DNA of 15,939 bases from a virus. How positions within the stretch are numbered: position 1 is the first letter of the stretch; the number at the start of each line of letters is the position of its first letter. A program made the translations under genes and the position numbers. Location: positions 1 to 15,939 of the IMG/VR virus record IMGVR_UViG_3300037313_000747; one strand, written 5' to 3'. Shown in pieces: positions 1-15,939 of this stretch. Below the pieces are notes generated by a model. That model saw only the letters and a list, made by a program, of their open reading frames with translations. It was not told the DNA's origin and did no database searches.

Positions 1-65
1 GCAACGACCCCGACATCGCGCAGATGCTCCTGATCGGTGCCTACCAGAAACCGGCCGTGGGATGA
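1..65 (+). CDS. Head-to-tail adaptor (gp6-like connector), 3-prime end only; duplicate of 15470-15534
   Basis: Same frame and sequence as the end of CDS 15166-15534 (...IGAYQKPAVG stop at 63-65). The stop overlaps the next ATG (ATGA). Confidence 0.7.
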   Translation, partial: NDPDIAQMLLIGAYQKPAVG

Positions 66-448
66 CCACCGTGCAGCTCGACCCGGCCGACCTCGCCGCG
101 CTCCGAACCCTGATCGACGGAGCCGGGGACTTCACCGTCTCCTACGAACCCGCCGACCTCAAGGTGCTGCCCGGCGTCTGGATCAGGGTCGACGCGATCG
201 ACCTGCTGTCCACGCTCGCCGACGGACACACACGGGTTCCGGTGACCCTGCACCTGGTGACCCGCACGAAGCCGATCGAGAAGGCGCTCGGCGACCTGCT
301 GCCGATGCTCGACGCCGTCTGCTCGGTCCTCACCCCGGCCGGCGACGTCACGATCACCGGCGTAGTCCTGCCCGGCTCTCAGACCCCCATGCCCGCGCTG
401 GCCGTGCCGTACGAGCTGCGCACGATCCCCACGGAGGAAGCACCATGA
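62..448 (+). CDS. Head-tail joining / tail terminator-like neck protein (128 aa)
   Basis: ATGA overlap with the adaptor upstream and with the major tail gene downstream. Size and position between adaptor and tail tube fit the call. G/C-rich third codon positions. The function is positional, with no diagnostic motif. Confidence 0.45.
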   Translation: MTTVQLDPADLAALRTLIDGAGDFTVSYEPADLKVLPGVWIRVDAIDLLSTLADGHTRVPVTLHLVTRTKPIEKALGDLLPMLDAVCSVLTPAGDVTITGVVLPGSQTPMPALAVPYELRTIPTEEAP

Positions 449-867
449 CCATCCTGTCCTACAAGCTCGGTCCCGGCACGCTCACGCTCGGCACCGGTCC
501 GCTCGACGCCAGCGCGCAGGTCACCGCGATCCGGGTCGTCCCGGAGGAGTCCGTCGAGACGGCCGAGGCCGTCGACGTCCTGTCCGGCGAGCAGCTCGCC
601 GAGGAGGAGACGGCCTCCTACAAGTACAAGCTGACCGCGACGTTCCTCCAGGACACCCTGGCCGCTGCCGGCCTGGTCGCCTACACCTGGGACAACGCCG
701 GCGCGTCGGTCCCGTTCAAGTTCGCGCCGAACACGCCGCTGGACCGGCAGATCACCGGAACCTTGCGCGTGGTCCCGCTGGAGATTGGCGGCGACGTCAA
801 GAAGCGGAACACGTCCGACTGGTCCGTCTCGATCATCGGGACCCCCGTCCTGGGCGACATTCCGTAA
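445..867 (+). CDS. Major tail (tail tube) protein, 140 aa
   Basis: Real start is ATG 445, in frame with track ORF 37-867, preceded by GGAGGA at 433-438. The upstream 136 residues of the track ORF are Arg/Pro-rich overlap with the previous gene. The sequence pattern (KLGPGTLTLG..., ...ATFLQD..., ...FKFAPN..., ...PLEIGGD...) resembles small actinophage tail tube proteins. It sits upstream of the chaperone and tape measure. Confidence 0.65.
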   Translation: MTILSYKLGPGTLTLGTGPLDASAQVTAIRVVPEESVETAEAVDVLSGEQLAEEETASYKYKLTATFLQDTLAAAGLVAYTWDNAGASVPFKFAPNTPLDRQITGTLRVVPLEIGGDVKKRNTSDWSVSIIGTPVLGDIP

Positions 868-897
868 CCACTGACCCCGACACAACGAGGAGACACG

Positions 898-1104
898 ATG
901 AACGACCAGCAGGGCGGCAATCAGTCGCCGCAGCCGCAGCCCAAGACGGAGACGCCGGCGACGCCGAAGTCCGGCCGTTACGGCGCATTCGACAAGACGC
1001 TGAGCCGGTACGTCGGCGGCGTCCGCGACACGAAGGCCGAGGCCGAGACGATCGCGAAGGGCATCCGCGACGCCGGCCGCAAGGCCGAGGTTCGCGAGGT
1101 CTGA
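898..1104 (+). CDS. Hypothetical 68-aa protein (Gln/Pro-rich N-terminus, basic C-terminal half)
   Basis: GAGGAG at 887-892 lies 5 nt before ATG 898. It fills the gap between the tail tube gene and the gp10-like gene. Codon third positions are G/C-rich. Confidence 0.55.
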   Translation: MNDQQGGNQSPQPQPKTETPATPKSGRYGAFDKTLSRYVGGVRDTKAEAETIAKGIRDAGRKAEVREV

Positions 1105-1110
1105 GCCGCG

Positions 1111-1455
1111 ATGGTGGCGGGCGCAGAGTTGCGGGGTGCGGACCAACTGGTCCGCACCCTCGACGATGCTGCCCGCCACCTTGAGGACCTGACCGACGCC
1201 GAGCGCGAGGCCGGCCAGCTCCTCGCCGACCAGGGCAGCAAGGCCGCACCGCGGCGCACCGGCCGGCTCGCGGAGTCCCACGGCTACACCGTCACCGATA
1301 CCGGCCTGAGCGTCACCGCCGCAACACCGTACGCATCCATCGTCCACGCCCGGAATCCATGGCTGACCCGCACCGTCGGGAACCAGCTCGACCAGGTCGC
1401 GGACATCTACCTGGCCGGCGTCTCCGACGCCCTGGCCGAAGTGAAAGGCATCTAA
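1111..1455 (+). CDS. HK97 gp10-family tail-completion / neck protein (114 aa)
   Basis: The motif block ...AAPRRTGRLAESHGY...GLSVTAATPYASIVHARNPWL... matches the P-x-x-TG-x-L ... PYA-x-x-V signature I associate with the HK97-gp10-like family. The stop abuts the next ATG (TAAATG). Confidence 0.6.
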   Translation: MVAGAELRGADQLVRTLDDAARHLEDLTDAEREAGQLLADQGSKAAPRRTGRLAESHGYTVTDTGLSVTAATPYASIVHARNPWLTRTVGNQLDQVADIYLAGVSDALAEVKGI

Positions 1456-1845
1456 ATGAAGCGCACCGTTCTGACCGCCTACATGCCCTCGGACACCGAC
1501 CCCGCCGGCGAGGTCGAGGAAACCGTGACCGTCCTGCTCGGCGACCAGATGCGCGCCGAGCTGGAGCTTGGCAAGCGCGGGCAGTCCCCGACAACCCACG
1601 GGATCAGCTTCGTTGCCGCCATGGCCTGGGCGGCGCTCGCGCGTGAGGGTCGGACCACGCTGGCGTTCCCGGAGTTCGCCGCCCAGTGCTTCGACGTCGC
1701 GCGGCAGAGCGATGAGGACGCGCCCGACGTGGACCCTACCCGACCGGCAGTGTCGACCGACTCTGTCTCCAGCTCTCCATCCTCATCCCCGGCACCGGTC
1801 CCGACTGGTGGCGAGCCCGCATCGCCGCCGGCGACGACCGTCTGA
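1456..1845 (+). CDS. Tail assembly chaperone (129 aa) with a Ser/Pro-rich tail
   Basis: Immediately upstream of the tape measure. The ...GDQMRAELELGKRG...AAMAWAALAREGRTTLAFPEFAAQCFDV... pattern is typical of actinophage tail assembly chaperones. Confidence 0.6.
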   Translation: MKRTVLTAYMPSDTDPAGEVEETVTVLLGDQMRAELELGKRGQSPTTHGISFVAAMAWAALAREGRTTLAFPEFAAQCFDVARQSDEDAPDVDPTRPAVSTDSVSSSPSSSPAPVPTGGEPASPPATTV

Positions 1846-1886
1846 TCGCGACCGCCCTCGACCTGCACAGTAAGGACTGACCACCA

Positions 1887-2987
1887 ATGTCCACCCGGAC
1901 CGCCGCCCTCGCCGTCGACGTCGTCTCCGACGTGAACGACGCTGTGTCCGGGCTCGGCAACGTCGGCGACGCCTCCCGCGGCGCGAGCACCGACGTCGCG
2001 CGGATGGGTCGCGAGGCCGAGGAGTCCGCCCGCCGGCTGAACATCACCGCCGATTCGGCCGACGAGCTGGGCGGCAAGGCCGGCAAGGCGACCGGCGCGC
2101 TCGGCGCGCTCTCCTCCGGTTTCGAGCTGCTCGGTCCCAAGGGCGCGGCCGCTGCGACCGGCCTCCAGTCGGCGGCGCTCGCCACCGATTTTTTCTCCGG
2201 TGTCGGCGACTCGCTGAACCTGGTCATGGAATCGACCATCGTCAAGACCACGCTGGCGAAAGCCGCGGCCGTCGGGCACGGGATCGCGACCAAGGCGTCC
2301 GCGGCCGCGACTGGGATCATGACCGGCGCACAGTGGGCGCTGAACGCCGCCATGTCGGCGAACCCGATCGTGCTGATTGTGATCGGCCTCGCCGCCCTCG
2401 CCGCCGGCATGGTCCTCGCCTACAAGAAATCCGAGACGGTCCGCACCATCCTGAAGGCCGTAGGGCGCGCCGGACAGGAGTCGGTCGGCTGGATCGTGGA
2501 CAGGGTCCGCGACCTGACCGGCTGGTTCCGCGACAAGCTGCCCGGCGGGCTCCGCGGCGCGCAGACCGCGGCCTCGGTCGCGTTCGCCGTCATGACCGCC
2601 GGACCGCGGACCCTCATCGCCGTTGTCACGCACGCGGACGACGCGGTCAGGAAGCTGCCCGCGGCATTCGAGTCGGCCAAGCGCAAGGCCGGCGCGATCG
2701 CCGGCGCTCTGACCAAGCCGTTCCGGGACCTGTGGAACCTGGTTGACGACATCGTCGACAAAATCGACGACATCGATATCCCGAGCCTGGGCGACCTCAA
2801 CCCGTTCGCCCGGACCGCCGGCTCAACCTCCGGTTTCGTCAGCGGTCGGACCGTCGTCGAGGTTCAGGGCGGACCGACGTACAACTACACGTTCAACCTT
2901 AACGGGCTGCTGACCGACGACGAGGCAGCCGACTTCATCCGCGAGCTGCTCGACCGGCGCGCCCGTCAGCTCGGGCTGGCCGCATGA
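1887..2987 (+). CDS. Tape measure protein, unusually short (366 aa)
   Basis: Ala/Gly-rich helical protein with a central hydrophobic segment (NPIVLIVIGLAALAAGMVLAY). Position is after the chaperone and before the tail-tip genes. ATGA overlap with the next gene. Confidence 0.8.
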   Translation: MSTRTAALAVDVVSDVNDAVSGLGNVGDASRGASTDVARMGREAEESARRLNITADSADELGGKAGKATGALGALSSGFELLGPKGAAAATGLQSAALATDFFSGVGDSLNLVMESTIVKTTLAKAAAVGHGIATKASAAATGIMTGAQWALNAAMSANPIVLIVIGLAALAAGMVLAYKKSETVRTILKAVGRAGQESVGWIVDRVRDLTGWFRDKLPGGLRGAQTAASVAFAVMTAGPRTLIAVVTHADDAVRKLPAAFESAKRKAGAIAGALTKPFRDLWNLVDDIVDKIDDIDIPSLGDLNPFARTAGSTSGFVSGRTVVEVQGGPTYNYTFNLNGLLTDDEAADFIRELLDRRARQLGLAA

Positions 2988-4468
2988 GCCTGCCGGTCAC
3001 CGATCCGTACTACCGCGTCGAGGTCGACGCCGGCCCGTACTCCTGGGTCACCGAGAAGGGCGACCCGGCCGGCTACGGGCTGGCCGACCCGCTGCGGGTC
3101 GGCTGGTCGCTGCCCGGAAACAACCCGTTGTTCCATGCCCAGCCGGACCCGATGACCGCCTCGTTCAGCGTGATCGCCGCGACAGCGGCCGACCTAGCCG
3201 GCCTGCTCCGCGGCGCTGAGGTTGCGATCCGGGTCTATGGCTGGCCGCCGGGCACCGACAACCCGCACGCCGAGCCGACCGACCTCGACCCGGTCGACTA
3301 CCCGCCCATCGTCATTTTCCGTGGCCGGGTCGCCGACGCGACCGCGTCGCCGCACAAGCTCGGCATGATCGCCACCTACTCCTGTGTTGACTACACCGTC
3401 GATCTGGCCGAGGCCACCATCGGCGCCGGCGACTGGCCGCAGGAGGGCAACAACGCCCGGTTCGCGCGCATGTTCAACGAGGCCGGCGTGCTGGCCCCGG
3501 CCGAGCTGTTTCCCGGGAACTATTTCTTCACGTCGTTCCTGCTGAACGCCCGGACCGCGTCCCCGACCGACGCCCGCTCGGCGATCTGGCAGCTAGTCGA
3601 CTGGACCACCGACGACCAGGACATTCCGTTCGGCAACTACTACGCCATGCAGACCAACTACGCCGCCGGCTACCTCGACGGCGATGTCCCGGACCCGCTG
3701 GAGCCCTACGTCGTGCCGGTGCAGACCACGCACCTGCACACCGGCGACGCCGGCGAAGCCCCGCGGCTGCCGGCCGTGCTGGCGATCACCCAACCCGGCA
3801 AGTACGGCGTGGACATTGTCGAGCACGCCGACCGGCGCGCCGCGGTCATCAACGCCGATCACGTCGACTTCAAAGCGGTCTGGTCGCAGAGCAAGCGCAC
3901 CGACCCGGACACCGTCACCGTGACCGGCGTGTTCGACGACGGGACGACCTCGTACACCGCCGCCGAGCCGGACGCGGTCCCGATCGCGGCGTCGTTCGCG
4001 ATCGACGTCCGTGAATCGTCGGTCGCTCAGCCGTTCGCTCGGGCCAACCTGTCCGCGGCCGACTCCGACAACTGGGTTGCGGACAGCTTCACCTGGTATG
4101 CCGATCAGGACCCGTGGCCGATGATCGCCGACGGCCTCTGGTTCATCGAAGGCATGCACGTCCTGGCCTCCCGCTACCCGGTCGTCGTCGAGGGCATCGA
4201 CGCCGCCAAGAATCCCAGCGGCCTCGACTGGTACGCCGGCCGGCTCAAGTCGGCGACCTTCGTGCTCGCCAAAGGCCGCTACACCGTGACGTTCCAGCTC
4301 CTCCGCTCGCTGCTGCGCCCGCAGGTGTTCGACTCCAGCATCCCCGCCGCCGGCGTCGGAACGCTCGCCTGGGACGACCTCGACGCCGCCCCGCTCACCA
4401 CCGTTGCTTGGTCCGCCCTCGACCCGGCCTTTACCTGGTTCGACGCCCGACTCCTGAGGAGCCCCTGA
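2984..4468 (+). CDS. Minor tail protein (494 aa; distal tail/tip component)
   Basis: Directly follows the tape measure with ATGA coupling. It is the largest tail-tip ORF. No enzymatic motif was recognised. Confidence 0.65.
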   Translation: MSLPVTDPYYRVEVDAGPYSWVTEKGDPAGYGLADPLRVGWSLPGNNPLFHAQPDPMTASFSVIAATAADLAGLLRGAEVAIRVYGWPPGTDNPHAEPTDLDPVDYPPIVIFRGRVADATASPHKLGMIATYSCVDYTVDLAEATIGAGDWPQEGNNARFARMFNEAGVLAPAELFPGNYFFTSFLLNARTASPTDARSAIWQLVDWTTDDQDIPFGNYYAMQTNYAAGYLDGDVPDPLEPYVVPVQTTHLHTGDAGEAPRLPAVLAITQPGKYGVDIVEHADRRAAVINADHVDFKAVWSQSKRTDPDTVTVTGVFDDGTTSYTAAEPDAVPIAASFAIDVRESSVAQPFARANLSAADSDNWVADSFTWYADQDPWPMIADGLWFIEGMHVLASRYPVVVEGIDAAKNPSGLDWYAGRLKSATFVLAKGRYTVTFQLLRSLLRPQVFDSSIPAAGVGTLAWDDLDAAPLTTVAWSALDPAFTWFDARLLRSP

Positions 4469-4851
4469 TGCCCAGCACCACGACCAACCGCGCCCTACCG
4501 ATCCCGCTGGACACCGACCCGTTCGCCGACGGCGCGAAGGCAACCCGCGACCTCGCCAACGCCCTTGACACCAACTTCGAGGCGTTCCTCGTCACGCTGG
4601 TAGTCGCCGCCGGGACGACGTTCCAGTCGAAAAACATCGTGTTCCCGGTCGCGTTCCCGGCCGGCACCACACCCGCGGTCGTGTGTCAGGTCGGCTCGAC
4701 CGCCGTCACGGCGGGCTACTTCGCCGACGCTTACAGCGTCACCAACACCGGATGCACGATCCGCGTCGACAAGCTGGTCGGCGCTGCGCCGGGCTCAAAC
4801 GTGACCGTTCAGGTTGGCGTCATGGTCGCCAAGTCTCAGGCCTCGTTGTGA
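4468..4851 (+). CDS. Small minor tail / tail fibre-like protein (127 aa), candidate receptor-binding protein
   Basis: Start is ATG 4468 (TGATG overlap, GAGGAG at 4456-4461), in frame with track ORF 4114-4851. The N-terminal TTNRALPIPLDTDPFADGAKATRDLANALD resembles the conserved N-terminus of actinophage fibre / minor tail proteins. The C-terminal part looks like a small beta-rich domain. Confidence 0.55.
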   Translation: MPSTTTNRALPIPLDTDPFADGAKATRDLANALDTNFEAFLVTLVVAAGTTFQSKNIVFPVAFPAGTTPAVVCQVGSTAVTAGYFADAYSVTNTGCTIRVDKLVGAAPGSNVTVQVGVMVAKSQASL

Positions 4852-4854
4852 GCT

Positions 4855-5166
4855 ATGGAGGCTCTCGGGTGGGCGGCAGCCGCGGCCGCGGGCATCGCCG
4901 GATTCATCTACCTCGCGCGCGTCGTGCTCTACATCGCCCGATCGATCGAGGCCGTCCGGCACCTGGTCCAGCGCGAGCTGGAGCACAACCACGGGTCATC
5001 GATGAAGGACGACGTTCACGGCATGGCGGTCGCGATCGGCCAGCTACAGCGCGACCGCGACGACGACCGCCGGCGGCTCAGTCGAGCCCTACGGCTGGCA
5101 GCCAAGCACCACCCGGAGGACGCCTGGCTCTACCTCGACAGCCCCGACGAAAGGAAACCTAGATGA
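4855..5166 (+). CDS. Membrane protein with one N-terminal TM helix (103 aa), possibly DUF2746-like; lysis-cassette associated
   Basis: N-terminal hydrophobic segment WAAAAAAGIAGFIYLARVVLYIA, then an ELEHNHGSSMKDDV motif reminiscent of an actinophage membrane-protein family. ATGA overlap with the amidase gene. Confidence 0.55.
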   Translation: MEALGWAAAAAAGIAGFIYLARVVLYIARSIEAVRHLVQRELEHNHGSSMKDDVHGMAVAIGQLQRDRDDDRRRLSRALRLAAKHHPEDAWLYLDSPDERKPR

Positions 5167-5825
5167 CCGCCACGTTCCCGCCGCCCAGTCCGGTGCGGAT
5201 CCTCACCGACAAGCACGGCGGTCCGCAGACCCCGACGCTGGTGGTCATGCACGCCACCGTCAGCCCGACCCGCGCCGGCATGGCGCGCGCGATCGCGCGC
5301 ATGTTCCGCGACTCCGACCGGGACAGCTCGGCGCATTACGTCGTCGACGAGGCCGAGGTTATCCAGTGCGTCGGCGATCACCGGATCGCCTGGCACTGCG
5401 GTTACAACGCCGACTCGCTCGCGATCGAGATGTGCTTTATGCCGCTGCTCGACTCGCTGCGAAACTGGCTGCTCCCCGCCGACCAGCGCACCGGCGACAA
5501 GGTCGGCACGCACGCCCGGATCATCCCGCTTCGCTGGCTCCAGCCGGCTCCGCGGCGCATGTTCCGGCGCTCGGTGAACTTGGCCGGCGACCTGTGTCTG
5601 TCCTACGGCATTCGGCCGCGCTACATCGGCGTCCGGAAGGTGCGCGCCTGGGACGCTGCCGGCCGGCCGGCGGCGCTGGGCGGGATCACGACGCATGCGG
5701 TCATGACGAAGGCGTTCCGCCGATCGACGCACTGGGACCCCGGCGCGTGGCCTCGACGCCTGTTCATCCGCCGTGTCCGCCGGCACGTCGAGGCCCGTCG
5801 GGCTGCTGTCGAGGCCGCGGCATGA
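5163..5825 (+). CDS. Endolysin, N-acetylmuramoyl-L-alanine amidase (Amidase_2/PGRP-type), 220 aa
   Basis: Motifs VVMHAT..., SAHYVVDE..., IAWHCGYNADSLAIEM and ...GITTHAVMT...STHWDPG fit the zinc amidase_2 pattern. It is flanked by membrane-protein genes. Confidence 0.8.
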   Translation: MTATFPPPSPVRILTDKHGGPQTPTLVVMHATVSPTRAGMARAIARMFRDSDRDSSAHYVVDEAEVIQCVGDHRIAWHCGYNADSLAIEMCFMPLLDSLRNWLLPADQRTGDKVGTHARIIPLRWLQPAPRRMFRRSVNLAGDLCLSYGIRPRYIGVRKVRAWDAAGRPAALGGITTHAVMTKAFRRSTHWDPGAWPRRLFIRRVRRHVEARRAAVEAAA

Positions 5826-6043
5826 GGGCCCGCACGAAGCGCTACCTGCGCCGCCTCGCCGTCCGCGGCGTCAAGACGTTCGCTCAGACCCTCGCCGGCG
5901 TGCTCACCGCGGCCGGCACCGGCCTGATCGATACCGACTGGACCGGCGCGCTGTCCGCGTCCGGCATGGCCGGCCTGATCGCCGTGCTGATGAACGTCGG
6001 CGACAGCGGTCCCGACGGGTCCGGACAGGACCAGGGCGGCTGA
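5822..6043 (+). CDS. Holin, r1t-like (73 aa)
   Basis: Start is ATG 5822 (ATGA overlap with the endolysin stop), in frame with track ORF 5366-6043. RGVKTFAQTLAGVLTAAG...DW...ALSASGMAGLIAVLMNV matches the r1t-type holin pattern common in actinophages. Confidence 0.7.
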   Translation: MRARTKRYLRRLAVRGVKTFAQTLAGVLTAAGTGLIDTDWTGALSASGMAGLIAVLMNVGDSGPDGSGQDQGG

Positions 6044-6222
6044 CACTCCGGGACCATGTAGAACGGCTGCCGGTGAGGCTGGTCCTCATCGGCAGCCGCT
6101 TGCTTGTCCAGCGCCGGGTATGCGAGCACGACCAGGACCGCGCCGAGCTTGCAGAACGACCACGCCCAATCGAGCAGGAAGTCCCGCCGCGACCGCGCCG
6201 CCGGCACCGGCCCGAGCCTCAT
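5884..6222 (-). CDS. Questionable ORF translationally coupled to the int stop (112 aa; basic N-terminus plus one TM helix)
   Basis: ATG at 6222 overlaps the int stop (ATGA). The first ~40 codons (6099-6222) have nearly all G/C third positions in a stretch no other gene covers, and encode RSRRDFLLDWAWSFCKLGAVLVVLAYPAL. However, the ORF runs through the terminator hairpin and 160 nt antisense into the holin gene. Confidence 0.25.
   Translation of the reverse strand: MRLGPVPAARSRRDFLLDWAWSFCKLGAVLVVLAYPALDKQAAADEDQPHRQPFYMVPECQPPWSCPDPSGPLSPTFISTAIRPAMPDADSAPVQSVSIRPVPAAVSTPARV
6064..6098. terminator. Strong hairpin between the convergent lysis and integrase transcription units (candidate bidirectional intrinsic terminator)
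   Basis: 6064-6078 pairs with 6084-6098 (15 bp, one G-U on the plus-strand RNA, 5-nt loop CTGGT), followed by CTTGCTTGT on the plus strand. It lies 21 nt after the holin stop. Confidence 0.6.
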
Positions 6223-7127
6223 GCGACGAGGGTCGCCGCGCGCGCGGCCGAACGGATCGCATCGTCGGGCATCGCCACGTACCGCTGTGTCGTCTCCGGT
6301 CTGGAGTGGCCGAGCAGCGCGCCGACGGCGAGCAGATCGCGGGTCGCGGCATAGGCCACCGAGGCGCACCGATGCCGCAATGTGTGCGCCGTCCAGCCGT
6401 CCGGCAACGCGCGGGACAGCAGCCGCGAGACGTGGCCCGGTGTCAGGTGCGACCCGTGGCCGTTCGGGAACGCCCAGCCGTCGAGGAGCTGGAGCCGCGC
6501 GAGGAGCCGGCCGTCGACGACCGGCACCGCGCGCACCTTGCCGCCCTTGCCGTGCACGACCAGCTCGTCGCCGACCAGGTCGCGCGCGTGCACGCGGGCA
6601 ATCTCGGCGGCGCGGAGCCCGCCGAACGCGGCAAGCATGCCCATCAGCCCGATTCGCGGGTCCGGGTCCGCGAGGAGCTGGCGCACGACGTGCTCGGGTG
6701 CCGGTCGCGGCCGGCCGGCCGGCACCCGCACCGAGTCCAGCCGCGCCGATGGGTCGTCATCGATATGCCCGGCTCCGTGCGCCCAGCGGTAGAAGCTACG
6801 CACCGCCGAGCGCGCTGACTTGCGTGTCTCCGGTGCCCAGTGCTCGGCGGCGAGGAAGGCTTGCAGGTCAGCGGTCTGCACCGCGCACGGGTCCGGATGC
6901 AGGTCGCGCAGCCGGGCCAGATAGTGGCGGTGTAGCCGGATAGTGCCGGGCGAGCGTCCCGCCGCCCTCATCGCCTGGTCATAGAGCACCAGCATTGCCG
7001 CCCAAGCGAACGGCGCTGCGGCGAGTCCCGAGCTGATCGCTGCACGCATGGGCGCAGGGTACGCGCCAGTCTCGTATTTCGCACGAAAAGTCCGAATATC
7101 GACGACCGGCCGACCGCGGCTGCTCAC
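6219..7127 (-). CDS. int: Tyrosine integrase / XerC-D-like site-specific recombinase (302 aa from GTG 7127; alternative ATG at 7049)
   Basis: C-terminal catalytic block ...HTLRHRCASVAYAATRDLLAVGALLGHSRPETTQRYV (H-x-x-R ... H ... Y) and an upstream ...GGLRAAEIARV... Arg box. The GTGA overlap with the repressor stop argues for the 7127 start. The protein ends ...AARAATLVA. Confidence 0.9.
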   Translation of the reverse strand: MSSRGRPVVDIRTFRAKYETGAYPAPMRAAISSGLAAAPFAWAAMLVLYDQAMRAAGRSPGTIRLHRHYLARLRDLHPDPCAVQTADLQAFLAAEHWAPETRKSARSAVRSFYRWAHGAGHIDDDPSARLDSVRVPAGRPRPAPEHVVRQLLADPDPRIGLMGMLAAFGGLRAAEIARVHARDLVGDELVVHGKGGKVRAVPVVDGRLLARLQLLDGWAFPNGHGSHLTPGHVSRLLSRALPDGWTAHTLRHRCASVAYAATRDLLAVGALLGHSRPETTQRYVAMPDDAIRSAARAATLVA

Positions 7128-7459
7128 GCCGCCGGCCTGACCAGCGCGAACGGATAACCGGAGGGTTGTTGGTTCGAGTCCAACCGGGGGAGCGGAGCAC
7201 CGTCAGGTGCCGGACCATCGTCCGGCACCTGACCCGTCTCTAGCCACTCCAGCGGGACTCCTGTCCGCAGTGCCCACAGTCGCAGGGTTGACTTCCTCGG
7301 ATTGATCCGTCCCGACAACCACGTCGAGACGGCCTCCCGACGGACCCCGAGATATTCCGCCATGTCGCCGGCGCTCACACCGCTGATTCGCAGCGCGCGC
7401 CGCATCCGGTCGGGCATGTCGAACTCCAGCCGCGACCAGTCCATCGCTTGGTGACTCAT
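7124..7459 (-). CDS. XRE/Cro-CI-type helix-turn-helix repressor (111 aa), virion-form with C-terminal extension
   Basis: HTH segment VSAGDMAEYLGVRREAVSTWLSG. It is divergent from the early operon and sits directly upstream of, and overlapping, int. Residues 90-102 (LPRLDSNQQPSGY) are the antisense reading of the tRNA-like segment. The protein ends ...FALVRPAA. Confidence 0.8.
   Translation of the reverse strand: MSHQAMDWSRLEFDMPDRMRRALRISGVSAGDMAEYLGVRREAVSTWLSGRINPRKSTLRLWALRTGVPLEWLETGQVPDDGPAPDGAPLPRLDSNQQPSGYPFALVRPAA
7155..7192 (+). other. tRNA 3-prime-half mimic: putative attP common core
   Basis: Perfect T-arm GTTGG-TTCGAGT-CCAAC (7168-7184), then a 7-nt acceptor strand CGGGGGA and G (7185-7192). 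It is preceded by a 5-nt variable-loop-like and a 5-nt anticodon-stem-like segment. No matching 5-prime half (D-arm, 5-prime acceptor, paired anticodon stem) exists upstream, so it is a fragment and not a gene. Confidence 0.65.
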
Positions 7460-7469
7460 AGCCCGAGGG

Positions 7470-7484
7470 TCGCAAGAATCGCGA
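7470..7484. promoter_or_regulatory. Operator-like site O1: TCGCAAGAATCGCGA
   Basis: TCGC-N7-GCGA inverted repeat with an A-rich spacer, 11 nt upstream of the repressor ATG in the divergent intergenic region. It is one of three near-identical 15-mers. Confidence 0.55.
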
Positions 7485-7488
7485 AAAA

Positions 7489-7498
7489 AATCTAGCGT
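7489..7498. promoter_or_regulatory. Back-to-back candidate -10 hexamers: TAGCGT (plus, 7493-7498) and TAGATT (minus, 7494-7489)
   Basis: Both fit the actinobacterial TANNNT form and share a central CTAG. The plus-strand hexamer ends 6 nt before GTG 7505, so a leaderless start is possible. No experimental support. Confidence 0.3.
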
Positions 7499-7504
7499 TT
7501 CGGC

Positions 7505-7867
7505 GTGTCGCTACTTGCGCGTCTCGCAAAAATAGCGATCCTCGCCATTATGACGAACACAAACCCGCCTGAAACGGCCCTCCACCATGCCTACACCTGG
7601 CTAGACGTTTCCGCCTCCTACGGCCGCGAGCGCGCCCAGCTCCTCGCCGTCGACGGCAAGCCGAGCCGCAACGCGCAGATCGCCGAAGCGAACAACCAGC
7701 AGGCGCACGCGCTCAAGCTCGCCGAGATTCATGCGACCCTCGCCGTCGCCGAGGGGATCGGCAAGCTGGTTCAGCTCGCGGAGACGTGGGCGACCACTCC
7801 ATCCCGCGCGACGCTGCCGAGCTACGGCGGAGGCATCCTCCCGCCGCCGGCGGATGGGCGCTACTGA
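7505..7867 (+). CDS. First rightward early protein, hypothetical, helical (120 aa from GTG 7505; 105 aa if ATG 7550)
   Basis: Divergent from the repressor. Neither start has a clear SD. GTG 7505 sits at leaderless distance from a TANNNT hexamer. No HTH motif recognised, so it is not an obvious Cro. Confidence 0.55.
   Translation: MSLLARLAKIAILAIMTNTNPPETALHHAYTWLDVSASYGRERAQLLAVDGKPSRNAQIAEANNQQAHALKLAEIHATLAVAEGIGKLVQLAETWATTPSRATLPSYGGGILPPPADGRY
7524..7538. promoter_or_regulatory. Operator-like site O2: TCGCAAAAATAGCGA
   Basis: Same TCGC-N7-GCGA architecture and orientation as O1, 54 bp away, just inside or upstream of the first rightward ORF. A degenerate related element TCGCTACTTGCGC lies at 7508-7520. 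Confidence 0.55.
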
Positions 7868-8100
7868 TGCCCGCCGAGGTCCGCCCGCCGGTCGACGTCG
7901 GCAGGGTCGCGCTGTGCTCGTCGAATCCGGCTTTGTTCGACTCCCTCGACTACGGCGACCACATGAGCGCCCGCGAGTGGTGCGAAGTGTGTTTCTCGCG
8001 GTCGAGCTGCCGGCTGTACGCGCTCGGCAACCCGGACGCGACCGGCACCTATGGCGGCGACCTGTTCCGCGCCGGCGTGACCGTCATGGCGGTGCGCTGA
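7867..8100 (+). CDS. WhiB-like Fe-S transcription factor (77 aa)
   Basis: Start is ATG 7867 (TGATG overlap), in frame with track ORF 7786-8100. Cys pattern is C-x21-C-x2-C-x5-C (ALC...WCEVCFSRSSC), followed by a GTYGG turn equivalent to the G[VI]WGG motif. Confidence 0.75.
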   Translation: MPAEVRPPVDVGRVALCSSNPALFDSLDYGDHMSAREWCEVCFSRSSCRLYALGNPDATGTYGGDLFRAGVTVMAVR

Positions 8101-8192
8101 TGCGCGCTATCGAGCTGCTCTGTGCCCTTGCCCTGGTCGCCTGGTTCGGCGGCTTTGGCGTCGTCCTCCTACTGATTGCGACTAAGCCATGA
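8100..8192 (+). CDS. 30-codon hydrophobic micro-ORF (MRAIELLCALALVAWFGGFGVVLLLIATKP)
   Basis: ATG 8100 overlaps the WhiB stop (TGATG), and its stop overlaps the next ATG (ATGA). It forms a single predicted TM helix. In frame with the tail of track ORF 7731-8192. Confidence 0.45.
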   Translation: MRAIELLCALALVAWFGGFGVVLLLIATKP

Positions 8193-8917
8193 CCGAAACG
8201 CTGCGCGGTGGAACGTGGAACATGGAGCGCGATCGCGACCCCGAGGTCGCTGCGCGCGAGGCGTTCCGGATCATCGACGATCACAACCTCGACTTCCTCT
8301 GCATTCAGGAGTGCTCGCACTACCTCAAGGCGTTGCGCATGGAGTCGCGCGCCGGTCGCGACGACGGCGGGACGCATGACCTGATCGCGTTCAACTTCGA
8401 GCCCGGCCGCGCCGAGTCGGCGATCCTCGTCCGCCGCACGCTGACCCACGGCAAGGGTTACCAGGTGCGCGCCACTCGCGCCGGCTGGATCACCGTCCGG
8501 GGCGGCACGACACCGCCGAAGTACCTGACGACGGTCCTCCTCGACGGCTGGTTGCGGGTCGTGTGCCTACACACCGCGCCCTCGGTCCGCTGGCGGCAAG
8601 GTCGCATCGTCGGACCGATCCGGCGCGTTGTCTCGATGCGCCAGCTCACACGCGCGGTTGTCCGACTCGCTCGACGTCGTCCCGAACACCCGTTGTTCAT
8701 CGCCGGCGACTGGAACGCCACACCGGACACGCGCGGCCGCTGGTCCCCGCACTGGGTAGGCCGCATGATCGGCGGCAGGGTCATCGCCCCGAAGCTCGGC
8801 ACGCACGGCCGGCGAACGATCGACTTCGCCGTAATCCGCGGCTGTGGCGCGAAGGCAACTCGCGCTGAGTCGTACGGCTCCGATCACCGGGCGGTCGTGT
8901 TCAAGGTGACCCGGTGA
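8189..8917 (+). CDS. Endonuclease/exonuclease/phosphatase (EEP, DNase I-like fold) family protein (242 aa)
   Basis: Ordered EEP motifs are all present: GTWNMER, DFLCIQE, IAGDWNATPD, TIDFAV, GSDHRAV. Confidence 0.75.
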   Translation: MTETLRGGTWNMERDRDPEVAAREAFRIIDDHNLDFLCIQECSHYLKALRMESRAGRDDGGTHDLIAFNFEPGRAESAILVRRTLTHGKGYQVRATRAGWITVRGGTTPPKYLTTVLLDGWLRVVCLHTAPSVRWRQGRIVGPIRRVVSMRQLTRAVVRLARRRPEHPLFIAGDWNATPDTRGRWSPHWVGRMIGGRVIAPKLGTHGRRTIDFAVIRGCGAKATRAESYGSDHRAVVFKVTR

Positions 8918-9180
8918 GCCGGCGGCGTCACAGCACCGCATCCGCCTCGGTGCGCCAGCTCACCGCGCAGGCCGAATCCTTCCCGCTCGCCGAGCCGTGC
9001 TCGACGTGCGGGAAACGCCGCTACCGAACCCGCAAGGCCGCGAAGCTGGCCCTGCGCAAGCTCAACACGTCGGACTCAATGAGCGTCTATCGGTGCGGGG
9101 AGTTCTGGCACTTTGGACACACGCCCTGGCAGGTACGCCGCGGCGTCACCGCCCGGCATGACTGGCAGGCTCCAGAGTGA
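8914..9180 (+). CDS. Small basic Zn-ribbon-like protein (88 aa)
   Basis: GTG 8914 (GTGA overlap). CSTCGKRRYRTRKAAKLAL...VYRCGEFWHFGH gives a C-x2-C ... C ... H-x2-H arrangement. Function unknown. Confidence 0.55.
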   Translation: MSRRRHSTASASVRQLTAQAESFPLAEPCSTCGKRRYRTRKAAKLALRKLNTSDSMSVYRCGEFWHFGHTPWQVRRGVTARHDWQAPE

Positions 9181-9482
9181 TCGGCGAGGACCCCGCCGTC
9201 ACGTCCTGGCGGATCGCACTCGCACCGCGCCCGCAGTATCGCGTAGGCCGGCACTGGTGGCGCGAGCTGGTCACCAGCACCTACCGCGATGCGCGCGACG
9301 CCTGGGAAGCGCGCCGCGAATCCAACGCGCCGGCGTGGGGAGCTGCCGGCGCTGCGCACAGCGGCGCGGCCTGTCACCAGCTCAGCGATACCGAGTACGC
9401 CGAGCTGTACCCGCCGCCGTTGCTGCGCGACTTCCTCGTCCACCTATCGACCGGTGCGCTCGCGCCCGAGAGGATCACATGA
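9177..9482 (+). CDS. Hypothetical protein (101 aa)
   Basis: GTG 9177 (GTGA overlap) and an ATGA overlap at its end. Read codon by codon, third positions are almost all G/C, unlike the competing upstream part of track ORF 9113-10063. Confidence 0.5.
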   Translation: MIGEDPAVTSWRIALAPRPQYRVGRHWWRELVTSTYRDARDAWEARRESNAPAWGAAGAAHSGAACHQLSDTEYAELYPPPLLRDFLVHLSTGALAPERIT

Positions 9483-10063
9483 GCGTCGAGGCTATGGCTG
9501 TCGTGCTTCACCACAGCCGGGCCAGCGGGACTACGAAGCTGGTCCTGCTGGGCATCGCCAACCATGCCGGCGACGGCGGCGCATGGCCGACCGTCGGGAC
9601 CCTGGCGAAGTACGCGAACGTCTCCGAGCGCGCGGTGCAACAGGCGATCGGCAAGCTGGTCAAGCTCGGGGAGCTGTCCGTCGCGCGGCAGGCCGGCGGG
9701 CTCGGCTACCTCAAGCACTACGAACGACCCAACCGTTACGACGTGTTGGTGACCTGCCCGGCGACCTGCGATCGCAGCATGAACCATCGGCAACGCGCCT
9801 ATCCACAGGCTCGACAGCTCACGCTGATCCCGTCCGATTCCGCCACGTCTGACCCGGTGAAGCAGGGTTCACCCGGTGAAGCAGAGTTCACCCGGTCCGG
9901 TGAAGCTGGCTTCACCCAAACCAGTCCTACTAACCCACCTGTAGATCACTCTCCTAGGACTGTCACCAGACCGCGCGCGCGAGCCGCGCGGCCTGAGCAC
10001 CGAGCCGCAATGCTGGAGCAGATACACGCCGCGCTCGACGAGGCGAAGGCGAAGCAGTCATGA
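9479..10063 (+). CDS. Winged-helix/HTH DNA-binding protein of the replication-organiser type (HTH_36-like), 194 aa
   Basis: Start is ATG 9479 (GAGAGGA at 9468-9474), in frame with track ORF 9113-10063. MAVVLHHSRASGTTKLVLLGIANHAGDGGAWPTVGTLAKYANVSERAVQQAIGKLVKLGEL is a widespread phage/plasmid HTH domain. The C-terminal half contains the palindrome array. Confidence 0.7.
   Translation: MSVEAMAVVLHHSRASGTTKLVLLGIANHAGDGGAWPTVGTLAKYANVSERAVQQAIGKLVKLGELSVARQAGGLGYLKHYERPNRYDVLVTCPATCDRSMNHRQRAYPQARQLTLIPSDSATSDPVKQGSPGEAEFTRSGEAGFTQTSPTNPPVDHSPRTVTRPRARAARPEHRAAMLEQIHAALDEAKAKQS
9856..9916. repeat. Three tandem 18-bp palindromes GGTGAAGC-N4-TTCACC (iteron-like)
   Basis: Copies are 9856-9873 GGTGAAGCAGGGTTCACC, 9875-9892 GGTGAAGCAGAGTTCACC and 9899-9916 GGTGAAGCTGGCTTCACC. 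Each has a GGTGAA/TTCACC inverted repeat. Spacing is 19 and 24 bp. Confidence 0.85.
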
Positions 10064-10476
10064 GCGCGTGGGCAGGCCGCAAGGTGCGGCGACTGGTGAC
10101 GATCACCCTCCAGCTCAAGGGCACGACGTGCCACCTGTGCGGGCTGCCCGGCGCGGACAGTGCAGACCACGACCCGCCGCGGTCCGTCCTCGTCGCCTCC
10201 GGTGTGGTCGACCCCGACGCCCTGGTCTATCTGTTCCCGGCCCATCGCTACCCGTGCAACATCAAGCGCAAGGCGCGGACGATCACCGACCAGCTCCGCG
10301 CCGAGCTGCGCGCGGCTCGACTGCGCTACGAAGGCAAGGCCGACGCGATCGCGGACACTCTGTCGCCGCGCTTCGCTCGGCGTCGCGATTTTTTGAGAGC
10401 CGGCAGGACCACGGAAGGTAACGCTTCCCTCTCCCTCCCCGGTTCTCCCACAAAAACCGGAGGCGAGCGACGATGA
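10060..10476 (+). CDS. HNH endonuclease (138 aa)
   Basis: CHLCG...ADHDPP...AHRYPCNIKRK gives C-x2-C, DH and H-x3-CN elements. It lies immediately upstream of terS, the usual partner position in cos-type phages. Confidence 0.8.
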   Translation: MSAWAGRKVRRLVTITLQLKGTTCHLCGLPGADSADHDPPRSVLVASGVVDPDALVYLFPAHRYPCNIKRKARTITDQLRAELRAARLRYEGKADAIADTLSPRFARRRDFLRAGRTTEGNASLSLPGSPTKTGGERR

Positions 10477-10850
10477 CCGCGACCGAACCCGACCCGCTGC
10501 CGCTGCCCGGTCTGGAGGACGGCGTCGACAGCCGCCGAGCCGTGACCGATCTGGAGTCGGCCGTGCGGCGCACGATCGCCGCGCACCAGGAGCTGGATCA
10601 CCTGACCGAAGTCGACGCCGGCAAGTGCGCGATTGCGATCGAGCTGTGTCAGGTCGCCGCCCGCAAGCGCGCCGGCGGGCGCATGTCCACGATCAGCAAC
10701 GACCTGCGGCTACTCCAGGAGATTCTGGATTCGCTCACCCCGGACGCCGACACCGACGTCGACGCGAAGCTCCGCGCGGCCATGGCGGAGTGGTCCGAGG
10801 AGGTGTCGAATGCAGCCGATGCCAGCGCCGAAGTTCGCGACACCCCGTGA
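10473..10850 (+). CDS. terS: Terminase small subunit (125 aa)
   Basis: Position directly upstream of, and overlapping, terL. Acidic helical protein. GGAGG at 10459-10463. The call is mainly positional. Confidence 0.55.
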   Translation: MTATEPDPLPLPGLEDGVDSRRAVTDLESAVRRTIAAHQELDHLTEVDAGKCAIAIELCQVAARKRAGGRMSTISNDLRLLQEILDSLTPDADTDVDAKLRAAMAEWSEEVSNAADASAEVRDTP

Positions 10851-12219
10851 CCTGTCGCGGCCGACGCTCGGCGAGCGGCAAGGGAAGTTCGCGCGGGTCT
10901 GGCTCGGGCAGCCGTTCATGCCCTGGCAGCAGCTTGTGGCCGACGTCGCCGGCGAGCTGCGCCCCGACGGCCTGCCGGTGTACCCGTTGGTCGTGGTCAC
11001 CGTGCAGCGACAGGCCGGCAAGTCGCACCTGGCGATGGCGCAGACCGGAGAGCGGTCGTTCAGCCGGGCCAAGTTCCGGTCTTGGTACACCGCGCAGACC
11101 GGCGGCGACGCGCGCGACCAGTTCCTGAAGTTCGACGAGGAGGTCGTGCAGGGCACGGCGCTGGAGGCGGTCGTCCGAACCCTGCGCGGCAACGGCCACG
11201 AGGTCATGAAGTGGCCGAACGGCTCGCAGCTCCGACCGCACCCGCCGACGGAGACGGCGCTGCACGGCAAGCAGTCCGACCGCAACGACATAGACGAGGG
11301 TTGGGCATTCTCCGAGGACGAGGGCAAGCTGCTGTTGCAGGCGATCAGCCCGACGCAGCTAACCCGCCGCGGCGCGCAGACGTTCATCTGGTCGGCCGGC
11401 GGCACCGCGGCCTCGACCTGGCTCGCCGCGCTGGTGGCTCGCGGCCGCGCCGGTGATCCGAGCATGGCCTATTTCGAGTGGGGCATCCCGGACGAGGCCG
11501 ATCCCGAGGACCTCGACGTGATCGCCGCGCACCATCCCGCATTCGGCCACCTGGTCACCATGGAGTCGCTCAAGGCGATGCGGGCACAGTTCGGCGATGA
11601 CGTCGCCGGCTGGGCGCGCGCCGCGGGTAACCGCTGGACCGAAGTCCTGGGCGGCGCGATCCGGCTCGGCGAGTGGGAGGCCGTCCGGTACGCCGACGCG
11701 ATCCCGGACGGCGCGCCGGTCGGCTACGGTGCGGCGCGGTCCGCGGACGGCTCTCAGGTCGTGGTCGCGGCCGCGGCCGAGGTCGACGGCCGGATCGTGG
11801 CCGAGGTCCTCGACGTGCTGCCGGTGTTCGGCGCGGCCTCGTCGGTCCGCGACTGGATCGCCGGCGGTGCGCTCGCCGTCGACCCGTCCGGCCCGTCGGC
11901 GTCGCTGGCCGACGAGCTGGAGCGGCTCGGTGCGCGCATGGTGCCGATGCGCTCGCGCGACGCCGCGGCCGCGACCTCGAATCTGCTCGACGGCATCGCC
12001 GCACGGGCGTACCTGTTCCGGCAACACGTCGCCCTCGACGCCGCGGTGAAGGTCGCCGGCACCCGCGCAATCGGCGACGGCGGCAAGACGCTGGCCCGTG
12101 TCGCGGCCGGCGCGCCGATCGCCGCGCTGGAGGCGTGCCGAGAGGCAGCCTGGGCCGTCACGCACCGCCCGCGCGAGCTTGGCAAGCCCGTTGTTCGGTT
12201 CGGACAGGAGGTCGCCTGA
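10810..12219 (+). CDS. terL: Terminase large subunit (469 aa)
   Basis: Start is ATG 10810 (GAGGAGG at 10796-10802), in frame with track ORF 10633-12219, giving a 41-nt overlap with terS. Walker A-like VQRQAGKS, Walker B-like DRNDIDEGW, and a C-terminal nuclease-sized domain. Confidence 0.85.
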   Translation: MQPMPAPKFATPRDLSRPTLGERQGKFARVWLGQPFMPWQQLVADVAGELRPDGLPVYPLVVVTVQRQAGKSHLAMAQTGERSFSRAKFRSWYTAQTGGDARDQFLKFDEEVVQGTALEAVVRTLRGNGHEVMKWPNGSQLRPHPPTETALHGKQSDRNDIDEGWAFSEDEGKLLLQAISPTQLTRRGAQTFIWSAGGTAASTWLAALVARGRAGDPSMAYFEWGIPDEADPEDLDVIAAHHPAFGHLVTMESLKAMRAQFGDDVAGWARAAGNRWTEVLGGAIRLGEWEAVRYADAIPDGAPVGYGAARSADGSQVVVAAAAEVDGRIVAEVLDVLPVFGAASSVRDWIAGGALAVDPSGPSASLADELERLGARMVPMRSRDAAAATSNLLDGIAARAYLFRQHVALDAAVKVAGTRAIGDGGKTLARVAAGAPIAALEACREAAWAVTHRPRELGKPVVRFGQEVA

Positions 12220-12410
12220 TGTTCCGGTTTGACCGCACACAACGCTCCGTCGTTGTCATCTGCACCCGGTGCGGCGCGCGGGACGTGTTCACCGATCCCG
12301 CGCCCGCGGAGACGTGGGCAGCGCTGCACCTGCGCGACGCGCACCCCGCGCCGACACCGGAGCGCAAGGCCGCGCTGACCGCCGGCAGGGTCCGCGACCA
12401 CCGTCGCTAA
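12219..12410 (+). CDS. Small hypothetical protein (63 aa) between terminase and portal
   Basis: ATG 12219 overlaps the terL stop (TGATG), with GGAGG at 12207-12211. Contains CTRCG. In frame with the tail of track ORF 11673-12410. Confidence 0.45.
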   Translation: MFRFDRTQRSVVVICTRCGARDVFTDPAPAETWAALHLRDAHPAPTPERKAALTAGRVRDHRR

Positions 12411-12418
12411 AATCGCGA
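12404..12418. promoter_or_regulatory. Distal copy of the operator-like motif, O3: TCGCTAAAATCGCGA
   Basis: Same 15-bp TCGC-N7-GCGA architecture, A-rich spacer and orientation as O1 and O2. It spans the stop codon of the 63-aa ORF at the start of the only sizeable gap (58 nt) inside the structural operon, upstream of portal. Confidence 0.5.
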
Positions 12419-12468
12419 CACGCGCAAAATGTGCTTTGGGTTGTAACGCTGGGGCGAAGGCTTGAGGA

Positions 12469-13521
12469 GTGGGTCTATTCACCGCTCTCCGGATGCGCCG
12501 GCAGCTCGCCGAGGTACAGGCATCGTTCCCGCCGCTCGATCCGTCCTCCTACCCGATCGCGACCCCCTGGGGCAGCTCGGACCTGAGCCGCTGGGTCTGG
12601 TCGGACATCCTCGGTGCCGACGTGCCGAGCAACAGCCGCGCCGCCGCGATGCGGCTGCCGGCGCTGGCGCGCGGCCGGAACCTGATCGTGTCGTCCATCG
12701 CCGGCCAGCCGATGCGGCTGCTCACCGGCGAGACGGTCGAGGCCGAGCAGCCCTCATGGTTGACGCAGACCGGCGACGGCTCCAGCCCGCAGATCCGCAA
12801 CGGCTGGACCGTCGACGACCTGATCTTCTACGGCTGGTCGTGCTGGTCGCGGCACTTCGACGGCGACGAGTGGGTCGCCGCGTCGCGGATCAACTATGGC
12901 GACTGGGTCATCAACGCCGACATGCAAGTCGAGGTCAACGGCGTGCCGGTCGACCCGGAGTCCGTCGTCGTGATCCCCGGTCTGCATGAGGGCATCCTCA
13001 CGTTCGGCGCGGAGACGATCGACGACGTCCGCACCCTGTACCGCAACGTCCGCGCCCGGCTGCTGAACCCGGTTCCGGGAATCGACCTGCACCAGACCGG
13101 CGGCGACCAGCTCACCGACCCCGAGATTGACGCACTGATCGCCCGGTGGGCGGCAGCCCGGCAGGGCACCAACGCCGGCGTCTCCTACACCAACGAAGTG
13201 ATCGAGGCCAAGCCGCTGACCGGCGGCGACGAACAACTCATGATCGAGGCGCGCAACGCAGCCGCGGTCGACCTGGCCCGACTCATCGGCGTGCACGCCG
13301 GCATCGTCGACGCGACCGCCCCGAAGGCGTCGCTGAACTACGAGACCACGACCGGGCGCAACCAAGAGTTCGTGGACTTCGACCTGGCGCTCTACATGAC
13401 GCCGATCACCGCGCGCCTGTCCCTCGACGACTGCACCGAGCCCGGCCAGCGCGTCGACTTCGACCTGTCCAACCTGACCGCGCCGGCACCCTCGCCGACC
13501 GGCCCGAATCTGGAGGACTGA
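12469..13521 (+). CDS. Portal protein (350 aa)
   Basis: Position after terL and before the protease-capsid gene. Size and composition fit small HK97-type portals. GTG start with GAAGG at 12456-12460. The start codon is uncertain (ATG 12493 is an alternative). Confidence 0.75.
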   Translation: MGLFTALRMRRQLAEVQASFPPLDPSSYPIATPWGSSDLSRWVWSDILGADVPSNSRAAAMRLPALARGRNLIVSSIAGQPMRLLTGETVEAEQPSWLTQTGDGSSPQIRNGWTVDDLIFYGWSCWSRHFDGDEWVAASRINYGDWVINADMQVEVNGVPVDPESVVVIPGLHEGILTFGAETIDDVRTLYRNVRARLLNPVPGIDLHQTGGDQLTDPEIDALIARWAAARQGTNAGVSYTNEVIEAKPLTGGDEQLMIEARNAAAVDLARLIGVHAGIVDATAPKASLNYETTTGRNQEFVDFDLALYMTPITARLSLDDCTEPGQRVDFDLSNLTAPAPSPTGPNLED

Positions 13522-13525
13522 CCCG

Positions 13526-15166
13526 GTGCGCCTCAACCTGACCGCCAGCAACGTCCGCGTCGACACCGCACGGCGAACCATTTTCGGAACCCTGTTCCGC
13601 TACGGCGAGGCCGGCCACACCGACGCCGGTGTCCTGGCCGTCGACGACCCCGGCGCGATCATCGTCCCCGCCGACGCCTCCGAGGTCACCCTCGTCCGCG
13701 AGCACGACCAGACCGCGGTACGCGGCCGGCTGGCGATGTGGGACGACAACGGCGAGCGCGTCTATGTCGCGATCCGCGTCGACGACGGCCCCGACGGAGA
13801 TGCCGCGCTGGCCGAGGCTGCCAGCCGCAAGCGCGCCGGCCTCTCGTTCGGACTGCGCGACGCCGACGTCGTCGACCCGCCCGCCGGCGACCGCCGCGGC
13901 CTCGACGGCGTCATCGTGCGCGCCCACCTGGGCCACATCGGACAGGTTGCCGACCCCGCTTTCAACTCAGCCCGCGTCGACCAGATCGCGGCATCAAGGA
14001 CCGCCGGTGCGAGCCGGACGAACACAGAAGGAGACAACATGACCCCGGAGCAGCGGGCACGGCTCGCCGAGCTGATCGCCCAGCAGAACCTGACCGACGA
14101 GGAGCGCACCGAGCTGGACCAGCTCACCGCGCTTGCCGTGACCGAGGCGACCGCGACCGAGGAGGAGCCGCCCGCCGAGGAGGACCAGCCGCCGGCCGAC
14201 CAGCCGGCCTCCCAGCAGGTCGCCGCGGCCCGGCGTACGCCGGCCGTACCGCGTGGCGTGCCGGCCCCGCGGGTCGAGGTCCGCGACCGTCGCGAGGGCA
14301 GTGCCCTGCGGCGCATGTACGCCGATCTGACCGCCGCGCTCCAGCCGGACCGGCGCAACCTCTCCGCGGTGACCGCGGCGCTGTCCGACGTCACCAACAC
14401 CGCCAACCCGGCGGTCGAGGCCCCGGCCTGGTCCGGTGAGCTGTGGTCCGGGCTCCAGTACCAGCCGAAGTGGACCGGCCTGTTCACCCCCGGCACGCTG
14501 ACGAGCTGGGAAGGGTCCGGCTGGCGCTGGACCACCAAGCCGGCCATGGCCGACTACGCCGGCGACAAGGCCGCGATTCCGTCGGCCGCGATCGCGACCG
14601 AGCCGTCGACGTACGAGGCCGCGCGCATGGCTTGCGGTCACGACATCGACCGGAAATTCTACGACTTCCCGAACCAGGAGTTCCTGGCCTCCTACGCCGA
14701 GGCGGCGCGCGAGGACTGGGCGGTCAAGCTCGACGAGAAGGTCCGCGCCTACGTGCTCGCGCAGGCGGTCGCCTTCCCGACCGTCGACCCCGACACCAAC
14801 TCGCTCCTCAAGGCGGCGGCGCTGGCGGCGTTCGGCGTCGAGGACAACACGAAGGCGAAGGCGACCTTCCTCGCGGTCAACCGGACCGACTTCCTCGGTC
14901 TGCTCGACATGACCAACGATCAGGCTCCGGCCTTCCTCGACATGTTCGGGATCAAGCCGGAGAACTTCGTTGTGGACACCACGATCCCCGCCGGGACCGT
15001 GATCGCCGGTGTCCGGCAGGCCGCGACCGTGCGGACCCTGCCCGGCTCGCCGATCCGCGTCGACGCCCAGCACATCGCCAACGGCGGCGTCGACACGGCG
15101 TTTTTCGGTTACTGGGCGATCGAGGAGCACCACACGTCCGGCATCGTCAAGGCCACCTTCGCCTGA
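13526..15166 (+). CDS. Fused prohead protease - scaffold-like linker - HK97-fold major capsid protein (546 aa)
   Basis: GTG 13526 with GGAGGA at 13512-17. The N-terminal ~155 aa carry S78/HK97-protease-like motifs (LVREHD with His60, GLSFG with Ser107, VADPAFNSARV). Residues ~172-260 are helical and acidic (EQRARLAELIAQQNLTDEERTELDQL, EEEPPAEEDQPPADQ). The C-terminal ~285 aa are capsid-like. No stop codon separates the parts. An internal in-frame ATG at 14039 is preceded by GAAGGAG. Confidence 0.8.
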   Translation: MRLNLTASNVRVDTARRTIFGTLFRYGEAGHTDAGVLAVDDPGAIIVPADASEVTLVREHDQTAVRGRLAMWDDNGERVYVAIRVDDGPDGDAALAEAASRKRAGLSFGLRDADVVDPPAGDRRGLDGVIVRAHLGHIGQVADPAFNSARVDQIAASRTAGASRTNTEGDNMTPEQRARLAELIAQQNLTDEERTELDQLTALAVTEATATEEEPPAEEDQPPADQPASQQVAAARRTPAVPRGVPAPRVEVRDRREGSALRRMYADLTAALQPDRRNLSAVTAALSDVTNTANPAVEAPAWSGELWSGLQYQPKWTGLFTPGTLTSWEGSGWRWTTKPAMADYAGDKAAIPSAAIATEPSTYEAARMACGHDIDRKFYDFPNQEFLASYAEAAREDWAVKLDEKVRAYVLAQAVAFPTVDPDTNSLLKAAALAAFGVEDNTKAKATFLAVNRTDFLGLLDMTNDQAPAFLDMFGIKPENFVVDTTIPAGTVIAGVRQAATVRTLPGSPIRVDAQHIANGGVDTAFFGYWAIEEHHTSGIVKATFA

Positions 15167-15534
15167 TGCCTCTCCCCGCCACCGGCCCGGCCTCCAGGAG
15201 CGCTGTCAAGGCGCTCCTGGGGGTCGCGGACGCAGACGTTTCTCAGGACGAGCTGGTCGACCGCTACGTCGCGGTCGCGAACAACATCGTCACTGAGCTG
15301 CCGATCGCGCAGCGTGCCAACACCGACCCGGCCCCGGCCGACTGGTCGGCTCCGGAGTTCGCGCGCATCGTCGAGGGCGCGAACATGCTCGGCGCACGCC
15401 TCTACGTCCGCAAGGACTCAGCCGAAGGCGTCGCCGCGACGGCGGTCGCCGCGGCCGTCTACGTCCAGCGCAACGACCCCGACATCGCGCAGATGCTCCT
15501 GATCGGTGCCTACCAGAAACCGGCCGTGGGATGA
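15166..15534 (+). CDS. Head-to-tail adaptor (gp6-like head-tail connector), 122 aa
   Basis: ATG 15166 overlaps the capsid stop (TGATG), in frame with the tail of track ORF 14443-15534. Position immediately after the capsid gene. LLGV...DELVDRYVAVANNIV... resembles gp6-like connector N-termini. Confidence 0.6.
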   Translation: MPLPATGPASRSAVKALLGVADADVSQDELVDRYVAVANNIVTELPIAQRANTDPAPADWSAPEFARIVEGANMLGARLYVRKDSAEGVAATAVAAAVYVQRNDPDIAQMLLIGAYQKPAVG

Positions 15535-15917
15535 CCACCGTGCAGCTCGACCCGGCCGACCTCGCCGCGCTCCGAACCCTGATCGACGGAGCCGGGGACT
15601 TCACCGTCTCCTACGAACCCGCCGACCTCAAGGTGCTGCCCGGCGTCTGGATCAGGGTCGACGCGATCGACCTGCTGTCCACGCTCGCCGACGGACACAC
15701 ACGGGTTCCGGTGACCCTGCACCTGGTGACCCGCACGAAGCCGATCGAGAAGGCGCTCGGCGACCTGCTGCCGATGCTCGACGCCGTCTGCTCGGTCCTC
15801 ACCCCGGCCGGCGACGTCACGATCACCGGCGTAGTCCTGCCCGGCTCTCAGACCCCCATGCCCGCGCTGGCCGTGCCGTACGAGCTGCGCACGATCCCCA
15901 CGGAGGAAGCACCATGA
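15531..15917 (+). CDS. Second copy (wrap-around) of the neck/tail terminator-like gene 62-448
   Basis: Identical 128-aa translation. It lies within the terminal repeat. Confidence 0.45.
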   Translation: MTTVQLDPADLAALRTLIDGAGDFTVSYEPADLKVLPGVWIRVDAIDLLSTLADGHTRVPVTLHLVTRTKPIEKALGDLLPMLDAVCSVLTPAGDVTITGVVLPGSQTPMPALAVPYELRTIPTEEAP

Positions 15918-15939
15918 CCATCCTGTCCTACAAGCTCGG
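15914..15939 (+). CDS. Major tail protein, 5-prime end only (duplicate of 445-470)
   Basis: Identical to the start of CDS 445-867; truncated by the window end. Confidence 0.6.

Follow-up and report, generated by a model that had tools for sequence, protein, structure and literature searches.

The question raised by this locus is whether a temperate phage carries its attachment site inside its own repressor gene, so that integration would itself alter the repressor. Integration-dependent immunity of this kind is said to have been described by Broussard et al. in 2013 (Mol Cell 49:237) for the mycobacteriophages BPs, Brujita and Charlie. The stretch of DNA analysed here (15,939 nt, hereafter the window) very likely encodes a switch of the BPs/Brujita/Charlie type, within a complete circular genome of 15,469 bp and with a likely Nocardioidaceae host.

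The switch module spans about 1.65 kb (6219-7867), and its left boundary is a strong hairpin terminator (6064-6098, plus strand; 15-bp stem with 11 GC pairs) located between the convergent lysis cassette (plus strand) and int (minus strand). The repressor gene rep (7124-7459, minus strand) encodes a virion form of 111 aa with matches to HTH_3 (E 1e-7) and Phage_CI_repr. The protein belongs to PHROG 2328, ‘transcriptional repressor’ (E 3.7e-25, residues 4-102). In tblastn it is 36-44% identical to the immunity repressors of Phayonce, Purky, GMA5 and SallySpecial, with 80-87% of the query aligned, and the homology extends over the HTH domain and the linker. Downstream of rep and co-oriented with it lies int (6219-7127, minus strand), encoding a tyrosine integrase, and the two ORFs overlap by GTGA, exactly as the earlier note on this DNA had described. 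The start of int is ambiguous, as translation from the GTG at 7127, which overlaps the rep stop, gives 302 aa, while the ATG at 7049, chosen in the metagenome call for a near-identical contig, gives 276 aa. The longer ORF is supported because the relative L151 keeps both the in-frame extension of the N-terminus and a start codon where rep stops. The metagenome call for rep starts at the second ATG (7444), giving a 106-aa protein (P0001) that leads to contig L006. Since gene callers took these later starts, exact-protein look-ups with the 111-aa Rep and the 302-aa Int returned no match. Pfam identifies in Int only a SAM-like core-binding domain and the Phage_integrase catalytic domain. An N-terminal arm-binding domain is lacking, and the early-region ORFs scanned yielded neither an excisionase nor a member of the HTH_17 family.

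On its other side rep borders a divergent control region of 90 bp (7460-7549; 53% GC, the genome 70%) containing two 15-nt palindromes of the form TCGC-N7-GCGA (7470-7484 and 7524-7538). Both are present in L006 too and are candidate operators; genome-wide the motif is found four times against 2.1 expected, which is no statistical enrichment. A simple sigma-70 consensus scan finds no promoter, and promoter positions are therefore only putative. The first rightward gene, at the cro position (7550-7867, plus strand), is supported as an ORF and by a gene call in L006, and its 105-aa product has no HTH, Pfam or PHROG match. In relatives this position is occupied by an HTH_17 protein of 57-68 aa.

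The putative attP common core lies within the 3' end of rep. It encompasses 39 nt (7155-7193, plus strand) and is identical at 39 of 39 positions to the 3' part of the Nocardioidaceae tRNA-Asn(GTT), starting at anticodon base 36 and extending across the T arm and the acceptor 3' strand to the discriminator and one further base. The tRNA-like segment pointed out earlier, at 7155-7192 within rep codons ~90-102, is thus real but one base longer, and runs antisense in rep from the third base of codon 89 to the second base of codon 102. A genome scan with a 33-nt core yielded at least 120 Nocardioidaceae tiles. The core is 100% identical in the tRNA-Asn of more than 100 Nocardioidaceae genomes (Nocardioides, Marmoricola and others), including a 39/39 match in at least 79 of the 120 tiles listed, and an exact match of this length is far beyond chance. 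Among the 120 tiles listed it is also the sole segment of the window to match a host genome; the earlier note had called it the only tRNA-like sequence in the genome. ARAGORN reports no tRNA gene in the window, and Rfam gives only chance-level matches on 6900-7600, where the tRNA model misses the partial tRNA. The most probable host belongs to the Nocardioidaceae (Nocardioides-type soil bacteria).

Joining the two sequences in silico reveals what integration at this site would do. At attL the first host base past the core turns the TAT of rep codon 102 into TAA, and the predicted junction reads, in rep sense, ...GACTCGAACCAACAACCCTCCGGTTAACAGCCGAATGCTCTGCCAG..., while attR would consist of host DNA 3' of tRNA-Asn followed by GCTCCCCCGGTTGGACTCGAACCAACAACCCTCCGGTTATCCGTTCGCGCTGGTCAGGCCGGCGGCGTGA. 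The predicted prophage Rep is 101 aa long and ends in ...QQPSG. The earlier note had expected the last ~9 residues to be replaced by host-encoded sequence. Loss of the tail is indeed predicted, but it concerns ten residues (YPFALVRPAA; codons 102-111, 7127-7156, minus strand), and none are added, owing to the TAA stop. That this exact phage uses 7155-7193 for integration is suggested by the sequence, and two homologs match the predicted short form (P0035, ending ...QQPSG, and P0065, ending ...QQPAG).

Relatives of the phage show both types of junction. An attL is seen in L001, L005 and L007, where the Rep is short (100-102 aa; 50-61% identity to that of the window) and has its stop within a complete tRNA-Asn, with host genes beyond and no int adjacent; short Reps in relatives end in ...QQPSG, ...QQPSD or ...QQPFD and overlap complete tRNA-Asn genes. 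The reciprocal attR is found in L128, in which a host tRNA-Met is followed by a partial tRNA-Asn 3' half, by the Rep tail only (...GAVA*) and then by an Int 64% identical to that of the window. One whole lysogen of a relative carries a 43-nt direct repeat (the equivalent core) at both ends, one end holding the Rep body and the other the core, a tail (...LALAS*) and int, and both junctions are present in a whole prophage of ~15.3 kb among the relatives. As foreseen, int thus lies at the opposite end of the prophage from the rep promoter in integrated relatives. A survey of IMG/VR shows the same division: rep is followed by int at 21 loci, all 21 of which carry the long form (ending in AA at 16, SA at two, and VA, AS and AL at one each), while at about 30 loci the rep is short, lies at the edge of a provirus or overlaps a tRNA, and has no int in its vicinity. 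Long Reps are found directly upstream of int on phage-sized contigs and short Reps at prophage edges.

No lysogen of this phage itself, or of a relative with more than ~64% Int identity, was found, and tblastn and a Rep-family HMM located no close-relative lysogen among the 120 tiles listed. A search for a whole prophage via the capsid protein and its alignment, in viral and metagenome contigs, returned only short or phage-sized contigs. Several candidates were rejected: L033/L077, at first sight a lysogen, represent a different element with a 374-aa integrase, the capsid relatives L131/L132 are without a rep or int homolog, and the 19.4-kb contig of P0086 is a larger unintegrated relative. 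Four reconstructed proviruses contain no exact end-to-end direct repeats; in three the sequence is cut off ahead of attR, and the fourth possesses a degenerate attR recognized by fuzzy matching only.

If the core is used for integration, the repressor would be shortened, and the main alternative is that this has no consequence. The phage would then be an ordinary temperate phage in which attP overlaps the rep 3' end by accident, the ten-residue trim has no regulatory effect, both forms of Rep are equally stable and active, and the choice between lysis and lysogeny is made otherwise. The tail of just ten residues, with an RPAA end rather than the canonical LAA, and the unrecognizable gene at the cro position fit such a reading. 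The C-termini argue against it. The full-length Rep ends in ...VRPAA and Int in ...AARAATLVA, confirming the two ends that had originally drawn attention. In long-form Rep homologs the tail varies freely in length (10-44 aa) and sequence, while the extreme C-terminus is conserved: 31 of 53 end in AA and 48 of 53 in AA, VA or AS, as compared to averages of 1.3 and 3.0 when residues are shuffled within the tails, and the observed counts were reached in none of 10,000 shuffles. The same type of terminus is found on Int, for which more than 1,250 homologs exist; in the best 120 the last residue is A (68), S (26), C (10) or G (9), together 113 of 120, and the penultimate residue is mostly A or V. 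Moreover, homologous repressors occur in Cluster P phages, stated to use integration-dependent immunity (Villanueva et al., PMC4557955), and ssrA-like tags are reported on the repressors of Gordonia phages with the system (Pope et al., PMC5559632). An overlap without effect is consequently considered unlikely. The Rep tail, with its ssrA-like ...PAA end restricted to the unintegrated form, is by analogy with BPs a candidate degron, and the last five Int codons (ATLVA; 6222-6236, minus strand), given the small or hydrophobic C-termini family-wide, are a candidate degradation tag by analogy with BPs Int (PMC3694055). No tmRNA, from which a host ssrA tag could be read, was found in any of the sequences examined.

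Another possibility is that the tRNA-like stretch is an inherited relic, its dual-coded LPRLDSNQQPSG motif being kept for protein function, and that the phage integrates elsewhere or no longer. The peptide motif is common to most of the Rep family and, as noted, the 120 tiles listed hold no lysogen of this phage. However, it is the nucleotides, beyond the peptide, that are identical to the Nocardioidaceae tRNA at all 39 positions, and relative to L151 the core forms a ~43-nt island of 100% identity in a rep otherwise only 52% identical at the amino acid level. The T stem in the window core is GTTGG/CCAAC, as in Nocardioides tRNA-Asn, and that of Cellulomonas prophages is GCTGG/CCAGC, as in their own tRNA-Asn, while both cores encode LDSNQQP. 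The differences from Cellulomonas-type relatives are therefore exactly the synonymous, compensatory changes that separate the tRNA-Asn T stems of the two hosts, and core variants follow the host tRNA. Some members of the Rep family carry other tRNA-antisense motifs (Arg and further tRNAs), which implies that the segment is exchangeable and thus not needed for Rep function. Integration elsewhere also finds no counterpart in the 120 tiles listed, which match no second window segment, and the capacity to integrate appears retained, as the int ORF is intact, its catalytic domain is matched by Pfam and the ...HTLRH... and ...LLGH... motifs are conserved across the family alignment. A relic is therefore very improbable.

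An assembly artefact, in which a prophage end was fused to other DNA at the rep-int junction or in the circular contig as a whole, is scarcely credible. The window does come from a metagenome assembly and has a 470-nt terminal repeat (1-470 repeated at 15470-15939, leaving a genome unit of 15,469 bp), but the independent contig L006 from another sample matches it at 99.7% identity along 3,195 nt that include the holin, int, rep and early genes, the gene order is the same in the 16,995-bp L151, and the terminase, portal, capsid-protease fusion, tail, lysis and replication genes are all present. The terminase and tail assignments are based on ORF size and position, without family search. The genome is complete, circularly assembled and siphovirus-like.

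Integration-dependent immunity is thus the preferred reading, and the architecture proposed in the earlier note is supported, at the level of sequence, by the order of rep and int, the putative attP in rep, the predicted truncated Rep and the Ala-rich C-termini, to which the divergent gene at the cro position can be added. During infection, rep and int would be transcribed leftward from the 90-bp control region, probably as one unit. The tails of full-length Rep (...VRPAA) and Int (...TLVA) may, by analogy with BPs, render both proteins substrates of a ClpXP-type protease, and tagged Rep would not accumulate. Int would recombine the 39-bp core (7155-7193) with the host tRNA-Asn(GTT) gene, whose 3' part is identical, and the tRNA would be rebuilt from phage sequence. 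The same event would fuse the rep body with the tRNA anticodon loop read in antisense, converting TAT to TAA at codon 102 so that a tail-less Rep of 101 aa ending in ...LPRLDSNQQPSG results, and would leave the ten-codon tail and int at the opposite end of the prophage, ~15 kb away from the rep promoter. The short Rep, being stable in this model, would then repress rightward lytic transcription, probably by binding the TCGC-N7-GCGA palindromes, and excision may be carried out by Int alone.

The mechanism has been described before in mycobacterial and Gordonia phages, and the window is a clear further example rather than a new mechanism. What is new is the probable host clade, Nocardioidaceae, for which no phage papers were found in the literature searched, together with the tRNA-Asn attB, the very short tail and the large uncultured family. 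The known minimal switch is thereby extended to Nocardioidaceae and to a tRNA-Asn attB, and is brought near its smallest size, with a removable tail of ten residues and a stop codon that a single host nucleotide completes. In Actinobacteria the repressor-attP-integrase cassette is frequent, both in metagenomes and in proviruses, with differing tRNA cores swapped into the same position of rep. We put forward, tentatively and with less than even confidence, that this is the smallest complete tailed-phage genome yet to hold a full integration-dependent switch (a module of ~1.65 kb, a ten-residue degron tail and a one-base stop), and that it is a member of an uncultured and very large family of temperate actinophages with genomes of 15-17 kb, Nocardioidaceae included, for which the switch with exchangeable tRNA cores (Asn, Arg and others) is the standard route to lysogeny. 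Such a family is suggested by the Int relatives, which number more than 1,250, and by the many contigs of 15-17 kb among them. The earlier suggestion of one of the most compact switches of the type holds only marginally, as Cluster CW phages of 17.1-17.7 kb are published as carrying this system and the 15,896-bp SallySpecial displays the same sequence features. For Nocardioides-type bacteria, the 1.65-kb module and its tRNA-Asn attB could be put to use both for vector integration and as a compact bistable switch.

Integration-dependent immunity was defined in BPs (Cluster G), Brujita (Cluster I) and Charlie (Cluster N) (Broussard & Hatfull, PMC3694055; Villanueva et al., PMC4557955), and tag-dependent degradation has been demonstrated for BPs, of Cluster G. 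The window shares with these phages a three-gene module in which int and rep point leftward and one gene rightward, an attP inside the rep 3' end at a tRNA attB with a prophage Rep shorter than the virion Rep, ssrA-like Ala-rich tails on Rep and Int, and a small integrase without an arm-binding domain and with no xis recognized. It differs in that ten residues are removed, as compared to 33 in BPs, that one host base, in the tRNA-Asn anticodon loop, creates the stop, and that the cro-position protein is without a detectable HTH. The control region is ~90 bp rather than ~200 bp, the genome 15.5 kb rather than 41-50 kb, and the host, unlike that of the mycobacteriophages, a putative member of the Nocardioidaceae. 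Cluster P mycobacteriophages such as Phayonce, in which integration-dependent immunity with attP in rep has been reported (PMC4472890, PMC9635641), possess a homologous Rep (36-40% identity over residues 12-102) and the same order of rep followed by a tyrosine integrase, but the attB of Phayonce is predicted to be tRNA-Thr and the genomes are 47-50 kb. Closest in size are small Gordonia phages, likewise tiny temperate siphoviruses, encompassing Emperorvirus (Emperor, EricDab and SallySpecial) and Cluster CW (Jeanie, McGonagall, GMA5 and GRU3; 17.1-17.7 kb). For Cluster CW, Pope et al. 2017 (PMC5559632) reported integration-dependent immunity, a 37-bp attP in rep and tRNA-Lys as attB. The Int genes of these Gordonia phages are 66-70% identical to that of the window over ~300 nt and their Reps 36-44% identical in amino acids, whereas the structural genes are not close, the hosts are Gordonia and the window genome is 0.4-2.2 kb smaller. 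No published statement on the immunity system of SallySpecial was found; its rep-int layout is as in the window, its Rep contains a tRNA-antisense motif, and its Rep (...IRDSNPEPADLESVTALALVRAMSAA) and Int (...AAAAWAA) both end in AA.

The repressor gene (rep, 7124-7459, minus strand) encodes a 111-aa protein with HTH_3 and Phage_CI_repr domains, and is followed on the same strand by a tyrosine integrase gene (int, 6219-7127), whose product of 302 aa, counted from a GTG, carries SAM-like and catalytic tyrosine-recombinase domains and, according to the domain search, no arm-binding domain. The co-orientation and the shared GTGA overlap of the two reading frames, described in the earlier note, are confirmed. 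This arrangement is not an assembly accident, since the rep-int region recurs, at 99.7% identity over 3.2 kb, on a contig that comes from another sample (L006). The gene call of that contig places the int start at ATG 7049; a start at the rep stop is, however, supported by a 16,995-bp relative (L151; Int 91% and Rep 52% identical to those of the window), which has an ATG 2 bases past its rep stop and an in-frame N-terminal Int extension conserved with that of the window (MTRRPAPVADLGTYRAKYDTREYSAPMRAA against VSSRGRPVVDIRTFRAKYETGAYPAPMRAA).

ARAGORN predicts no tRNA gene anywhere in the window. The predicted attP core (7155-7193), a copy of the 3' part of a tRNA-Asn(GTT) that begins at anticodon base 36 and reaches one base beyond the discriminator, runs from the third base of rep codon 89 to the second base of codon 102. 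Recombination at this core would carry the Rep tail and int to the opposite prophage end, and the proposed geometry, in which int is parted from the repressor promoter, holds. It had also been proposed that about nine residues are exchanged for host-encoded sequence; the loss stands, with the sole correction that it comprises ten residues (YPFALVRPAA) and that nothing is predicted to be gained. In tRNA sense, the first base outside the core is a phage A where the tRNA has T. Codon 102, in rep sense, is the Tyr codon TAT in the phage but becomes TAA in the predicted attL (the prophage end with the Rep body), giving in silico a prophage Rep of 101 aa that ends in ...LPRLDSNQQPSG.

When one genome of each species was scanned with the 33 nt at the centre of the core, at least 120 genome tiles matched. 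Among the matches listed, almost all were from Nocardioides, Marmoricola or other Nocardioidaceae, and in 110 of 120 tiles the matched segment belonged to a complete tRNA-Asn(GTT), of which it formed the 3' part. When the whole window was compared by blastn to the 120 listed tiles, the sole match was 7155-7193 (39 nt, 100% identity in most). Since the core matches their tRNA-Asn and the GC content also agrees, we infer a host within the Nocardioidaceae; no papers on Nocardioides phages were found in the literature library searched. One tile from the scan (L123, 2717-2790 and the flanking ORF) contains an XRE-type repressor ORF, without detectable similarity to the window Rep, that reads through the same tRNA-Asn and also ends in ...LPRLDSNQQPSG, which suggests that another repressor family independently uses the same attB and reading frame. 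On contig CAVTEY010000010.1, a 374-aa integrase ORF without detectable similarity to the window Int adjoins a complete tRNA-Asn (L033, 3139-4416); elsewhere on this contig lies a partial copy of the tRNA gene (L077, 4649-4681). Several elements seem to use this tRNA gene as an integration hot spot.

For Rep, 79 homologs are detectable, and their alignment shows a common HTH domain, then a variable linker and the shared peptide LPRLDSNQQPSGY, the tRNA-Asn T arm translated antisense. Past this peptide they divide into two forms. The long forms have unrelated tails of 10-44 residues, with an AA, VA or AS terminus in 48 of 53, while in the short forms the stop follows the motif by one or two codons (...PSD, ...PFD, ...PSG, ...PAG). 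Shuffling each tail (10,000 rounds) gave means of 1.3 (AA) and 3.0 (AA/VA/AS) and never reached the observed counts, although this is not a strict probability because the tail sequences are related. In a survey of 64 IMG/VR loci the split is clean: all 21 Reps with int just downstream are long, ending in AA (16), VA, AS, SA (two) or AL, whereas in about 30 loci a short Rep lies at the edge of a provirus or overlaps a tRNA, none of them with int nearby. The tRNA in the short-Rep loci is Asn or Arg where the gene is present, and other T-arm motifs occur where the contig stops at the rep stop.

The integrated form, which the earlier note proposed to seek, is found in relatives, with att junctions in the rep core. 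At attL (L001, L005 from Cellulomonas sp. A375-1, and L007) a short Rep runs into a complete tRNA-Asn and ends at the anticodon-loop TAA, with phage genes to one side, the host's TetR, ABC transporter, def and fab genes to the other, and no int beside rep. The T-stem in the Cellulomonas cores is GCTGG/CCAGC, compared to GTTGG/CCAAC in the window, a compensatory change as in their own tRNA. As these changes are synonymous in Rep, the core nucleotides, and not just the peptide, follow the host tRNA. At attR, a 123-kb metagenome contig (L128) has host tyrS and tRNA-Met, 45 nt, a tRNA-Asn 3' half without its 5' half, and then a Rep tail without HTH body (...GAVA, stop), followed by a small ORF and by int, whose product shares 64% identity with the window Int. 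Both ends are seen in the 43-kb provirus IMGVR_UViG_2713897049_000002, where a 43-nt direct repeat of the core is found at each end; at one the Rep body terminates in ...QQPSD, and at the other the core reads on as ...QQPSDCRFSVVRPARLALAS to a stop, followed by int. In the ~15.3-kb prophage IMGVR_UViG_3300020137_000012, one end carries the short Rep with tRNA-Asn, the opposite end a degenerate core copy with Int (57% identical). Its attR core (L283, 51-88) has three mismatches to the attL copy, one an in-frame stop, and is parted from int by small ORFs that take up about 900 nt. Possibly this prophage is decaying, or its layout is a variant. Elsewhere in the Rep family (P0024, P0026, P0079; IMG/VR L149, L153, L158, L175, L188-L191, L201, L207) other tRNA-antisense peptides, among them GFEPRT, GLEPPTF, RDSNPQPSD and GLEPTT, occupy the core position, and two such members overlap tRNA-Arg(ACG). 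Because the peptides differ at the same position, the attP core looks like an exchangeable cassette in a conserved repressor scaffold.

The 90 bp (53% GC) between rep and the rightward gene contain two 15-nt palindromes, TCGCAAGAATCGCGA and TCGCAAAAATAGCGA. The protein in the cro position (7550-7867) has no family match, and the scan found no consensus promoter. A third, AT-rich palindrome of the same type, TCGCTAAAATCGCGA (12404-12418), is found upstream of the portal gene, where 250 nt part the end of the terminase gene (12219) from the portal start (12469). It could be a dispersed repressor site, recalling those described for BPs gp33 (PMC4557955); four palindromes of this pattern were found against 2.1 expected, which is not significant alone. 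At E ≤ 1e-20, more than 1,250 homologs of Int are found, many on 15-17 kb contigs. In the best 120 of these the C-terminal residue is A 68 times, S 26 times, C 10 times and G 9 times, usually with A or V before it, and the C-terminal consensus is ...RAAxRAAxxVA. [quoted passage not shown]

The window assembles as a circle with a genome unit of 15,469 bp (70% GC), 1-470 being an exact copy of 15470-15939 (a 470-nt terminal repeat), through which one gene is present twice (62-448 and 15531-15917). It encodes a small tailed phage that has a portal, a replication initiator and a lysis cassette with an r1t-type holin; the terminase (a large ORF) and the tail genes are assigned from ORF size and position. 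The early rightward operon includes a WhiB-like regulator (7867-8100; C-X23-C-X2-C-X5-C) and a 242-aa endonuclease/exonuclease/phosphatase-family protein (8189-8917); a 19.4-kb relative (L275) also gives a weak match to this family. The 546-aa ORF at 13526-15166 aligns over its full length with relatives (L130-L135) and looks like a capsid maturation protease joined to the major capsid protein, since its 557-aa equivalent in L275 has a Peptidase_S78 domain. Two of these capsid relatives (L131 and L132, 15.3 kb) lack rep and int homologs.

[quoted passage not shown] At the level of sequence the window has these features, with candidate tags, a candidate gene in the cro position and a truncated Rep that is predicted to be stable, and the earlier reading of such a system is supported by the layout, the core and both junction types in relatives. 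That the module works as an integration-dependent switch is, in our view, likely; the attP-in-rep architecture is more certain than this, and the degron step less so. The Arthrobacter phages Berka (L144, 15,178 bp) and BlueFeather (L146, 16,302 bp) encode a homolog of the Rep HTH (49-61% identity over ~75 residues) with no annotated integrase in the stretch examined, and may be derivatives that have lost int and attP. The window Rep is homologous to the immunity repressors of Cluster P mycobacteriophages such as Phayonce, reported to use integration-dependent immunity (PMC4472890), and of Gordonia phages GMA5 and SallySpecial. Cluster CW Gordonia phages (17.1-17.7 kb) are reported to use this system with a 37-bp attP at tRNA-Lys (Pope et al. 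2017, PMC5559632). SallySpecial (15,896 bp), for which no published statement on immunity was found, shares the layout of the window, with a tRNA-antisense motif in Rep and both Rep and Int ending in AA. The claim that this is among the most compact switches of the type is therefore marginal, the genome being only slightly smaller than those of known phages with this layout. Novelty over the known systems is modest, and lies in the inferred host clade and tRNA-Asn as attB, in a ten-residue tail removed by one host base that makes a stop codon, and in evidence that tiny temperate actinophages with the same cassette and exchangeable tRNA cores make up a large uncultured family.

What the first reader, a model, noticed from the sequence alone, without database searches (positions are those of the whole stretch)
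7155..7192. tRNA 3-prime-half fragment embedded antisense in a protein-coding gene
A textbook T-arm (GTTGG/TTCGAGT/CCAAC) plus the acceptor 3-prime strand CGGGGGA and a G discriminator are present, but the 5-prime half of a tRNA is absent. This is the usual footprint of a phage attP core that regenerates the tRNA 3-prime end after insertion. The inferred acceptor stem (5-prime UCCCCCG with a U1:A72 pair) and G73 discriminator are reminiscent of tRNA-Asn. That identity is a guess from memory. The same bases are read on the other strand as LPRLDSNQQPSGY, so the sequence is under dual constraint.
Basis: seen in the sequence. Interest (0 to 1): 0.6.

Follow-up and report, generated by a model that had tools for sequence, protein, structure and literature searches.

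The report
Phage attachment site inside its repressor gene
The tRNA-like 38 bases are the site where a small soil phage inserts into its host's asparagine tRNA gene, and because the site lies inside the phage's own repressor gene, insertion should cut a degradation tag off the repressor and lock in dormancy; this switch type is already known, so this is a new example rather than a new mechanism.

Summary
Window 7155-7192 (plus C at 7193) is identical, base for base, to positions 36-73 of tRNA-Asn(GTT) genes of Nocardioides and other Nocardioidaceae. No whole tRNA is present.

There is also a second layer. The core lies in codons 89-102 of a CI-type immunity repressor (7459-7124, minus strand), directly upstream of a small tyrosine integrase. 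A divergent early operon and operator-like repeats sit on the other side. This is the integration-dependent immunity cassette described for mycobacteriophage BPs, Gordonia cluster CW phages and the corynephage CyranoPS.

In silico integration into five Nocardioides tRNA-Asn genes shortens the repressor from 111 to 101 residues. The new stop (TAA) is the complement of tRNA nucleotides 35-37, where the phage has TAT (Tyr). The lost tail, YPFALVRPAA, resembles the host tmRNA tag (...FALAA).

A related 17-kb Microbacterium prophage shows exactly this truncated form at tRNA-Asn. Of 79 database homologues, 63 carry the same tRNA-derived peptide. Nine of those stop at the anticodon, and 50 of the 54 with tails end in AA, VA, AS or VS.

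Verdict: a new member of a known kind. None of the function has been tested experimentally.

The parts
7155..7193 (+). attP common core: identical to tRNA-Asn(GTT) positions 36-73 plus the next base (39 bp)
   Evidence: Exact 38-nt identity in 38 of 120 genome loci, and +1 nt in nearly all. Depth in soil metagenome contigs jumps about 200-fold exactly between 7155 and 7193, and the loose ends before 7155 read as tRNA-Asn 5' halves.
7124..7459 (-). Immunity repressor, viral form of 111 aa (106 aa if translation starts at ATG 7444). The HTH domain is followed by a Pro/Asp/Gly linker, the tRNA-antisense peptide LPRLDSNQQPSG and the tail YPFALVRPAA.
   Evidence: Pfam HTH_3 and Phage_CI_repr; phrog_2328 'transcriptional repressor' at 3.7e-25. 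It is 36-40% identical to annotated immunity repressors of cluster P mycobacteriophages and to repressors of small Gordonia phages.
7127..7156 (-). Codons 102-111 (YPFALVRPAA): an ssrA-like C-terminal tail that integration would remove. Codon 102 is TAT (7156-7154), where the host tRNA gives TAA.
   Evidence: In silico attL with five Nocardioides tRNA-Asn loci gives a 101-aa product ending ...QQPSG. Host tmRNA tags are ANAKRTDFALAA and ANAKRSSFALAA. 50 of 54 homologous tails end in [AV][AS], against 3% expected from tail composition.
7202..7233 (.). Perfect 14-bp-arm palindrome with a 4-nt loop, lying 9 nt 3' of the tRNA part and inside the repressor's linker codons. Proposed replacement terminator for the rebuilt tRNA-Asn.
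   Evidence: dG -34 kcal/mol; z = -5.9 against shuffles. Native tRNA-Asn loci have a strong hairpin at the same relative place. So do eight related prophage flanks (Asn, Lys, Gly and Arg tRNAs) and the phages McGonagall and SallySpecial, each with a different sequence. The function is inferred.
6219..7127 (-). Tyrosine integrase, 302 aa as the maximal ORF, ending ...ATLVA. The start is uncertain: GTG 7127 (4-nt overlap with the repressor stop) or ATG 7049.
   Evidence: Pfam Phage_integrase plus SAM-like core-binding domain only; phrog_1. It is 45-48% identical to Gordonia CW phage integrases and 44-45% to cluster G (BPs-type) integrases. The conserved part begins at W42. GC3 of the first 44 codons is only 0.65.
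7460..7549 (.). Control region between the repressor and the rightward early genes, with operator-like TCGC-N7-GCGA sites at 7470-7484, 7524-7538 and (2 mismatches) 7542-7556
   Evidence: 4 matches in the genome, 0.27 expected. No sigma-70 consensus promoter was found. The operator role is inferred.
7550..7867 (+). First rightward ORF (105 aa from ATG 7550, 120 aa from GTG 7505), in the position of cro but with no detectable HTH
   Evidence: No Pfam or PHROG family. The Atlas model has low confidence and is helical, and no named family is near it.
12404..12418 (+). Fourth copy of the operator-like motif (1 mismatch), between the terminase and portal genes

Best explanation
The segment is the 39-bp common core of attP in a 15.5-kb temperate siphovirus-type actinophage from soil. 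The predicted host is Nocardioides or a close relative in Nocardioidaceae.

The core equals the 3' part of the host tRNA-Asn(GTT) gene from position 36 to the end. Recombination by the adjacent tyrosine integrase would therefore rebuild an intact tRNA at attL and leave a 3' fragment at attR.

[quoted passage not shown] The free phage therefore encodes a 111-residue repressor that ends in an ssrA-like tail (YPFALVRPAA). The prophage would encode a 101-residue form that stops at TAA, the complement of tRNA nucleotides 35-37. By analogy with BPs, the tagged viral form should be degraded and allow lytic growth. The truncated prophage form should be stable, bind the TCGC-N7-GCGA sites and maintain lysogeny. 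Integration also moves int to the far end of the prophage, away from the repressor gene and the control region; the integrase itself ends in ...TLVA.

A GC-rich hairpin just 3' of the core, encoded within the repressor linker, probably replaces the native terminator of the tRNA.

Shown here: the sequence identity, the gene arrangement, the homology, the in silico truncation, and truncated and tagged forms among relatives. Inferred: proteolysis, repression, operator identity and the terminator role.
For: - Core identity to tRNA-Asn and its exact limits.
- No complete tRNA in the window.
- Repressor and integrase families.
- Homology to annotated immunity repressors of cluster P mycobacteriophages, a cluster reported to use integration-dependent immunity (PMC4557955, PMC9635641), and to integrases of cluster G and Gordonia CW phages. 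Both clusters have described integration-dependent immunity (PMC3694055, PMC4557955, PMC5559632).
- In silico attL gives a 101-aa repressor in 5 of 5 Nocardioides loci.
- A natural example exists in Microbacterium sp. NPDC057741. A 17.2-kb prophage lies between a full tRNA-Asn and a tRNA fragment. Its repressor (40% identical) ends LPRLDSNQQPAD at the TAA complementary to tRNA nt 35-37, and a 35%-identical integrase ending ...KLAA sits at the other end.
- Of 79 homologues, 63 carry the tRNA-Asn antisense peptide. Nine stop 2 residues after QQP. Of the 54 with tails, 42 have Tyr at the stop position and 50 end in AA, VA, AS or VS.
- Host tmRNA tags end in FALAA.
- No HTH_17 excisionase appears in six frames, and the integrase has no arm-binding domain.
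Against: - Nothing was tested experimentally.
- No integrated copy of this phage or of a close relative was found. An attL-junction 41-mer gave no hit in 185,579 species genomes, and the best repressor match in 401 Nocardioidaceae genomes is at most 40% identical.
- The metagenome contigs break at the core, so they cannot show an integrated form.
- The first rightward ORF has no HTH, so a Cro equivalent is not identified.
- The tail has Pro-Ala-Ala rather than the canonical Leu-Ala-Ala, and it is only 10 residues against 33 in BPs.
- The integrase start is uncertain, and with it any translational coupling to the repressor.
Confidence: 0.85

Rival explanations
1. This is an ordinary tRNA-type attP whose overlap with the repressor ORF has no regulatory meaning. 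Integration changes the last ten residues, but both repressor forms behave alike, and immunity does not depend on integration.
For: The tail is short (10 aa) and ends PAA rather than LAA. No Cro-like HTH gene was found. Function was not tested.
Against: The arrangement is conserved across a large repressor family. The tails differ in length and sequence, yet 50 of 54 end in [AV][AS] against 3% expected. The repressor and integrase are homologous to those of phage clusters reported to use integration-dependent immunity (PMC4557955).
Confidence: 0.1
2. The segment is the decayed remnant of a tRNA-Asn gene once carried by the phage, or host DNA picked up by imprecise excision, and it has no role in recombination.
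For: Many actinophages carry tRNA-Asn genes, and these give partial matches to the segment.
Against: The identity to host tRNA is perfect over 39 nt and ends abruptly at position 35/36 and at the tRNA 3' end, which is the pattern of an att core. It sits next to an integrase. A related prophage is flanked by exactly this repeat. Phage-borne tRNA-Asn genes match less well, at 85-97% over 30-40 nt.
Confidence: 0.02
3. The record is a mis-assembled or chimeric contig in which a host tRNA fragment was joined to phage DNA at a high-depth repeat.
For: Depth at 7155-7193 is about 200 times that of the flanks in soil metagenomes, and Logan contigs break there. Such places are prone to chimeras.
Against: The repressor reading frame runs through the segment, continues into a tail with GC3 of 0.9 and ends in a family-typical AA. 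The closest homologue (84% identical, another source) has the same layout. Contigs from two runs enter the core from either side with 0 differences.
Confidence: 0.02

Closest known systems
Integration-dependent immunity of mycobacteriophages BPs, Brujita and Charlie (Broussard et al. 2013 Mol Cell 49:237; PMC3694055; PMC4557955)
   Same: attP lies inside the repressor ORF. rep and int are adjacent and co-oriented, with divergent early genes. The viral repressor is longer and carries an ssrA-like end. The integrase is small, has no arm-binding domain and has a tag-like end. No xis was found. The integrase is 44-45% identical to cluster G integrases, and the repressor is 36-40% identical to cluster P immunity repressors.
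   Different: The genome is 15.5 kb rather than 41-50 kb. attB is tRNA-Asn. Only 10 residues are removed, against 33 in BPs. The intergenic region is about 45-90 bp, against about 200 bp. The first rightward gene has no recognisable HTH. The host is predicted to be Nocardioidaceae. Nothing has been tested.
Small-genome Gordonia cluster CW phages (GMA5, GRU3, McGonagall, Jeanie) and SallySpecial (PMC5559632)
   Same: They are 16-18 kb temperate phages with a protease-capsid fusion. They have an integration-dependent immunity cassette and an integrase 45-48% identical to this one. Their repressors end in a tRNA-antisense peptide followed by a short tail (...PADRLLSLVAA in McGonagall), with a hairpin 3' of the tRNA part.
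   Different: They use a 37-bp core in tRNA-Lys and infect Gordonia. The structural genes are only 39-46% identical.
Corynephage CyranoPS (bioRxiv 10.64898/2026.10.29.762952)
   Same: [quoted passage not shown] Integration removes the last 15 residues of the repressor and separates int from its promoter.
   Different: It uses tRNA-Lys, infects Corynebacterium and has 53% GC. It was demonstrated experimentally, whereas the present case is a prediction.
Classical tRNA-overlapping attP sites (for example mycobacteriophage L5; own knowledge)
   Same: The common core equals the 3' part of a tRNA gene, so the tRNA is regenerated after integration.
   Different: In those systems attP is intergenic, the integrase has arm-type binding and an Xis, and immunity does not depend on integration.

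Membership tests
Integration-dependent immunity cassette (BPs/Brujita type) | [quoted passage not shown] | tested here: met
   The 39-bp identity to tRNA-Asn at 7155-7193 falls in codons 89-102 of the HTH repressor ORF 7459-7124.
Integration-dependent immunity cassette (BPs/Brujita type) | rep and int adjacent and co-oriented, with a divergent rightward first gene (cro) across a short control region | tested here: inconclusive
   rep (7459-7124) and int (7127 or 7049 to 6219) are adjacent on the minus strand, and a divergent ORF starts at 7505 or 7550. That ORF has no HTH or known family, so its Cro identity is not shown.
Integration-dependent immunity cassette (BPs/Brujita type) | Integration yields a shorter repressor lacking a C-terminal ssrA-like degradation tag | tested here: met
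   At sequence level only. In silico attL gives 101 aa against 111 aa, losing YPFALVRPAA. Host tmRNA tags end in FALAA. Homologues occur in truncated and tagged forms. Proteolysis itself cannot be tested here.
Integration-dependent immunity cassette (BPs/Brujita type) | Integrase carries a C-terminal degradation signal | tested here: inconclusive
   Int ends ...ATLVA. Related integrases end ...KLAA (Microbacterium prophage)...AAVA (McGonagall) and ...AWAA (SallySpecial). This is suggestive by sequence only.
Integration-dependent immunity cassette (BPs/Brujita type) | Simple integrase without an arm-binding domain, and no excisionase | tested here: met
   Pfam finds only the SAM-like core-binding and catalytic domains. 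A six-frame search for HTH_17 finds only the repressor's own HTH, below cut-off. Other excisionase families were not searched.
Integration-dependent immunity cassette (BPs/Brujita type) | Immunity and lysogeny depend on integration (genetic test) | not testable with these tools
   This needs a host and lysogens.
Functional tRNA gene | Complete cloverleaf with acceptor 5' strand, D-arm and anticodon arm | tested here: not met
   ARAGORN finds 0 genes and Rfam gives no match. Identity to tRNA-Asn stops at position 36.
tRNA-type attP/attB common core | Contiguous identity of some 20-45 bp with the 3' end of a host tRNA gene, reaching the discriminator, next to an integrase gene | tested here: met
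   The window shares 38 nt (39 nt with C 7193 in nearly all loci) with Nocardioidaceae tRNA-Asn. The integrase starts 28-106 nt to the left. A related prophage is flanked by the same repeat.

The most novel reading that the evidence does not exclude
The 3' end of this repressor family may be a three-layer overlapping code that follows a general rule:
1. The Pro/Asp/Gly linker encodes the hairpin that terminates the rebuilt tRNA.
2. The next 12-13 codons are fixed by the antisense tRNA T-arm, acceptor and anticodon stem.
3. The prophage stop codon is supplied by the tRNA itself (TAA from nt 35-37 of Asn-GTT or Lys-CTT; TGA from nt 39-41 or 12-14 in others).

The phage must differ from the tRNA at exactly that codon (TAA to TAT, Tyr in 42 of 54 tails). 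This sets the left limit of the att core and may restrict which tRNAs, and which reading frames, such phages can adopt. I did not find this rule stated in the papers read here.
Probability: 0.5. Interest if true: 0.45.

Novelty: new member of a known kind. Interest (0 to 1): 0.3.

Why it matters
The attB identity gives an uncultured soil phage a firm host prediction (Nocardioidaceae). It extends integration-dependent immunity to a host family for which two full-text searches here turned up no report. The search also shows that a large, mostly uncultured repressor family uses tRNA-Asn in the same way: 63 of 79 homologues.

The compact 1.3-kb int-attP-rep unit with a 39-bp core could serve as an integration vector or a simple bistable switch for Nocardioides and its relatives. 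Mechanistically it adds no new principle.

Tried and rejected
- An attL-junction 41-mer (tRNA 3' end plus phage flank) had no match in the species genomes.
- A repressor search in 401 Nocardioidaceae genomes found only distant homologues (at most 40% identical), several at tRNA-Lys, Gly or Arg. No prophage of this phage was found.
- A repressor search in five genomes that hold bare tRNA-Asn fragments (L003, L054, L048, L063, L005) found none. Other kinds of element use the same attB.
- Logan contigs from four soil or rhizosphere runs hold the phage but break at the core, so they show neither the free nor the integrated junction.
The DNA context of the database homologues, including the 84%-identical one, could therefore not be read.
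- Rfam gave no partial tRNA hit. The sigma-70 consensus scan found no promoter.
- The first rightward ORF could not be shown to be Cro.
- GC3 of the first 44 integrase codons suggested a later start, while comparison with Angel and McGonagall supports a long N-terminus. This is left open.
- The primary paper PMC3557535 is not held. Its content is cited through PMC3694055 and PMC4557955.

Full report
**What the window is.** The window is a whole IMG/VR virus record with terminal repeats. Bases 1-300 recur exactly 15,469 bases further on, so it is a wrapped circular or permuted genome of about 15.5 kb with 70% G+C. It encodes:
- a large terminase, a portal and a protease-capsid fusion
- an amidase endolysin and an r1t-type holin
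- a tyrosine integrase and a CI-type repressor
- a WhiB-like protein
- an EEP-family enzyme and a replication initiator

Its capsid protein is 39-46% identical to those of the 14-17 kb actinophages RRH1, EricDab, SallySpecial and McGonagall.

**The observation.** Positions 7155-7192 read T36-A37-A38, then the 3' anticodon-stem strand, variable loop, complete T-arm, 3' acceptor strand and G73 of a tRNA. ARAGORN calls no tRNA anywhere in the window, and Rfam gives nothing at 6900-7500.

A 25-mer from this segment occurs in more than 120 species genomes. In 38 of the 120 loci returned, the identity extends exactly 38 nt to 7155, and by one base to 7193. All of these are complete tRNA-Asn(GTT) genes. 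Every one of the 17 that carry a name at family level or below is Nocardioides, Marmoricola, Aeromicrobium, Nocardioidaceae or Propionibacteriales. The tRNAs of Microbacterium, Intrasporangiaceae and others match over only 25-34 nt.

The window differs from the tRNA at 7154 (A where the tRNA has T35) and is unrelated further left. In soil metagenome contigs, depth rises about 200-fold exactly between 7155 and 7193, and the loose ends to the left read as tRNA-Asn 5' halves. The only correction is that the natural 5' acceptor strand is UCCCCUG.

**What surrounds it.** The segment lies in codons 89-102 of ORF 7459-7124 on the minus strand. This ORF is an HTH_3/Phage_CI_repr protein and matches phrog_2328, 'transcriptional repressor', at 3.7e-25. 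It is 36-40% identical to the annotated immunity repressors of cluster P mycobacteriophages and related to those of GMA5 and SallySpecial.

Directly downstream on the same strand is a tyrosine integrase with only a SAM-like core-binding domain and a catalytic domain. It is 45-48% identical to integrases of Gordonia cluster CW phages and 44-45% to those of cluster G mycobacteriophages, the BPs group.

On the other side, 45-90 bp of spacer hold three TCGC-N7-GCGA sites. A fourth lies at 12404 (0.27 expected by chance). Rightward genes follow. No HTH_17 excisionase is found in six frames.

[quoted passage not shown] The same layout is described for small Gordonia phages with a 37-bp core in tRNA-Lys (PMC5559632) and for the 14.9-kb corynephage CyranoPS (bioRxiv 10.64898/2026.10.29.762952).

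**What integration would do.** I joined the left flank and core of five named Nocardioides tRNA-Asn loci to window 7194 onwards. Each time this gives a repressor of 101 residues ending ...LPRLDSNQQPSG, against 111 residues ending ...SGYPFALVRPAA in the free phage. The new stop, TAA, is the complement of tRNA nucleotides 35-37. The phage has TAT (Tyr102) because of the single difference at 7154. The tmRNA tags of two Nocardioides genomes are ANAKRTDFALAA and ANAKRSSFALAA, so the lost tail (..FAL...AA) is ssrA-like. The integrase ends ...ATLVA.

**Evidence from relatives.**
- **A natural prophage.** Microbacterium sp. NPDC057741 holds a 17.2-kb prophage between a complete tRNA-Asn and a bare 3' fragment. 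At the tRNA end lies a repressor 40% identical to ours. It is 102 residues long and ends LPRLDSNQQPAD at the TAA inside the anticodon loop. At the other end lies a 35%-identical integrase ending ...KLAA.
- **Database homologues.** Of 79 homologues in the 5.8-billion-protein set, 63 contain the tRNA-Asn antisense peptide. Nine end two residues after QQP, which is the prophage form. The other 54 continue for 4-42 residues; 42 of them have Tyr at the stop position and 50 end in AA, VA, AS or VS. Tail composition predicts 3%. The sequences are related, so the p-value overstates independence, but 52 tails are distinct.
- **IMG/VR relatives.** These show both forms.
- **Other tRNAs.** Family members read into tRNA-Lys, Gly or Arg and stop at TAA (nt 35-37) or TGA (nt 39-41 or 12-14) supplied by the tRNA.

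**An added feature.** A perfect 14-bp-arm palindrome lies nine bases 3' of the tRNA part (7202-7233; dG -34 kcal/mol, z -5.9), inside the repressor's linker codons. Native tRNA-Asn genes carry a strong hairpin at the same relative place. So do all eight related prophage flanks examined, and so do McGonagall and SallySpecial, each with a different sequence. In the BPs-like phage Angel it is not clear. I infer that the phage supplies a replacement terminator for the rebuilt tRNA. This is untested.

**Limits.**
- No integrated copy of this phage or of a near relative was found, and the contig data cannot show one.
- The first rightward ORF has no HTH.
- The integrase start is uncertain between GTG 7127 and ATG 7049. 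GTG 7127 overlaps the repressor stop, as annotated for Angel gp33/gp32. The first 44 codons have low GC3, and conservation begins at W42.

**Verdict.** The feature is the attP core of an integration-dependent immunity cassette: a new member of a known kind, with a predicted Nocardioidaceae host. The same scan noted the cassette, the operators and the wrapped genome on this window before.

Noticed in passing
window 7202-7233: A perfect 14-bp-arm palindrome lies inside the repressor linker codons, 9 nt 3' of the tRNA part. Equivalent hairpins of different sequence sit at the same place in eight related prophages, in McGonagall and SallySpecial, and after native tRNA-Asn genes. It is probably a replacement tRNA terminator.
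   Followed up: partly
window 7470-7484, 7524-7538, 7542-7556, 12404-12418: Operator-like TCGC-N7-GCGA motifs: three between the repressor and the early genes and one between terminase and portal (4 found, 0.27 expected).
   Followed up: partly
L128, L129, L130, L132, L137 (Nocardioidaceae genomes): Repressor homologues read antisense into tRNA-Gly, Lys or Arg and end at stops supplied by the tRNA: TAA from nt 35-37, or TGA from nt 39-41 or 12-14. The family has adopted several tRNAs with the same design.
   Followed up: partly
L022, L054, L048, L063, L003, L005, L075: Bare 3' fragments of tRNA-Asn (25-36 nt shared with the window) occur in other actinobacterial genomes, with no repressor homologue found in the five of those genomes that were searched. 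Other integrated elements use the same attB. L003 has a 48%-identical integrase piece at the edge of the locus.
   Followed up: partly
window 7786-8100: A WhiB-like ORF (Pfam Whib 5.7e-05, just over the cut-off) with a C-X22-C-X2-C-X5-C pattern lies in the early rightward operon.
   Followed up: no
window 1-300 and 15470-15769 (repeat runs to the end): An exact terminal repeat with 15,469-base spacing. The record is a wrapped genome of about 15.5 kb, and genes run across the join.
   Followed up: partly
L148 (Arthrobacter phage BlueFeather, 13785-14096): This is the closest named phage homologue of the repressor HTH part (61% identical over residues 11-76). Among the annotated genes within 2.5 kb on either side there is no integrase, so this 16-kb relative seems to have lost or never had the int-attP part.
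   Followed up: no
L142, L145, L146, L147 (IMG/VR relatives): In several viral-form relatives the repressor stop overlaps (ATGA) the start of a small ORF of 40-129 aa rather than the integrase. A similar extra gene between int and rep was reported for GMA5.
   Followed up: no
window 6700-7700 in runs X1-X4: The phage occurs with 0 differences in contigs of at least two soil metagenome studies, and in part in others (soil, rhizosphere).
   Followed up: partly

What the first reader, a model, noticed from the sequence alone, without database searches (positions are those of the whole stretch)
13526..15166. Protease, scaffold-like linker and major capsid protein in one frame, with a strong internal ribosome-binding site
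No stop codon separates an HK97-type prohead protease domain (His60/Ser107 motifs) from the capsid domain. In frame at 14039, GAAGGAG-N5-ATG is one of the best SD/start combinations in the genome. It would give a 375-aa product (scaffold-like helical segment plus capsid) nested in the 546-aa fusion. That would set the stoichiometry, with a few protease-capsid fusions co-assembling with many capsid-only subunits so that the protease is built into the shell. Protease-capsid fusions are annotated in some very small actinophages, but nested dual initiation as the dosing mechanism is my inference.
Basis: partly seen in the sequence, partly recalled or inferred. Interest (0 to 1): 0.65.

Follow-up and report, generated by a model that had tools for sequence, protein, structure and literature searches.

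The report
Capsid gene nested inside protease-capsid fusion
A small phage encodes its head-maturation protease, scaffold and capsid protein as one reading frame, and a start signal conserved across many related and unrelated phages suggests that the scaffold-capsid part is also made on its own, although no protein data yet show this.

Summary
ORF 13526-15166 (546 aa) has no internal stop. GAAGGAG-N5-ATG at 14027-14041 is in frame and would give a 375-aa product.

The fusion itself is already known: phrog_2263, annotated "major capsid and protease fusion protein" in small actinophages.

In this window alone the motif is no more than chance (1 match, 1.36 expected). The comparative evidence is strong:
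- 90 of 90 family members have a start-capable codon at this column (87 Met; the 3 Val are all GTG).
- 27 of 27 DNA-checked relatives carry an SD 5-10 nt upstream.
- GC3 falls to 0.12 and 0.25 at codons -4 and -3, against about 0.9 in the rest of the ORF.
- Gly codons there are GGA in 24 of 26 cases, against about 7% in the ORFs.
- The site lies exactly where a disordered linker ends and a confident helical hairpin begins.
- Sequence-unrelated fusions (Microbacterium EE, Arthrobacter AM, Microbacterium EL, Lactococcus Q54) have the same feature.

Best reading: a nested gene pair. The full-length product is the protease, tethered to a capsid subunit. The internal product is equivalent to HK97 gp5 (delta domain plus capsid). 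This is a new variant of the lambda C/Nu3 and herpesvirus UL26/UL26.5 scheme.

Expression and the ratio of the two products are inferred, not shown.

The parts
12469..13521 (+). Portal gene. Its stop codon (TGA 13519-13521) lies 4 nt before the fusion ORF start.
   Evidence: phrog_12 portal, E 7e-15. Relatives have the same portal-then-fusion order, with 1-5 nt between the portal stop and the fusion start.
13512..13528 (+). Initiation region of the full-length product: GGAGGA (13512-13517), 8 nt, then GTG (13526-13528). It is embedded in the end of the portal gene.
   Evidence: -9.3 kcal/mol. The GTG aligns with the Met of relatives that start 'MR(L/I/V)T..'. Predicted unpaired probability is 0.32.
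13526..15166 (+). Full-length ORF of 546 aa (58.6 kDa): protease, scaffold-like segment and capsid protein, with no internal stop.
   Evidence: phrog_2263 covers residues 4-545, E 9e-70. More than 180 homologs were found. A search with the 375-aa scaffold-capsid part found 604 clusters at 50% identity.
13553..13975 (+). Folded prohead protease domain (about aa 10-150), with His60 (13703-13705) and Ser107 (13844-13846).
   Evidence: AF2 pLDDT above 90. H60 and S107 are invariant. Pfam S78 hits in 11 of 28 relatives. hhalign to HK97 gp4. Foldseek hit to an HK97-family proheadase, E 4.5e-11, TM 0.72.
13982..14032 (+). Disordered inter-domain linker (aa 153-169). Its 3' end overlaps the internal ribosome-binding site.
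   Evidence: pLDDT below 50. Sequence and length vary in the family alignment.
14027..14041 (+). Internal initiation region: GAAGGAG (14027-14033), ACAAC, then ATG (14039-14041, Met172).
   Evidence: Conserved in 27 of 27 DNA-checked relatives. GC3 dips at codons -4 and -3. Predicted unpaired probability 0.86, with SD and AUG in a 27-nt loop of the MFE fold.
14039..15166 (+). Nested ORF of 375 aa (40.5 kDa): scaffold-like (delta-like) segment plus capsid domain. Similar in size and layout to HK97 gp5 (385 aa).
   Evidence: On short contigs, gene callers independently start the gene at this Met (P0020, P0029, P0123, P0125, P0133).
14045..14155 (+). Helical hairpin (aa 174-185 and 191-210) carrying the conserved motif M-T-x-E-Q-R-A-R-L-A-E-L. 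This is the candidate scaffold or delta-like element.
   Evidence: AF2 pLDDT 94-97. M172, Q176, R179, L180 and L183 are at least 90% conserved.
14156..14296 (+). Pro/Ala/Glu-rich disordered spacer (about aa 211-257) between the hairpin and the capsid fold.
   Evidence: pLDDT below 50.
14297..15163 (+). HK97-fold major capsid domain (about aa 258-546).
   Evidence: Best Foldseek PDB matches are phage D3 and HK97 gp5 capsids, E 4e-12, TM 0.61-0.65 normalised to the target.
15166..15534 (+). Head-tail connector gene. Its start overlaps the capsid stop (TGATG).
   Evidence: phrog_5938, E 9e-18.

Best explanation
**What it is.** The locus is a nested pair of in-frame, C-terminally coterminal genes in a roughly 15.9-kb temperate siphovirus.

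**The two products (inferred).**
- Ribosomes that start at GTG 13526 make a 58.6-kDa protease-scaffold-capsid polyprotein. This start is probably coupled to termination of the portal gene.
- Ribosomes that start at the exposed GAAGGAG-N5-ATG at 14039 make a 40.5-kDa scaffold-capsid protein. This product is equivalent to HK97 gp5 (delta domain plus capsid).

**Assembly model (inferred).** The two forms share the whole assembly-competent part, so they co-assemble into one procapsid lattice. The full-length copies place an S78 serine protease (His60/Ser107) inside the shell. The covalent link replaces the C-terminal targeting tail of a free protease. The protease then removes itself and all scaffold segments, leaving the roughly 31-kDa capsid domain.

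**Shown here:**
- the domain architecture;
- conservation of the internal start and SD, and selection on them;
- the position of the start exactly at a domain boundary.

**Inferred:** that both starts are used, the ratio of the products, co-assembly, and the cleavage sites.
For: **1. Conserved start codon.** Met172 is conserved in 87 of 90 homologs although it lies in a variable linker. The three exceptions have Val encoded by GTG, each with an SD upstream.

**2. Conserved SD.**
- All 24 ATG relatives (42-67% identity) have an AGGAG/GGAAGGA-type SD 5-10 nt upstream, -6.4 to -10.3 kcal/mol.
- The site ranks 1st to 3rd among 11-32 in-frame start codons in each ORF.
- Elsewhere in the same ORFs an in-frame ATG with such an SD occurs at 10 of 12,552 codons.

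**3. Synonymous-site signature.**
- GC3 is 0.12 and 0.25 (A3 0.88 and 0.75) at codons -4 and -3, against about 0.9 baseline.
- Gly codons in the 7 upstream codons are GGA in 24 of 26 cases, against 76 of 1040 ORF-wide.

**4. SD strength.** The internal SD is about as strong as the median called gene start in 9 whole relatives, or stronger. In the window it ranks 7th of 569.

**5. Accessibility.** The internal site is predicted to be more open than the full-length start: 0.64 against 0.46, Wilcoxon p = 0.0024, n = 13. In the window the values are 0.86 against 0.32.

**6. Domain boundary.** Residues 153-169 are disordered and a confident helix starts at 174. The internal product matches HK97 gp5 in length and layout.

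**7. Recurrence in distant and unrelated fusions.** An SD plus ATG lies directly after the protease domain in each of these:
- Decurro (M160), Adaia (M162), Penoan (M160), RRH1 (M274);
- Root (M178);
- GMA5 (M265), Coeur (M307);
- BurtonThePup (M166), Circum (M165), Camille (M171);
- Lactococcus Q54 (M144).

**8. Precedent.** Nested protease/scaffold genes are described for lambda, HSV-1 and the archaeal virus HFTV1, the last by Ribo-seq and mass spectrometry (bioRxiv 10.64898/2026.09.13.751334).

**9. Processing precedent.** Cleavage at the scaffold/capsid junction of a protease-scaffold-capsid fusion was observed by cryo-EM in Nocturne116 (PMC13595954).
Against: - There are no expression data of any kind for this phage or its relatives.
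- In the window alone the motif is no more than chance.
- SD energies do not consistently favour the internal start: it is stronger in 8 of 13 relatives.
- A synonymous-recoding test on duplex energy was not decisive (p from 0.01 to 0.94). Peptides such as E-G and G-E/D encode GAGG or GGAG whatever the codon.
- The 60-nt window around the internal start in this phage is not unusually unstructured (rank 196 of 495).
- Some fusion lineages lack a convincing internal site: Gordonia Emperor and SallySpecial, loci L018 and L021, and weak sites in Idaho, Yavru and Berka. A single-product route must therefore be viable for some phages.
- The papers read present these genes as single fused genes. For PAJU2 (as cited in the Nocturne116 genome paper) and Nocturne116 they propose processing by the fused protease.
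Confidence: 0.7

Rival explanations
1. Single polyprotein. Every capsid subunit is made as the 546-aa fusion from GTG 13526. Each copy carries its own protease, which cleaves itself and the scaffold off after assembly. The internal SD/ATG is not used for initiation.
For: - This is the implicit model in the literature for 'capsid polyproteins' and 'major capsid and protease fusion proteins'.
- In Nocturne116 only the cleaved capsid domain is seen in virions.
- Some lineages (Emperor, SallySpecial, L018/L021) have no good internal start.
- The full-length start has a good SD of its own.
Against: This model does not explain:
- the 90 of 90 start-capable codons, including the three Met-to-Val(GTG) substitutions;
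- the A-rich third positions held against 92% GC3 exactly at SD distance;
- the GGA glycine codons;
- recurrence of the feature in unrelated fusions.
Confidence: 0.15
2. Evolutionary relic. The SD and ATG are left over from the start of a formerly separate capsid gene (as in HK97 gp4/gp5), after the protease stop codon was lost. They no longer function.
For: - HK97 has the protease and capsid genes adjacent, 2 nt apart. Loss of one stop codon would produce exactly this layout.
- The internal product equals HK97 gp5 in layout.
Against: - A non-functional A-rich patch should have been erased in genomes with 92% GC3. Instead it persists at 42-67% protein identity and in lineages with about 30% identity or none detectable.
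- No naturally split relatives were found. Short 'capsid-only' gene calls come from truncated contigs; three of the four that have 90%-identity cluster mates belong to the wider set of short calls, and all four mates are full length. Five of the nine are singletons.
Confidence: 0.05
3. The SD-like element is a translational pause site. It slows elongating ribosomes between domains so that the protease domain can fold before the scaffold and capsid emerge.
For: - The motif sits precisely at a domain boundary.
- Internal SD-like sequences have been proposed to pause ribosomes. This rests on general knowledge and the effect is disputed.
Against: - A pause site needs no start codon at fixed spacing. 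Yet ATG or GTG follows at 5-10 nt in 27 of 27 relatives.
- Met is replaced only by GTG-encoded Val.
- Gene finders independently call this position as a start.
Confidence: 0.05

Closest known systems
Nested protease/scaffold genes: lambda C/Nu3, HSV-1 UL26/UL26.5, Haloferax virus HFTV1 gp17/gp17.5
   Same: - An in-frame internal start inside the protease ORF gives a shorter, C-terminally coterminal assembly protein.
- The protease is carried into the procapsid because it shares the assembly-competent C-terminal part.
- The internal product is more abundant than the full-length one. This was measured for HFTV1.
   Different: - In those systems the shared part is only a scaffold, and the capsid protein is a separate gene.
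- Here the shared part is the scaffold plus the major capsid protein itself, so the protease would be tethered to a lattice subunit.
- Use of the internal start here is inferred from conservation and has not been measured.
HK97 gp4 (S78 prohead protease) plus gp5 (delta domain fused to the capsid protein)
   Same: - The protease family is the same, with the His/Ser dyad aligned to H65/S114.
- The capsid fold is the same; HK97 is among the best PDB matches.
- A helical N-terminal segment precedes the capsid domain.
- The gene order portal-protease-capsid is the same.
- The internal 375-aa product mirrors gp5 (385 aa).
   Different: - In HK97 the two genes are separated by a stop codon, and the protease uses its own C-terminal tail for targeting.
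- Here there is no stop, and the protease domain is shorter (about 150 aa folded, against 225 aa for gp4).
- There is no detectable sequence similarity to HK97 gp5.
'Major capsid and protease fusion protein' of small actinobacteriophages (phrog_2263; Arthrobacter AN/FE, Gordonia CW/DM, Rhodococcus RRH1; analogous fusions in Microbacterium EE)
   Same: - The window protein is a full-length member: phrog_2263 E 9e-70, and 31-35% identity to Adaia, Decurro and Penoan.
   Different: - The window belongs to a large uncultured branch: more than 180 homologs on contigs of about 15 kb, plus genomic (likely prophage) copies in Nocardioides and Aeromicrobium, with no close isolate.
- The published descriptions I read treat the gene as one product and do not mention an internal start.
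Capsid polyproteins of Lactococcus phage Nocturne116 (ORF18) and Pseudomonas phage PAJU2
   Same: - The order protease-scaffold-capsid in one ORF is the same.
- Cleavage at the scaffold/capsid junction was observed in Nocturne116 virions, between Arg242 and Ser243.
   Different: - They are unrelated in sequence and infect different host phyla.
- Those papers propose autocatalytic processing of a single precursor.
- The related phage Q54 nevertheless has AGAGGAAAA-N5-ATG at codon 144, right after its protease domain.

Membership tests
Small-actinophage protease-capsid fusion (phrog_2263) | Full-length sequence match to the family profile | tested here: met
   phrog_2263 covers residues 4-545 of 546, E 8.7e-70. 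tblastn finds 86 phage records annotated as fusion proteins.
Small-actinophage protease-capsid fusion (phrog_2263) | One ORF directly after the portal gene, with no separate protease, scaffold or capsid gene, in a siphovirus genome of about 15-17 kb | tested here: met
   The order is terminase 10810-12219, portal 12469-13521, fusion 13526-15166, connector 15166-15534. The window is 15,939 bp.
Peptidase S78 (HK97 gp4-type prohead protease, Pfam PF04586) | Match to the Pfam model | tested here: inconclusive
   The window protein itself has no Pfam hit at E <= 1. However, 11 of 28 aligned homologs of the N-terminal domain hit PF04586, best E 4.1e-11.
Peptidase S78 (HK97 gp4-type prohead protease, Pfam PF04586) | Catalytic His and Ser conserved and in register with HK97 gp4 His65 and Ser114 | tested here: met
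   H60 and S107 are invariant in 90 and in 28 sequences. hhalign pairs H60 with H65 and S107 with S114. The profile-to-single-sequence probability is only 30%.
Peptidase S78 (HK97 gp4-type prohead protease, Pfam PF04586) | Protease fold | tested here: met
   The AF2 domain at residues 10-150 has pLDDT above 90. Foldseek against BFVD hits 'Proheadase_HK97' A0A6J5R0C3, E 4.5e-11, TM 0.72, 153 columns, 27% identity. This compares one predicted model with another, not with a solved structure.
Peptidase S78 (HK97 gp4-type prohead protease, Pfam PF04586) | Proteolytic activity on the capsid precursor | not testable with these tools
   This needs biochemistry.
HK97-fold major capsid protein with N-terminal delta (scaffold) domain | HK97 fold of the C-terminal domain | tested here: met
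   Best Foldseek PDB matches are D3 and HK97 capsids, E 3.7e-12 to 1e-9, TM 0.6-0.65 normalised to the target. There is no sequence-level PDB hit.
HK97-fold major capsid protein with N-terminal delta (scaffold) domain | Helical N-terminal segment that is removed on maturation | tested here: inconclusive
   Helices 174-185 and 191-210 are predicted with pLDDT 94-97. Removal was not tested. It is seen in the analogous Nocturne116 fusion.
Nested protease/scaffold gene pair (lambda C/Nu3 type) | In-frame internal initiation site inside the protease ORF, giving coterminal products | tested here: met
   The sequence features are present and under selection. Actual initiation was not measured.
Nested protease/scaffold gene pair (lambda C/Nu3 type) | The internal product is a scaffold only, and the capsid protein is encoded separately | tested here: not met
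   The internal product contains the major capsid domain, and there is no other capsid gene in the window. The locus therefore works like this family but is a distinct variant.
Nested protease/scaffold gene pair (lambda C/Nu3 type) | The internal product is made in excess over the full-length product | not testable with these tools
   There are only indirect hints. The internal site is predicted to be more accessible. SD strengths are not consistently different.

The most novel reading that the evidence does not exclude
Internal initiation at the protease/scaffold boundary may be a general, selected property of protease-scaffold-capsid 'polyprotein' genes across unrelated phage lineages. Candidates are the small actinophages, Microbacterium EE and EL, Arthrobacter AM, and Lactococcus Q54-like phages.

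If so:
- the annotated 'fusion protein' is really the minor species;
- the major capsid protein is an unannotated nested gene;
- the protease is delivered by being built into the lattice as an occasional subunit;
- copy number is set by the ratio of two initiation events.

Lineages that lost the helical scaffold hairpin (Gordonia DM, L018/L021) also lack the internal start. They may represent a genuinely different, all-fusion assembly route.
Probability: 0.5. Interest if true: 0.7.

Novelty: new variant of a known kind. Interest (0 to 1): 0.6.

Why it matters
**Annotation.** If the internal start is used, hundreds of phage genomes lack an annotation for their most abundant virion protein. The search with the scaffold-capsid part found 604 clusters at 50% identity, and there are more than 80 cultured actinophages. 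The literature model of a self-cleaving single polyprotein would need revising.

**Biology.** This would extend the nested protease/scaffold principle, known from lambda, herpesviruses and an archaeal virus, to a case where the capsid protein itself is the nested product. That gives a minimal-genome solution to two problems. One is getting a few proteases inside a shell. The other is setting their number without a separate gene or targeting signal.

**Testability.** Arthrobacter, Gordonia and Microbacterium phages that carry the same feature are in culture, so the idea can be tested directly.

Tried and rejected
1. AF2 of the N-terminal 171 aa without an alignment gave pLDDT 35 and was unusable. 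The aligned full-length model was used instead.
2. A profile search of the whole family against PDB sequences gave only low-complexity noise.
3. Pfam on the window protein gave no hit. Relatives were needed.
4. Synonymous recoding of the 7 upstream codons, scored by SD duplex energy, was not discriminating, because E-G and G-D/E peptides encode SD-like strings in any codon. It was replaced by GC3/A3 and Gly-codon counts.
5. The local 60-nt MFE around 14039 is ordinary in this window (rank 196 of 495). The 101-nt fold is no more stable than shuffles (z = 0.18). In that fold the SD and AUG lie in a predicted 27-nt loop.
6. No sigma-70-like promoter was found inside or near the ORF, so a separate capsid mRNA is neither supported nor excluded.
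7. I looked for naturally split relatives with a stop codon between protease and capsid.
   - The nine representatives of about 366-398 aa all come from contigs of 1.4-11.9 kb.
   - All four of these that have 90%-identity cluster mates have full-length ones.
   - They are therefore most likely gene-caller choices on truncated contigs and give no evidence of split genes.
8. The RRH1 paper (PMC3255915) is not held.
9. megablast of the whole window against the phage collection gave no match.
10. SD strength of the internal start against the full-length start shows no consistent difference.
Full report
**Observation**

The window contains ORF 13526..15166 on the plus strand. It starts with GTG and encodes 546 aa with no internal stop. 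GAAGGAG lies at 14027-14033, followed by ACAAC and ATG at 14039-14041. That ATG is 171 codons downstream and in frame, so a nested product would be 375 aa (40.5 kDa) against 58.6 kDa for the full length.

Predicted pairing of the internal SD to a canonical 16S 3' end is -9.7 kcal/mol. I assumed that 3' end to be CACCUCCUUUC, because the host is unknown. The value ranks 7th of 569 candidate starts on both strands. It is among the four best plus-strand ATGs with gene-like codon bias, so the description "one of the best" holds.

Taken alone, however, the motif is not remarkable. GAAGGAG is expected 1.36 times by chance in this window and occurs once. AGGAG is common because GAG codons are common. 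The full-length GTG also has a good SD (GGAGGA, -9.3 kcal/mol) and sits 4 nt after the portal stop codon.

**Context**

The window is a complete, circularly permuted genome of a temperate siphovirus, about 15.9 kb and 70% G+C. Its genes are:

| Coordinates | Gene |
|---|---|
| 1887-2987 | tape-measure-like protein, only 366 aa |
| 5163-5825 | amidase |
| 6219-7127 (-) | integrase |
| 7124-7459 (-) | CI-like repressor |
| 10810-12219 | large terminase |
| 12469-13521 | portal |
| 13526-15166 | protease-scaffold-capsid fusion |
| 15166-15534 | head-tail connector |

There is no separate protease, scaffold or capsid gene. No close relative exists among sequenced isolates. More than 180 homologs occur on metagenomic contigs of about 15 kb and in the genomes (likely as prophages) of Nocardioides and Aeromicrobium. 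The host is therefore probably a member of the Nocardioidaceae; this is an inference.

**Domain architecture**

PHROG family phrog_2263 ("major head protein") covers residues 4-545 (E 9e-70). The 86 phage records found by tblastn are annotated "major capsid and protease fusion protein". The fusion is therefore a known family. It has been described as a common feature of very small actinophages (PMC5513430 and PMC7302621).

An AlphaFold model built on 90 homologs (mean pLDDT 79) shows these segments:
- residues 10-150: a folded beta-rich domain, pLDDT above 90;
- residues 153-169: disorder;
- residues 174-185 and 191-210: a helical hairpin, pLDDT 94-97;
- residues 211-256: disorder;
- from about residue 258: a capsid domain.

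The best PDB matches of the capsid domain are the D3 and HK97 capsids (E 4e-12).

The N-terminal domain of the window protein does not hit Pfam by itself. Three other lines of evidence identify it:
- 11 of 28 aligned homologs hit Peptidase_S78 (best E 4e-11).
- H60 and S107 are invariant and align with the catalytic His65 and Ser114 of HK97 gp4.
- The model matches a predicted HK97-family proheadase with TM 0.72.

**Is the internal start real? Evidence within the family**

- *The start codon.* Met172 is at least 90% conserved although the surrounding linker varies in sequence and length. In the 90-sequence alignment the column holds 87 Met and 3 Val. All three Val codons are GTG, each preceded by an SD-like string. 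Every member therefore has a start-capable codon at this position.
- *The SD.* DNA was obtained for 24 non-identical relatives with Met (42-67% identity). All have AGGAG, GGAAGGA, AAGGAG or a similar string 5-10 nt upstream, at -6.4 to -10.3 kcal/mol. The site ranks 1st to 3rd among the 11-32 in-frame ATG/GTG/TTG codons of each ORF.
- *Background rate.* Elsewhere in the same ORFs an in-frame ATG with such an SD occurs at 10 of 12,552 codons.
- *Synonymous sites.* Mean GC3 is about 0.9 along the ORFs. It drops to 0.12 and 0.25 (A3 0.88 and 0.75) at codons -4 and -3, exactly the SD position. Glycine codons in the seven upstream codons are GGA in 24 of 26 cases, against 76 of 1040 ORF-wide. Amino-acid constraint cannot explain A-rich third positions held against this strong GC bias.
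- *Comparison with real gene starts.* In nine complete relatives the internal SD is about as strong as the median called gene start, or stronger.
- *Gene callers.* On short contigs where the upstream part is cut off, gene callers chose this Met as the start at least five times (P0020, P0029, P0123, P0125, P0133).

**Evidence beyond the family**

An ATG with an SD lies directly after the protease domain in distant homologs and in fusions that tblastn does not connect to this family:

| Phage | Internal Met | SD pairing (kcal/mol) |
|---|---|---|
| Arthrobacter Decurro | 160 | -7.5 |
| Arthrobacter Adaia | 162 | -8.7 |
| Arthrobacter Atraxa | 165 | -6.4 |
| Curtobacterium Penoan | 160 | -8.7 |
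| Curtobacterium Root | 178 | -8.7 |
| Rhodococcus RRH1 | 274 | -8.2 |
| Gordonia McGonagall | 276 | -6.6 |
| Gordonia GMA5 | 265 | -10.3 |
| Gordonia Coeur | 307 | -7.4 |
| Microbacterium BurtonThePup (cluster EE) | 166 | -8.5 |
| Arthrobacter Circum (AM) | 165 | -8.8 |
| Microbacterium Camille (EL) | 171 | -11.4 |
| Lactococcus Q54 | 144 | -6.3 |

In BurtonThePup this is the only ATG with an SD in the ORF.

The pattern has exceptions.
- In Corgi, BlueFeather and the metagenomic loci L030-L034, the candidate site lies later in the linker.
- It is weak in Idaho, Yavru and Berka.
- It is absent in Gordonia Emperor and SallySpecial and in L018/L021. These also lack the helical hairpin.

**Mechanism**

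The most likely reading is a nested gene pair.

The full-length product is an S78 protease covalently tethered to a scaffold-capsid subunit. Its start abuts the portal stop codon in all relatives, which suggests translational coupling to a low-copy protein.

The internal product has the layout and size of HK97 gp5: 375 against 385 aa, with a helical N-terminal segment followed by the HK97 fold.

Both forms share every assembly interface, so they should co-assemble, and the protease domains would end up inside the shell. After assembly the protease would remove itself and the scaffold segments. Cryo-EM of Nocturne116 shows such processing directly: the mature capsid protein begins at residue 243 of a protease-scaffold-capsid ORF (PMC13595954).

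On the ratio of the two products the evidence is thin. SD energies do not consistently favour the internal site; it is stronger in 8 of 13 relatives. The internal initiation region is predicted to be more accessible: mean unpaired probability 0.64 against 0.46, Wilcoxon p = 0.0024, and 0.86 against 0.32 in the window. In the window the full-length start is GTG and the internal one ATG.

Steps shown here:
- the architecture;
- conservation of the site and selection on it;
- its position at a domain boundary.

Steps inferred:
- use of both starts;
- excess of the short form;
- co-assembly;
- the cleavage sites.

**Rival explanations**

1. *Single self-cleaving polyprotein.* This is the model implied in the literature I read. 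It is viable for lineages without the site. It leaves the start-codon column, the SD and the synonymous-site signature unexplained.
2. *Relic of a lost gene boundary.* This explains the origin, since HK97 gp4 and gp5 are 2 nt apart. It does not explain persistence against GC pressure across lineages.
3. *Elongation pause site.* This needs no start codon at fixed spacing.

**Comparison with what is known, and novelty**

Two things are already known:
- The fusion itself.
- Nested in-frame initiation inside protease genes, described for lambda C/Nu3 and HSV-1 UL26/UL26.5, and shown by Ribo-seq and mass spectrometry for HFTV1 gp17/gp17.5 (bioRxiv 10.64898/2026.09.13.751334).

In those systems the nested product is a scaffold and the capsid protein is a separate gene. 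Here the nested product would be the major capsid protein with its own scaffold segment. Six full-text searches and the papers I read on these phages gave no description of an internal start in protease-capsid fusions. The held library is incomplete, so this is absence of evidence only.

I rate the finding a new variant of a known kind. The comparative support is strong, and experimental confirmation is missing.

Noticed in passing
window 15188-15226: A hairpin with 16-nt arms (88% complementary, 7-nt loop) lies 22 nt after the capsid stop codon, inside the 5' end of the connector gene. HK97 has an annotated putative terminator at the same relative place after gp5. It could be a partial terminator or an mRNA-stabilising element that raises capsid expression relative to downstream genes.
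   Followed up: partly
window 8189-8917 (+): A 242-aa protein of the Endonuclease/Exonuclease/phosphatase family (PF03372, E 4e-13) lies in the early region of a 15.9-kb phage that otherwise has almost no enzymes.
   Followed up: no
window 1887-2987 (+): The only tape-measure-like gene encodes just 366 aa. It also matches an endolysin PHROG (phrog_971), which suggests a very short tail or a tape-measure/lysin hybrid.
   Followed up: no
window 6219-7459 (-): A tyrosine integrase (302 aa) and a CI-like HTH repressor (111 aa) are present, so the phage is temperate. Some relatives (L047, L050, L054) show no integrase in their gene calls.
   Followed up: partly
proteins P0045 and P0114 (relatives, 776-777 aa): A NUDIX hydrolase domain (PF00293) is fused N-terminal to the protease-scaffold-capsid ORF. 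These members keep the internal 'G-G-I-M-T-E-E-Q-R-Q-R-L-A-E-L' start motif. A NUDIX enzyme might thus be delivered into procapsids by the same tether.
   Followed up: no
proteins P0054 and P0045 (relatives): An insertion rich in T/A/G/S, roughly 60-70 aa in P0054 and longer in P0045, lies inside the capsid domain. It may be a surface decoration domain. It is absent from the window protein.
   Followed up: no
L062 (RRH1) 822-2807; L063 (Emperor) 945-2804; L064 (McGonagall) 870-2843: The Gordonia and Rhodococcus fusions carry about 100-120 extra N-terminal residues with hydrophobic, transmembrane-like stretches ahead of the protease. Emperor has a strong SD plus ATG at codon 121, just before the protease domain. 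PMC9671378 proposed a holin-capsid fusion for the related phage it calls EpicDab (the record is named EricDab). A third nested start may exist there.
   Followed up: partly
L063 (Emperor), L074 (SallySpecial), L018, L021: These fusions have only a Pro/Ala-rich linker, with no predicted helical hairpin, and they also lack an internal SD plus ATG. Presence of the scaffold helix and of the internal start may be linked. The sample is small.
   Followed up: partly
phage record OR067381.1 ('Pseudomonas phage Hadban', 16,449 bp): Its hit coordinates and identity are almost the same as for Arthrobacter phage Adaia (3243-4754 in both). The Pseudomonas host label looks doubtful.
   Followed up: no
window 12219-12410 (+): A 63-aa ORF between terminase and portal has the second-best SD in the window (-11.9 kcal/mol). 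It is conserved as phrog_7332, of unknown function.
   Followed up: no
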